Source of the DNA: Amoeboaphelidium protococcarum X5
Taxonomy: Eukaryota > Fungi > Aphelidiomycota
DNA length: 64,000 bases
Direction: 5' to 3'
Assembly: GCA_023515725.1 (NCBI GenBank)
Contig: JALDTO010000214.1
Coordinates: 165,743-229,742, forward strand
In this document: piece by piece, positions 1 through 64,000 of the stretch
Layout of the letters: every line of letters begins with the position of its first letter
Position numbering within the stretch: the first letter of the stretch is position 1
Notes under the pieces: generated by a model
The model's input: only the letters and a program-made list of their open reading frames with translations
What the model was told of the DNA's origin: nothing
Database searches by the model: none
Position numbers and translations under genes: made by a program

Positions 1-226
1 CGCGCGCGTTTGCAGAAAGATTACAGTATCACAGGCAGCAATTTAGTGCACTGTGAAGAACACACATTTCCTTTCTCGCGCGTTTTGTTAACGCATCAAA
101 CAAGTGTCGTTCGCATTGCTTTGGAAGAACTATTATTTTGTGGGGTTTTCTTTTCAAATTCTATTGTCAGATTTTTGAATTCTACAGATATACTGAATAA
201 TTATAATAAAAACAAATAAAATCATT

Positions 227-1321
227 ATGCCAGAAAAGACTGCTGTATCGCCAACTGTTGGCACTGCGAATATCGATCCACGTAAGCCTGGTGTTGCTCA
301 TCGCCTGGAGGAGGCTGCCTTCAAAGCTGAGAACGCAATCAAGAGTGAGGCACAGGCTGTCAAGAATGAGGCTAAGCATTTGAAGAATAAGGCCAAGGGA
401 GCTGCGAAGGAGGTTGCTGCCGAGACTAAAGGTTGGGTGGCTGCGTACAATAACTGGCGCAAGTCTTGGGGTCTTCCTAATCCTGGAAAGTTTGATGGAA
501 TGACTAATGAGGTGCGTGGTGTGTTTGCCAATCAGATGCTGTTTGATGGAGCGAAATTTGATTTTGGCAAGGTGCTATCTCCTAATTTTCAGGTTATGCA
601 CTCCTTTATGCTCGGTTCTCAGGTTGCTCCTCAGCAGTACTCGTTCGGCACGTTCTTTACTAGCTAGTAATGGTTTTTGAGAGGTGTCATGGATAATGAC
701 TAGAACTTGAACGCGTCCGTATCCTACTCTCCGTTGAGTAATTTGTCTTTGAAATTGTCTCCAAGTATGGGCCCTCAGATGCCAACATCTGTTGGATTTG
801 AGTTTGATTATACTGGACTGGATTACTCCACCTATGCTAGAGTTGCTCATGCAGCTGCTGGTAACTAGATCGTGTCTCTGTCCCATCTGCAATCCGTTAC
901 CAAAGGCCTGGCTGTCGGTGTTGAGGCGGCGCTGTAAAAGTTGCCTGAAGCTCAATTTACTGAGCCTCAGTTGACCTACGTGGCCAAGTATTAGGCTCCT
1001 GATTTCAAGGCTACAGTGAGCTATTGCCAGTTGGGCATCATGCAGGCTACGTACTTTTAGAAGATTTCTGAGCAGGTGGAGTTGGGTGCTGATCTGCAGG
1101 TGGTCAATCTGAATGAGTAATAACGTGAGTCTGTGTGCACACTGGGTGCCAAGTGGGATTTCCGTGCTGCTTCAGTGAGAGCTCAGGTTGACACCACCGG
1201 ACGTGTGGCCACCTTTATGGAATAGCGTCTTGGACCTGGATTCAGTTTCCTCATGTCTGCAGATTTGAACCATGCTAAGGGAACTAGCAAGTTTGGTCTT
1301 GGTCTGCAACTGGAGAATTGA
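227..1321 (+). CDS. TOM40: Mitochondrial outer-membrane import channel Tom40 with Ala/Lys/Glu-rich N-terminal extension
   Basis: Open from ATG227 to TGA1319-1321 with TAR=Gln (364 aa). Motifs GLPNPGKFD, LSPNFQVMHSF and C-terminal SKFGLGLQLEN. Confidence 0.93.
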
Positions 1322-1500
1322 TTACCCTTCTGGATTGACACTATACTTTACTTTCTGCTGTTAAGGTTAACGAGAAGAAGTATTGTATTACGCGTGAATT
1401 GGTTACTATGAAATATTTCGGAATAGATAAGCATTTTAGCAATCATCATTTTCATCAAATCTAATACCATTGTCATATCAACACTTTAACAGATCAATCA

Positions 1501-2703
1501 TCAGTACTAGCTTTGATGCATAAATATAAACATTGGGATAAGGAAGAGCCCTGCAAGAGCCGCCTTTTTCATGGCTGAACTAAATTTAATTTCCAGCTCA
1601 GGCGATGATGGTAGACCATAACAGATTGTGGCCACAATGACAAGCGATGCTCCCATAAAGAATGTGGCACTCATCACTGAGTTGAACATGAAATATGATC
1701 CAACACAACCAAGCAGGATAGCAATCGATGTAGCGAATCCTTTCGATATACTGTCGGCATACTTGACCACTACGGCAGTCAGAAGACCACCCCACGCGTT
1801 CAAGAAAACGGCTCCAATTGCTGCCATATTATTAGAGTATCCATACAGAATTCCGTGCTCCGACACCTATTTATAGTCCAAGATGTAAACACCAAAAATG
1901 AGCGATAAAACCGAGCCACAGACTCCCATCTGCACATTACGAATCCAAAGAGAGGTGCTGCTCTTCTACTTCAAAATCTTCTCCGTGTACACACCAGCCA
2001 TACCAGACAGAACAGATGCAGTAAAAGAGGCAGCGAATCCAATAACATTAGAGGAAGACTTGGATTAAGCAGATCCAGTAGATTATAATTGCACTATGGC
2101 AACACCGACAATCAACATTCCAATAGAAACCCACTAGCGCTGAACCAAAGCACGCTGTAAGAAGAGCACTGAAAATATCGCCGTGGTAAAAATCTTCAAT
2201 TACGCCAGCACTTGATACGTACCAACATCTAAATGACTAATAGCTACATACTGAAGATTGTTCTAGATTGTGTACAAAACGGATGGTACTAGAATTTAAA
2301 TAAAGTCGCTGTCTCGCCCAAAACAATCATTGATAAACTTTTAGATGGAATTGACATGATAACCACCTTTGTTACCATTTCCAGTCTGAAGATTATTCGA
2401 CACTAGAACATCTTTATCGGCATTCTAAATGCCAGCGGTGTTGTAAAAATGACAAAATACAGCAGTGAAGACTTTCAAGCACTCACCAAAGAACACCGCA
2501 GTTGATGTAGCATATGATGGTCCACTGACCAGCCGTGACAATCTTGTAACAAGGATGAGCGAACAATTTTGTAAAGTCAAAATCACAAGCGATGCATACT
2601 TGAGAGTATTTTTATTACTACCACTTACTCCACCTCCAAAAATACTAGCTGCAGCATCTAGAGCAGAACTTGATCTCTTATCCAACTTGGTACTAACAAC
2701 CAT
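1501..2703 (-). CDS. Nucleotide-sugar (UDP-galactose/UDP-GlcNAc, SLC35A-type) transporter
   Basis: ATG2703 to TGA1501. Motifs LKYASLVILTLQN, STAVFFGECLK, LKIFTTAIFS, LWIRNVQ, VVKYADSISKGFATS. Confidence 0.92.
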
Positions 2704-3039
2704 TCCTAGCTTGTATATTAATAGTGCGATGCGATGCGATCGATTTAAAGATTTGGAAATATAGTAAATAAGAAGCAAAGCAAAGTACAATAGCTGAGCG
2801 GTTGCGGTGCCGAAACAATAACCAAAAAAACCAACAACAACAATACCGCTTAGTGGGGAAACGGTCTCGCTCAGTCTAGAACTTGAACGGCCGCTGCTAA
2901 GTTGGCTTAGTGTCTACGCAACGATGGAATGATTAGAATTGTGTGTTTGATCAACCGTTCTGAAATTATTATCGACTCTCGCACACCATCATTTGGCTTG
3001 CTGCATCACTAAGCTGTTGCGGGTGTGTACGTCTTCTAA

Positions 3040-4320
<1,281 letters not shown>

Positions 4321-4417
4321 TCTCCCTCATATTTTGAATAGAAAACTAGATTGTGATAATAATAAACTATAGATACAAATAGATATTCATTGATTTAATC
4401 CACCACATTCATTACAA

Positions 4418-5599
4418 TCATTACAAGTTTAAATCTTTCAGTATGATAGTGGCTATGAATTTGGCACTACTCTAACTACACGATACCAACTACTAGGCCT
4501 TCTCGCCGTAACCAAGTGTACTAAGCAGCTTCTCCACCACAGCGATACGTTTACCAACCACCACACCGTGAGAACATACGCGCGCAATGAAGTCAGACTC
4601 TGGAATGTTATAGCTGAATAAAACTTTTCTAAAATCTACACTCTATAATGAACAATAAACATTATGATTGTACAAGAGCTCAACACCATCCCGCCATTCG
4701 GATTATCGATTCTGTTCTTATTACACCACTTGCTTTGACTATTCAATTGATGATTGTTTCTAAGTAATGTCAGTAGAATCCACCAGATCGACTGCAATGT
4801 CACAGACTTCAGTTTATTCTAAAAGGACACCTGTCAATTTTTACTGCCACACAATTATACATTAATATGAGCTCTTCTATGCTTAACGCGATTGAGACTC
4901 TTTCTACTACTACTACTACTATTATAACTATACTTAAGACAAGGGATGATCAGGCCATATGAGTGATGAACTCAGTGGAACGGTAACATCTTGTAAATGG
5001 CCAAAGAGTGTTCGATGAGGAAACTTCAACAAGGCTTTCATGAACTGAGAATCACTTTAAGACATGTACTCAAGCAGGGCATAACTACTGCCACTTTCAG
5101 TATACTCATCTCCCATGAATAGCTCACGACCAGTCTTTCCAACCAGATACTTCAAGTACAGACCAGCCGCTGTACCCATCCATCCACTACCGCGTCTACT
5201 ACCCAAATGTGGACTTGATACTGCATAATACCCCACTGGAACAAATTCAACGTCACTTAATATCTCGTCTTAATCATCATCCTCCTCGCAAGTATTTCCA
5301 CCACGGAACAACATTGGCAGAACGTATCTCGCAATCAATCCACCCAGCGAATGACCAAGTACACTCAACTAGATCTCTTTATAGCTCTACATGTTCTGCT
5401 TTACAAACTGGCCGACTTCCTGCAAAAGCGCTTGTCCCATAGCTTGTAATCCTAAATGTGTCTTTAAGAACCCATTACACTCAGAGGCTAGAATGAACAC
5501 GTCTTCCCTGTCCGCAGTCTGCTCCTTCAAATACTCCGCCATATAATCAAAGTCATGATGTGTTCCATGCAATCCATGCACAAGCACTATCAGCGACAT
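4418..5599 (-). CDS. Putative serine esterase/lipase, DUF676 (Rog1/Lpl1-like)
   Basis: LIVLVHGLHG, nucleophile motif GHSLGG, KTGRELF. Open to TGA4418. Confidence 0.88.
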
Positions 5600-5833
5600 C
5601 CTGCGATAAAACTTTTACTCTTAAAAGATACAATCACTTTCGCTGGTAACTGAATCTAAACGATAATCTGCTGAATTAGGGATTGGCTTACGAAAGTTGA
5701 TCGATTTCCTCCGTCTCGCGTCAACGCGTCAATCAAGAGAGAGGAGTGAGTTGCAACTCCCTATACAACACTAAAATCTTACGCCTGAAGATAAATACAG
5801 TTTTGAGTTTAGATTTAAATCAAAAGTACAAAA

Positions 5834-6619
5834 ATGCTTGCGTCATCAACTATAGCGAAGAGTAAATTGAAGTAGGATACTGAGTATTTGCACCGTGGAT
5901 GGCAGTTTAAATCATAGAAAGGCACTATTGCATCTGACAGAGAACTGATAGCATTTGAACACAAGTTTGGTTACAAATCCCCGCTGATGCTATTCCCTGA
6001 TAATAAATTACAGGTACAATCTCCCTCTGCGTAAATAGTTATTGAATGGAATGCTATGGATGCTTTAAAGAAAGTCAAACTGTAAAAGCCTCCGTATTCA
6101 GTCAAGAGTAGTCAGGCATGGAGGCGGGCGCGAAATCTAGGATCCGATAGTAATGATGAAGTTAAATAACAAATTGTAGAAGGGGACTATGATTGGACAT
6201 ACTGGTCCGATTATATGGGCACATTCAATCTTGACCAAGATAGTAGAAATAATAGCGACAGTTTAGAATGGAATGGTGCGACACTAGCCCAACATAAGAT
6301 GAATATGCACAAAATTGCGCATGGCGGAGACATCAAGTACTTTGACTCTGTGATTCTGTATGAAGATGAATTGGATGATAATGGATGCAGTCAGTTTTCA
6401 GTAAAGATTCGCGTGATGCAGGATTACTGGTTCGCTCTATGCTAGATGTAGCTATTTATTTATGGTGTCATTAGAAAGTCATTAGAGTGTCGATACTATC
6501 ATGAGTTTGGATCTCGGGTGATTTGCAGAGAGATCAAATCGCTATAGAACGACACTGGTGGCGAACAACTACAGTTACAATCTACCTGTGAGACATTTGC
6601 TAAACTGCACAGCGATTGA
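5834..6619 (+). CDS. TIP41: TIP41/TIPRL PP2A regulator
   Basis: PLMLFPDN, DYDWTYWSDYMG, YFDSVILYEDELDDNGCSQFSVKIRVM, RYYHEFG. Confidence 0.92.
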
Positions 6620-6812
6620 CTTTATTCTTTTACTGTAAGCCTTCTTGATTGTATATATTATTAATTCTAATTTTATTAAAGGAACTGCTGTATAATTTAT
6701 AAATTTACTTTCACTTTACTTTAATCATCACCGCTGCTAAACGTTTGTCATTTAGCGATCTCTTTAAAATTGATCAAATTCGTTTTTATCTACAAACTAA
6801 CTATAATCAATA

Positions 6813-9800
6813 ATGGGACGATCTAGACCAAGATATAATGAAAAGGCTAGAGCTTCGTCTCTGCAGAGTAAGGTTAATGTGTCCACCTTGAGATTGCATC
6901 CCAATGCTCGTAATGGTGGTTTAGTTGCGTTGAAGAAGAAGGTGAAAAGTATCAATAATAATAAAACTGGCGAAGGTGATACTGCTGCTGTTGATTAGAA
7001 TCCGGTATAGAGTCTGCATAAAGTGCTGTAAATTCAGACTGAAAGTAAAATGTCCAAGACGCGTAAAAAGAAGCTGGAGAAGTATATCGAGAAGAAGTTG
7101 AAGAAGGAGCAGCATGGTGAACTGATGAAGAAGGTGGCACAGTCATCCAAGTCTGTGGACTCGAGGAATGTGCTGATTAGATCTTCTGCTGGTATCTCAT
7201 CTGGTGTTAATGTTACAGAGAGAGAACGCGTCAGATATGCCTTCAATGTTCATAAAGCTGGTGTTACTGTGGATAAGGACGCGTTATTTTAGTAGTAAAA
7301 TGATGATTCTGATAAATTGGATATTGATGATGATCAGGAGGATGATTAGTAGTAGCAATCAACTGAGGAAATAAAACCTACCACCAAGCATCTGGCATCT
7401 TATCCTGTAAAATTTGGCTCTGCTTTGAAATCTTAGAAGGGTAGTTTATAGGATAGTGATGAATAGTAATAGTTGAAAAAGCGCAAACTCATGCCTGAAG
7501 TTATTTTAAATGAGTCTAGCAGTGAAAGCGATTCATCATCGGATGATGAAGTCAGTGATAATGTCAAAGAAGTATAAGGCCTTGTTGACATATAACGTGC
7601 TGGTAATTCTACTGTCTCTGAGAGCGTAGAATCTAAATCTAAAGTTGCTCAAGATGAAACTGTCAAGTTATCACAACCTAAGTAAGTCAATACTGTAAAA
7701 AATGAGAATACCACTCTGTAGTAATAATATGCAGATAAACCCAGAGTGCAGGCAAAGTATGTTCTTGTTGAGAGAAATGAAGATATTCAATAGGCACGTC
7801 TATAGTTGCCTATTTTGGCTGAGGAGCATACGATTATGGAAAAGATTCTGAGTAATGAGAAAAGCACTTTCCACATGAACGATGTTCTTGTGCTATGTGG
7901 AGAGACTGGTAGTGGTAAAACTTCTCAACTACCGCAATTTTTGTTTGAATATGGCTTTGGTAGCGGTCAGAATAGTATTAAAAATACCAATAGCGGTGGT
8001 TAACCTTTCACTCCGGATGAACGTGCTGGTATGATAGGTGTCACTTAGCCGCGAAGAGTCGCTGCTGTCAGCATAGCACAAAGAGTGTAATAGGAGTTGG
8101 GAGTGGATGGTAAAGTAGCATACCAGGTCAGATATGACACCAATGTCTCATCGAGTACGGCGATAAAGTTTATGACTGATGGTATTCTATTGAAAGAGAT
8201 CAGCAAGGATCTACTACTAACTAAGTATTCTTGCATTGTGGTGGATGAGGCTCACGAGAGATCTCTCAATACCGACATTGTTATTGGACTATTGAGCAGA
8301 GTGGTGCCATTGAGACGTAAAATGTTCCAGGAGAAGCGAACCACGGTGGTCGATGGTAAGAGTGTTCGCGTTTATCCCCTAAAACTAGTAATAATGTCTG
8401 CCACTCTGCGTGTTGACGACTTTGTTCATAATCAGCAATTGTTCAAGTTGCCACCTCCCCTGATTGAAGTCAAAGCTCGTCAGTTTCCGGTCACTGTTCA
8501 CTTTAATAAAAAGACTCCCGAGAATTATATCGACGCTGCGTATGATAAGGTGTGCAAGATTCATAAGAAGCTTCCTCCAGGTGGTATTTTGGTGTTTTTG
8601 ACTGGTCAGCAGGAGATAGCATAATTGATTTAGATGTTATAGAATGAGCGTGGCCTAGTGTCTGGTTAGGATGATTATGATCAATTGCCAGGTAGTGATG
8701 ATTAGGATGAAGATGAGAATTTGGAAGACGGATTTACCTAGGAAGAGTTGCAGACTAAAAAGAAGTTGAAACTGCATGTCTTGCCACTATTTGCTCTTTA
8801 GTCAACAGAGCAGCAGATGCGAATCTTTGAATAAATACCTGATAATCAGCGTTTGTGCATAGTTGCTACCAATGTCGCTGAGACTTCCCTCACCATTTCG
8901 GGAATCAAGTATGTGGTGGACTGTGGACGTGTCAAAGAACTGAGTTATGATATCGAGAGTGGTGTGAGCTCTTTCAAGAATGTGTGGACATCTAAAGCAT
9001 CTGCTGATCAGAGGAGTGGACGGGCAGGTAGATGTGAAGCTGGTCACACATACCGACTTTACTCATCTGCAGTGTATTAATATCAGATGTAGTAGCACAC
9101 TGCTCCGGAGATTTAGAGAATGCCTATAGATGGAGTAGTGCTGTAGATGAAGAACATGGAGATTGATAATGTGTGCAACTTTCCATTCCCGAGTCCTCCT
9201 GACAGGCAGTAGTTGCAATAGAGTGAGAAGATGCTAGTATCGCTAGGGGCACTTGACTCTTAGCGAAAGTCTATTACTCCAATGGGCCGTTCGATTGCAA
9301 ACTATCCCATCCATCCACGATATGGAAAAATGATAGTGTTCTGTATTGAGAATCATCCCAAGCTATTGCCATTTAGTGTACTGATGGTAAGTGCATTGAC
9401 TGTTGGAGAGATTTTTGATTAATCTGTTTGTATTCCAGGATAATTTGATTTTAGTCAAAATGATGGTGAAGATTAATAATAATAATAACAGTAAAGAGTG
9501 ACGCGTAGTGAGTTTAACAACGGGTATGATAGTGATCCAATGCTGATGGCTGAAGCTGCGCTCAAGTGTATCCAACACCGAGACGTATAAGCATTCTGTG
9601 TTATATACGGCCTTAGACTTAAAGCGATGCAAGAAGTGCAGAAGTTGTCAAAATAGATTTTCAACATTATAAATGTGGAAAGCGGAATATAAATTTCTGT
9701 AGATCAATTAAGAACATTCTAACTACATTCTGATCAAGTCCAACTACTGAAAGATGTTATACTGTCAGCTAATTGTGATAGAATAGCTGTCAGATGTAAG

Positions 9801-10577
9801 AAGCAGCACAAAGGTTAGAAGTTGATTCCTTATAAACCAGTCTTCCAAGAGGTGATGTCTTTTAACTCGGATATTGGATAGACTGCAGCAGAGTATATCT
9901 ACATTCATCCATCGAGTTGCTTGGTAAGATCTGCTCCTGAGTTTGTATTGTATCAAGATCTTCGAAGGGCGTCTTCCTCTCCCCTATAGCAAAGTTTGAT
10001 TGATATGGATCAAAGTGGTGGATAGTCCATCTAACGTAATGTTTATATGCTCAATATTACTTAGCTAAATTCTCTGTAATCAATTGCCACTGTCAATCCA
10101 TCTATATGCTCCTTTGGCAGTCCTTTGGAAAACCGTTGTCCATACCATGACAGTTAGCTGGATGCTTTGTTTGCATACTCCTCTCCCACGATTGGTAGTA
10201 ATGTTGTGCTAAATCTCCCACCCACTCCGATACTGTTATCCTAATTTAAGAGTCTCTCGAATGGAGACAAGTTGCGCCAGGTGGCCAAATTGATTCTGGA
10301 TGGTTCAATTTTGCCCAAGTTGAAATCTAATCTCAGGATGCTTAACGCTAAACCTTAGCTGATGATCAATCCGAAGCTTGGTATTAATAATGGCAAGATT
10401 GCGCCGTGGATCTAGTCTCTTAGTCGCCACGATGTCTTATCACATATTGATGGTGGATTGAAGAGGCATCTTATGAGCGTTTTCAAGGAGCATAACAAGT
10501 TCTTACTGGAACCGTATTTGTAATGGATCTCGCAAGATTATGAGTAAATCATACGCAGCTAATGGCCACCTCTGTGA
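6813..10577 (+). CDS. DHR1: DEAH-box RNA helicase Dhr1/Ecm16/DHX37
   Basis: N-terminal [32 protein letters not shown] (Q encoded by TAG8046), [16 protein letters not shown]. 1254 aa, no intron needed. Confidence 0.95.
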
Positions 10578-10641
10578 TACTTCTTCCCGGTATAATGAAT
10601 CTTGAAATGTAGAATGCAACATCAATTATTATATTTAAAAT

Positions 10642-12072
10642 TCATTACTTAGACTCGTTTTGCTGAGGATCCACTTCAGATGATAAGTCAACATCAGCGA
10701 GACTTTAATCACCCTATTGTATAGCACATCGATCTATGGTATAAAATAGCATCTAATGATTATCCAATATATTATGCCAACCTCTGGATCCACTAGACGT
10801 GACCATAAACTTTTCTTCTGGATCAACGAAAGCTTGAGATATAAATCCACCATAATGACCGCCAACTATTTAAAAGATATCACCAGATTAATCACCATTC
10901 GAGTCAGGATTAGACAGAGCTGCATTAACATCACAAAGTCGAATAACATCATGACTACATACTATAAGATGATGGTTGTCGCTTAGAGCTAGAGTATGAG
11001 ATACAATACCAGAATTAGACGGTAGTTTAACATTGTGTACAAGCCTAGTGGATCGCACATCCCAAACATCGATAGACTCATCTCTCCTACCGCAATATAT
11101 CCGTGTACCATCTGGACTCCAGCAAGCGGACATATACACATGATCTTGTGACTACTGCGGGTCAGAATCACCCTTAGGGGAGATTTTGGATTATGCATTA
11201 AACGACATCTAAGGCTTGGAAGATCTCACATCATAAATATTACTTTATCCATCAGCAAGCGAACATAAAAACTATTTATCGCTACTACTTGGTTTTAATT
11301 ATAAGGACACTATTTGAGCATCACCATCACTACCATAATTCTGCGTACAAGACCCGTCATTAAGATCCCAAAACTACACTCATACTTTCGCAATAATTAT
11401 CACGTACAATTAGAACAATATAGCTGCAAGTGAATCATAGTCTGCTTACATTTATCGTAGAGTCCCAAGATCCACTTAAAAACTTTTACTCATCAGCAGT
11501 AAGAGTCAGCTGATTGACAATTGATTAATGGCCTTTAAAAGTGTGCAGACATGTACCAGAGTCATGGCGAGCGGTACACAGCGATATTGTTCCATCCTAC
11601 AACAATAAAAAGTTATATACTAGAGTTAATCAACAGTAAGTCTTACGTTCTAGCCTATTAATACCCAGAGAGCCTCTTTCTCTAGAGCCATGGACATTAC
11701 TGGACGCGTCGTATGATCCAGACCAGAACTTTGAGACAGATCATCCGGATCATCTTGCATCAGATTCAGAGGATGTCTCTATACACCAGAATTAGTCCAC
11801 TGACCGCAAGAGACGCCATTCCGCCATAGAGTATCGGGAAGTCCAAGTTGAGCTGAAGGATTCAGTTTAAGTTTACCATTGAGACTGGCGAAGAAGTCGT
11901 ATCGCCTCACCACACCATCATGTCCACCGCTATACACTCTTTTAATGCAGCGAGTTGCAGCGATTGCATTTATACCCACAGGCTGTTGTATGAGGCACAA
12001 TGGAGTGACTTTATATCCCATGCGCTATGACGCTGACTGCTCTATATCCATAGAATCATGATTCTCCACCAT
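10642..12072 (-). CDS. SPT8: SAGA subunit Spt8-like WD40 protein (2 introns)
   Basis: YSGGHDGVVRRYDFFASLNGK, SGSWDSTI, GHHGGFISQAFVDPEEKFMVTSSGSRGW. GT-AG introns 11597-11646 and 11374-11449 restore the frame. Confidence 0.85.
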
Positions 12073-12419
12073 GGTTTACTGTAGATTTCAAATGTAACGG
12101 CCTAGAGAAATGAAAACTCCTTCAGGCGTCGCAGTGCGAACAAGGATGAACCGTAATAAATAAGACTAAGTTTGAACACAGCGTGTCACAAAAAGCTTTA
12201 ATGAAGCGACTACTTTATATACATTAAATTCAAGAAACTACACCTAATGTAGTGCGGATTATCTTCTACACTTTCCATTCCGTCGAACAAGTAACAGTGG
12301 ATTGGTCAAGTCACATGGAAGGCACTCGAAGCCCAATCACACCTTTTCAACGATTGAACTTTCAGCAGTATTTTTTTTAATTGATCGCTGCTAAATCGCG
12401 TAAGACTTGATTTTAGCCA

Positions 12420-12737
12420 ATGCAGATATATAAATTCTGCCTATTGGCGCTTCTGTGTTTAATGGTAGCTTGCGTTAATGCACAGCCCGATAACTCGTTA
12501 GATGTCGATCTGTTCAAGCGCGCCTCGAAATCCTCATCATCATCTTCATCATCATCTGGAAAATCTGGCGGTAGATCATCAAGGCGATACATTGGCGGTG
12601 GTGGTTTCTATTCGCCTGGTGGAAATAGACCTTCGAATTCATCCGCTTCAAAAGTCGCCTTTGCTTCCAACTATTAATTGATGGCGCCGATTCTACTTAG
12701 TATCATCCCACTCATGCAACACGCGATTAGATTATGA
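12420..12737 (+). CDS. Small secreted Ser/Gly/Arg-rich protein, possible Kex2 site and GPI signal
   Basis: Signal peptide MQIYKFCLLALLCLMVACVNA, LFKR dibasic site, SSSSSGKSGGRSSRR, hydrophobic C-terminus. TGA12735. Confidence 0.75.
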
Positions 12738-12987
12738 ATTTTTGAATAAGACACATTGTTGCCTTTACATATTGTAAAATTTTCATTATTAATATCTCGA
12801 CAATAGCTTATTTGAAGTCACCAGTTTAATATCACTGCATTCTGACATGTTTGCTTGTGGAGTACTGCGTCTCACATTAAGCTTAAAGTCACAACACGGT
12901 CAACTGAAGATTCTCCTTCCGAAACAACACCGTTCATTAAAAGACTTGACTTAATACAAAGATTTGATATTTGTGTCATTTTTATAA

Positions 12988-13959
12988 ATGGAAGATCCTA
13001 GATTTGCGGATATCATTGTGAAAGACCATGAGCGAAAGTCTGTTGAAGCGAATGTGGTGATAATTGGCTTCCCTCATGATGAAGGTGTTAGGCGAAATGG
13101 TGGGCGTGTCGGAGCCAAGGATGGACCAGCTAGCTTCCGTAAATTGTTCTATAGATTATGTTCATCAGACACTGAGAGTGGCGTGGATCTGAGTCAACTG
13201 AAGATTGTTGATTTCGGTGATGTGGATCCCTCATTGCCTTTAGAATAAGCTCACCTCAGATTGACAGAATTGGTGTATAAGGTTTTGTAAATTGGCGGTA
13301 TTCCCATTATAATCGGCGGTGGTAACGATCAATCTTATCTGAATGCATCTGCCCTAATTTAACATTTATTGGAGTTAAATAGCAATCCTCAGCGATTAGC
13401 CGAGTAAAAATTGCATGTAATCAATGTCGATGCTCACTTGGATGTGAGGCCACTAAAGAATGGCCAAGTACACTCTGGATCTCCATTTCGCCTACTGGTT
13501 GAAGATGATCGCTTCTCCAAGCAGTTGAGTGGCAAGTATATTGTGTACGCAGCACAAGGTCCACAATGTGCTTCACGTCACGTTGAATATATTAAATAAT
13601 CTGGTAATCAGGTAATGTTCCTGCCTGCGGTGAAATAGTCATTATCGAATTTTGAATTGGACCGTAATTGGCTGTCTGCGGTGGCTGAGACCAAAGCTAC
13701 CAGTATATTTGTATCGTTTGATATTGATTCTATTAGAGCTTCAGATTGTCCTGGAGTGAGCTGTTCATCACCAGATGGCCTATCTGCTGAAGAGGCTATA
13801 GTGATGTGCAAGCAGGCTGGTGGAGATAGTCGCGTTAGACTGATCGACTTTTCGGAATATAATCCAACTATTGAAGAGTATCGCACCGGCAGATTGTTGG
13901 CCATGATGGTACACGCTTTCTTGTGTGGCCTCGCTTAAAGACAATAACGTAAATAGTGA
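12988..13959 (+). CDS. hutG: Formimidoylglutamase (HutG, arginase/ureohydrolase family)
   Basis: GFPHDEGVRRNGGRVGAKDGP, GGGNDQS, NVDAHLDVR, HSGSPFR, SFDIDS, PGVS. Intronless, TGA13957. Confidence 0.9.
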
Positions 13960-14043
13960 ACACTAGGACATACATTAACAACTATGTTGTATTAAATCAG
14001 ATTTCACACTACGACGTAAGATATCTCAAAACACGCTTCAAGT

Positions 14044-15687
14044 TCAATTCCACTTGATATTATTAAGATCGGCCACATTCACGATCCATTCCATATTGTT
14101 GAATTCAATCCTCCATTGAGCCATCTTGTGATGTCCGTCATAGACTTCGCAGGTGTGCGCAGATGCTTTCGGTTTGAGACTCAGCTTAAATCTCAGCGGC
14201 AAGTGACGTTTGTCTTCACTCAACAGCTCTTGCTTTATGCCCCAAACCATCGAGTTATGGGTGGCAAGGGCGAATTGGGACAAGTTGGGGACAGTCTTGC
14301 ACCGGCACGGATTCCAAGATTGTTCGTAATACTCGGGCCAACGTTTAGGGAAATTGTCCACCATGTTGTGCATCATATCGACAGGCCAGCTCTAAGAATA
14401 ACGCCACAGTCCACGACTCTACACTGGGTCGGTATTCTCAATGACACTCCAGTCGGTGATTTCACGACTCTCACTGTACGAAGCAGTGAACGACTTGGTG
14501 TAATTAAAGTTCAGTCCACCTTCCACTTGCTCACCTTTAAACCCCAGATTCATACTCATCTGGAAACTATCGGTGGAAGACCAGCTGCGGCCAACTTCAT
14601 GCTTGGTGTTCTGTGTCGGAGGAGAACTTTTCAACCAGAATACATTATCCGGATCTTGAACACCATCTTCACGTTCTGCATGTACTCCAATCTCAACATT
14701 GGACATGTAAATACCGACTCCATCAGGATGAACCATCTAAGTATTTGGATTATGAAGACCATCAACCAGCACAAATGCATAGTACAGCTACTGGAATGGC
14801 GGTGCCTGCATATACAGATACCAGTAGGTGTTGAGTCGATGGGTTATCACTTGATCATCCTTGAAAGGAAACGGATCACTCCACGAGACAACCCAACTCT
14901 TATAAGTGGTCTCAATCAGCTATCGCCAAACAGCACCCTCATCCACAGGAACCATAGAACCAGTGTTTTAAACTTGGTCCATACCATCTTGGATCTTGAA
15001 TTACGCATCAGTGGATTTCTATCCTTGGACGTAATTCCAACAGGTGACTTGATCAAAATCTCCGGCACAATAATGTAAATAGTCATGCACATCTTGAGCA
15101 ATTTGCGAAAGCAACTTAGAGCTATCGTTGTTATTACTACCACCAAAAGAAGCAGTGAACACTTTAGCATCAGTTACAGCCTAGTCATTTGATGATCGCG
15201 AGTAATCAAGTCCAGAGTAAGCAGAGTGAACAATATTCCCATCCTTACCAGCAGGCAAATCAAAGACACGATAATGCACAGCATCATGGACATCCTGGAA
15301 AGTATCAATCAATAGTAGAGCACTGCCATCACTCGTGTCCTTCATGAAGGGGAACTTGGCTTCAGTCAATAACTACTTTCTCTATTCACTACTGACATCC
15401 ACAAGCATTACAGGAATTCCAAATTACAGAATTTACATTACAGATTAAAACTCTAAATCTAACTAGAAGCCAAGAGCCACATATGCAGCCACTGTATTAT
15501 TAGTAGATTCTTTATGAATGAACTACAACTAATGATCACCACTCTATTAAAGCGCCTTGACAATCTAGAACGAATCAGTGTTCTCAACTGCAATATGAGA
15601 GTCGCCAGACAACCACTGCAAAGTGACTGAAGCATGGGCAATACCAACAGCGCAAAATCCTGCCAAAATTGTAGATATAGTAACCAT
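14044..15687 (-). CDS. Secreted 547-aa protein, putative beta-pore-forming toxin (leukocidin/alpha-hemolysin/Vibrio cytolysin-like)
   Basis: Signal peptide MVTISTILAGFCAVGIAHA and a single open frame. Amphipathic hairpin SPPTQNTKHEVGRSWSSTDSFQMSMNLGFKGEQVEGGLNFNYTKSFTASYSESREITDWSV and downstream VPNLSQFAL. The ORF is solid; the function is inferred. Confidence 0.6.
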
Positions 15688-16048
15688 ACTTCTTACAATA
15701 TTTAACCACCTGATTGTAAGAAAGCACGACTACAAGTGACAATGATAAAGGACACACAAAACTAAATGAAGACAGAAAGAGAAAAACGCCCAAAACGATG
15801 ATAAAACGCGCAAAACCAAAATCAGGCGCCGAATGACGCCGCGAAATGCCCAGCTAATGTGGCGCTGAAACAAGTCCATTTTTATTGTTTCAGATCGAAA
15901 GAATGAATGGCTGGCTGTGTGATGGGCGATGCTCTGATAATTGTCTGCGCTACGTTCTCTTTCATACTCTGCACTGATGGTGATTTCGTTTCTCTTATAT
16001 GAATATCTCATTCATTGATTGTCAGACTCTCATATCTCGTCACATATA

Positions 16049-17552
16049 ATGTCTTAATTGTCTACTGCAAATTATAGTCAACAGTTAACGTAACAAACTC
16101 AGTTAGTTGGTACGTAGTAGACACAACATAGTCCGCGTGATACTCAGGATCTGAACTGTGCATGGGCAAAACTTGTTGGTCATCAAACTCATTGTAAGTA
16201 CTCTATTGATATATCATCCATTGAGTTTAACAAGAGCCATTTCACTAGTATTTGTAGTGCTGTTTGAGAATTGTGTTCCTATTGGGAGACACAGGACGTG
16301 CTAGATAAGAATTAATGACTTGCACGTTTCTAACCATCATTGCAGTGTGCAACGCGGCGCTGATGGAATTGTTTCACTCACTGACCTTTCGACAAATGGC
16401 ACGTTCCTTAATGGCATACAGGTCGGTAAAGGCAATCAGGTGCCACTGCAACACAATGATCACATCGAGTTACTGAAGGGACGGATTTTCTTCATCTTTC
16501 TTGACTTGGAGGATTCAAAGATGATGTCTGATAGCGTCAACGATCTTGCCCCGTGTCAGGAAAAGTATTATGTCTTGAACAAGGTTCTGGGAGAGGGTAA
16601 CTTTGCAACTGTGCAATTGGCTATACAGAAAGGTAGTATGGAGCGTGCAGCATGTAAGATTATTTAAAAGTCAAAGTTGGATCTGCATATCAACAAGAAA
16701 TAGTTTCAGCATCTCAGAAATGAAGTTCAAGTCTTGCAATCGATCAATCATCCTAATTTAGTGCAGTTGCTGGATGTTTATGAGACTGACAAGTCTATCT
16801 ACCTAATGCTGGAGTACGTTGGTGATGGCGGAGAGCTGTTTATGCGTCTGCAAAGCCGTATTGAACTGTATGAGCAGGTGCCAGACGATTTGAAACCTCG
16901 TACTTTTCCAGGATTGGATCCACTCGAAGTATAATTTGTGTTCTACTAATTGCTGCTTGGTACCTAGTATTTGCATGAACATGATATTAGTCATAGAGAC
17001 TTGAAGTTGGAGAATATACTACTGGAGACCAATGACAGATTTACTCGCGTCTGTATCACTGATTTTGGACTGAGTAAGATTCAAAGTAATAAGACTCGTC
17101 TGCAGACAATGTGCGGAACTCTGATATACGTAGCTCCTGAAGTCTTAATGAACACCAAGGAAGATTCAGGATATTCTAATAAATGCGACTGCTGGTCTTT
17201 AGGAGTCATTCTTTACATGCTAGCTTCAGCTTCAATGCCGTTTATTGATGGAGGAGATGACCAGCAGTTGAAGTATCTGATCACACGCGGAATCTACGAA
17301 TTTGATGATCCTGTTTGGGATCTATTTGATCCATCAATCACTGATTTGATAAGCAAGTTGCTGATTGTTGATGTTGGTATGAGATACTCTATCAGTCAAG
17401 CCTTGAATCACCCGTGTGTACAATCAGACATATTCAAGCTGTCGAGATTGTATGAAAGTGTGACGCTCAAGTCTCAAAGCGAGACAATCACCGACGATGA
17501 ACTGTACGCAAAGACTGAGATTGACTCCTCTCGTAATATCATCTACTACTGA
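16049..17552 (+). CDS. Chk2/Cds1/Mek1-family checkpoint kinase (SQ/TQ cluster, FHA, kinase; 1 intron)
   Basis: N-terminal SQ/TQ cluster, intron 16194-16248, FHA IGRH..VSNHHC..STNGTFLNG, kinase HRDLKLEN, DFG, CGTLIYVAPE. Confidence 0.9.
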
Positions 17553-17924
17553 CTTACACATTAAATCTATACTTGAAATATTTAATATCAAGGACGCAAT
17601 TAACCGTTGATTATCTAATAAAATACGTTGATATGTGAAAGCAAGTAAGAATCTTCGTAGCCACAGTACAACTTTCCAATCAACATTCAGTCTATGCTCA
17701 ATAATCTTATCACTATAGACTTGAATGACATTGAAGGCGTTGCTTCAAGCTACTGAACGCTTTTAGATACGAACTAATACGAATCGCAAATGTGTCTGTA
17801 GAATAGGAACAGGCATGACAAGCTGGACGCGCAATTAGAGTAGAAATGATTAAAATCTAATTTTTATAAAGACGACGCTTCGTAATCAATCAATATGTCA
17901 TCAACAAACGGGAAACTTCATCCA

Positions 17925-18530
17925 TCAATTGATTCGCGTTGCGTTCAGCGTGTAATTTGAGCAAGGATGCTTGCCATTGTTCTTTACGCAGACTCCACTT
18001 TGGGAATCCAATTTAAATTTCCATTTATGCTTAGGACACACCAACACAGTCTGATCCTCAATGTCCAGCCATCCAGTGCTGAGATCGGCTTACTTGTGTG
18101 GACATAGTCTATCACATTCAAACTTTCCACTGGCAGTGTTAATAATCAATCGCTATGAATTACTCGGCGACACTTGAATCCCAGTGGTTGACAATTATAC
18201 ATCCCTACTACTGGACTACGACTATAACTATGATTATTACAATTATATCACAGAAGAGGGCAGTATATTTTACGGTGCCAAAGATGTATCATTATTCTGT
18301 ACAACAGGAGAATTCTTCTGATGTTGAGATTAAATATCAGACGGCTGATTCGACTAATCTCTGCTAGCCATGTATTGATTAAAGATGGAAAACTATCCAA
18401 ATTTCATAGACTTTTTCTTATTTGAATGCCCACCACCACCACTTGCTGATGAGCTACCACTGGACGACATTGAACTCCCCGATGACGATCTTTACCGTGA
18501 AAACATGTTGAATAAGCCTTTTCTGATCAT
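17925..18530 (-). CDS. Rieske [2Fe-2S] domain protein with low-complexity N-terminus (RFESD-like)
   Basis: DRLCPHKQADLSTGWLDIEDQTVLVCPKHKWKFKL carries the CxH...CxxH ligands. Alternative start at 18506. Absent from the ORF track. Confidence 0.82.
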
Positions 18531-18974
18531 TCAAAAAGAGGCATTTCGTTGGAAAGAAGAAATCACCTGAGAGCAAAAAGTTTATGGAAACTGCGTGAGA
18601 CTCTCAAAGCCAGGAACCAAAGAAACGAATTAACCAACTATTCATTCAAACATCCAGAATAATTATTGTTATTAATGCGTAATAATATAGACGATAAATG
18701 GCTTGAATGAATTGTAACGTTATTTAATGACATGAATTATCAAGGGCTATTCATTCAAGGCAGAATTGGTGCTTGAGGTTATCGATGAAGCATCGCAGTT
18801 GAAACGACAATCTCTGCAGATCGAGTGAGTTAGTTGTGCTGCCCACAATTCAAACGGAGCGAATATAAAGGAAGACTAGCTGTCTGGCTGGCTATATTAA
18901 ATGCTGAAGATTAGACGCGTCTTTGTGTAGAATTTTACAACACATTTCCGGCAATAATCTATCTACCGCATTGT

Positions 18975-19625
18975 TCATGTGGGAGACCGTCCCTAAACCC
19001 AACTAAACTCGGAACAAGATTGAAATTATGACTATGAATTTTAAATGTCTAATTATTAAATATACTTCATGCTGTGAGATGAGGTTTTTTGTTCTAGTTA
19101 GAGACGTATGAGTTCGTAGAGAGGCAATATTTTACGGAGAGGAGGCCGAATGTTGGGGAACAGTATAACTATACTTGAATCATACAACACCAATGCGATG
19201 TAAAATTTGACTTGAAATCCAACTAGTCCTTCACAAATTAACACATCTTTAATATCCACCATGCTAATAAATCTATTTCGATCAGTAAAAGCATTGTGAC
19301 TTATTAATTGAATACCGATTCCATCTATACATACCACAGTCTCTTCTGTAACAGAGTGGAGCCAATAGAAGAGATGCACCAATGATGCAATTAAACAAAT
19401 AGAGTAGTGCATGAAATAGAATTATAGCAATAGCCGCAATTTATATGAAAAGCTATTGAATACTCCAAGTTCAACTGGTCCAACAACTAAGTCACTGTTT
19501 AAAGTTTAGAGAGATACCAGAGCAGTACAAGCACAAATCGCCATGGCAGTGAGGAGGAGAATCGATACTCTAAGTATCCGAGATAGTTTATTATCTTAGG
19601 CCTTGCTAAATGTGAAATTTGTCAT
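18975..19625 (-). CDS. GPI15: GPI-GlcNAc transferase subunit PIG-H/Gpi15
   Basis: Two TM segments, then VTEETVVCIDGIGIQL, IKDVLICEG, FQVKFYIAL, ILFPNIRP. First in-frame TGA at 18975. Confidence 0.82.
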
Positions 19626-20065
19626 TAAAAAAGATTTCTTTAAAAATTAAAATACACACTATACTCATAGTAATGGAAGAGGGGAGAATACACTTGTTCT
19701 TACTGTGTCTTCCCGGCGCCAATCGAAAACGCGAGATATTTCACACAACTGAAACCATGTCGGTAGAATCGAAGCGAAAAAGTCATCAGATTTGTGTTGC
19801 AGACTACTGTCGGCCACATAGGATGTGCACTGGAATTGTACGTCGAAAATCCCATATTTGAGACTGTGCTTTTTTTAAACTTTGGCTTGGCTTCAGGATA
19901 AATTAGCTTTGTGTTCAATTAAAATAATTCGCATCAGCTAATCAGCGATTGTGTTTAGATCATTGTGCGACCAGTCGTTGATTATGAATCGCTTCTGTAA
20001 CGGGATACTGTGTTACTTCTTCTTTGTGTAAATCACAATCTCTTATCAAAAGTTTTGCCTATACC

Positions 20066-20911
20066 ATGGTATCCTATGTTGATATCATCTTTCTGGTGTC
20101 ATCTTTCCTTGTCATTCATGTCGCGTCAGCTGTTTCAAGTGAATTTCAAGAAATGCTCAATCTCGTGAATGCTGAACGCGCATCTAAAGGGGCCCCGGCC
20201 GTTTGTTTGAACGCTAAACTGAACCAAGTGGCGTAGCGCTATGCATAGGTACTCGATGCTGCTGGAGCTATGGAGCACGAAGGTGTTGACGGGACCGATT
20301 TACCTACGCGTTTGTAGGCTGCAGGCTTTCCATACTCCTCTGCAGGAGAAGTCTTGGCGAAATGCTCCAAGCCTCAAGATGCTGTACGAGGTTGGATTAA
20401 TTCTCCTTCACATCACAGCGCAATGATCGATCCAAAGTATCAATTAGCTGGTATTGGACAAAGCGGCTTAAAGTGGGTCATGTACTATGCAGCGTCTGGT
20501 GAGGAGAAATGTTCTTCTGAATTGCCTGCAACATCTCCATCCCCAAGCGCAAAAGCTTATCACTCCACTGATTCCCCCGCCTCTGATGTCGATGCCCATA
20601 CATAAACTTAATCGTTGCCATTGTAAAGCATTTTATCTGCGCCGATTGCTGTTGGTTAGCCCTCGTCGTCTAATCCTCCGGCTACACCAACTTCATCGCC
20701 ATCTGGTTCTCCTTCTCCCGCCGATAGTGCCGCTTCGTAAGAAGAAATATTTCTCGATCTCTCTAGCTAAAGCAGTTTGGATACATTGAAATCCATTATC
20801 ATTGGTATATTTCCTGGTCTGGCAGAATCGTCCGAGTAGCTGGATCAGCTAAATCAAGCGTTGGAGCGCCACGGAATTGGCAAAGGCGGTGTCACCTACA
20901 TGGCTGGCTGA
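20066..20911 (+). CDS. Secreted CAP/SCP (PR-1-like) protein with Ser/Pro-rich tail
   Basis: Signal peptide; MLNLVNAERASKG, LNAKLNQVAQ, MEHEG, AVRGWINSPSHHSAM. Confidence 0.88.
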
Positions 20912-21098
20912 CCTCTAGAGCATGTAATAAATGTATCAACTAGTCTATAATGAATAATTTTCCCATACGTTAGAGATTCCTCGATTTGTTCTATTTAAAT
21001 TTATTGGGCCTCAAATGACCCTCTCATAAAAATTTTAACTACATCAAAACGTTTAAAGCCGCTTTAGAATCGTTGTTTTCTATTAAATCATGCCATCA

Positions 21099-24000
21099 TC
21101 AAGACTGTGACAGCTTCTAAACTTCACCAGCAATAGCTATAGCAGACGGTCTCATAGAAGAATCTTGAGCCCAAGCAAGTTGAACAACCTGAAATAGCAT
21201 ATGTGCACGGCTTTCCAGAAATTGAGCTTCAGGCCTTGCACCTTGCAGCACCAGCTCAGCAACTTACGCTGCATTGAAGCCTTCCCATGCCTTTGTGCGC
21301 GTCAATATCTCAAACATCACCACAGCACCAGCATAAACATCGCTTGAAGGAAGAAGATGCTCAGGCACTTATAATTATTACAAAACTTCTGGAGCAGCAT
21401 ACTTAATAGAGTGACCTTTCAACAAATTCCATTATAAGCCTTTGACAAAGTTTGCCTGAGACTGGATTGTGCAGATACCAAAGTCTGTCAAAACCGCACG
21501 CAAAACTCTATTACTGCCTTGCTATACCAAATAATTACCGGATTTGATGTCATTGTGGACGACAGAATTGAAATGCAGGATAGAAAGCGAAGTCATTACG
21601 TCCAAACATAAAATCTGCTGTTACTCCATTGAATAGTCGACCTGTTGAAAAGGCAAAGCTTGGCCCAGAATCAGCTGTTCCAAAGACCCCAGTTCATAAT
21701 TGATCATAAGCAATACATTGTGCAGAGTATCGAAACCAACCAGCTTTGCAATCTAGTCATCGTCTTTGAATCTCCACATCAGAGCAATCTCCTGATGAAC
21801 GCTATCCTTCTGCACTTTGCCAATGAAGCATTTAGCTGCAACCAATCTTGTACTACTTGTAGCAAACGGATGCAAAGTCGGAAAAGACAAAATCTCTGCA
21901 ACCTAAATCTCAGCTTATCCGCCCTTGTTGATAAAGAAAATTGGGTACCATTCTAAAATTTATAACACGCTTCAACTCCAAGTATGCTGGCACAGCAACT
22001 TCCATCGAAGAATTCATAAACGTTGTACCACCCATCGCTGTACCTCCTATTTAAATCGCCGAACCAATTGCCGCATTTAATGTTTGATCAGTCATACCTC
22101 CAGTATTCCTTAATAACAGCATCTTGGAAGACCTCATGCGAGCCTTGATGTATCTGCGCCTGATGCAATACATAGACAGCAGAACCAACACTAAAATCAA
22201 AAAGCAGACAATCGCATTAACAATGATGTACACGGTCATCGTAGAGGACTAGGTACCAGGCTACATTTAACCTGCTTAGCCATCACTTATGGTCATACTG
22301 CCTCCAGATCTAGAGCTATGTTCAGCAGACTTCAACGTAAACATCACTTGAGTAGTATAATTTACCAAACTAGCGGTACTTACAAAACCAAATTCTGATG
22401 ACGTTGGCAAAGTATTAACTTTACTCTCATCTTGAGACGAAATAGAGGTTATGTGGCTTATTATACTACTTTCAAATAATCCTGTACTCATGACTGTTGT
22501 AGTACTAGTGGGTGTTGTGGTAGTCGTCGTCGTAGTGGTGGTTGTAGTCGTGGGAGTTGTAGTTGTAGTAGCAGTAGTTGTTGTGGCAGTAGTAACAGGG
22601 TCAAAGTCCAAATAATTTGCAACACGTAACCACTACCAGACGTTGGTAAATTTACAGCGTTAATGTTGGAACTATCAAACAGCTAGGATGCACTACCGAA
22701 AGTACCAGCCAGAATCATACTATTGTCTTTTCCTCTCAGAATATCACGGACAGTGATTCCACTCGTACCACGGAAACTATACAGAAATTTACCAGATGGA
22801 CTGAACTTCAGCACAGTTGATGGAGATGATGAAATGCTTTAACTATTCCCCAATCCATCTACTACAGAAACAGAAGACGATGAAAGCTATGCAGCCACAA
22901 AGACATTTGAGACAGCGTCCACAGCACAATCAACAGCCTAATCATTACTAGCACCATCCATTGTTGCAACATAAAGTAGAGCACTACCAGGGCTGTAAGT
23001 CGCAACAAAGCCACTAAGAAGAACTTGACTGGGATTTACACTGCGACCTGATTATCCATTGACGCCATAGAATCCAAGAGGATATGCTGTTATATAATAC
23101 GAACCAACTAGGACGATATTACCATTCGGTGACACGCTTAGAGCGGAAGGTACTGGTTGAGAATCATCGATACGCACCATCCATTAAAAAACACCACCAC
23201 CACTAAACTTCGCCAAAAATAGAGCCGATTTTAAAATCATATTGTTTTATAGAGTTTTTGGCAGAATCACGAACGCCAAGTTAGCCAATGGGAGTATTAT
23301 AGCCATTTTACATAGTGTCTCCAAAAGTAAATGATCCAGCCACATACACATCACCAGTTGATTACGACACGGCAATAGCAGAGTTACATGTTACCACAGC
23401 AGCATACCCAATATTGACTCTCCACAGCTCAGCACCACTTGGATTTATCTTGCGCACGTTGCAGACGGTAGTTGTTGGACTGAAGCTAAATCCTCCATAT
23501 AAATACGATAGAGCCTGGTTAGCTTGAGACATTTGAAAAATATTGTTATCAGAATCAACTGCAAGTCCGTATACCGCGGGAAATTCATTAGGTAGGAACC
23601 CAGCCCATTAAAACCCGCCTTACGATGACAATTTAGCGTGCCATTATGCTGTAGTGCTTGCATAGAGAATGTAATTCACTGCTGTATTTATATTGATATA
23701 AATATCATCAATGCCCGAGACCAATCCGCCAGAGATAATAAGATCACCTTGATTGTCTGTTGTCTGTAACCAGCGAAAGACCATTAGCTTCGGCTTGGGT
23801 GTATATGGATGAAGTCCACAGAATATTGCCAGTCTAGCCATTTATTTTCACAAAGGAAAGCGCATTCTTATTACAGTAATTATTATACGGCTCTTAGACG
23901 GCTCCACCAAAAGTTGTAGTGAACTAAGATTAGATGTTAAAGTAAATGAACGATACAATAAAGTCGCCATTGGGGTCGGTAACAGTGCCTAAGTATCTTA

Positions 24001-24103
24001 CTAATCTATTCTATAGCGTGCCAACCCAGGAGACATTCGCATAATCGCTGGCCACTGTTGTCCCAAAGCAGTAGATGATCAGATTCAATGGCAGGAGCAT
24101 CAT
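21099..24103 (-). pseudogene. Disrupted copy of the beta-propeller/poly-Thr receptor kinase family
   Basis: Colinear with 45331-48537 and 48883-52206 but has four frameshifts: +7 duplication (TGTCTGT twice, 23754-23767), about -11 near 23240-23260, -1 near 22621 and +1 near 21938. In-frame TGAs follow the first and last. Confidence 0.85.
22493..22596 (-). repeat. Poly-Thr (ACN)n stalk, short
   Basis: GTA/GTT/GTC triplet run on the + strand. Confidence 0.9.
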
Positions 24104-24811
24104 ATTGTTTAAATACAAACAGAAGTAAATGCAGTCACTATTAAATGATCTACTTTAAACTGAAAGAGATCGACAGCAAGAAATGGAATAGATGATGATG
24201 GTGCTGAAATCAACTAATGCATCGCCGTTTGGTCTATTAATAGCATTACCGAATCGGATTGGCAAGCGGAGTTAAGGTGAAAATTGGGCATACCTTTGGC
24301 AATATCATTTCATGAAGGTGGAAATTTTAAATTTTATCAGAATATTAAAAATTTTTAAAGTGTGACAGATGTGCCAAGTTAAAAGGTTTATCATACGATA
24401 CTGCTGGAATTGGAGTTACTATGCTTTACGCAATAGTCGGTTAACAATGCATGAGGACAAATATTTGAATACTAAATGTTATGTCCCATTACAAGTACCT
24501 GAAAGGCACTAAGCTCTTTTTTTAAAAGAGTAATAAATAATTATTAATACTAAAGCAAAAACTAAACCAGTAAATCAAATAGTTATACTAGTAATTACTT
24601 AAGGCATTGAATATATATAAAGACTAGAACTTTGAACATACAGTATATATAGGAGTCAGAGTGTCAGAAGCGCTTTTTGACATATCTACACAGTCAAAAA
24701 GGATTCAAAGCTCATCGCAAATCTGCCGTAATCCGCAATTACAATCATCAACTCAAATCATAGTATCTCCATATTAGCTAGCTATAACAACAGATTGCAA
24801 TAAGAGAATTA

Positions 24812-25423
24812 TCAAACATTCTCCAGAATCCGCATAAACAATCGTCTCAATTCCGTATCCGGTTTATCCATACCAACTAATAATAAAAATGCCTTCTCAG
24901 CAATTTCAAAAGACGGATACTTTTCATTAACGACAATATCTCTGTCGTGGCAATTATCCACACAAGCATGCAGCATAGCTCTCCACTAAGAGACACTAAA
25001 GCCGATCTTACTTTACAGTTGACCAGGATCCGCAATATCTGTTGCAGTACTCAATGAGAAAATATCAGGAGGAGCAGAGTACGCGTACATCTTTTCCTTA
25101 AAGAATACAGCAATCATAGTCATCAATACCGACTTGTAGGAGAAATTCGCCAGAACACCAAGTCTGCCTTTCAACTCAGACAGCTGTTTGAAATGCTGTT
25201 CATTTATTCGATTCTACTCATCGGTAATACGCTACTGATCCTTTATCGAGTAATTAATATCCTCCAGATCTTTATTAAAACTTTTCAATATCTCATAAAA
25301 GCCAAACTAATTAGTCTTCTTACTAGCATCATCAGTATATGATCGATCAGAGTCAACAGACGATTCGAGCTTACTAATGTCGTTAGCTTGTCATGACGTT
25401 TACACATGTGCCATCTTCTTCAT
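24812..25423 (-). CDS. Hypothetical coiled-coil protein, 5' end uncertain
   Basis: About 190 TGA-free codons (24812-25390) with protein-like composition. An in-frame TGA at 25391-25393 separates them from ATG25423. Confidence 0.5.
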
Positions 25424-26656
25424 TTAGCTTATCATTCATTTCAAGCCTTCCGTCGGGCTCATATATATGCCTACAATATTAAATTTCTAGCTCAGTGGAC
25501 TTGTCCCGTATTTAAATTCCGACTCATTAGAATATTTATATAGAAAAATTTAGAATTTTAAGCAATCCGTTTGTGTCAGGAAGAAAAGGTAGCAAGCCCA
25601 GACTCAACACAAAAAACTAATTGATGGGCACTTTCAAACGATCAGCGGCTTTAGAGCATCCCCACCGGTAACCGATTATTTAATACTCTTTCAGACATTT
25701 GGCTTTCCCGTTTAACGCATTAATTGTTTATAATTTAATCTATTCCGTCTGAAAAACTTCGAAATATAACATATGATGTATGTCGAATATAAAGGAGATA
25801 AAGTAAGTGACAACTGATGTATATTGATGTTATTAAATCACTTTTTAGAAAGGATGATCTTTGAACGACATACGAAGAAATAGATTAACCTTAATTAAGC
25901 CCCTTAAACTATCAGATTATGTTCACCACATAACACTTAAAGCTTTTAAGTTGAATATATTCGCAGTTGGCAAGGTTGTCAAGATTGACGCGTGAAATCA
26001 CTGATAGGCTTGCTGAATTATTACTGGATGGATCTTCACTAGTTCTGAATATGGTATAAGGACAAATTCCTGCTAACAACCTCGTTGCCTTTTCTAGACT
26101 AGTAAGTATTGGGATAGTCGTCACCAAAGTGTCTCATCGGTCAGTTCAGTAGTGTCTCACCATTATATAACTAATGAAGATTCACTCAACTATTATCACA
26201 CTTCGTAGTTATGTAATATCACTGAGAAGCCACGTCTCAATAAAATATAACGTAATTTGAATCTTTAATCGCTGTATTGTTAGACTCTTTTTGAGATCTT
26301 GAGATAACTACAAAGAGGACTAGTTATCTAAAAGTAAGAGTGCTTGGTGTAAATACTGTACCAAAGTAAAGAGCTTCACCGTCGTTTAATACCACGCGTA
26401 ATTCAATCTACTCAATACTTTTATCACTAAATTGCCTATTATATACGCGATATAGTACTCATTTATACATGTTAAGACATTAAAGTAAAATTACTATGTC
26501 AGCTCATAAAAATTATATCACTAGATAAGTAGACGTTGTTTTATCAAAAGGCTCTTTGATGGCAAGTTGTTTGAAGTTCTTTTCACTTAAATCGCCATTG
26601 TTTTCTTCTCTCTTTCATGTACTGTACTGAATATTATACGGTATTGTAGGAACATC

Positions 26657-28792
26657 ATGCCACCTTCAATTAGTGGATTAATGTCCAAAAAGCAGGCGTC
26701 CGCCGTGAAAACTGATGGTAAATAAAGTTCTATCAAAGAGACAATTACTGCTCAGGAGAACGTTCAGTAGTCGTCAGCTTCTGCAGCAACTGGAAACAAG
26801 ATCAACAAGTCCTTACCAGCCAAGTTGTCTATGGATATAGAGTTTACTAAAGAGCAGTTAAAGGAGATATTTAATCAGTTTGATGATAATGCATCTGGCA
26901 GACTGTCGCTGGCAGAGATTGATAAATCACTCAGCATCTACTACCCAGACAGTGTTGGACGTTAGAAGAAGGCCATGATGGAGGCTTACAAAGCTGCCGA
27001 TGTGAGTGGAGATGGATTTATTGGGCGTAAAGAGTTTGGGATGCTGCTGTACTCTCTGGCCTATTTTGATGAGTTGTAACAAGTTTTCAACGCTGGTGAT
27101 ATCAATAAAGAGGGTCGAGTGAGCATCGATTCATTCAAGCAACACATTGTACCTCTATTGGTCAAAAATGGCGTCGCTCAAAGCATATAAAAGTCTTCGG
27201 GTATCGATTTGAAAGATTCTGCTTAAATGGAGTAATTCTTTAGAGCATTAGATGGAGATTCTTCGGGATATTTGAGATTTGGTGAATTCTGCATTGAGAT
27301 TGCCAAACTTAAGATTGATTCTTTGTTCACTGAGAGTAAAATGTCGTTGAAAGATTTTGCAGTGCTTGTTAATGACCAAGTTGATTTGTTATAGACTGCC
27401 AGTAGTAAGAAGGAGGATGTATCTACGAGTGCCAAGCTATCTCAAGCGAGTGCCGTGTAACCAGATGTTGTTGACACTGATGATGAAGTCACTGCGAAAG
27501 TTGATGGTTTGCAAATCGATGCCGACTAATAGGCTAGTGATGAAGAGCACGCAATCTAGGACCAGTATTAATAGGAAACTCTGGATAGATTACCAAAGTA
27601 GCTGAGTATTGGTATGAAGTTGACACCTGAAGCGTTGAGGGAGACGTTCAATCGATTCGATAACAATGGATCAGGTTAGCTATCTCTGGCTGAGATTGAT
27701 AAGGCAATGGTGGAATTGTTTCCAAATTCTTATGGGAAGCATAAGAAGGCTGTGATGCGCGCCTATAAGTCTGCTGATGCTAGTGGCAACGGATATGTGG
27801 AGATTGAAGAATTCTCTATGCTGTTGTATTTTCTTGCCTACTACAGCGACTTGTATGAGGTTTATATTCAAGGTGATCCTTAGAAATCTGGCCGCATTGA
27901 TTTTGAGAGCTTCAAGTCAAAGATTGTTCCAGTGCTGAAGAAGAATGGTGTTAATACTGAGCTCAAAATCAATCTATCAGATGCCAAAGCTGTCAAGTCA
28001 CTTTTTGACAAGTTTGATGTTGACCAGGGTGGATACGTGAGATTTGAAGAGTTTGCCGAGTAGATGGCTAGATTGAATGTTGACAAGTTGTTTGTAAAGA
28101 AAACGACGAAGAAGTCTTAAGAGTCCAATAGTAAGTAGTAATAAGAGAAGAAGGCATCAAATGTTAGTTAAAACGGACCTATATCTGCTAAACGCTCAAG
28201 TCCATAAAAAGCGATTCCGAATTAGAAGAGTTAGACCACTCCGAAGTCTTCTTCAACTAGTAGTAAGACTGCTGTGACTTCGAACGAGCACTCTGCAAGT
28301 GCCCCTAATGATAGAAAGTATAAGCAATTGTAGATTGAAAACTAGAGACTGTTATTGCAGGTTTAGATTCAGTCTGAGCAGATTGCCAAATTCGGTGGTA
28401 AAGTCGACTCCCTAAAGGCTGATAAAGCTCTGGCTTAGTTTGACAGTTTAACGAGTTAGATTGCGCAGCTGCAAGACAAGCTGGATGTAGAAGGAACCAG
28501 ATATCGCGACATTCATAAACAATTGATGGATGCAAAGAGCATCATCTCCAAGTTGTAGGTGCAGACACAGAAGGATGCTAATAGTCTGGTGAAGAGCTCC
28601 GCTGTACCAGCAGCTGCTGCCGTATCTACTCAAAAGGAACTCAAGATGGCCAAGGATGAAGCGGCAAGATTTGAAAAAATGTACATGGATACGTGTCGTA
28701 AAATGGAAGAGACTGAGTTGAAATGTAGAAAGCTGAGTGAAGAGAATGCGTTGTTGAAGAGAGAGAAGATGGGTGGTAAATTTAAAGCGTGA
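26657..28792 (+). CDS. Multi-EF-hand protein with two calflagin/FCaBP-like modules and a C-terminal coiled coil
   Basis: Module 1: FNQFDDNASGRLSLAEIDK...AADVSGDGFIGRKEF. Module 2: FNRFDNNGSGQLSLAEIDK...SADASGNGYVEIEEF. 711 aa. Confidence 0.85.
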
Positions 28793-29029
28793 TTCTGTCT
28801 CTGAAGATTCTACTCACGTTGTCTATTATATGAGCTTGATTAAATATGATGATGGATTAAGGTTAAGGGTAATTACTCTTTTAAAATGAATATGTCGATC
28901 TGATATCTTAATAGTTTTCGGAATTCTTTATGTTGAGCTGTTTTGTAACTGGAGCTTTTAGAAACTTTCTCTACGCGTTCGTTAGTGACTTTAGACGACT
29001 TGTTGATCTGCTATAACCGACTTAAGACA

Positions 29030-30294
29030 ATGATCTCCATGTAAACGTTATAGCTGTATTGGGCAGAGATTGTATTTGCATGTGCTATTGTTGCGTATAT
29101 TATTAAGTAAGAGTGTTTACTGTTTATACCATTAGAAGTCAACTTTATCAAAACGTATGAGTAACATTGTGTAGCATCAGCATAGGCAGAAGAAACAATA
29201 CTGAAGCTGCACTGGCCGTTGAAGAGGGAATCGTGAATGCAATCGATGGCGAGTTATAGATTGTGGGCGTGGAAGGTGACAATGGCGCAAATCAGGCATA
29301 GAATGCTCAATTGTGGAACAGTGTGAATGGGTCTAAATTGCAGTCGCTATTAGTTCCCACTGCAAATCATACTCATGGCAGCGTGGAATCAATGTTGGTA
29401 GAGTTGAAGTTACACGCGCGATAAGATCTCCTTCTGGGTTACGTGATGGACTAGCTGCTATCTTCGCGTGGTCCTCCTGCTGACCAACTGTCGTTTAGTA
29501 TACGTGTCAGAGATGGCAGCGGTATGGCGAATATGATCTTACTTTTAATTAATTCCAGCATCAGTGTGAACAGTGTCAAGAATGTGAAAGAGAAGCGTCA
29601 TGATATTGCCACATTCGCCAAAGCTGTGCCTTAATCCAAATTGTAACATTTGGGTATTACACTGAGTTCTAAAGTGCAAGTTTTGGCAGATCTTGTTGGT
29701 GCAGAGGCTTTGCGCTTCCTATTTGCTCATGGTTCTCTACTCGCTTCATTGTTTAATACCGATTCCAGGCTTTTATTGTCAGAGATGATAGTTAGTGATT
29801 ATGCAGTTAATGCTCCGTCTGGGATTCCATTGAAAGAGTATAATAAGACGATGGATCTGACTTTCAGTCTAAGATGCAGCATGACGTATGATGATAGATT
29901 ACAATGCACTATTGACGCGTACAAGTGTGTCAAGTGGATTCTACATTGCCTGTCTCATGAGTGCACTTGGCCTAATCTTGCACTTAAATCTGGTCAGGAT
30001 TTGAAGACCAAATGGACAAAGCAGAGACAGGAAGTTATCGATTTGTAGACCAAAAAGCAATAAAAGCTTGCATTTGAGGTAATTTAATCATGAATATTGA
30101 CTTTAATGTCATGCTATTATAAAGCGATATAATATTTGTAGTCTGCTAAAGAGGAAAAGTTGAGAAAGTAGAAGGAGCGTGAGGAGAAGCTCTAGGATCT
30201 ACCTAGAGATGTGCGTAAGAAGATTGAAGCTAAAGAGGCGAAGAAGTAGATTAAGAAGAATAGCCCATTCTCCAAAGCAAAGAAGATTAAATGA
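29030..30294 (+). CDS. CCDC47/DUF1682 (PAT complex) ER membrane protein (2 introns)
   Basis: TM followed by IGRRNNTEAA, LKLHARQDLL, and a Lys/Glu-rich C-terminal coil. Introns 29107-29174 and 30079-30141. Confidence 0.72.
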
Positions 30295-30469
30295 GAATAG
30301 TAATTGAATTTTAATGACTTTTAACCTTTAGGTATCATTAGTTTTACCTTTTAAAGAGTACGTGACACTTTCAGTCGATCGTCTAGGCGCGTCCATTTCA
30401 GTTCGTCTCTGCGAATCAGCCTTGAACTAATTGTAGATCGTCGATAATCAATTGAATCTCAATTTAAAA

Positions 30470-31090
30470 ATGTCATAATTACCAGCTGGTTCAAAGAGAA
30501 CTCTTCTTATTGCAGTCGACCATTCTGACCATAGTAAATATGTGTTCAAGTGGGCGATTGACAATCTGGTCCGCAGCGGAGATTATATCATGATTGTTAC
30601 ATGTCAAGAGCAACACGGCAAGTCTAGCGGTGGCAGTAAATCGGTGTACACTGAAGTTGACTTCAACAGCAAGCCAGCAGATGCGGATGAAGAAGCGGTA
30701 AGATGAGCTCTATATTAGTATTCGATTGAGTGCCGTTGTATATTGTATTGTCATGTAGGAGCGTAGCCGTCATGTTGCTCTGCTTGATGCCGTTCGCGCA
30801 GAGTTGAGAGCCAAAACTGACCAATCATCAAAAGCCTTGGTTATTCGCTGTGAGAGTTCAAAGACTGCTTTGGTCTAGCTGTGCACAGATAAGCGCGTAG
30901 ATTTAATGATTATGGGTTCACGTGGTCTAGGTGCTGTCAAGAAGTAAGTTCCTCTTATACTTTGCGTTGTTATATATAACGCCACTCTTCTAATGTTCGT
31001 GTTTGTAGAGCCCTGATTGGAAGTGTGAGTGATTATTGCGTGTAAAATGCACCGTGTCCAGTGCTGATTGTTAGAAAGCCAAAGAACTGA
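30470..31090 (+). CDS. Universal stress protein A-like (2 introns)
   Basis: LLIAVDHSDHSKYVFKWAIDN and IMGSRGLGAVKKALIGSVSDYCVQNAPCPVLIVR. Introns 30698-30758 and 30944-31008. Confidence 0.9.
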
Positions 31091-31137
31091 AGAGTCAATG
31101 GATGGCGATATAATTTTTAATCTGAAGCGTCAATTAA

Positions 31138-31884
31138 TCAGTAGTTTTGTAGCAACTTTTTAATCTTCCTCTCAATCTGCGCTGGGCTATATTGATAGCA
31201 GTTCAACTTCAAATCTTTAGCCATCGCCGTATAATCCTCCCCATACTTATTAACGCACTCTTGTATGAACTGCAACTATCCTTCAGACGCCCACCGCACA
31301 GCTGGTGCCTACTTTTGTGCACCCAACAGAATCGCTTCAGCATAAGAATTATCACGCTTAGTCTCTTATCCTTGGCCACTTGACTCCATCTGCTTGTCAT
31401 CATCATCGTCATGTCCTTCTTCAATTCCAACAATGTTACCGTCTGCATCGCGCACAATCTTTCCTTCGCTGTAAACTCCAGTTTTTTATTGCCTGGCGAT
31501 TTGTGCTCTGATGGCACTCAGCTTCTGCCTATCCACACCATCCAGATCTGATACAATCTCATCCAACTGGCCACTCGTCTCGACATCTCTCGGCGCGTAG
31601 CCGTTCATCAGTTTATCACTATCAATACCACCAGTGATGCCATTGACGCGTACTCGGAGTCCAATTTTATCATAGTTCTATTCCACAGTCATGTGGTTAC
31701 TCCATATTTGTTCTTACTGCTTCTTGTCGCCACTCTCTGATTACAGACACGGATCTTGTAAATTCTACTGAATCATCTACGTTAATTGCACCGGCTGCGG
31801 TCTACGTGCTAGCTTCTTGTTCACTCTACGCGACACTTTCAGCGATGGATTCCTACGCTTTCGTTTTTAACTTGGACGCGTCAT
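31138..31884 (-). CDS. NOP16: Nucleolar ribosome biogenesis protein Nop16
   Basis: MTRPSQKRKRR, WSNHMTVEQNYDKIGL, KYGEDYTAMAKDLKLNCYQYSPAQI. Confidence 0.9.
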
Positions 31885-32057
31885 ATTTATCACTTTAACC
31901 AATTGTAGTACTAAGATAAAGAGATCAAAGTAATAGATCACTTGAAAAATAGTTACGAACGCGAAAATCAGTCAAATATGAACTTTATCAAGATCGATCC
32001 CCTTTCATTCATTACATTGTGTGAAAAACAAGAAAATTATAAAATATCCGATACATT

Positions 32058-34205
32058 ATGGGTTTATCAAGATCAGATTTTGCTACTGAAGAAGATTATA
32101 AGAAGGCGAAGAAGGCTGCCAAGTTGTTAAAGAAGGAGAAGGAGAGTGGTGTTGAATCTAGTGGAGAAAAGTCCAAGAAGAGATCTGCCTCTGAGGCAAT
32201 TGATGTCGCCACCGACAAGATTTAGGAAGTGAAAAAGGTGAAAACCTCTGTGGCTGCTGCAGATAAGGATATTAAGAGTGAGCCAACTGTCATTAAGGTT
32301 GATACTGAGAAGCAGGATGATTCTGAGCTGGATGTGACCAAGTTCAACATCAGTGTCGGCACTAGATAAAAGCTGCTTGACCGTGGTATTAGTAAGCTGT
32401 TTCCTATCCAGGCATCCACTTTTAATCATATCTTTGATGGTAAAGATCTGTTGGGTCGTGCTAGAACTGGATCTGGTAAGACTCTAGCATTTGCTCTTCC
32501 TGTTATTGAACGCCTGAAGCAGGGTGGTAGCGATGGATGCAAGTATCCAAGCGTGTTGGTGATGTGTCCGACTCGTGAATTGGCAAAGCAGGTGGCATTG
32601 GAATTCCAGACTGTCAGTGGCAATTTGAAAGTGCTCACCGTGTATGGTGGTGTGCCTTACTTTGAGTAGGAGCGCGGATTACGCGATGGTATTGATGTCA
32701 TTGTGGGTACTCCTGGTCGTCTGCTGGATCATTTGGAGCGTAGAAATCTCAAATTGTCCAACATCAAATTTGTGATTATGGACGAGGCTGACCAGATGTT
32801 GGACATTGGCTTCAAGGACTCTATGGAGAAGATTCTGGACAGTGTCAAGGAGGCCAAGAGTGGGTAGAATGCTAAATTTCAGGTGCTTCTCTTCAGTGCC
32901 ACTCTGCCTGACTGGGTGTAGAATGTCACCAGGTAGTATTTGGATTAGAAGAACATGATCACCATTGATCTGGTTGGCAATTCTAAGGTGAAAACTAATG
33001 AGGATATCAAGCATCTTGCTATCTAATGCTCATGGTAACAGCGTGCTGCTATCCTCCCTGATGTTATTCGCGTTTATGGCGGTGGATCCAAGGGAAGAAC
33101 TATCATCTTTACCGAGACCAAGAGTGAGGCTAATGAGCTTGCACTTGGAAGCTCTAGTCAGGGACAAGATGACAAGAGGGAAATTGGAGATTTGGATGCT
33201 CAGGTGCTGCATGGCGATATTGCACAGAAGTAGAGAGAAATCACACTGCAAGGATTTAGAGATGGAAAGTTTCGTGTGCTGGTCGCCACTGATGTCGCCG
33301 CCAGAGGTCTTGATATCCCGAGTGTGGAGTTGATCATTCAGACGCAGCCACCAAAGGATGTTGATACTTTTGTGCACAGAAGTGGAAGAACTGGTCGTGC
33401 TGGAGCTAAAGGTATTAACATCTGCTTTTATAAGCCTAATGAAGAGTGGGCCATCAAGAATTGTGAGAAGAAAACTGGTATAAAGTTCAAGCGAATCGGT
33501 GCTCCTCAGGTTGAGGATCTGCTCAAGGCAAGTATCAGTGATGCTATTTAGAGTATTGACTCGGTGAGCAGTGAGGTCCTGCCAATGTTCCTGCCTGTTG
33601 CTGAGCAGCTTATGGATGGCTCGAGTCCCTATGGTACTTTGGATAGTGTCAATGTGGACACGAAAGAGGAGCAGGTTGTTCAGTTGTTGGCAAGAGCTCT
33701 CGCCGTGCTAACCAACACTTTGAATCCTCCGACGCAACGCTCTCTGCTCACTTGTACTGCTGGTATGACAACTCTGTGTATGAAGTTGCCTAATGCCATT
33801 AGAAGTCCTGGATATGTTAGAGCTATTTTGGAGCGTAACTATCCTGACATTGGCCGCGATGAATGGAAAGGATTCAGAATGTTGGCAGATTCCAGTGGAT
33901 GTGTATTTGATATTGACAGTAAAAAGGTGGACAGTATTGTCAAGTAGTGGAAGTTGAATGCATCCCAGTCCAATGCTGAGCTGAGTGTGGTTAGAGAGAT
34001 GCCAGAGTTGTAAGAACGCGACTCGTTTGGAGGTGGTAATGGTGGCTCCTAGTAGCGCTCGTATGGCGGTGGGCAGAGAAACTCTTATGGTGGATCCAAT
34101 AAGGGTGGTAATCCTTACCAGCAACGCTCCAACTATAACAATGGCGGCGGTAATAGAAGCTCCTATGGCTCCAACAGATCATACGGTGGAAGTAAAAAGT
34201 ATTGA
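32058..34205 (+). CDS. DDX21: DEAD-box nucleolar RNA helicase DDX21/DDX50 (GUCT domain)
   Basis: [41 protein letters not shown] followed by a GUCT-like region, Gly/Arg-rich tail. Confidence 0.9.
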
Positions 34206-34304
34206 TCAAGAGTGAAAAAGATATAAAGTTTAAAGCATTATTTTTCATCTATTTTTTTTAAAGTTATATCATATCATCAATTAGAGCCAGATCAAATATC
34301 GGCT

Positions 34305-36455
34305 TCAGTTTTTGTCATTACTGTTAGATGGTGACAGCGGTGATGCACACTCATAAGCGAAAAATGATTCTCTCAATGGTGTGATAGGACTCTACTGAGA
34401 GCCTTGAGGTGAGCCAGTCTTTGCAATAGAAGCAGCAGCAGTAGCCACTTGGAAATTGTCAGCAATGTCCTCCGCAATAGCGTCAGCATCTTGATCATCA
34501 TACACAGAGTCTACAATGACAGAGTTGTACTTGCTTTAAAGCACGGACGAATGCTTCTATTGCTCAACAGGCATCTTCAGGGTAGCCATATCAACTTCTT
34601 GCTGCTCCTCTATACGCTCAACAGATCGCTGAGCCACGACGGATACACTATCGTCTGGCATTACAGTGCTCACGGACGGCTAAGTCTACCAAGACTAGAA
34701 AGACTCTCTTACCTCATCCAGTGCAACATTACCTTGACTGTACACAGAGTCTCTAGTAAACGATTGACTGAGAGGATGCTTCAGGGATTTGCGTGTTTAT
34801 GCAATAGCCACAGGCTTAAACACTGGCGGCGGAGAGGTCGGAACAAGAGATTGTGGCAGTGCACCAGTATTGTAATGGTTCAAGCGAAGTAGACTGTTAG
34901 GCGTCAGAGGAGAGATTGGTGACTTTGCAGATGGTGTCAGTGTCACGCCGTCATGGAATGATCCAAAATCAGAGCTTTGGGATACAGCACTACTAGCAGC
35001 CAATGTCGATGGAGACATGTTGTCCAAGGTCAAAGTCTTACGGTGATCCAAGACCTGTAGATACGAGTCCCATGAGTCACCAACATTCTGATTGTCGACA
35101 GAGAGTGGGCGACTATCAAAATCTGCAGCTGCCGCTGCAAAAGGAGCAGCTTACAAATTGGACACAACACGACCATGTTCAACGTCGTCAGATGGCTCAA
35201 ACATTTACTGTTACTTTTATAAAGACCGTCTCTTATGATGACGAACAAAAAGTCCAATAGCAACAGCGCCAACAATAACACCTGCAATGGAGCCACTTAT
35301 AATAGGTACCAGCTGGCCGCTTCCTTTGGAGCTGTCATTGCCCGAGTTATTATCTCCGTTTGAGCCACCAGGTTTAGCGAAATTGAAGTTCGGATCCTAT
35401 TGTCCAGCTTCCACCTAATCATTGCCATTATTATTATTGATGCTTGTAGAAGGACCAGCCGATGGACTTCTTGAGGCATCTTGAGGAACAAAAGCACCGC
35501 TTTACTAGGAAGGTTATTAGCCGGCAGATTATGACGATGTAGATGGCTATTAAGAGTTTGATCCAGATTATCCAGCAGATGTAGATTAAGCAGTCATTTG
35601 ACCAGATGGAAAAGCGCTGCCTCCAGATGACCCGCCACCTTAGGATGGTGTCCTTAGCGGTGAGGGTGATTGAGGCGAGCCTCCAGCAGAAGGAACTCCA
35701 CTAGGAGCAGAGGATGGCTAAGCTGGTGGCGGCGGCGGAGGAGGAGAAGGTGACTGAGGGGCAGGATTAGGTGGAGAGCCAGGAGCAGGTGAAGGCTGAG
35801 GATTAGCAGGAGGAGGAGGAGGTGATGATGACTACGGTGGATCAACAGATTATCCAATAACAACGCCATTACCAATCGGTGCCGGGGTAGAAGGTACACC
35901 AGCAGGAGGAAAAGCGCTGTTATCAAACGCCTCTCTACTTGTATCATTCTTACTAAGAGTGACATTGGCAGCAACTAGAGTAGCGTTGCCAGCCTAAACA
36001 GCTGGACCAAGTGCTCTGCCAACTTGATTATTCGTTTAATCAGCACCATTGGTAGTGGATTATTAAACAGCAGGCGCTTATTGTCCAGAAGGAGAAGGAG
36101 CCGAAATAGAGCCGTTAGCTGGTAAACTTGCAGCAACAGGCGACGCTTAGGCAGTGGCAGAGACTGTTGAATGAGCCTAAGTATTCGGCGCAGCTGCAGC
36201 TTACTATCCAGCTGGTGCAGATTGTTACGATGAAATTTTTTACTATGGCGCTTACGTGGCAGATTAGGAGCCAGCCTGTTACGAGGACCTATTGAGTCCA
36301 GTGACATCTTGCGCTGTTGACAGAGCTCGCATCAGATTTCCAGATAGATCCTGCGCGTGCACTGCATTATTGTCTAAACTAAATAGAGACACTGCTATGA
36401 GTAGCATTGAGATAATTTTCGAGATTCCATAATGATTTGATTTCAATTGCTTCAT
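34305..36455 (-). CDS. Type I membrane protein with Pro/Ala/Gln/Ser-rich (mucin-like) ectodomain
   Basis: Signal peptide, long low-complexity region, TM GSIAGVIVGAVAIGLFV then RHHKRR, Ser-rich cytoplasmic tail. About 716 aa. Confidence 0.75.
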
Positions 36456-36871
36456 GTTATCGATCAATGCAAATCCAATTAGGTATATCAAATTGATTTG
36501 TTTCAAGGGTGGATAGATTTATTTATGATCGAAAGTTTCCAGATACAGGTGAGATTAATTCCAAAGTCTAATTATAAGAGCAGATAGTGCAGAGAATGAA
36601 ATATAAACAGAGAAATTTAGCAGATATAATGAGGTAGCAAAATCGTGAACAATGAAATGGTGTTGACGTGTCCAATGATATTAGAGATCACAACCAACGT
36701 TCTGATCTGAGGTGACACCAAGTTGTGCGATCACTGCAACGTCACGGCTTTAGCTGTTGAGAGCGATGTAGTCGTACTGATGACCACTTGTGATTAAATC
36801 GATTTAAATGTGCGTTAAGTAAGAGTCACGTGATTTTATAAAAACATTTTCAGTTTCATTATCATATAATA

Positions 36872-39334
36872 TCATTGATCAATCTCTTCTACGGAACTCA
36901 GACCGGGCGCGGAAGGTACCTGGATGGTTTTCCTGTGCATGGCCTTCTTCTCTTTTTCAGTCAGCACGTCCACAGTTTTCATGCGAAAGCGTTAATTTCC
37001 TTTGCTTGTGGGCACTGTCGAGGCGGGCCGTTGTTTCTGATCAGCCACTGGAAGATCTCTACTGCTAGTGTTCTTGGTGCTCTGTCGGAGGTGTGCCGAC
37101 AATTTCGTCAATTGAGTCCAGTCATATTGAGGTAGTTCAGAGTATTACGCCTTCAACTTTTACTTGATTTTCTCAAAGGACATTCTTTCCATCGGATTGC
37201 CACTCCAACATATCATCATGATCTCGTTCAAACTCTTCAATAAATCACTTGATCGAATCTAAGCAAGAGTATCCTAATCAAACTCTGGCCGTTGTCCCTC
37301 TCTGACTGCGCATTCAATCTCATCTGAATGCATTCTGTCCCAGCAAGATTTCTTGGCCATCATCTCCCAGATCACAATAGCGAAAGCGTAAACATCGGCC
37401 ATTTTCTCTTCCTCTGGATTGGTCATGGACATTGCTGACTAATCTTTGCTGGCAGAGGTCACGGTATTTCCCTTTAGGTAGAGTCGTTTGAAAACTTCAG
37501 GTGCTGCATATCTAATTGAGATACCTTGAACATCCGCAAATTTGGCTCCTTTGATATCAGACTCACCAATGATCTTTGCAAGTCCAAAATCACAAATCAC
37601 CGCACGCCAGTAGTTAGGATCGCCAATCTCTCGAGGTGCGTCAATTAGAATATTATTTGGCTTTATATCACGATGAACAATTCCGATTGAGTGCATTTCA
37701 CACAACGCGTCAGACACATGGTACGTCATTCGGAACACTACTTCAGGAGTGAGTGCGTAGTGAAGAGTACTAGTCTTTATGACATCGCTTAATGAACGTG
37801 CATAGTACTTCATGACAATAGATAACGGTTCATCGGTGAATCCAATCAACTTGATTATATTCTCATGGAAATTAAGACTCCACATAATGGCCACTTCAGT
37901 TTTAAAATTCAGCACTAATTCTTCTTGTGTCCACGTTCCAGGATTCTTGACCAATTTCACAACTACGTGCTTAGTTCGATACTTGGTACGGAGACGATCA
38001 TCTAGCAGTTCAGCTTCATAGATCACGCCGCCACCACCTTCGGCTATAACTTTATACGGTCTCACGTCAGCATTATAGTCAATTTTCAAGAATCCAGGAA
38101 GAGCAATGGCTGTCTTTGTATTGATCATTGTACAGTCGGCAGGATTCATCATCATTCTCCCAGTGGCACCAAATTGCTATTGTTATTGAAATCTATCAAC
38201 CTCCTCGCCATAAATTTCATCAAAATCTTGAGATGCTTCAACGCTGTGCAGCTAATCAGCAGACTGTTCAATGCTTTCAGCACTTGCTCCAACCGTCTTA
38301 CTACTTGCATGGAGATTCTTCTTATGCAACTTCTTAGTAGAGCCATGTTCAAGATCACCTTGATTATTGGTTAAAAACATTGACAGTCTCTTCTATCTCC
38401 TATAACAGCCAATAATAAGTATGATTGACAACAGGGCAATTACACCAGAGACACAAATTAAAATAATGACAATCATACTATTTAAGCCATTGCTATTACC
38501 GTTAGAATTTAACTGATCAGAAGATCCAGGTTAGGATGAAGTTGGAGGCTGGGTACTAGAAGGGCCGTCCGAATTAACAGTCGACGATGTAGCAGCAGTA
38601 GTTGGCATCATAGTACCAGATGGTATAGTGGCTGAGATGGGGATACATTTTGGTGGATTATTCCAAATGCCTCCGTACACCTTGGCGTAACTAATGCCAT
38701 TTCCACCTAGTTATCCGACTGAATCCGCAGGTAAAGGAGAACAAGCGAACGTATTCTATACTGGCGCCTGCTGCACTTCACTAATATTCAGACCGATGAC
38801 AGTCTGTGAGGAGGCTGCAGTATTACCACCGCCTTGACACCGCATAATAAGGCTGTTAGTTGAAATGAAGGATCCTGCAGCGATCTACTGATAGCCAGTG
38901 GTAGACGGGATATCATTGCATGACTAGAAAGCATAAGCGTTCGCTGCGGCAATTTCAGAATCTAAAAATGGCTTAGCAATACCAATGCCTTGATATTTGC
39001 AGACCACTTAGTTCACAACTCCAGTTTGCGGATGCACAAGATCAAAGGTGAGGTAAGAGAGTGCATCTCCGGAATTTCCAACGGGTAGATTGGTGACATT
39101 AAGGAAGCGAGGAACTTCAATCACAAGCGATTAACTGTCCAATGATACAGTTCCATTCGGAGAACCAGCATAAGATAAAAATGCGTCAACGTATCTCATA
39201 GTACCAAAGTTAGTTACCACATTCGCCGTCGCTTACAGTTGATAGAACCGGCATGGTCTCACCAGCGTGCAATCTTGAGCCCAAGCCCTTAAGATGTAAC
39301 ACACAGCAACAATAATAAAACTGAATCGCAACAT
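36872..39334 (-). CDS. Receptor-like (TKL) protein kinase with unrecognised Cys-containing ectodomain
   Basis: Signal MLRFSFIIVAVCYILRAWA, TM IVIILICVSGVIALLSIILIIGCY, kinase EGGGG, HRDIKPNN, DFG, YAAPE. 820 aa. Confidence 0.88.
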
Positions 39335-39612
39335 TGTGCTTAATAATAGGCGACTAGAATATAATAACTTCCAATAATATATACTGAATTCAACAGCATT
39401 GATAATAAAATTCAGACGTCCATCTTTCCAGCGGAAACTATTTTTACAAGCGTTTCTATGGAAACAATATCTTAGTAACTTTTGTAGTCCATCCACCTAG
39501 AATAAGTGAATTCATATAGCGGCTAAAAATGAAGGTATTATAAAAGAGCATTATCAATAAGAGCAGTATATTTAAAACAATCACATTAGTACCATGCGCT
39601 TCACATGCCTAT

Positions 39613-42012
39613 TCATTCATCGCCAAAAGCAACGCGTCCAATTCCAAACATCTACGCAACATGAGCTTCAGACACTTTCTCTGGAGATAGATTGCGCTGG
39701 CTGGGAACTTCTCTCCTCAAACTAGGCTTCTTCTAAGCGAATCCAGTGGCAACTCTCTTAGCAATCTTTCTCTTCGATGCTGACTGTTGTTCGCTGTCAT
39801 TCACTTCACTTATGGTCAACAAATTCTTTACTGGGGAGCCAGCTTTAGTTTCAACTTCAGCATTTGGAAGGTCCTTCAACACTCTCTGCAACATCCTGAT
39901 CCAAATATCGTGCTCTTGCTTATTCTCAGCATAAAAGTCTATTACTTCACCATGCTTGAAAACCAGTCGAAATTGATTAGACATTGACATCATCTCATAC
40001 TCACGCCCTGGACGGTCTTCAATAGCTACAATCTGAGTCAAATCGATGGTTGTCCTATATTCACGCGTAAATTCGTGATGAGCTTATAGCTGAGCACCGA
40101 CCAATTTGAAGAAGCGTCTGCGCCAGAATTTGATGTCACCACCCTCCTAATTCAGAAAGCCCTCATACCATTCAGTGGAATGCCATTAGCATTAATGCAT
40201 CCACGCCACTGCTTCAGACATAGTTGATGGCACCTCCTGGATCGGCGTTGCAGATGAATCTTCAACAACTAGCACCTTGAAATTGACAAATCCTCCCTCA
40301 CTGATTTGTACATTGTACTTGTCAGTCGTAGCATCATCAGCAGAAAATCTAGATTTAGGCCTGACCGAAAGTCTCCTAAACAGACTCTATCCCACTTCCA
40401 TGATGGATGAAGCTCTTGAAGGTGCTCGTGTATCAAACTAACTTGCACTAGATGATCTCAAATCCTTTACATGCCAGTCTGCTTTATGACAACTGATTTC
40501 ATCGCTTGACTTGAGCACATTATCATCAAGTTTAATAGTACCAATATCAATGTCCTTTGCGACAGATACTTCTCTCTTGGCAAATCTATCGCTTTTCTAT
40601 AACAATCTGGAGTTCTTCTTGTAGTAGACAACGTGTGCATGCAATGACAGCTGAACACGATCTCCAATCATGGCAATAAAAGCTACTTCTTCATCAAAGG
40701 TTATAGGCGCATAAAGATTCTGAGAGCAGAAAGACACAGGTGCGCTTTAATAAAGAGCTTCACCAAGCAAGGACACTTTGCAAAAGACACGAACAACATC
40801 GGGCACCTTATTAAAATTGAGCACCAAACCTCTAACATCCTACAACTTGATAAACACCTTAGATTACTTCGAGTTTTACAGGGTAAAAAGACTCTCCAAA
40901 GCAGGACGAGAACCAATAGATGCACGCTTGTAAGTGTTACTGGCCACGGAGGCGGAACTCTTGAAAGTCAGCGTCTGCTCCAGATTACCACGCCAGCTTT
41001 TACCAAACTTTACACTTTTGTTGATGTCCTCCTAGGAGTGATTATCGTCCACAAGTAGTAACTTTGGCTCCAGCTGCTTAATCAGGTCCGCCAAATCATC
41101 ATTACTCTTCTCCTGGGATGCATTCAATTCTTTGACCTCACTATCAGACGTCGCATGGGGGACTTTAATTGAGGCAGAGTCTTCTAACTCCACACTAATA
41201 CTAGACTTTTCAGGAATTGAATCGTTGTCTTTATTGCCGTCAGATACTTAAATATCTTGAATGCTTTAAGCATCTTCTACTGCCAAAGTCTCAGATTGGT
41301 GAACAGGAGTAGAGGGTCGTTTCTTGATGTCTAATGGCTCTACTTTGCGTAACTAAACTGGCTTTTGCACTGCAGCCATTTCGCGACTTTCTATAGTGAT
41401 ACTCTCTTCCTCAACCTTGGTGTTGACATCACTTACAAACTCAGATTACATGTCTGAAGGAATATCAACCTACACAACTTACTTCGATGCCACTGGACGA
41501 GTGATACGAATAGAGTCAGATGCAACCTTCTGACGAATCAGCTTAGATAAAACGCCATCTTCAATCTTATCAGCCAGAATTAAAGGAGCTAAAGCTTCAC
41601 AATCAGCAGAGCTTAAGCATTGGTGCATCTTTGGGATAAAAGAGACCAGAATCTTGGCAGCTGAGACGGCTGGCTTACACCCAGGATCAGTTAACACCTT
41701 CAACAGCGCCAGTTGCAAGGCACAAACGGACATATGATCATCAATCTATTAAGAAGTGCAGTACCATTTAATTTCAGTAGTTGTTTTAACCACCTCCATA
41801 GTCCATTCCAGCCTTTGCAGTCCAGCTGAAACATCAGGTGTCAAGTACAACAAGCGATTCAACGTACTAGTATTACTCGTTAGAATTGCTTCAAACCAAT
41901 TCTTTCGCTACTGGGCAGACATTATCTTCCTGTTAAGCTCTTTATTAGCAGTTAAGATAGAATAGAGAGTATGCCGTTCTGTAGTTGAAGCAAGAGCCAA
42001 CATCATCGGCAT
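39613..42012 (-). CDS. Anillin/Bud4/Mid2-like septin organiser with C-terminal PH domain
   Basis: WYEGFLNQEGGDIKFWRRRFFKLVGAQL...GEVIDFYAEN resembles the Bud4-type PH domain. Start codon uncertain. Confidence 0.75.
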
Positions 42013-42422
42013 CAAACAATGGTATGAAGAGTTATGTGAAAGTCGTTGTCATGGAAACACTTAACGCGCTATCATCGTATAGCAGTAAATCACTGCTAAA
42101 TCAGATAGTCTTAAAACAATGTCTATCTTAGCTTAATTAAATGCGACATTATATTGTTACACATCAAATGATATGAATTACTTTTCATATTCACACTTCA
42201 ATTCATGAGACTGCTAAGGAGAAAACCACATGGACATCCTAATCTTGACAATGAGCTGTGATTCAGTGTGAGAAGTGATTACGTTTTGAGGCGATAAGCC
42301 CCGCGTTCCCAGATAAAAGTTGGAGAGTCGCAACGGGTTATCTCTTTCTGATAGTGTAACTTGACTTTGATTGATCACGTCTAAAAACTTATCGCATTTT
42401 AATAACATCACACTAAAGAATT

Positions 42423-43019
42423 ATGAAGGTAACTTTTGCTTTCTTGTCCGTCTTGGCTGTCTGCTTCGCCAACTAGGAACTGCAACAGTCCGTGAATGAG
42501 CTGAGCAAGTTTGTCGAGATGCTAGCTCCATCATTGGCTGCATCCTCTGCTGCTGCTACCACCACTTCTTCCATCTCTGAGAAGAAGCCTGTCGAGTTTT
42601 GCTGGAAGAAGTTTGACTTGCCAAAGTTCCCACCACGCAGAAATGCTTTCGATTCTGCTGCCAGTGTGTGTCCTAGCAATCAGCTGCAGGTTCAGACTCA
42701 GGGTGATAGCTCCGACCTGTGCATCACTGCTAGCTGTCCTCCTAGCCTGCCTTACGCGTGCGGTATTGCCTGCACTGTCTCTCACGACTCTTGCACTAAG
42801 GAGGCTGCCAACGTGTCTCTGGCCATTTTCCAGGTGATTGAATACATTCAGAATTAGAATTGGACTGGTGCTTTGATCACTGCTTAGAGACTGGTGTCCA
42901 AGCTGCGTGGTTGGCCTCTATGCGATGACCTGCTGTCCTCTGCTGATCAGGATACTGGTGTCTTGATCCAGAACGTTATCCAGATGATCAAGGAATAGAT
43001 GACCTTTTCTAAAAACTGA
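42423..43019 (+). CDS. Small secreted cysteine-rich protein
   Basis: Signal MKVTFAFLSVLAVCFA; FCWKK...CPSNQ...CITASCPPSLPYACGIACTVSHDSC...WPLC. 198 aa. Confidence 0.82.
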
Positions 43020-43282
43020 GTGGAGGATGTTACTGGCCATTCAATAATACTATCTTAATACCTAAGACTACTGAATATGAAAATGATATTAAATACATTA
43101 TAATTGTAATGACTTCTGTATTGCACTTTTAGCTTGAGTTATGTACTGTTGTCGATCTTATCATCATCACCGTTGATCATCGATCCCGAAAGTCGCGTTC
43201 GCCCGACGACTCTTCATTGAGCTATTAATATTTCGGCATATTTATTTCACAAATAGACCATAAAAATATATATGCAATAATC

Positions 43283-44386
<1,104 letters not shown>

Positions 44387-44588
44387 TAAATCTTATTTTT
44401 TAATTAGAAATTTTGCATCTTCGAGATTATGAAGGAACCGATTTACGGGTTTGCCAAGACAAAGGGGCTATACTTGGCAGGAGTCATCATGATGAATGAG
44501 TATCGACATACTTACTTCTTACTTGTTAAGCTTTCAAAAAATCTATATAATTACGTAAATTTATAATATACTATCCTACTTTTTCATA

Positions 44589-44960
44589 ATGAACGCGTCA
44601 ATTCTATTTGCTCTGGTGCTATCTGTGATCTGTGGTGTGTAATCTCAGACTTTTGAATAGGCTCAAGATACTGTGCTGCAAGTTGCTCAGGATCCTTAGG
44701 TGCAGTAGACTGCAAATGATATCTACAATCAGCTGATCAATTCTACTGATATTCAGACTTCTGGTAGCGTGGATAATGGTCAAGCTACTATCACTAGTCC
44801 TTTGGTCAACGGAACCATCACTAACAATAATGGTAATATCAGCTTTGTTGGTAAGGTCGCTAATGTCAGTGATATTGTTCCATCTGGCGCAAGTACTGCT
44901 CAAAAGTCTTCTATTGCTTTCGGTTCTGCTCTGGCTCTGGTTGCATATAGTCTGCTATGA
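44589..44960 (+). CDS. Small secreted, probably GPI-anchored protein
   Basis: Signal MNASILFALVLSVICGVQS and C-terminal SGASTAQKSSIAFGSALALVAYSLL. Confidence 0.8.
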
Positions 44961-45330
44961 GTCTTAATTTCGTGATCATTTAAAGTGAATTAAAAATTTT
45001 TAATGTTTCGTTTACAATTGCTTTTTCAGTGCGTATCATATACTTTATGGGGATAAAACATCAGGCTTTGACAATGTTGAAAATGTATGATTTTAATGCA
45101 AATAATATAGCTATATATAACAAGGATTTGCACAGTTTGGCAACCGATGTATTACAAAGTAAGCTATTTTTAGCCTGAGGTGTAGCATATCAGTTCTTCG
45201 CCTTATCATCTTCGGTTCAATCGTTGCTAATCTTCTCTTCTTACAGTGATCTAGTGCACTTAACTATTACTATCAATAATTGGATTTAATTTAATTGCTA
45301 TATTATTTAAGTTAAATCTATCAACAACTG

Positions 45331-48300
45331 ATGCTCGTATCTGTCATTTTTGGCATTTGCTGCTTTGTGACAACCGTAGTGTGTGATTATGCGAATGTGT
45401 CATGGGTTGGCACGCTTTCAAACAATTGGCTTTAATACATTGACACTGTGACTGACCCCAATGGTGACTTCATTGTATCATACTGGTACACGGGAGTCCA
45501 GTCTCAGTTTGTCACTTCATTTGGTGGTGCTGTATAAAACACGTAGAATTTCAATTATGGGCTGTATGCCTCTTCTTTCGTAAAAGTTAGTGGCTCGACT
45601 GGCTAGATTTTGTGGACAATATCCATGTCTGGCCCATAAGGCGCTTATAGTTACTAGCTGACTACTGACAGCTAAGGCAATCTATTTGCTTCTGGTTAAC
45701 TTTACGCTGGCGTTGCAACATTGAACTTTTATTTCAACGGGGGTTTAGTCTATACTTTGGCAACAAGTACAACATCATCATGGCACGCTAAGTGGTCGTC
45801 AGCTGGTCAATTGTAGTGGGCCGGTTTTCAATCTAATGAGTTTCCTACAATTACAGGACTTGCATCGGATTCTGGTAACAATATTTTTCAAATCTCATAA
45901 GCTAGCCAGACTCTTTCCTACACTTACGGGGGATTTAGCTTTAGTCCCACAACTTCTGTCTGCAATTTGCGAAAGGTAAATCCCAGTGCTGTGTAGCTTT
46001 GGAAAGTCAACATTGGATATGCTGCCGTAGTATCATGTAGCTCAGCAATTGCCGTGTCCTAAACAACTGGTGATGTGTATGTAGCTGGATCGTTCACTTT
46101 TGGGGACACTGTGTAGAATGGTTATAAGACTCCAATTGGCTTACTCGGCATTCGTGATTCTACCAACCAGCTTTACATCACCTAACAAAGCAATATGACT
46201 CTGAAATCAGCTTTATTTTTGGCCAAGTTTAATAACAATGGCGTCTTCTAGTGGTTGGTACGCATTGACGATTCGCAACCTTCACCATCCGCTCTAAGTG
46301 TGTCGCCCAATGGAAATGTCATCCTAGTTGGTTCGTATCAGAACACAGCATCACCTCTCAATTTCTACGACACTAACGGTTAATTGGTCCGCAGTGTAAA
46401 TCCTGCTCGAGTAATGCTTAGTGGCTTTGTGGCGACCTTCAGCCCATCTGGTGCATTAATCTACGTTGCGACGATGGACGGATCAGGTGATGATTATGCC
46501 TACCACAGTGCAGTGGGAGCTGATTCTAATGCCTTTGTGGGATCATACTCTTCATCAACGTCTATTGCCGTGATTGACGGATTAGGAAATAGCTATAATA
46601 TTGCAGCGTCTGCCTCAAGTATATTAAAGTTTAGTCCATCTGGCAAATTTCTGTATAGCTTTCGCGGAAGTAGTGGTATTTCAGGCAGTAATATACTAAA
46701 AGGTTTTAACAATAGTCTGATTTTAGTTGGAAGTTTTGGCGGTGCATAAAAATTCTTTGACAGTTCCTCCGATAAAGGTGTGGATGTTCCGACAACTGTT
46801 GGAGGTATGGTATTTGCAAAGTACTTGGATTTTGTGTAAACGCCGACTACCACTACTACAACAACAACAACAACAACAACCACAACTACTACCACTACCA
46901 CTACAACCACGACTACTACCACTACTAGCACGACTACTACCACTACAACCACTACAACTACCACTACTACCACACCAACTACTACGACTACAACTACAAC
47001 AACCACCACGACTACCACCACAACAACGACGACTACTACCACACCTACTACTACGAGTACAACGACAACTACTACTACACCGACAACAACTACGACTACC
47101 ACAACGTCGACTACTACAACAACACACTATAGTAGTACGACAGTCATGAGTACTGGGTCATCTGAAAGCAGTATAATAAGCCATATAAGCTCTACTGCGC
47201 CCCAAGGTGAAAGTAAAATCCATGCTTTGCCAACGTCATCGGAAGTTGGTTTTGTAAGTACCGTCAGTTTGGTGAATTATACGAATCATGTGATGTTTAC
47301 GTTGAAGCCTGCTGAACATAGTTCCAGATCTGGAGACAGTATGACACTAAGTGACGGCGAAGCAGGATAAGTGTAGCCTGGTACGTAGTCCTCTATGATG
47401 ACTCTGTACATCATTGTTATTGCGATTGTATGCGTTTTAATTCTAGTATTGTTTTTGCTGTCAATATATTGCATTAGGCGCAGATACATCAAAACACGAA
47501 TGCTTTCCTCTAGAATGAAGAATAAGACATCAAGTAGTGCTGCTGGTACAACCAATCAATCATTTAGTACAGTTATAGGCCCTGCGACCTAAGTAGTAGG
47601 AACTTTGATGAGTGGGACAACGTATATGAACACTTCGATGGAAGTTGCGGTGCCTGCATATTTGGAGTTGAAGCGCGACTTAAATTTTAGAATGCTGCCC
47701 AATTCCTTCATAAATAAAGGTGGTTAAGCTGAGATATAGGTTGCGGAGATTTTGTCGTATCCACCTGGACATCCTTTCGCTTCAGTTGGTACTAGATTCG
47801 TAGCTGCTAAATGCTTTATTGGCGATGTTAAGAGAGATAGCGTTAATCAAGAGATTGCTTTAATGTGGAGATTCAAAGACTATGACCAAATTGCAAAACT
47901 AGTGGGATTTGATGGTTAACATAATGTTTTGCTAATTATAAATTACGAACTTGGTTCGTTGGAGTAGCTTATTCTGAATCAAGCTTAAGCCGTGGATTAC
48001 TCTATTGAATTGCAGACGATGCTATGCTTTGACGTTATTACTGCATTGGTGATCCTTCATCAGAGTGCTGTGGTCCACAATGACATAAAGTCTGGCAACT
48101 ACTTACTGTATCAAGACGCTAACGGCGCCTTGAGAGCTTCTCTGACGGACTTTGGTATCTGTACGCTTCAGTCCCGGGCCAATGTTGTGTAAGGCATAGA
48201 ATGGAATCGATTGCAAGGCCACACTGTCTCTTATGCTGCACCTGAGGTTCTTGCGAGATCATTGGTTCCAGAGTAGCTTCTTCCTGCTAGAGATGTTTAT

Positions 48301-48537
48301 GCTGGCGCTGTGGTGATGTTTGAGATTTTGGCGCGTAGGAAAGCTTGGGGAGGCTATAAAGCAGCTCAAGTCACTGAAATGGTCCTCCAGGGTTTAAGAC
48401 CTGAGGCTTAATTTTTGAATGATCGTGCTCTTATGCTTTTCCAAGTTGTTCAAATTGCATGGGCTCAAGATCCTTTCATGAGGCCTGTTGCTGCAGCTAT
48501 TGCCAACGAGATCCAGAATCTCGCATAAAATTTATGA
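45331..48537 (+). CDS. Receptor kinase: signal peptide, beta-propeller, poly-Thr stalk, TM, non-RD TKL kinase
   Basis: Single intronless frame (1068 aa). Blades such as TDSQGNLFASG, GDVYVAGSF, FLAKFNNNGVFQW, GNVILVGSY; TM plus RRR; VAAK, HNDIKSGN, DFG, YAAPE. Confidence 0.9.
46839..47140 (+). repeat. Poly-Thr (ACN)n stalk
   Basis: ACT/ACA/ACC/ACG run of about 100 codons. Confidence 0.92.
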
Positions 48538-48882
48538 TTTTTATATGATGATTTAATACAATGTTTTTAAGCTTTCATGTGGTTTCAACATTTACTGTTT
48601 GCAAAGTGTACATAGTCCGTGGTCCAGTAAACAAACAATAAGCTCAAATTTCTTGCGAGAAGTGCTGCACTGCTTTAGAGTTCCATTGAATCTATTTTTA
48701 GCCTGATGACGATTTGTACAATGATTTATTAGCCATGGTGCCATCTTTTACAAAGCCCCTGCATTCTTATCAAGTAATCTTGGTTGAATGTATACTAAGC
48801 TGATAATTATCTAAACTCTATTTTCTGGGTATTAATATTATATAAGCTAGATATTAAATCAGTTCAAATTATCAACAATCTA

Positions 48883-50581
48883 ATGCACGCTTTGGTTATT
48901 CTTCTCATCTACTGCTTTGTATCGACTGCCTGGTGTGACTAAGCCAATGGATCCTGGGTTGGCACATTGTATAACAACCTGTTCTAATACAGTGCCACCG
49001 TTACAGATCCTTTTGGAGATTTTATACTACTGCATCGATATGCTGCCGGTCAATCCTAATTTGCCACCACTCTTGGTGGTGCGGTCTAGAATACACAAAA
49101 TTTTTTCTCTGCATCTCTACCGTTTTCATTTTTGAAGATTAATGGGTAAACTGGCTAGATTTAATGGACTGCATCCGTTGACTGCAGTACTGGTGTTTTC
49201 AGCTGGCAATTGACCACAGACAATTAAGGTAATCTCATTGCAACAGGTTTCGTTTTTGGTGTTGCTGCTCTGAGATTTTATTTCAATGGAGTATTGGTCT
49301 AAACATTGGCATAAAGTACAACAACCCCATGGCACGCCAAGTGGTCGCCAGCGGGTCAATTCCTTTGGGCTCAATTTCTACCTGCTGATCTATCTAGGAT
49401 TACCGGACTTGCAGTTGATTCTGCTAACAATATCTTTCAAATGTCGTAGGTTAACCAGGCTCTTTCATACACATATGGGGGATTTAGCTTCAGTCCTTCA
49501 ACTACCGTCTGCAACTTGCGCAAGGTAAATCCTAGTGGTGCTTAGCTGTGGAAAGTCAACATTGGGCATGCTGCAACTACAACCTGTAACTCTGCTATTG
49601 CCGTGTCGTAGTCAACAGGCGATGTGTATGTTGCTGGATCGTTCACTTTTGGGGACACTGTGTAGAATGGCTACAATACTCCAATTGGCTTATTAGGCAT
49701 TCGAGATTCCACTAATTAGCTCTATAATACTCAACAAAGCAACATGATTTTAAAGTCGGCTCTATTCTTGGCTAAATTCAATAGCGCTGGTGTCTTCTAG
49801 TGGCTGGTGCGTATTGACGATTCGTAACCAGTACCATCCGCTCTAAGTGTGTCGCCAGATGGAAATGTTGTCCTTGTTGGCTCGTATCAGAATACAGCTT
49901 ATGCTCTTGGGTTTTACGACATTAATGGTTAACTAGTCCGCAGTGTGAATCCTGCTCGAGTAATGATGAGTGGCTTCGTAGCGACCTACAGTCCAACTGG
50001 TTCTCTAGTATATGTAGCGACAATGGACGGAGCTAGTGATGATTAGGCCGTTGATTGTGTTGTGGACGCTGTCTCCAACGTATTTGTGGCAGCATAGCTT
50101 GCATCGCCTGCTGTCGCTGTAGTTGATGGATTAGGGAATAGCTAAAGTATTCCATCATCTCCGTCAACCGTGCTGAAGTTTAGTCCATCTGGTAAGTTTT
50201 TGTATAGTTTTCGAGGTACTGGCATCACCGTTCGTGATATTCTGAGAGGAATCGACAATAGCTTGATTCTAGCTGGTTAATTTACCAGCGGATCCAAATT
50301 ATATGATAGTTCCAACATTAATGGTTTGGATATGCCGTGGTCTGGTAGTGGTTACGTGTTTGCAAATTATTTGGATTATGACTCTACTCCGACAACCACA
50401 AGTACTACTACTACGACTACTACTACAACAACAACTACGACTACAACAACAACTACGACTACGACAACCACGTCGACAACTACCACTAGTACCACCACAA
50501 CAACAACTACTACTCCGACCACAACTACGTCTACTACAACCACGACGACTACTTCTATTAGTGCTACAACAACATCAACCC

Positions 50582-50624
<43 letters not shown>

Positions 50625-52206
50625 GACGACGACGACTCCTACTACAACGACAACCACGACTACCACTTTGATCTCAACTACGACTACGACGACGATTACC
50701 ACACTTTCTACGACTACACCGACTACTGTGACTGCTCCGACAACAGCTAGTACTACGCCGACAACGACTACTGCCACAATGTCATTTGCTAGTGCAATAT
50801 TATCCGAAGCTGCCTTAATAAGTCTCGTTAACTCCACCACATCCTAAATTGCTGTTGATATTAGCTCAATGACAACTTCTCTGTTGTCTGATCCACAGAC
50901 TACTACTGCAATCTTGATTAGTCACACTACAAAACTAATTTTCGAGTTGCTCTCGAACGAGTAAAGCTCTAGTATTACAAATAGTATGTCACTCAATGAC
51001 GACGTAGCAGGACAAGTATAGCCTGGAACTTAGTCTTAAATGATGACACTGTACATTATTGTCATTGTGATTGTGTGCGTTTTAATCATTGCAGTCGTTC
51101 TACTGTCTATGTACTGCATAAGGCGCAGGTACATCAAGGCTCGCATGAGATCTTCCAAGACACTGTTATCAAGGAATATTGGAGGTATGACTGATCAAAC
51201 ATTAAATGCGGCAATTGGTTCGGCGATTTAAACAGGAGGCACAGCGATGGGTGGTACAACGTTTATGAATTCTTCGATGGAAGTTGCTGTGCCAGCATAC
51301 TTGGAGTTGAAGCGTGATATCAATTTTAGAATGGTACCCAATTCCTTTATCAACAAGGGCGGATAAGCTGAGATTTAGGTTGCAGAGATTTTGTCATATC
51401 CTGCGGGACACCCTTTTGCTACAAGTGGAACTAAATTCGTAGCAGCTAAATGCTTCATTGGCAAAGTGCAGAAGGATAGCGTTCATCAGGAGATTGCTCT
51501 GATGTGGAGATTCAAAGACTATGACTAAATTGCAAAGCTGATTGGTTTCGATACTTTGCTCAATGTATTGCTTATGATCAATTATGAACTGGGCTCTTTG
51601 GAGTAGCTGATTCTGGGCCAAACTCAGTATGCTTAATCGGTCAACTATTCAATGGAGTAACAGCAAATTTTATGCTTAGACGTTTTCGCAGCGTTATGGA
51701 TCTTGCATTAGAATGCTGTGGTCCACAATGACATCAAGTCTGGCAACTATTTGGTGTACCAAGACGCTAGCGGTCTATAACGCGCTGTACTGACAGACTT
51801 TGGTATTTGTACTCTACTTTCGCGGGCGAACGTAGTGTAGGGTATGTAATGGAATTAATTAAAAGGCCACACTGTCACGTATGCTGCACCAGAGGTTTTG
51901 TCTAAACTACAAGTTCCAGAGCAGCTTCTCCCTGCAAGAGATGTTTACGCTGGTGCTGTGGTGATGTATGAGATTTTGACGCGTAGAAAAGCATGGGACG
52001 GCTATAAAGCAGCTTAAATCACTGAAATGGTACTTTAAGGTTTAAGACCCGATGCATCATTTCAGAATTACCGTGTGCAGCTGCTCTTTCAGATTATTTA
52101 ACTTGCTTGGGCTCAAGATCCTCAAATGAGGCCTACTGCGGCAGCTATAGCTGGTGAGCTATAAAACATTCCACCAATTGAATACACGACGACACTAATG
52201 TAATGA
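48883..52206 (+). CDS. Tandem paralog receptor kinase: beta-propeller, poly-Thr stalk, TM, non-RD TKL kinase
   Basis: Single intronless frame (1107 aa) colinear with 45331-48537. HNDIKSGN, DFG, YAAPE. Confidence 0.9.
50383..50778 (+). repeat. Poly-Thr (ACN)n stalk, long
   Basis: About 130 codons, including a pure (ACT)n tract near 50587-50622. Confidence 0.92.
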
Positions 52207-52490
52207 ATGAATGATTTAATATACGACTGACTGTTTAAAAGCATTTGTCTATTACTTTATCCCTAGTGATTAAAGTTGAAGCGGAATATTATGCTGCTGA
52301 TGGCTATTGTGAATGGCGAACCAATGTTGGCTACTACAACACATCAACTGTGACATAATATTCAACAGGATTGTAATGGAAGTTGTGGCATTCAAAAGAT
52401 ATATGGTGAAATTTACAATAATAAAGGTCAAATAACAATAAAGCGTATACTAATCATTGATTTAAGAGACAAATGTATTGATATTTGTAA

Positions 52491-54191
52491 TCATCGAGGT
52501 GTACCAAATAGACGGCCCAGCAGACTACCACTTGAACTCTACTGGGAGTCCCCATTGCGCACACTACCTAGTATAAGACTCTCAGCAGATCGATCCAGCT
52601 GTCGAGAGTTCCTCAAAGACGCAGCAGAGGATTGAAATATCGGCCGACTTGACCTTCTAGTGTATTCCACAGCATTTGTAGAACTCAGCGCAGGGGAGTC
52701 CATCATTTCATCATCATATCCTGTAGAATTTTAATTACCATTTAACGACTATTATTCTTACTGATTATCATCATAGAGATTGCAATCTGATTCAAACATG
52801 AAATCATGCAGATTCTATTAATCATCACCAACATCACCTTGCCGGATATACCTTTAAGTGGAGTATGGCAGTTCAGCATTTGGTACTAACGGAGAAGTCT
52901 CAGAATGCAGAGTAGATCCACTTGGAAGCCCTGATGATGATTATGGAAACTCAGCAATAGTAATTCTAAGCTCATCCGAGTTTTCATATTCATCGTTAAT
53001 TGAGGAGGAAGACGATGACGACACAGAGCCATCCACTAGGACATCAGTCTTACATATGGGACATACTCTCTTCTTTGTGAGAAGCCAGGGATCAATGCAC
53101 TGCATGTGGAAAGAATGGCTACAATTGACCAGATACCTAATCTTATCACCAACCACGAAATCATCAAGACAGATGGCACACGTTTTACCATACTTTACAT
53201 ACTATTAATGATTCCGACGACGCTTGCCTTCACTTTTATACACCGAATCTTATGACGCGGCACCAGAGTCTGGTTAATCATCTACTTAGTAACTGCTGGT
53301 AGACGCTATACTGAGACTTCTCACAGATCCTTCATAAATTTCTACAGGAAGCCTCTGCAGATCTTCGTCTGACAATGTTCCAATATAGTCTCCATCTCCT
53401 GGTGCTTAACCATCCGCTGTTATAAATCTCCGTCGCCTAAATCTCCAGAGGGAATACAAAAATATGAATATGACAATAGGGGCAATAATGGTCACAATGA
53501 TAATATCCAGCATAGGCCATTAGAAATCCTATTGCTTTGAAATCTCCACCCACAGATACTCATCGCCAAGCATGTAATCAGACGGAACACCATCACGAGC
53601 ATCAAAAGTCTGCGAGTTCTTCAATCCGAGATACCTCAAATCTCTATAAGCCCACTGCATCACAAAGACGGATGGTACGTCGATATCGCTCGTGTCACCA
53701 GAGCCAAACATCACAATCAATCCATTTCGCTGCTCATTATCACCGACAACCACGGCCGATGCACCAGACTACTGCATAGCTCTGACTTTATCCACAAATG
53801 AGCACTATCCTCTCTCGACCAGAGCTATCCAAGGAGGAATCGTCTCATTACCAGCCGGCTATAAAATGAATTCTGGTGGATATACAGGCACACAACCTTT
53901 GGGTGAATTTTCAATATAGCTAAATTGTAATTAAGGTATTTATTCAACAACATCCTGCTATTCCTAAATAATTGTTGCGTTATCTCTTATAATCTCAGTA
54001 GGCCTGGGAGAGAGTTGATCTACAGCCACCAGGATTCCTCTGACAGGAGAGTCGATATCGATATTGGGACCAAATGCGGCTATTCTATCATCATAAGTGT
54101 CATTAGTCGACAATACTGTGACTTTTGCAATTAAATTTTATACCAAAATCGCTAAAAGAACTGCAATTAATCGCAATATAATATGAGCCAT
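52491..54191 (-). CDS. PA-TM-RING E3 ubiquitin ligase (RNF13/RNF167-like)
   Basis: Signal peptide, AAFGP, IALVERGQCSFVDKVRAMQ, TM, RING-H2 CAICLDDF...CSHSFHMQCIDPWLLTKKRVCPIC. Confidence 0.92.
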
Positions 54192-54504
54192 TTTAAACTC
54201 TATTACACTTGAGATAATTGAATTAATGATGATGATGATCACTAACGGAGAAAAGAATGAATGAATGTGATAACACACGAGAGCGACAATATTCACAGTG
54301 ACGTGATGAAAGTGGCCGAAATCATAGTGTTACACGCCGATTGAAAATTAACCCACGCTTTTTCAGTAATAATTAGGACCAGATATTAAAGAAGATTTGA
54401 TATAGCAAATAGTAAATGCTATTGATTCATATCATTTATATTTCACCCAAAACACCTCACTGCTAAACTATTTGCATACCTGCAACAACTAAACATGAGA
54501 CAAT

Positions 54505-54921
54505 TCAATGGTGATCATCATCGTCCATTGCGGAATGCTTTCCCTGTTTGGCCAATCGCTTGCGTTCCTTCTGAGACAGTTTACGCGTTGAAACCAGGGC
54601 GACATCTACAAGCCGGGCAAAATCAGACTCAATAGCAATATCATCATCATCATCGTTTCCGATCTCATTCATGCAAGAATATCCCAGCTCTTCACACTTT
54701 TGACACAGCTCACTATTGTGACCCACCATTGTTTCGCGATTCATGTTTCCCAGCCGATTCCGGGGTTCGTACTGAAACTCTACAGGGAAGCACGGCGTCA
54801 AGCACTACTTGCACGTTTGATACACTCCAGGCTATCCACGAGCAGATTTCCACCGATGTACACAATTCACGCAGCCAAACTTTGCTATTTTGATATAATG
54901 AGGGGCTCTTCGTTTATCCAT
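54505..54921 (-). CDS. 3CxxC-type zinc-binding domain protein (ZAR1/RTP-like)
   Basis: FGCVNCVHRWKSARGQPGVYQTCKQC...HNSELCQKCEELGYSC. Two ORF-track fragments join when TAR=Gln. Confidence 0.8.
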
Positions 54922-55120
54922 TATTGACTCTGAATAGTGAAGTGTTTGGAACTGATGCGCAAGGCTGCCGTTACAATTATAACGCTGGCTGCGATACCAT
55001 GACGCGTCAATGTTTGGACTTTGCAAGTTATGAATAATCTCAATCAAGATTATAGAGACAAACAAAAATAAAGATGTATCAAATGTCGATTTTAATATAT
55101 ATATTCACGCGTCAATCAAC

Positions 55121-56306
55121 TCATGAACGAGGAGCAACCTGCCACACTCTGATGTTGTTGTCAGTGTAACCGGCAAACAGAGTCTGACCATCAGCACTCC
55201 AAGCCAGACTGATACACAATGGAACAGCCTTGCCAGAGAAATCCTCATAATCTTCAGCACGCAACTCAGCGACAATCTATTTGGTCTCCAGGTCCCAGAT
55301 CTTGATGCAAGAGTCGGTGGCAGCACACAGCCAGTATCTGTTCATACTGAAGAGCAGGCAGTTGACAGTCTCGCGATCGCTAGTCTCCAGAGAGTACAAG
55401 TGCTTACCCTCATTCACATCCCACAGCATAACGACACCATCCTTACCACCAGATGCACACAGAGATCCATCAGGAGAGATTGTAACAGTGTTAACATAAC
55501 CAGAGTGACCGTAGTGGTTAGTGCGCAACTTGTACTTACCAGAATCCCAAACCTACACATACATTATTATTAGAAATCTGCTTAGTGCACACAGTATATT
55601 ATCACTAGGCCAAGAAGTTCAAGGCGTCAACAGTATTCAGATTACGGTGATTGATTTGTCTCATCGATGATCACATTTACATGACCATCATCTGAAGTAG
55701 CAAATATTATCAATAAACATCATTAATAACATGTTAACGTTATGAATCTTAGACCCAGAGATACAGATAAAGTAATCCTACCTTGACCAAACGATCCCAA
55801 CCACTGCTCACAATGACTGGATTGTCAGGATTAGGAGAGAAGCGGACGCAGGACACCCACTCAGAGTGGCCACCATCAACCATGTTGAACTTGCACTCAC
55901 CGACAGTGTTCCACAACTTGATAGATCTGTCACGGCTAGCACTCACGATCTGTCTGCTATCTGGAGAGAAGGAGACACTCAGCACATCATTGGTGTGACC
56001 GACAAAACGACGCGTAGTCTGACCAGTCTGCAGATCCCACAGACGCAGAGTCTTATCCCAGGATGCGGACATTGCGAATCTACCATCGCTAGTCACAGCG
56101 ACATCCTGCACAAAGTGATTGTGGCCCTTCAGCGAACGCTTAGGCACAGCGAAACTGTTCTCCTCGCGAGTAATCTACCAGATCATCAGAGTCTTGTCGC
56201 GCGAGGCAGAGACCAGCATGTCCGGCTACTCAGGAGTGGTGGCCAATGCAGTAACCCATCCACCGTGTCCAACTAAAGTTCCACGTAAATATAATGATTC
56301 AGCCAT
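55121..56306 (-). CDS. RACK1: RACK1/Asc1/Cpc2 40S ribosomal WD40 protein (1 intron)
   Basis: [41 protein letters not shown]. Intron 55553-55781. Confidence 0.97.
55633..55727 (-). ncRNA. SNR24: Intronic box C/D snoRNA U24 (snR24/SNORD24)
   Basis: Box C ATGATG (55718-55723), guide ATATTTGCTACTT plus D' CAGA as in yeast U24, C' GATGAGA, box D CTGA (55637-55640). Hosted in the ASC1/RACK1 intron as in yeast. Confidence 0.85.
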
Positions 56307-56744
56307 TTTATAATTATTAAATTGAATTAATTTGTATTAAAATTGCTATTTCCAATCACTGACAATCTAACACTATGCTGACTGGTGTAAAGAAAACTTT
56401 TCGCGTCAAATGGCTGTTGCGCGACGGTTTCGGTTATCAAATGTGATTTTCAAATTTTTTTCTCTATTTGGCTCTCCCCCACCCAAGGAACGCTTGTTCC
56501 ATATTTCTCTGTACGCTAAACTGAACAAGACTAAGAGCAAAGAGCGACGACGCGATTGACCCCTCTTTCTCTCGCAATTTTTCATTTTTCAGCGCTCGAC
56601 TCAAATTTTTGAAAACTGTTTCAGCGATAGTTTCAGTACATTTTCATATTCCCTTTTCACTTGTATTGTCTTTCTGTCTATATTCAATACATTACTTGGA
56701 GTTTTAATAGTGTATAATAGTGGAGCTGTGATATCTACTCTGCC

Positions 56745-58451
<1,707 letters not shown>

Positions 58452-58744
58452 ATATTTATTTAATAATGATGGCGCGTAAGAGAATGTTTATACTTTACCT
58501 ACTGCTGTACCTTTGAGAATGTATATTCTTTGCGCCGCGTATCTGTCTATTCATTCTTCCGTTTGATCGCTCTCGTTTTCTTACCATTGATTTGACTTCG
58601 CGCTCAACGCAACGCTGCCGATTTGATTTCTCTTCTCTCCTCGTCCGTTCTCTCGTTGATTCTGCGACGACTGCGAGCCTTTTTCTGCGCGCGACTTGAT
58701 TGATTGATTTACAAAGCACTTGGTTTGATTAAGAGTGGACAACT

Positions 58745-61395
58745 ATGACAATGGGCAAGTACGAGATTACGTGTATTGTAGGAGATGACAGATATACACG
58801 CTAATATGAGAGTAAGCTATATAATTAGCTTTTGGTTTAATGCTTATAACCGTCTATTTTTTCTGATTGTGTGTAGGTTCATCTGAATTCCAGGCTGCGA
58901 TCAAGACGTATGGAGGCATCATGTCGACTGTGAAGGACATTGCTAGATTGGATAATAAACCGTAGAAGCCTCAATTTAAGAATGTGGAAGGATAGTGGAT
59001 TGATATCGTGAATGAGAAGGAGACTTACTTGAAGCTGCTACAGACTGTTAAAGCTACCAGATCATTGATTGTCCGAGATGCTGCCGTAGTGTCTGACTCA
59101 AGAAATCAGTAGTAGCATTAGCAATCTTCGTGGCAAGACTCTGGTAATGGAAGTTCATGGAATTCCGGTGTTGATTTAGGCAGTAACAGCCATGGCGCGT
59201 AAAATGCAGCACCATCCATGAATAAGTCGACCGGCGATCAAGGTGGTTGGAATTCCAATGCCGCGTCATCTTCAGCTGGCGTGTCCTCTGGTGGATGGAA
59301 CACTGATGGACCAAGTGCGGCTCCTGTTTCTAGCGGTAGCGGTGGTTGGAATAGTGGTCCGAGTGATGATTTCTAGCAATCTGCGCCTTAAACTTCAGTC
59401 TCTGGTGGTGGTTGGAACTCGGGGCCTGCTGAACCTGCTGTCTATGTTGGTAGTAGTAGCAATAACAATAATGATAACAATGGTGGCGGTGATAGCTGGA
59501 ATTCTGGAGGCAATTCTTATATTCAATAATCGCAACAATAAGATTCATACCAAAAATCCTCGTATGATAGTGGTAATGGTGGATACAATAACAATGGTTC
59601 ATCCTCTTATGATCGTAATGGAGGTGGTTATGGTGGTGGATATTCTCAGCGCAATGCCAGTAGAGAAGAGGGAGAGTTGCGAGGTTAGTCTAGAGGAGGT
59701 TATAACAACAACAACAACGATCGCGGTGGGTATGATAATCGCGGTCAAGGTCGTGATTATGGTCGAAACCAAGATGGATATAGCGGTGGCAGAGGACATC
59801 GTTTTGATAAACCTCAAAGTGATTCTGCTGGATATGGTAATAATGATGGTGGGCGTGGATATGGCGGTCCTAGTGGTGATAGATTTGGAGGTGCTGCTGG
59901 TGGGTAGATCGATGAGCCTTCAGCCAGAGCGCGCCCTTCTGACTCTTTGGTAATAGGAAATGCTTCATCAGCTGTCCGCTCTGATGAATTTACCGAGGAG
60001 AGAGATTCGGCATTGGAAGAGTAGATTTTCAATAAGGAAGAGTTGGATTAACGCACGCCTGGTATCAATTTCAGCAAGTATGAGAACATCAAAGCCAAGG
60101 TGACTGGTAAGAATGCTCCAAGCCCAATTTCCAACTTTGAGGAATTGGGTCTGCACAAGCACGTTCTTGAGAATATAAGAAAGTGCAAGTATAAGGTACC
60201 AACTCCTGTGTAAAAGTACGGTATTCCAGTTGTGATGTCCGGGCGTGATATGATGGCGTGTGCGTAGACTGGTAGTGGAAAAACCGCCAGTTTCCTAGTA
60301 CCTATAATCAACGAGGCTATTAAGTAGGGATTAAACAGAGCATCTAATCGACCTGCTAAAGGCGAGGCTCACACTCCGTTCTGTTTGGTGATTGCACCTA
60401 CGCGTGAGCTCGCAATTTAAATCTTTAAGGAGGCTTGCAAGTTCTCCTTCTCCACAGGCATAAGAGCTTGCGTGGTTTATGGTGGTCAGCCTGGAAGTCT
60501 GCAGTATATGGATATGGAAAAGGGTTGTGATTTACTGGTTGGTACTCCTGGCCGCATTCAGGATTTCACCGAGCGTGGTATCATTTCGTACTAGAAACTA
60601 AAGTGGCTTGTCATTGACGAGGCTGATAGAATGCTTGATATGGGTTTCGAGCTGTAGCTGCGCAAACTGATGGAGAATCGGGACTTTCCTGATAAGATGA
60701 ACAGGCAGACTTTGATGTGGTCTGCAACGTTCCCGAATGAGATTCAATAGTTGGCTGCTTCCTTTTTGAAGGAGGATTATTTGTTTTTGGCGGTCGGTCG
60801 TGTTGGTGCAGCCTGTAATAATGTGAAACAGACTATCAAGTTGGTTGATGACTACAAGAAGCGATCAGAGCTGTTGGAGATGCTGTCTGCCGCCGGTAGA
60901 ATGCGTGTGTTGATATTTGTGGCCAGTAAAGCGTCTGCTGATCGTCTGGATGATTTTCTGTTCAACCAAGGCTTCCCTTGCACCAGCATCCACGGTGATA
61001 GAACGTAGATGCAGCGTGAATAGGCACTTGAAAGTTTCCGTCGTGCCCATACTCCTATCCTGATTGCCACTGATGTTGCGTCTCGTGGTCTTGATATTCC
61101 AGATGTTCATCATGTTGTCATTTTCGATATGCCAAAGAATTTGGAAGATTATGTTCACCGTATTGGACGTACGGGAAGAGCAGGTAATACTGGTATGGCT
61201 ACTGCGTTCTTTACTAACAATGATGCTAGTCTGGCATCTGATTTGATGGCCATCTTGGAAGAGGCTGGTTAGGAGGTACCGTCATTTCTGCGTGATATGT
61301 CAGGTGGAGCAAGTTTCGGTGGTTATGGCGGCGGTGGTGGTCGCTCTGCTGGTAATGACTTTGGTGGAAGAGATGTCAGAAATTCTCGCTGGTGA
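58745..61395 (+). CDS. DDX3/Ded1-DDX4/Vasa family DEAD-box helicase with long GW/RGG-rich N-terminus (1 intron)
   Basis: [59 protein letters not shown]. Intron 58812-58876. Confidence 0.9.
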
Positions 61396-61670
61396 TCGAC
61401 GTGCAGCTATGATCGTATAGTTTATTGAATAATAGTAGTGGCCTTTGTGAGAGCATACTTATATAATATTGATAGTAGTAATTAGTAATGATAATTTTCG
61501 CTTCTTTCAATAAGTTTGCCTTGAATCTGAGAATATACTTGTCAGTCTTATTACCGACTTGATTAGAGAGAATTTTCGTTTACGCTTTCAATTGACTTTC
61601 ATTCTAAACCTGATCTGACGAAATTCCTACCGATCGAAAAAGGTGATTGGAAATCAAACTGAATTGAAAG

Positions 61671-62858
61671 ATGTAGAGATTAGTGACGCGTAGATATTCT
61701 TCGCTGGCACCAATGCCCACCAGCAGAAAGACAAAGTCACGACATTTTCTACTTAAAGATATGCCTCATCCTTCTTCTGCACTTTTGGAAAATGTCACGC
61801 GTGGTAGTAACTAACAGCAGCAGAAGAGTGGCGATACGGCGATGATGAACTAAAAGACTAAATTGCGAATGATAGAACGTAATTCATAATTAAATCACGT
61901 TCTTGTGGCCAACAAGGAGATTAGTAAAAGAGAAAGACATTTTAGATTATGCTTAGCCATGGCTTAGTGCGCGAATCTGCCATATCTCCCTGATCTGACT
62001 CAATTTGCACCTCCCCCATGGTTATTGCACTCTAGTCTACACACACAACATGCTGATAAAGGATGGACCGCACTGAAAGATCCCGTCTTGTAGTCTGTGT
62101 ATAACACGCGTCTGGTCAAGGCGTTCAGCGCGTTGAAAAACGAGTAATTAAAGAGACAACTCTTACACGCAAAGGTGATCACGCCCGATGATATTGAGCA
62201 AGTCTAACTTATGCAAAAGCGTGGCTTGGATCTTATGCAAGCTTAAGAAGTGGCTGACTTGAATGCTGATATAAGCAGCAACGATAACGTATCTTTATTC
62301 GATAAAGTCATTATGGATGCAGAGCGTGATATCTATTACTCGCTCAAGTTGGCGAATGATGGTATGATCGGGCAGTTGGAAGCGCCAGAGTTGACTGTTG
62401 AGGGTGCATAGAAGGAAGCGATATTAAAGCTGGTCACACCTCCGTCTTTGTAGAACAAGTATCTACCTCCAACTGCTACGTAGAAGGACATCACTCAATT
62501 TATAAAGTAGAGAATTATCGCCGCTTTCGGTTCTCATCCAACTGATTTTGGATCTACTCGTGTTAGAGCTGCATTGTACACGCTCAAAATAAGATCTCTG
62601 CTCATTCATTTGTACACTGGGAGAGGTGTTGTTAATGTTGAAGGCATTACAGCTCAGGATGAAGAAGGTAATAATTAGCAGTAGTAGTAGTAGTAACGGT
62701 AGTAAAATACCGCGAAAGGACACGTCCAGGATGTGAATGCGCGTGTTACTGCTGATCGCCTCTGCCACGAGCGAAGGAAATTGTTGAGATCTCTCCGCAA
62801 AAATAGCATGGAAGCTTTCATGGCCTTGATGAAGGACTTGGACTTGAAGTTGATATGA
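61671..62858 (+). CDS. Mitochondrial ribosomal protein uS15m-like
   Basis: Presequence MQRLVTRRYSS. C-terminal FGSHPTDFGSTRVRAALYTLKIRSLLIHL...HERRKLLRSLRK with a poly-Gln insert. Confidence 0.78.
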
Positions 62859-63933
62859 AAAATTATAGTAAATGAATTATATTTTCGTCATAGGATTGAA
62901 CTTTTATATTTTAAAGAGTATCAGAAACTGTTTACAAATCTTCAGCTTGATTTACATGATTCCCAGTGCAAGTAGCCGTGGACCTATACTTGTCAGGTCT
63001 GCTTAAAGGATTAGATCATAACCGGGCGGATGATGTGTTGATGCCGTTTATGACAAAATACGTACCAAGTTGTATGGGTTAAGCAACATTCATTTTGTGA
63101 AAGGCAAGTCACGCGTACATATTCGAAAAACTACCGATTCAGAACCTCGTCATGGCTGGTTTATGCAAAAGCGTCTACTGCCGTTGATAACTCTTCGCAG
63201 ATACGCTGAGAATACTGGAAGTATTTGTGCTGTAGTGCTAAATTGCCTTGAAAATGATATCAGTGGCCTCGATTCAATAGATTCTGTTTTCCTGAAAGTG
63301 TGCCCCTTTACACGTATCCCAATTGTTGCGAATAATCTTCGTATTATAATATTGTCATCATGCTCATCTTTGATTATATTGAATCGCTTCAGCATTTATC
63401 TCTGAAAATTCAAAGGTATGCACGTACGGCCGCCAAATTGGGACGATTTGGCTGGTCAACTACGACATTATGGCCTATTAGTTTAAGAAACTGGATTGAC
63501 GACGGATCTGCGCGTAAAAATCTATATTCTTAAATGAAAATGAGATTTCTCTTATACCCCGCCGGACAGGGACGTCTACAGTCTAGAGCCATGGATAGAC
63601 TGAATCGTTGGTCCATACCCGAATGGCTTGATGACAGACTCGCCAAGCCGAACTCAGACCAGAATCTCGGTTTGAGCTGGACTCTGAGGATTGCTATTGC
63701 AGAGTGCTATTTACTTTAGATGAATCCAATCCAAAGCAATACTACCTTGAACAGGGTACATTTACCGAAAAACTCCAATAAGCACATTGAAGAGCGCGTG
63801 AAATCTCATTGTAAATAAGTGCCTTACTGCTTTATCATGATCGTACAATCGGCGCATCTGTCGTTTCTTCTGTTTCTTCTCAGCCGACTTTTCATTTCTT
63901 TCTTTCTTTCCTCTAAAAGCAACAACAACAACA

Positions 63934-64000
63934 ATGATCCGCGGTGCTTTGCAAAGAAGGTTTAATTATAATCGTCCTTATTCCAGTGGTGCAAGTGAAG
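63934..64000 (+). CDS. 5' end of a gene with a mitochondrial-presequence-like N-terminus (truncated by window)
   Basis: ATG after a pyrimidine-rich/ACA-repeat leader: MIRGALQRRFNYNRPYSSGASE. Confidence 0.5.
   Translation, partial: MIRGALQRRFNYNRPYSSGASE

Follow-up and report, generated by a model that had tools for sequence, protein, structure and literature searches.

A predicted pore-forming protein of the Vibrio cholerae cytolysin type in the aphelid Amoeboaphelidium protococcarum and its relatives in amoeboid eukaryotes and bacteria

Background

Does an algal parasitoid related to fungi encode a protein of a pore-forming toxin family described from bacteria, and if so, where did the gene come from and what might it do? 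The question is raised by a long open reading frame in a 64,000-nucleotide stretch of the A. protococcarum X5 genome (hereafter, the window). An earlier note on this DNA read the frame as a hidden gene for a secreted beta-pore-forming toxin of the leukocidin or Vibrio cytolysin type, and considered it a candidate host-attacking effector acquired horizontally.

Aphelids are described as phagotrophic parasitoids of algae and as the sister group of fungi (PMC10608142, PMC6299283). In Vibrio hemolysins, the pro-domain is reported to act as a folding chaperone and inhibitor that is removed by proteases, after which the cytolysin domains associate into a heptamer whose pre-stems enter the membrane as a barrel. 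Histidines of the rim contribute to membrane binding, and the toxins require cholesterol (PMC10517994, PMC12369381). Eukaryotic members are named only for the aerolysins and actinoporins in the available text of PMC9558359. Within the literature searched, which was mainly open and consisted of titles and the beginnings of abstracts, no paper described a hemolysin-family fold from an aphelid or an amoeba, and the Amoeboaphelidium genome paper with its supplements, or structure-database annotations, may note the fold or a transfer. The available text of a review of Dictyostelium defence (PMC5758549) gave no matches for five pore-toxin terms.

Reading frame and genetic code

The gene is real, in that it forms an intact 547-codon frame. 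It occupies positions 14044–15687 of the window on the reverse strand, consists of a single exon under genetic code table 6, and ends with TGA. Twenty TAR codons (14 TAG and 6 TAA) are read as Gln. That the gene is visible only with this reading, as had been claimed, is true of the gene as a whole, since table 11 yields just two pieces of at least 100 amino acids in the same frame (14044–14376 and 14419–14736). TGA terminates every one of 16 genes checked in the window, among them the present one, and TAR codons make up 36–68% of the Gln codons in these genes (51% in the present one). Under the same reading, neighboring frames strongly match the Pfam families Porin_3, Arginase, DEAD and Glyco_hydro_47 as well as kinases, and the TAG codons of the conserved domain at residues 432, 317 and 300 align to Gln in 8/8, 6/8 and 4/8 homologues from outside A. 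protococcarum, respectively. As judged from these translated neighbors and homologues, TAA and TAG encode Gln in the genome's own code.

Base composition and codon use of the gene are ordinary for the window (GC 0.43, GC3 0.45 and a codon-use correlation of 0.70, with 0.46–0.91 for the other 15 window genes). Translation from another in-frame ATG, at 16011, would lengthen the protein by 108 residues to 655; this start was rejected because homologues start at the ATG at 15687 and the 547-residue form is present in the sequence collection. The 90% protein cluster to which the protein belongs contains three named A. protococcarum proteins, with the 547-residue form among the database entries, and the presence of four near-identical copies is in keeping with genome duplications described in PMC10608142. 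Identity between copies is 296–298 of 302 residues (98–99%) in the cytolysin domain and 72–79 of 85 (85–93%) in the pro-domain core. Neither a second copy nor a partner gene in the style of bicomponent toxins was found within the 64-kb window. One sequencing run gave two short contigs of 247 and 361 bases at identities of at least 99%, which are uninformative on expression.

Sequence searches

The earlier assignment to the leukocidin family found no counterpart in Pfam, where neither the protein nor its relatives (0 of 10 and 0 of 37 in two sets) matched PF07968; the protein had no Pfam or NCBIfam match of any kind. No PDB sequence matched below an E value of 0.5, whether the protein itself or profiles A1, A3 and A4 served as the query. 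Local HH-align comparison with VCC-type toxins was weak (probability 0.8–10%). Global profile alignment against four VCC-type toxins was colinear from the pro-domain to the C-terminus with a score of 22.3, compared to at most 11.2 in 40/40 block shuffles and 4.5 for the reversed profile, and paired the stem, the D-W/D-Y exit and the P-x-L-S motif with those of the toxins.

A phmmer search of 1.84 billion representative sequences returned 50 matches at E ≤ 0.001, from which P0045, a protein with FctA repeats, was removed because its match was spurious and due to composition (it scored 2.6 bits with the A2 profile). Profile searches of a word-indexed collection added few members. The metagenome scan gave 52 pattern matches and no relatives, and nothing in phages matched a VCC-type query.

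Predicted structure

An AlphaFold2 model of the full protein, built from 10 sequences (pLDDT 60.7, pTM 0.68), comprises a small alpha/beta domain (residues 66–150) and a long beta domain (250–541), joined by a linker that is helical and in part disordered; the stem region has pLDDT < 50 and hence is not resolved. Foldseek ranked V. campbellii pro-alpha-hemolysin (8jbq; 1.1e-9) and pro-VCC (1xez; 5.3e-9) first and second, followed by LukGH, NetF, beta-toxin, Epx4, gamma-hemolysin and alpha-hemolysin, and all 33 rows listed were hemolysin-family entries. A VIA search of 48,161 chains, carried out independently of Foldseek, gave Z 17.3 for 1xez (rmsd 5.1; 313 residues aligned, model 67–542 on chain 21–456), with six more hemolysin-family chains at Z 10.4–12.8 and the best unrelated fold at 6.7. 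The VIA Z score of the other Vibrio pro-cytolysin was 16.8. Nothing meaningful was matched in a viral fold library. The model and both structure searches support the proposed alpha-hemolysin/leukocidin fold and place the Vibrio cytolysins closest, so that a fold of the VCC-type cytolysin kind is, as a prediction, very likely. By predicted structure, the protein is a member of the alpha-hemolysin fold family that lies outside PF07968 as that family is now drawn.

Aerolysin folds were absent from the top rows of every fold search, and the hemolysin family fits the model far better. Eukaryotic aerolysin-like proteins such as the biomphalysins provide a precedent, in the accounts available, for eukaryotic beta-pore toxins, but they constitute a separate fold family.

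The lead of the pro-toxins over the mature toxin bears on the N-terminal region. Mature VCC (3o44) reached Z 12.1 with 216 residues aligned and covered only model residues 249–541; the extra score of the pro-toxin therefore comes from the N-terminal domain, which in the context of the full model lengthens the alignment by ~97 residues and raises Z by ~5. Folded alone (pLDDT 73.7), this domain aligned to residues 21–103 of 1xez at Z 4.3, rank 4 of 48,161 and tied with SepF, and gave no significant Foldseek match and no Pfam match. The suggestion of a pro-domain like that of V. cholerae cytolysin is probably correct: in the full model, 313 residues align to pro-VCC versus 216 to mature VCC, although the isolated domain gives no clear match.

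Models from the ESM Atlas were made independently of the AlphaFold2 model, and both sides of these comparisons are predictions. Residues 14–467 of the model of a Calothrix homologue (P0052) match a cluster bearing PF07968 and PF12563 with TM 0.64. Large clusters from Bacteroidota, Synergistota (with BACON domains) and Planctomycetota, and one rich in archaea, resemble the family more than VCC does, which suggests a wider, unannotated group of predicted pro-cytolysin-like proteins.

Domain organization and the pre-stem hairpin

Residues 1–19 (15631–15687, reverse strand, as are all features below) form a likely signal peptide, in agreement with the earlier reading, with cleavage placed at an A-H-A pattern. 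All nine closest homologues scored share a hydrophobic N-terminus, with mean KD values of 2.2–3.7 as compared with 2.5 (over 10 residues) in this protein. There is no transmembrane helix, because no 19-residue window beyond the N-terminus exceeds 1.4 in a hydrophobicity scan. As read from the sequence, the protein is likely secreted.

The N-terminal region that had been put at ~220 residues spans residues 20–245 (~225 residues). It begins with a variable extension (residues 20–65; 15493–15630), mostly of low pLDDT with a helix at 40–48, in which the alignment to 8jbq starts at model residue 32. The predicted pro-domain core (residues 66–150; 15238–15492) has the order beta-alpha-beta-alpha-beta-beta and, by its structure match, is a likely homologue of the VCC pro-domain. 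In the model, it is followed by a linker (14953–15237) that contains a helix pair bearing Cys207 and Cys216 and then a disordered segment (residues 223–253), where proteolytic maturation would probably occur; residue 136 of mature VCC is aligned with model residue 249.

The cytolysin domain (residues 246–547; 14047–14952), an alpha-hemolysin-type beta-sandwich with a rim according to the fold searches, reaches the C-terminus, where VCC residue ~456 lies, and is followed by no lectin domain. C-terminal tails are at most 20 residues in 55 of the 59 C-complete family rows, the longest being 93. The P-x-L-S motif (residues 467–470; 14278–14289) aligns to the P-L-S of VCC-type toxins, bearing out the resemblance noted earlier for the segment VPNLSQFAL (residues 466–474). 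His519 (conserved in 81% of the family rows) and His520 (in 94%), at 14128–14133, are possibly rim histidines, with the register not fixed. Rim histidines have been described for VCC (PMC10517994); equivalence to these was not confirmed, as hhalign places them elsewhere.

The hairpin segment quoted in the earlier note is present at residues 355–415, and within it the predicted pre-stem comprises the 58 residues P356–W413 (14449–14622) with a turn at 382–387. Thirty-four percent of its residues are S, T or G, and hydrophobic residues alternate with polar ones along both arms (F375, M377, M379 and L381 in arm 1; V388, L392, F394, Y396, F400, A402 and Y404 in arm 2). Family column averages alternate likewise over the 36 rows covering the hairpin, with an S/T/G fraction of 0.24–0.53 in 35 of them. 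Corresponding lengths are 55 in phobalysin P and 54 in the dictyostelid members, which have a similar D/E-G-P turn. By its length, its alternation and its alignment to the phobalysin stem, the segment is a predicted pre-stem of the alpha-hemolysin-family type.

A fold common to toxins shows no function by itself, and the protein could be a domesticated, non-lytic derivative that serves in adhesion, as a scaffold or in signaling and has lost pore formation. The second stem strand carries an N-glycosylation sequon (N395-Y-T) that could hinder insertion if used, lectin domains are lacking, structural identity to any toxin is below 15%, and in one paralogue from the A. occidentale cluster the stem is degenerate (S/T/G 0.16). 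Against this reading, members from eukaryotes and bacteria alike keep both stem length and two-residue alternation, and all three other A. protococcarum copies have an identical stem (58/58 positions); we regard loss of pore formation as rather improbable.

Compared with known toxins, the protein shares a likely signal peptide, a probable pro-domain, a linker and a predicted cytolysin domain with VCC/HlyA (1XEZ), V. campbellii alpha-hemolysin (8JBQ) and phobalysin P, along with a pre-stem of like length (58 versus 55) and colinear motifs around the stem and P-x-L-S. It differs from VCC in having neither a beta-trefoil nor a beta-prism lectin domain, a longer linker with the Cys-bearing helix pair, and a structural identity of only 7–8%; the gene is eukaryotic, has relatives apparently with an intron, and matches neither PF07968 nor PF12563. 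Being without lectin domains, the predicted protein is not VCC proper. Staphylococcal alpha-hemolysin, the bicomponent leukocidins, clostridial NetB, NetF and delta toxin, and CytK share the beta-sandwich, rim and stem core (Z 10–13) and also have no lectin domain, but they have no pro-domain and show 5–14% identity.

Distribution and phylogeny

Among 29 homologue clusters looked up, 13 carried an organism name: three aphelid, one from Pelomyxa schiedti, five dictyostelid and four bacterial (Calothrix, Sulfobacillus, Thermoanaerobaculia and Paracaedibacteraceae); a Haematospirillum plasmid supplies a fifth bacterium. P0033 and P0084 are labelled after a named protein that belongs to their 90% cluster. 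None of the 13 named clusters is from fungi, animals or plants. The nearest named relatives are those of another aphelid, A. occidentale, and then of Pelomyxa, with identities of ~47–53% to A. occidentale and other close relatives. Bacterial members look sporadic from the sequences at hand, the Calothrix seed being itself the sole member in 301 cyanobacterial genomes searched (1/301), and several have no pro-region. Those without it include the Haematospirillum jordaniae plasmid protein (L003:3686–4735) and that of a Paracaedibacteraceae genome (P0069). The Paracaedibacteraceae are a family of protist endosymbionts, and these two members mark a possible route of gene exchange.

In five homologue clusters, the proteins break off at one site after residue 480, with Gly, and one of them resumes in frame; a spliced A. 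occidentale model reads through this site. An intron thus appears, from the proteins only, to be common to these five clusters and absent from the A. protococcarum gene.

The main tree was computed from the cytolysin domain of 31 rows, with fragments and near-copies left out, and is unrooted with long branches; a 44-row quick tree agrees with it. One side holds the aphelids, Pelomyxa and eight further rows in a 12-row clade with support of 100/99 that contains none of the five named bacteria, and the other holds the dictyostelids (97/92) and bacteria. A constraint uniting the named eukaryotes is not rejected (p-AU 0.27). As the tree is unrooted and its branches are long, one old eukaryotic origin and two transfers are indistinguishable.

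These results bear on the proposal of a parasite-specific effector of bacterial origin, acquired in the aphelid line and perforating the algal plasma membrane at penetration. In keeping with such a role are the signal peptide, the VCC-like fold, the strong conservation among aphelids and the reported injection of the trophont through a tube (PMC6299283), as well as the occurrence of eukaryotic members at two places in the tree with bacteria between them and the lack of fungal or animal members. However, the closest named non-aphelid relative is Pelomyxa, a single clade of named eukaryotes is compatible with the data, five homologue clusters apparently share an intron, codon use is native, and the gene also occurs in free-living amoebae. 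We therefore consider an entry effector of this kind unlikely. The tree offers no support for a recent bacterial donor, and horizontal acquisition in any recent sense was rejected on the aphelid and Pelomyxa relationships, the apparent shared intron and the codon use; nor is the gene parasite-specific, its family including free-living amoebae and dictyostelids. An old bacterial origin is possible. The occurrence of relatives not just in other aphelids but in free-living amoebae and slime moulds too makes it likely that a pore-toxin family seen as bacterial has an old, unrecognized eukaryotic branch. Such a conserved branch, with a VCC-like pro-domain and without lectin domains, would widen the hemolysin family, which has been described from bacteria.

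An aphelid-specific sugar porter is reported to have its best matches likewise in aphelids, dictyostelids and bacteria (PMC10608142), a parallel that hints at a recurring shared gene set. In A. occidentale, MP638_000110 (P0016) and MP638_000111 (P0076/P0033) bear consecutive tags and correspond to the orthologue and the divergent, degenerate-stem paralogue; the pair is reminiscent of tandem two-component leukocidins, or of a decoy. In the MP638_000111 model, the paralogue seems to have been joined in error to a Rieske/DUF455 gene.

Proposed mode of action

Because the anatomy matches step by step, lectin domains excepted, a VCC-like cycle is the best inference, and on this analysis the protein is reasonably likely to be a secreted, protease-activated beta-barrel pore former. 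It would be secreted with its pro-domain attached; a protease would then cut the disordered linker (residues 223–253) and release the pro-domain, the cytolysin domains would form a ring on a membrane, into which the alternating hairpins would insert as a beta-barrel pore. This confidence attaches to the mechanism and not to the target. If a pore is formed, its target may quite plausibly be the engulfed or surrounding algal membrane during feeding, reached by a secretory or food-vacuole route, since the family is spread over phagotrophic amoeboid cells. Proteases of the food vacuole or secretory route would activate the protein away from the cell's own ER, and since there is no lectin domain, the Trp/His-rich rim would have to select the membrane. 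Presence in free-living phagotrophs favors a feeding role over an invention of the parasite. The protein would be a first molecular candidate for the breaching or digestion of algal membranes by aphelids.

A pore former of phagotrophic cells might instead be directed at bacteria or competitors. The family is indeed present in bacterivorous amoebae, and its aphelid member has no lectin domain to bind eukaryotic glycans. Characterized hemolysin-family toxins are reported to target eukaryotic membranes, however, with VCC needing cholesterol (PMC12369381, PMC9558359), and the aphelid diet is algal cytoplasm; an antibacterial role is highly improbable.

The only family member studied genetically, the D. 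discoideum protein StcA (DDB_G0267562; P0071), counts against a feeding pore, as the available report gives it a developmental phenotype and an expression peak at 20 h of development, unlinked to feeding (PMC4404348). There, a stcA insertion near the 3' end partly rescues tgrC1-null development, with non-cell-autonomous rescue of sporulation, and the protein is described as without distinctive features, its sequence giving no functional clue. A 10-sequence aphelid-clade profile scores StcA at E 1.2e-15, and homology extends over the pro-region and cytolysin domain. Its Atlas model, although weak (pLDDT 0.47), matches leukocidin/VCC clusters. StcA is a member of the family, with a predicted leukocidin/VCC-like fold, and shows that a family protein can act in development. 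It differs from the aphelid protein in its ~16–23% identity, its hairpin of 54 residues, its place in the other half of the tree and in being known only genetically.

These data would fit a self-directed developmental pore, acting in signal release, programmed lysis, sporangium cleavage or zoospore exit, for which a pro-domain would permit timed activation. The aphelid protein need not have the role of StcA, which stands in the opposite half of the tree, and we doubt that such a pore is the function here. Tentatively, and keeping to protease-gated feeding pores in aphelids, an ancient eukaryotic alpha-hemolysin/VCC branch may have persisted in amoeboid phagotrophs on either side of the Opisthokonta–Amoebozoa split and been turned to multicellular development in Dictyostelium, with StcA as a pore former of the TgrC1 pathway. 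In any case, stcA, an orphan gene with a mutant and a phenotype, gains a testable biochemical hypothesis in a tractable organism.

Genomic context

The flanking genes give an ordinary eukaryotic context in which no mobile element was seen. An arginase-family gene (12847–13959, forward strand) converges on the 547-codon gene and ends 84 bases from its stop. On the other side lies a kinase gene (16152–17552, forward strand), the open frame of which continues upstream beyond the annotated ATG; the upstream extension contains what we take to be an FHA-like motif. Four kilobases away, 20066–20911 (forward strand) encodes an effector-like, secreted CAP-domain protein with a Ser/Pro-rich tail. The window also holds receptor-like kinases at 45331–48537, 48577–52206, 21099–23841 (reverse strand) and 36872–39334 (reverse strand), laid out as a signal peptide, a propeller-like or unknown ectodomain, a Thr-rich stalk, a transmembrane helix and a kinase domain; two of them stand in tandem and a third copy reads in pieces.

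What the first reader, a model, noticed from the sequence alone, without database searches (positions are those of the whole stretch)
21099..24103. Third receptor copy is a mosaic of the two tandem paralogs (segment shuffling or gene conversion)
Its similarity alternates between paralogs. The N-terminus DYANVSWVGTL/TDPNGDFIVS matches the 45331 gene. The last blades (DGASNDQAVDCAVDAVSNVFVAAQL) match the 48883 gene (DGASDDQAVDCVVDAVSNVFVAAQL), not 45331 (DGSGDDYAYHSAVGADSNAF). The post-stalk segment VMSTG..ESSIISHI...AEHSSRSG matches 45331. The juxtamembrane region and kinase N-lobe (RRRYIKARMRSSK...GGMTDQTLNAAIGSAI) are near-identical in DNA to 48883. One switch coincides with the poly-Thr repeat. 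This suggests modular recombination generating receptor variants, with pseudogenes as possible donors.
Basis: seen in the sequence. Interest (0 to 1): 0.78.

Follow-up and report, generated by a model that had tools for sequence, protein, structure and literature searches.

The report
Patchwork receptor-kinase pseudogene in algal parasite
A frameshift-broken copy of a cell-surface receptor kinase gene in an alga-eating relative of fungi shares different stretches with different sister genes, likely through ordinary gene conversion within the family rather than a dedicated system for making receptor variants.

Summary
The patchwork is real; the interpretation needs trimming. The window is Amoeboaphelidium protococcarum DNA (TAA/TAG read as Gln). 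Copy C (24103-21099, minus strand) is a propeller/Thr-stalk/TM/non-RD-kinase gene with four frameshifts; A (45331) and B (48883) are open. Two exchanges hold up. The juxtamembrane/N-lobe region is 96% and 93% identical to B, with synonymous differences in 8 of 95 codons versus 188 of 424 elsewhere. The post-stalk/TM segment is 85% identical to A versus 60% to B. Exact short-read contigs bridge both switches, so this is no assembly chimera. With more paralogs, C is not an A x B hybrid: its 'A-like' N-terminal motifs are shared family state, its mid-propeller groups with a fourth paralog (E), and A is the outlier in the last blades and juxtamembrane. The youngest tract is intracellular and homogenising, direction is unresolved, and nothing shows C donating sequence. 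Best reading: episodic non-crossover gene conversion in a birth-and-death receptor family, as in plant RLK clusters and yeast adhesins; undescribed for aphelids in the papers I could search.

The parts
21099..24103 (-). Copy C: receptor-like kinase pseudogene (signal-peptide-like start, beta-propeller, Thr stalk, TM, kinase) in five reading-frame pieces
   Evidence: tblastn of A and B gives five frame segments; alignment with paralogs
23600..24049 (-). N-terminal propeller part: private to C, not A-derived (23800-23598 only 32-44% identical to each of A, B, D, E)
   Evidence: blade limits are my own reading of the model's strands
23754..23767 (-). Frameshift 1: 7-bp tandem duplication
   Evidence: sequence; spanned without gaps by contigs of runs X2 and X8; an unnamed JGI protein P0028 reads through the same shifted frame, 97% over 65 aa
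22980..23599 (-). Mid-propeller, nearest to paralog E (MP228_009472): 87% aa vs 77% A, 81% B, 71% D
   Evidence: tree C+E bootstrap 99 and 89
23258..23259 (-). Frameshift 2: 11-bp deletion relative to A and B
   Evidence: alignment; no listed contig checked it directly
22600..22979 (-). Last propeller blades: closer to B (83% aa) and D (73%) than to A (58%); old similarity (pS C-B 0.43)
22622..22623 (-). Frameshift 3: 1-bp deletion
   Evidence: inside the exact 608-bp contigs of X1 and X2
22495..22599 (-). Short poly-Thr stalk (about 35 codons; about 100 in A and 140 in B); site of the B-like to A-like switch
   Evidence: bridged by contig 22331-22938 with 0 differences
22165..22494 (-). Post-stalk linker and TM helix shared specifically with A (older exchange; pS 0.32-0.33)
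21900..22145 (-). Young tract shared with B: juxtamembrane and start of kinase (95.9%; pS 0.09); holds frameshift 4 (+1 in a T run near 21937)
   Evidence: junction bridged by exact contig 22102-22342; the one listed contig across 21937 lacks the extra base
21855..21899 (-). 45-bp island unlike both A (32/45) and B (35/45), between the two B-like tracts
   Evidence: present in an X1 contig with one difference
21690..21854 (-). Second young tract shared with B: kinase N-lobe (93.3%; pS 0.17)
21102..21689 (-). Kinase C-lobe with HNDIKSGN (non-RD), DFG and APE motifs; not assignable to A or B
45331..48537 (+). Paralog A, open frame of 1068 aa; about 47144-47472 is the partner of C's post-stalk/TM segment
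48883..52206 (+). Paralog B, open frame of 1107 aa; 51137-51591 is the partner of C's young tracts
   Evidence: ectodomain modelled as an all-beta propeller

Best explanation
C is a frameshifted member of a beta-propeller/Thr-stalk/kinase receptor family that shares a young cytoplasmic tract with B and an older linker/TM segment with A, likely from repeated non-crossover gene conversion between paralogs before C lost its frame. Mechanism (inferred): DNA breaks in one copy are repaired off a 70-85% identical sister copy, with pairing likely helped by the conserved kinase start and the low-complexity ACN stalk. Each event overwrites a few hundred bases, so every copy becomes a patchwork of several lineages, and surplus copies die by small indels. 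SHOWN: the patchwork, the relative ages (synonymous divergence), tree conflict, the junctions in contigs, the frameshifts, the kinase domain. INFERRED: conversion rather than crossover, the order of events, and a receptor function. NOT RESOLVED: who gave to whom, and whether the partner was B itself or a near-identical unsampled copy.
For: Only the C-B pair drops in the JM+N-lobe: synonymous codon differences 8/95 inside vs 188/424 outside (p=2e-12, window chosen after seeing the data; scan-corrected shuffles 0 of 300 and 0 of 3000), while C-A (43/95 vs 198/424) and A-B (41/95 vs 185/424) do not move. Exact C-B runs of 78, 76, 53, 51 and 33 bp all lie there. In the post-stalk linker C-A is 76% aa while the other five pairs among A, B, C, D are 28-37%; C-A synonymous differences 11/42 vs 230/477, p=0.006. 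Quartet AU tests flip: last blades and N-lobe reject AC|BD (p=0.021, 0.023); post-stalk rejects AD|BC (p=0.017). Contigs 22331-22938 (X1, X2) and 22102-22342 (X1) match the window with 0 differences across both switches. Anchor genes between C and B keep their order relative to an anchor outside B in three other haplotypes, judged by locus-tag numbers (one tag inferred from its accession offset), so this haplotype shows no inversion, which a single crossover between these inverted copies would leave. pN/pS in the young tracts is about 0.3 (12/340 vs 12/98), and C has changed 15 of 161 otherwise invariant kinase columns vs 16 of 162 for intact D: C likely died recently.
Against: DNA is held for only three copies; D-H are proteins from gene models. 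6 of 9 segments give no resolved quartet in the AU test, including JM and TM. AU p-values are about 0.02 and uncorrected for 9 segments. Orthologs of A, B and C in the other assembly were not retrieved, so the events cannot be dated against strains. Contigs hint at further near-identical B-type and C-type versions in the same sample, so the named partner may be wrong. Amino-acid changes inside the tracts lean to C (4 C-derived, 2 B-derived, 2 unpolarised), so some decay may overlap the conversion. The collinearity test rests on tag order, not DNA.
Confidence: 0.74

Rival explanations
1. One reading: a diversification system in which broken copies such as C donate segments to expressed receptors (or C was assembled from A and B) to generate new binding variants.
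For: C is broken yet keeps about 96% identity with open B over 245 bp; one switch is at the stalk, a natural module border; N-terminal blades are the most variable part of the family; related kinases F and G carry a 28-32% identical, tandem-repeat ectodomain on a 56-79% identical cytoplasmic part.
Against: The young tracts are cytoplasmic and homogenising. In the ectodomain C has one exact run of 25 bp or more with B (26 bp) and none with A, and pS is 0.43 or higher. C's most variable blade is 32-44% identical to all four others, so none of them has recently received it. Two of the four claimed segments reflect family state once D and E are added.
Confidence: 0.08
2. C was born as a chimera in one or two unequal or homeologous crossovers in a duplicated (hybrid) genome, between copies not all of which were sampled, and has decayed since.
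For: The species has genome-wide duplications (PMC10608142 passages); neighbouring genes have four haplotypes at 90-99.6% aa identity; contigs show additional family versions; E may be present in only some haplotypes (tag spacing).
Against: The segments have very different ages (pS 0.09-0.17, 0.32, 0.43 and higher), which needs several events. The 45-bp island inside the youngest tract fits patchy conversion better. Flanking gene order is kept.
Confidence: 0.12
3. No recombination: segment-wise selection or rate variation, with A evolving fast in some parts and B in others.
For: A is the long branch in the last blades (26 private changes of about 125 sites) and JM (18 of 64); this explains part of the alternation.
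Against: The signal stays on synonymous sites and is specific to one pair; 0 of 2000 simulations in each of 4 rate models reach it. The simulation varied rates along the gene, not between lineages, so it does not cover every form of this rival.
Confidence: 0.04
4. Assembly chimera of paralogs or haplotypes.
For: Duplicated genome, repeat stalk; some contigs differ from the window at about 1% in C's 5' part (11 letters and 4 gaps in 960 bp), and the one listed contig across frameshift 4 lacks it.
Against: Both switches lie inside contigs identical to the window, and C differs from A at 50/330 and from B at 10/245 positions within the tracts, so it is not a copy of either. These runs may be the sample the window was assembled from, so they test the assembler, not an independent isolate.
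Confidence: 0.02

Closest known systems
Arabidopsis OAK/At5g59670 receptor-like kinase cluster (PMC3136440, passages read)
   Same: Variable RLK cluster with duplications, deletions, remnants and gene-conversion tracts between paralogs; trees differ by segment.
   Different: Plant malectin-like/LRR ectodomain; the reported 2.7-kb tract covers the ectodomain, whereas here the young tracts are short, cytoplasmic, and between inverted copies 27 kb apart.
Yeast adhesin families Hil/Als/Flo/Epa (bioRxiv 10.1101/2022.02.09.479577, passages read)
   Same: N-terminal effector domain on a repeat region; chimeras and gene conversion between family members are described.
   Different: That they are GPI-anchored wall proteins without TM or kinase is recalled; the passages report enrichment at chromosome ends, while this locus sits among housekeeping genes.
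Expanded receptor-like kinases of aphelids (genome paper doi 10.1016/j.cub.2022.08.071; not held; recalled, and cited second-hand in PMC10608142)
   Same: Same organism and protein class; C has an NCBI model (MIR68_008796).
   Different: I could not see whether that paper or its supplements describe this subfamily or recombination in it.
Non-RD receptor kinases of innate immunity (PMC8463890, abstract and significance text seen)
   Same: Catalytic loop lacks Arg (HND) in 9 of 9 kinase-bearing rows of the family alignment.
   Different: Different ectodomain; kinase ancestry not tested; no ligand or function known. The association is a lead only.
Pseudogene-cassette gene conversion (trypanosome VSG, Borrelia vls, chicken Ig; recalled, from no call)
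   Same: A broken paralog near open ones, with segmental sequence sharing.
   Different: No donor archive or expression site seen; the young tracts avoid the exposed variable part.

Membership tests
Ectopic (interlocus) gene conversion | A bounded tract with lowered synonymous divergence in one paralog pair only | tested here: met
   C-B 8/95 vs 188/424; C-A and A-B unchanged; pS 0.09-0.17 vs 0.43-0.73
Ectopic (interlocus) gene conversion | Conflicting trees for adjacent segments when further paralogs are included | tested here: met
   AU tests flip between last blades, post-stalk and N-lobe (p about 0.02 each; 6 of 9 segments unresolved); trees
Ectopic (interlocus) gene conversion | Junctions exist in the DNA, not only in the assembly | tested here: met
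   Exact contigs 22331-22938 and 22102-22342; short-read contigs, possibly of the source sample
Ectopic (interlocus) gene conversion | Non-reciprocal, flanks not exchanged | tested here: inconclusive
   Anchor order is the same in three other haplotypes by locus tags; donor and recipient not resolved
Receptor-like kinase | Cytoplasmic protein kinase domain | tested here: met
   Pfam Pkinase and PK_Tyr_Ser-Thr above cut-off in A and B; VAAK, HNDIKSGN, DFG, APE in C
Receptor-like kinase | Signal peptide, ectodomain and single TM helix | tested here: inconclusive
   Hydrophobic N-terminus and one hydrophobic stretch before RRR seen by eye; no topology predictor run; ectodomain modelled at pLDDT 87.6
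Receptor-like kinase | Intact reading frame (functional gene) | tested here: not met
   C has four frameshifts in the window, two backed by contigs; A and B are open
Non-RD kinases | No Arg before the catalytic Asp | tested here: met
   HND in 9 of 9 kinase-bearing rows
Non-RD kinases | Role in pattern recognition | not testable with these tools
   No functional data
SBBP-type beta-propeller ectodomain | Propeller fold | tested here: met
   All-beta AlphaFold model, pTM 0.90; best Foldseek hits are propellers (CylK E 3e-11, TM 0.56-0.60; designed propellers)
SBBP-type beta-propeller ectodomain | Pfam PF06739 match | tested here: inconclusive
   Not in A, B or D; above cut-off in F and G and in 5 of 5 scanned distant hits of B's ectodomain
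Pseudogene-cassette antigenic variation (recalled definition) | Young tracts aimed at the exposed variable region | tested here: not met
   Young tracts are cytoplasmic; ectodomain pS 0.43 or higher
Pseudogene-cassette antigenic variation (recalled definition) | One-way flow from silent donors to an expression site | not testable with these tools
   No raw reads, RNA on record or population data

The most novel reading that the evidence does not exclude
Aphelids, the sister group of fungi, run a plant-like repertoire of non-RD propeller receptor kinases whose modules (front blades, rear blades, linker/TM, kinase) are recombined at the Thr stalk and blade borders under selection for recognising algal hosts or rivals, with dead copies such as C serving as sequence reservoirs.
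Probability: 0.1. Interest if true: 0.72.

Novelty: new member of a known kind. Interest (0 to 1): 0.32.

Why it matters
It is a clean, quantified case of paralog conversion in the receptor-like kinases of aphelids, a protein class that true fungi largely lack (recalled). It warns that trees and gene models for this family mislead: the NCBI model of C hides the frameshifts as introns. If the variable front blades prove to bind host surfaces and to be shuffled under selection, the family would be a candidate for host range in a pest of algal cultures. As shown here, it is ordinary multigene-family behaviour in a dead copy.

Tried and rejected
Standard code: 1 long frame versus 30 under table 6; rejected. 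No whole genome was held for this window, so no genome-wide DNA census of copies. Three homolog searches returned 3, 6 and 1 proteins, and neither A, B nor orthologs of C from the other assembly; lengths above 1938 aa (possible fused A+B models) were not searched, so absence is not shown. Exact look-ups of A and B found nothing. No RNA holder was listed: no evidence on expression either way. In runs X5 and X8 no contig at 93% or more covered 22010-22290; a hole proves nothing and I did not use it. Contig depths (148-173 versus 78-111) were taken only as a hint of extra versions, not as copy number. 'N-terminus from A' rejected. Polarising the B-C tract with A, D, F, G did not give a direction. 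No language-model look-alike result was obtained for the ectodomain. Earlier-findings look-ups were empty. Literature: searches listed no paper on recombination in aphelid receptor kinases; one search returned 0 papers; PMC8657485 (passages) had nothing on the parasite's receptor kinases; the genome paper is not held, and it and its supplements may bear on novelty.

Full report
Setting. The window has almost no long frames under the standard code but 30 frames of 300 aa or more under table 6, with dense recognisable genes. Database proteins identical to window pieces are named Amoeboaphelidium protococcarum. Self-BLAST finds three long paralogs: C (minus strand, 21099-24103), A (45331-48537) and B (48883-52206). 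A and B are open frames with a Pfam kinase domain. B's ectodomain folds as an all-beta model (pLDDT 87.6, pTM 0.90) whose best solved matches are beta-propellers. Its distant sequence relatives are SBBP-repeat proteins at 25-36% identity. The catalytic loop reads HND (non-RD) in 9 of 9 kinase-bearing rows. Signal peptide and TM helix are read by eye.

C is broken. tblastn splits it into five frame segments: a 7-bp tandem duplication at 23754-23767, an 11-bp deletion near 23258, a 1-bp deletion near 22622 and a 1-bp insertion near 21937. The first is spanned without gaps by contigs of X2 and X8, and is read through in the same shifted frame by an unnamed JGI protein. The third lies in an exact contig. 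The second was not checked directly, and the one listed contig across the fourth lacks the extra base. The NCBI model MIR68_008796 (P0002) maps to C in pieces that skip these breaks and lacks the start and the stalk.

The alternation is real. Identity of C to A / to B: 24086-23800, 66/61%; 23799-23600, 55/55%; 23599-22980, 77/79%; 22979-22600, 68/83%; 22494-22165, 85/60%; 22145-21900, 73/96%; 21899-21855, 71/78%; 21854-21690, 78/93%; 21689-21105, 70/75%. Clustering of informative sites exceeds 20000 of 20000 shuffles, on all sites and on synonymous sites. A single-tree simulation with blockwise rate variation never reached the observed peaks (z +6.3 and -5.9; 0 of 2000 in each of four settings). 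That simulation does not model lineage-specific rate shifts.

Not an assembly chimera. Contig 22331-22938 (608 bp, 0 differences, X1 and X2) crosses the stalk from the B-like blades into the A-like linker. Contig 22102-22342 (241 bp, 0 differences, X1) crosses from the A-like TM region into the B-like juxtamembrane, with 44 letters on the short side. These runs may be the source sample. A run of another sample (X5) has a linker contig 94% like C (11 differences in 180, versus 28 between C and A; 4 of the 7 listed differences match A), so the A/C-type linker is not private to this sample.

Two exchanges of different age. In the JM plus N-lobe, synonymous codon differences are 8/95 for C-B against 188/424 elsewhere, while C-A and A-B are unchanged; pS is 0.09 and 0.17. 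A pair-specific fall at synonymous sites cannot come from protein constraint. In the post-stalk linker and TM, C-A pS is 0.32-0.33 against 0.50-0.77 in the other segments. Linker identity is 76% for A-C and 28-37% for the other pairs among A, B, C, D. This event is older, and its statistics are weaker (p=0.006 post hoc; AU p=0.017).

What more paralogs change. Searches gave D (P0004/P0001), E (P0017, ectodomain only), F (P0015), G (P0019/P0016) and H (P0018). (i) The N-terminal motifs quoted as A-like are also in D and E (A-D 72%, A-E 71%, C-A 58%, C-B 52%), so they are family state. (ii) The mid-propeller groups C with E (87%; bootstrap 99 and 89). (iii) In the last blades C is nearest B (83%; AU rejects the alternatives at p=0.007 and 0.021), but D shares much of it (73%), A has 26 private changes, and pS is 0.43. 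(iv) In the JM, B, C and D form a clade (bootstrap 96) and A lies outside. Six of nine quartet segments are unresolved.

Mechanism. C and B are inverted and 27 kb apart; one crossover between them would invert the genes in between. Locus tags of the EF-hand gene (26657), the second kinase (36872), the 42423 gene and the mannosidase outside B (56745) keep the window's order in three other haplotypes (three anchors in one of them, one tag inferred). Non-crossover conversion is thus the likely route for the young tracts, and the 45-bp island fits patchy or two-step conversion. Direction is open. Within the tracts pN/pS is about 0.3, and C shows no more change at invariant kinase positions than intact D, so C was likely coding for much of the time since the exchange. 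Open B lacks frameshift 4, which lies inside the tract. Contigs differing slightly from every window copy suggest further versions in the same sample, so 'B' may stand for a B-like copy.

Against a variant-generating system. The youngest exchange is intracellular and erases differences; ectodomain similarities are old; C's most variable blade is 32-44% identical to all four others. In its favour, the front blades are the most variable part, one switch sits in the stalk, and F and G pair a very different repeat ectodomain with a similar kinase. I give the strong reading about 0.1.

Known context. Conversion, duplication and loss in an RLK cluster are described for Arabidopsis OAK (PMC3136440, passages); chimeras and conversion for yeast adhesins (10.1101/2022.02.09.479577, passages). 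[quoted passage not shown] Genome-wide duplication and distinctive receptor-like kinase sets in this species are cited in PMC10608142 (passages). The primary genome paper is not held; its content is recalled only. Searches listed no paper on recombination in these genes.

Verdict. Observation largely right, interpretation partly right: a real but ordinary case of interlocus conversion in a dead member of an understudied receptor family. Interest 0.32.

Noticed in passing
whole window: TAA/TAG read as Gln (table 6): 30 frames of 300 aa or more versus 1 under the standard code. A reassigned code in this species is known (recalled).
   Followed up: yes
window 21102-23784 (P0002, MIR68_008796): The public gene model of C bridges its frameshifts with predicted introns and omits the start and the Thr stalk; likely a mis-annotated pseudogene.
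   Followed up: partly
window 45331-52206: Open genes A and B were not retrieved from the protein collection by any of three searches or by exact look-up, although several neighbours were; possibly fused or split in the annotation. Unexplained.
   Followed up: partly
P0015, P0019 (paralogs F, G; outside the window): Same stalk/TM/kinase (56-79% to A-D) but an ectodomain of three to four near-identical repeats of about 65 aa, only about 30% identical to the A-E propellers: possible ectodomain swap or internal repeat homogenisation.
   Followed up: partly
P0017 (MP228_009472): Paralog E lies 3 tags beyond the mannosidase, and D lies 11 tags beyond it in one assembly but 8 in the other: a hint that E is present in only some haplotypes. 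Tag arithmetic only.
   Followed up: no
window 36872-39334 (-): A second receptor-like kinase with an unrelated Cys-containing ectodomain and an RD catalytic loop, conserved at 96-99.6% across four haplotypes, in contrast to the shuffled non-RD family.
   Followed up: partly
window 26657-58451 (anchor genes): The window's haplotype is the most divergent of four for three of four anchor genes (kinase 96% vs 98.5-99.6% among the others; mannosidase 92-93% vs 96%).
   Followed up: no
window 24816-25390 (-): A 191-codon open stretch upstream of C with no Pfam match, covered by contigs of two other samples; gene fragment of unknown kind.
   Followed up: partly
window 20066-20911 (+): CAP-domain (cysteine-rich secretory family) gene with a Ser/Pro-rich tail, tail-to-tail with C.
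   Followed up: no
window 48937-50367 (B ectodomain): Outside the two aphelid hits, the listed relatives are large unnamed repeat proteins at 25-36% identity; the ten looked up come from JGI, ENA or NCBI records with no informative name. A horizontal origin of the propeller was not tested.
   Followed up: no

Follow-up and report, generated by a model that had tools for sequence, protein, structure and literature searches.

In this work we describe two intact tandem genes, A and B, of the algal parasite Amoeboaphelidium protococcarum, which, as read from their sequences, are single-pass receptor-like kinases with an SBBP-type beta-propeller and belong to a multigene family. Aphelids, the sister group of fungi, cause crashes of algal cultures. 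The reading that we prefer, with a probability of about 55%, is that this family serves to sense stable external cues, for example host wall features, at the cell surface, each member having an old specificity conserved on its own; signalling would occur by ligand-driven clustering.

In the window, that is the whole 64,000-nucleotide stretch analysed here, long open reading frames appear only when TAA and TAG (TAR) are read as glutamine and TGA as stop. The genome (23.6 Mb, 346 contigs) consists of contigs paired as homeologs, and a genome-wide duplication has been reported in this species (PMC10608142). Both genes are intact under this code (table 6), as the earlier note on this DNA had proposed, and stop at TGA; in each of them a single open reading frame contains, in the order given there, a signal peptide, a propeller ectodomain, a Thr-rich stalk, a single transmembrane helix and a cytoplasmic kinase, as predicted with the help of hydropathy (Table 1). 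Gene A is closest to T2, a copy carried by the homeologous contig C233, and gene B is the homeolog of T4 on the same contig. Three blade motifs had been quoted for this architecture; all three are found in B, while A has GDVYVAGSF only. In A, seven blades were read from the repeats, with a hairpin insert in each and conserved Cys211 and Cys236.

Table 1. Features of genes A and B and of copy C, in window positions
Feature	Positions	Strand	Description or basis
Gene A	45331..48537	+	Intact ORF, 1068 aa, 31 TAR=Gln codons, TGA end
A, predicted signal peptide, ~aa 1-18	45331..45384	+	Hydrophobic N-terminus, hydropathy scan
A, SBBP-type beta-propeller, aa 19-503	45385..46839	+	SBBP homologs, models of relatives, repeats
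A, Thr/Ser-rich stalk, 188 aa, 66% S+T	46840..47403	+	Sequence composition
A, transmembrane helix, then basic stop-transfer cluster	47404..47475	+	Hydropathy
A, non-RD Ser/Thr kinase domain	47707..48510	+	VAAK lysine, alphaC Glu, HND, DFG, APE
A, HNDIKSGN catalytic loop	48076-48099	+	Sequence
Gene B	48883..52206	+	Intact ORF, 1107 aa, 44 TAR codons, TGA end
B, SBBP-type beta-propeller, aa 19-505	48937..50397	+	68% identical to A propeller
B, Thr/Ser-rich stalk, 217 aa, about 65% Ser+Thr	50398..51048	+	Sequence composition
B, transmembrane helix	51049..51120	+	Hydropathy
B, non-RD kinase domain	51346..52179	+	beta3 Lys, alphaC Glu, HND, DFG, APE
B, HNDIKSGN catalytic loop	51724-51747	+	Sequence
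Copy C, pseudogene	21099..24103	-	Four frameshifts near 23760, 23255, 22621, 21940

The proposal that the ectodomain of about 480 amino acids is a beta-propeller is confirmed by its homologs and by models of relatives. Homologs of the A/B subfamily were searched for with stop-free pieces as queries, the Gln-coding TAA and TAG codons splitting the reading; the resulting profile matched 13,040 proteins, the best named ones being SBBP repeat proteins. P0011 is a truncated member of the family that shares about 70% identity with B; its AlphaFold2 model (pLDDT 83.6, pTM 0.85) has six four-stranded blades with a hairpin insert in each, the sequences of A and B supplying the seventh blade. A complete ectodomain of the sister clade (P0165) was also modelled as a propeller (pLDDT 80). 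The top PDB match of both models is CylK (E 4e-13 for P0011, Z 23.9 for the sister-clade model), the best solved relative, which is an enzyme. Matches in the structure atlas are SBBP clusters (TM 0.69-0.78), and a viral match, to a Tupanvirus protein, reaches TM 0.72. The A/B subfamily has no PF06739 match, its blades staying below the cut-off, which the relative P0162 passes with 23.1 bits. Because the named top homologs are all SBBP proteins and A and B miss PF06739, we call the head SBBP-derived rather than a member of the Pfam family. Pfam overlooks the propeller in most family members, and automatic annotation would therefore not reveal the SBBP head. Judging from blade topology and general propeller geometry, the stalk should exit from the bottom face, as strand C of blade 7 is the last strand of the propeller chain. 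We know of no citable ligand for any SBBP propeller.

The catalytic motifs of the kinase are intact in A and B (beta3 Lys, alphaC Glu, HxD, K-x-x-N, DFG, APE), and the first Gly of the Gly-rich loop is replaced by Asn. The earlier note assigned the kinase to the TKL group; PF07714 and PF00069 score this domain about equally. The nearest solved kinases are RIPK1/2 (E 3.5e-13), in a list (RIPK1, FAK, RIPK2, PAK4) composed of weak matches, and neither IRAK nor a plant receptor-like kinase is among the best 60 solved-structure matches. Both genes have the HNDIKSGN non-RD loop, which the earlier note associated with pattern-recognition kinases, and a non-RD catalytic loop has been linked with immune signalling (PMC8463890). 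This property speaks for the idea, in our view unlikely, that the family comprises the aphelid's own innate-immune or non-self receptors, which by analogy with the non-RD receptors of plants and animals would detect other strains of the aphelid, bacteria or viruses, with giant viruses as possible targets. However, all 35 clade kinases that were read are non-RD (HND, HCD, HDD or HSD), including ones with other ectodomains, and the sole RD (HRD) pair, which has one of its copies inside this window, is a distant outgroup receptor kinase whose ectodomain is of another kind. Since it is common to 35 of 35 kinases, the non-RD state is a single inherited trait of the clade and was discarded as independent evidence of pattern recognition. 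The similarity to RIPK1 adds little to a role in defence, as it is weak and shows no orthology.

The pair A/B is part of a larger set of at least 54 propeller loci in the genome, 45 of which adjoin a kinase (same strand, within 2.6 kb). The catalytic loops were read in the 35 clade kinases, while the count of about 20 further, more distant propeller kinases is based on coordinates. In this genome the A/B subfamily includes six intact kinases (A, B, T2, T3, T4 and D6). Four other copies are broken, namely D5, the two C copies and one on C154 that is truncated at its 5' end, and two lack the kinase: T1, which ends with a transmembrane helix and a short tail, and F, which has a GPI-like hydrophobic tail. 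The homeologous array on C233 holds four copies, compared with two in the window. The dispersed third copy of the earlier note, copy C, is present, but it is broken by four frameshifts; its NCBI annotation (KAI3633258.1) bridges the breaks. We rejected the possibility that it is an intact gene, as the first frameshift, a 7-bp duplication, is also found in the homeolog on C179, and as the GT-AG candidate at this position is just 14 nt long. This frameshift lies inside an 800-bp stretch that is 90-100% identical between C and C179, compared with about 84% across the whole ectodomain region, a difference that suggests conversion between the subgenomes. In the second strain used for comparison (GCA_023515745.1), a 5,005-bp Ty3/gypsy element with identical 110-bp LTRs splits D5, and an insertion of 1,257 bp interrupts D6. 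With four of about 13 copies broken here and two interrupted in the second strain, single copies of the A/B subfamily are dispensable, which counts against the sensor model that we prefer.

Paralogs have also exchanged sequences. Of 60 paralog triplets examined with MaxChi, 16 are mosaic, and the breakpoints frequently fall between the first two blades. T3 combines a signal peptide shared with T4 (dS 0.08), a kinase shared with T2 (dS 0.28) and a distinct propeller. The kinase and ectodomain trees are discordant: the kinases of the E pair and of C239/P0162 fall inside the A/B kinase clade (100/100) but bear different heads, and in C142d/C98d an A/B-like head (99) is joined to a kinase of another clade. 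Heads and kinases are therefore modular. These comparisons of predicted genes show that the diversity of the family comes from duplication, recombination between paralogs, ectodomain-kinase swapping and loss, i.e. from birth-and-death and not from detectable positive selection; it also includes kinase-less copies, pseudogenes and the insertion knock-outs of the second strain. Immune or non-self receptors would be in keeping with the tandem arrangement of the copies, their birth-and-death evolution, the companions that lack a kinase and the knock-outs specific to one strain. In spite of the head swaps, a stalk of 170-240 amino acids is retained in nearly all family members. This conservation would fit adhesion, mechanosensing or wall-integrity receptors in which the mucin-like stalk is the sensor (cf. 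fungal Wsc1/Msb2-type proteins) and the propeller a generic anchor with drifting loops, and the kinase-less GPI-like and transmembrane copies would fit adhesins. We nevertheless consider such a function improbable, as it leaves unexplained why at least 45 distinct heads are retained and conserved between subgenomes.

The divergence between A and B is distributed as described in the earlier note, with outer blades that are 52-69% identical and central ones (blades 4-5, the most conserved) that are 85-95% identical. As dS is also lower in the conserved centre (0.95, versus 1.44 in the N-terminal part), part of the conservation of the central blades may result from homogenisation. The regional dN/dS ratios are 0.17 in the N-terminal part, 0.14 in the core, 0.24 in the C-terminal part and 0.10 in the kinase, which together with the intact catalytic motifs shows, for the predicted protein, that the kinase is under purifying selection. 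Site tests were performed on 482 codons of 8 copies with our own implementation for table 6. No positive selection was detected in these 8 copies over the whole propeller, as M2a equals M1a (lnL -8006.17 for both) and M8, M8a and M7 tie, and the four segments analysed each on its own tree also gave null results. These tests had power, as simulated classes of 5% of sites with omega 3 and 8% with omega 2 were recovered in 10/10 runs. The many aromatic substitutions that had been noticed are not above chance, since 20-21% of the differences involve F, W or Y, whereas about 24% are expected from an aromatic content of 12.8%, and aromatic enrichment was dismissed on this ground. An arms race with diversifying selection on the outer blades, as in the strong form of the earlier note, would account for the outer blades and DA loops being the most variable parts; given these results it is very improbable, and it is largely refuted for the 8 copies analysed. 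The absence of positive selection, which the earlier note had named as a refuting result, also counts against receptors for bacteria or viruses, although receptors of conserved patterns would not require it, and the finding that every omega is below 1 is compatible with drifting loops on a stalk-based sensor.

Variation is nevertheless not evenly scattered. It peaks in the DA loops of the top face (mean omega 0.32, versus 0.15-0.21 in strands), which differ from the bottom turns with p=0.03, the comparison of the entire top and bottom faces giving p=0.065. Loops are more variable than strands in any propeller. The idea of a variable recognition surface is thus upheld for the location of the variation, but not for selection, as no sites with dN/dS >1 were detected in the ectodomain. 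In the 11 homeologous pairs, ectodomain omega ranges from 0.06 to 0.24, with a pooled value of 0.15 compared with 0.11 for the kinases (p=0.07). Homeologous propellers are 91-99% identical, while those of paralogs differ by about 30-40%; this contrast, with the low omega of homeologs, was counted in favour of stable individual specificities.

These properties can be assembled into a model of the family as a set of surface sensors. A and B belong to a group of single-pass receptor Ser/Thr kinases that has expanded in the aphelid lineage. Their Thr stalk, probably O-glycosylated, would leave the propeller from its bottom face and raise the variable top-face loops off the membrane. Every paralog would have an external cue of its own that is stable over evolution, the most likely candidates being glycans or proteins on the surface of the algal host or on other surfaces that the parasite contacts. 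Clustered by this binding, perhaps via the conserved side formed by blades 4-5, the receptors would activate their kinase, possibly together with a partner kinase by analogy with non-RD plant receptors. The likely outputs would be decisions on attachment, encystment or penetration. The model is that of a repertoire of old conserved specificities, rather than of a fast arms race.

The least diverged aphelid blades are those of P0162, which form 68-aa repeats. They are 41-46% identical to metagenomic proteins, compared with 27-39% to proteins with bacterial secretion or surface domains. The top matches stand on contigs of viral appearance: one match adjoins an NCLDV capsid gene, in another contig a Pol-delta-like PolB lies beside the match, another carries RPB10, TBP and rhodopsin, and another Rpb1. 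In IMG/VR, related stretches number at least 201 and reach identities of 46-47%, and the first ranks in a viral fold library are Tupanvirus, Mimivirus, Pithovirus and klosneuvirus proteins, many of them with collagen repeats. In a mixture-model tree P0162 is nested among virus-like rows (SH-aLRT 88/91), the rows having been picked by similarity, which biases the tree; a larger tree with all rows places P0162 without resolution, and in the AU test the grouping of P0162 with bacteria is not rejected (p=0.30). A GTDB scan with a single protein as query gave no match. As a lead, the closest relatives of the blades thus appear to sit on giant-virus-like contigs, a bacterial source being compatible with the AU result. 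It is conceivable, though we hold it only tentatively, that the propeller was taken from a surface or fibre protein of a giant virus, fused via a mucin stalk to a non-RD kinase and expanded to about 45 modular receptors recognizing hosts or viruses. Giant-virus-like blades, and the co-occurrence links between Aphelidea and giant viruses (Nucleocytoviricota) found in a lake survey (PMC13691094), would also be consistent with antiviral receptors. If the viral scenario is true, the sister group of fungi has made a receptor-kinase repertoire out of a viral attachment module.

A conspicuous expansion of receptor-like kinases is reportedly described in the abstract of the 2022 Current Biology article of Mikhailov et al. 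(32:4607, doi 10.1016/j.cub.2022.08.071). That expansion concerns the same species as the A/B family, and the general expansion of aphelid receptor kinases is already published. According to PMC10608142, which cites Mikhailov 2022, receptor-like kinase sets differ between aphelids and fungi, and LRR receptor-like kinases have been reported in chytrids (PMC13618815). Our homolog searches found no protein of another organism that combines an SBBP head with a kinase, and a limited literature search, with the text of Mikhailov 2022 outside it, found no paper describing an SBBP head on a kinase. The propellers of SBBP proteins (PF06739) of bacteria, archaea and giant viruses and of CylK share blade motif and fold with A and B, which differ from them by the fusion to a eukaryotic kinase and by diverged blades below the Pfam cut-off. 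The plant non-RD receptor kinases EFR, XA21 and FLS2 have the same succession of signal peptide, ectodomain, one transmembrane helix and non-RD Ser/Thr kinase, and plant non-RD receptors and receptor-like proteins, like the A/B family, form tandem clusters with kinase-less companions; however, the plant ectodomains are LRRs instead of an SBBP propeller on a Thr stalk, and A and B also differ from plant receptor kinases by the lack of a plant match among the best 60 solved structures and of positive selection. The receptor kinases CRINKLY4/ACR4 likewise have a beta-propeller as ectodomain, of the WD40 type, as described in a preprint (bioRxiv 10.1101/2020.08.10.245050); in contrast with A and B, they are plant-specific and have a propeller of another family with a cysteine-rich domain and no mucin stalk.

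Host-range hypotheses become testable with this family, since it offers about 45 concrete candidate sensors whose fold is defined and whose variable face has been mapped, together with natural knock-outs in which the two sequenced strains differ. With its layout of propeller, stalk and non-RD kinase and its kinase-less companions, the family would parallel the receptor systems of plants by convergence. Should it be proven that the head came from a giant virus, this would represent an added route by which eukaryotic receptors gain new sensing domains.

Few parts of the gene A propeller are as strongly conserved as the 40-aa insert in its blade 4. The outgroup pair C142d/C98d, which carries an A/B-like head on a kinase from another clade, retains this insert; it is possibly a dimer or co-receptor surface. 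Two family members, T1 and F, lack the kinase and in this resemble receptor-like proteins or adhesins (coordinates in the table). The spacer between T1 and its neighbour T2 carries no annotation, is missing in the window's array and is possibly a decayed mobile element. In the second strain (GCA_023515745.1), insertions split D5, a broken copy in the present genome, and D6, an intact kinase there.

Non-RD kinases also occur on other ectodomains. The E-pair ectodomain (~355 aa) differs from the A/B head and has no SBBP match; that of the L049/L050 homeologs is nearly all Ser/Thr stalk preceded by a short Cys/Pro-rich tip, with an omega of 0.41, the highest among those seen. More distant kinases lie in tandem clusters on contigs C181, C137, C155, C36 and C146 of this genome; their match is restricted to query residues 1–245 of 304, and several bear propeller heads. 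The window itself encodes a second type of receptor kinase, a candidate RD partner of the non-RD receptors; its catalytic loop is of the RD type, and its ectodomain is short and not a propeller.

Coordinates of the features discussed
Feature	Location	Strand	Remarks
RD receptor kinase, 820 aa	window 36875-39334	-	homeolog L025:4464-6926 (-)
Blade 4 insert	window 46093-46215		A aa 255-295
PA-domain, TM, RING-type protein	window 52494-54362	-	adjoins B
Secreted, resembles CAP/SCP-domain protein	window 19988-20908	+	adjoins pseudogene C
Small secreted protein	window 44496-44960	+	hydrophobic GPI-like C-terminus; immediately upstream of A
T1	L014:3024-5456	+	TM helix, short tail
T1-T2 spacer	L014:5500-8800		~3.4 kb
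F	L021:5131-7092	-	GPI-like C-terminus
E pair	L022:2331-5189; L023:4523-7357	-; +	A/B-type kinase
Stalk-type receptor kinases	L049:2983-5007; L050:531-2585	+; -	non-RD (HSD)
Ty3/gypsy element in D5	L027:11342-16346		chromodomain; identical 110-bp LTRs
1,257-bp element in D6	L026:8918-10174		no terminal inverted repeats
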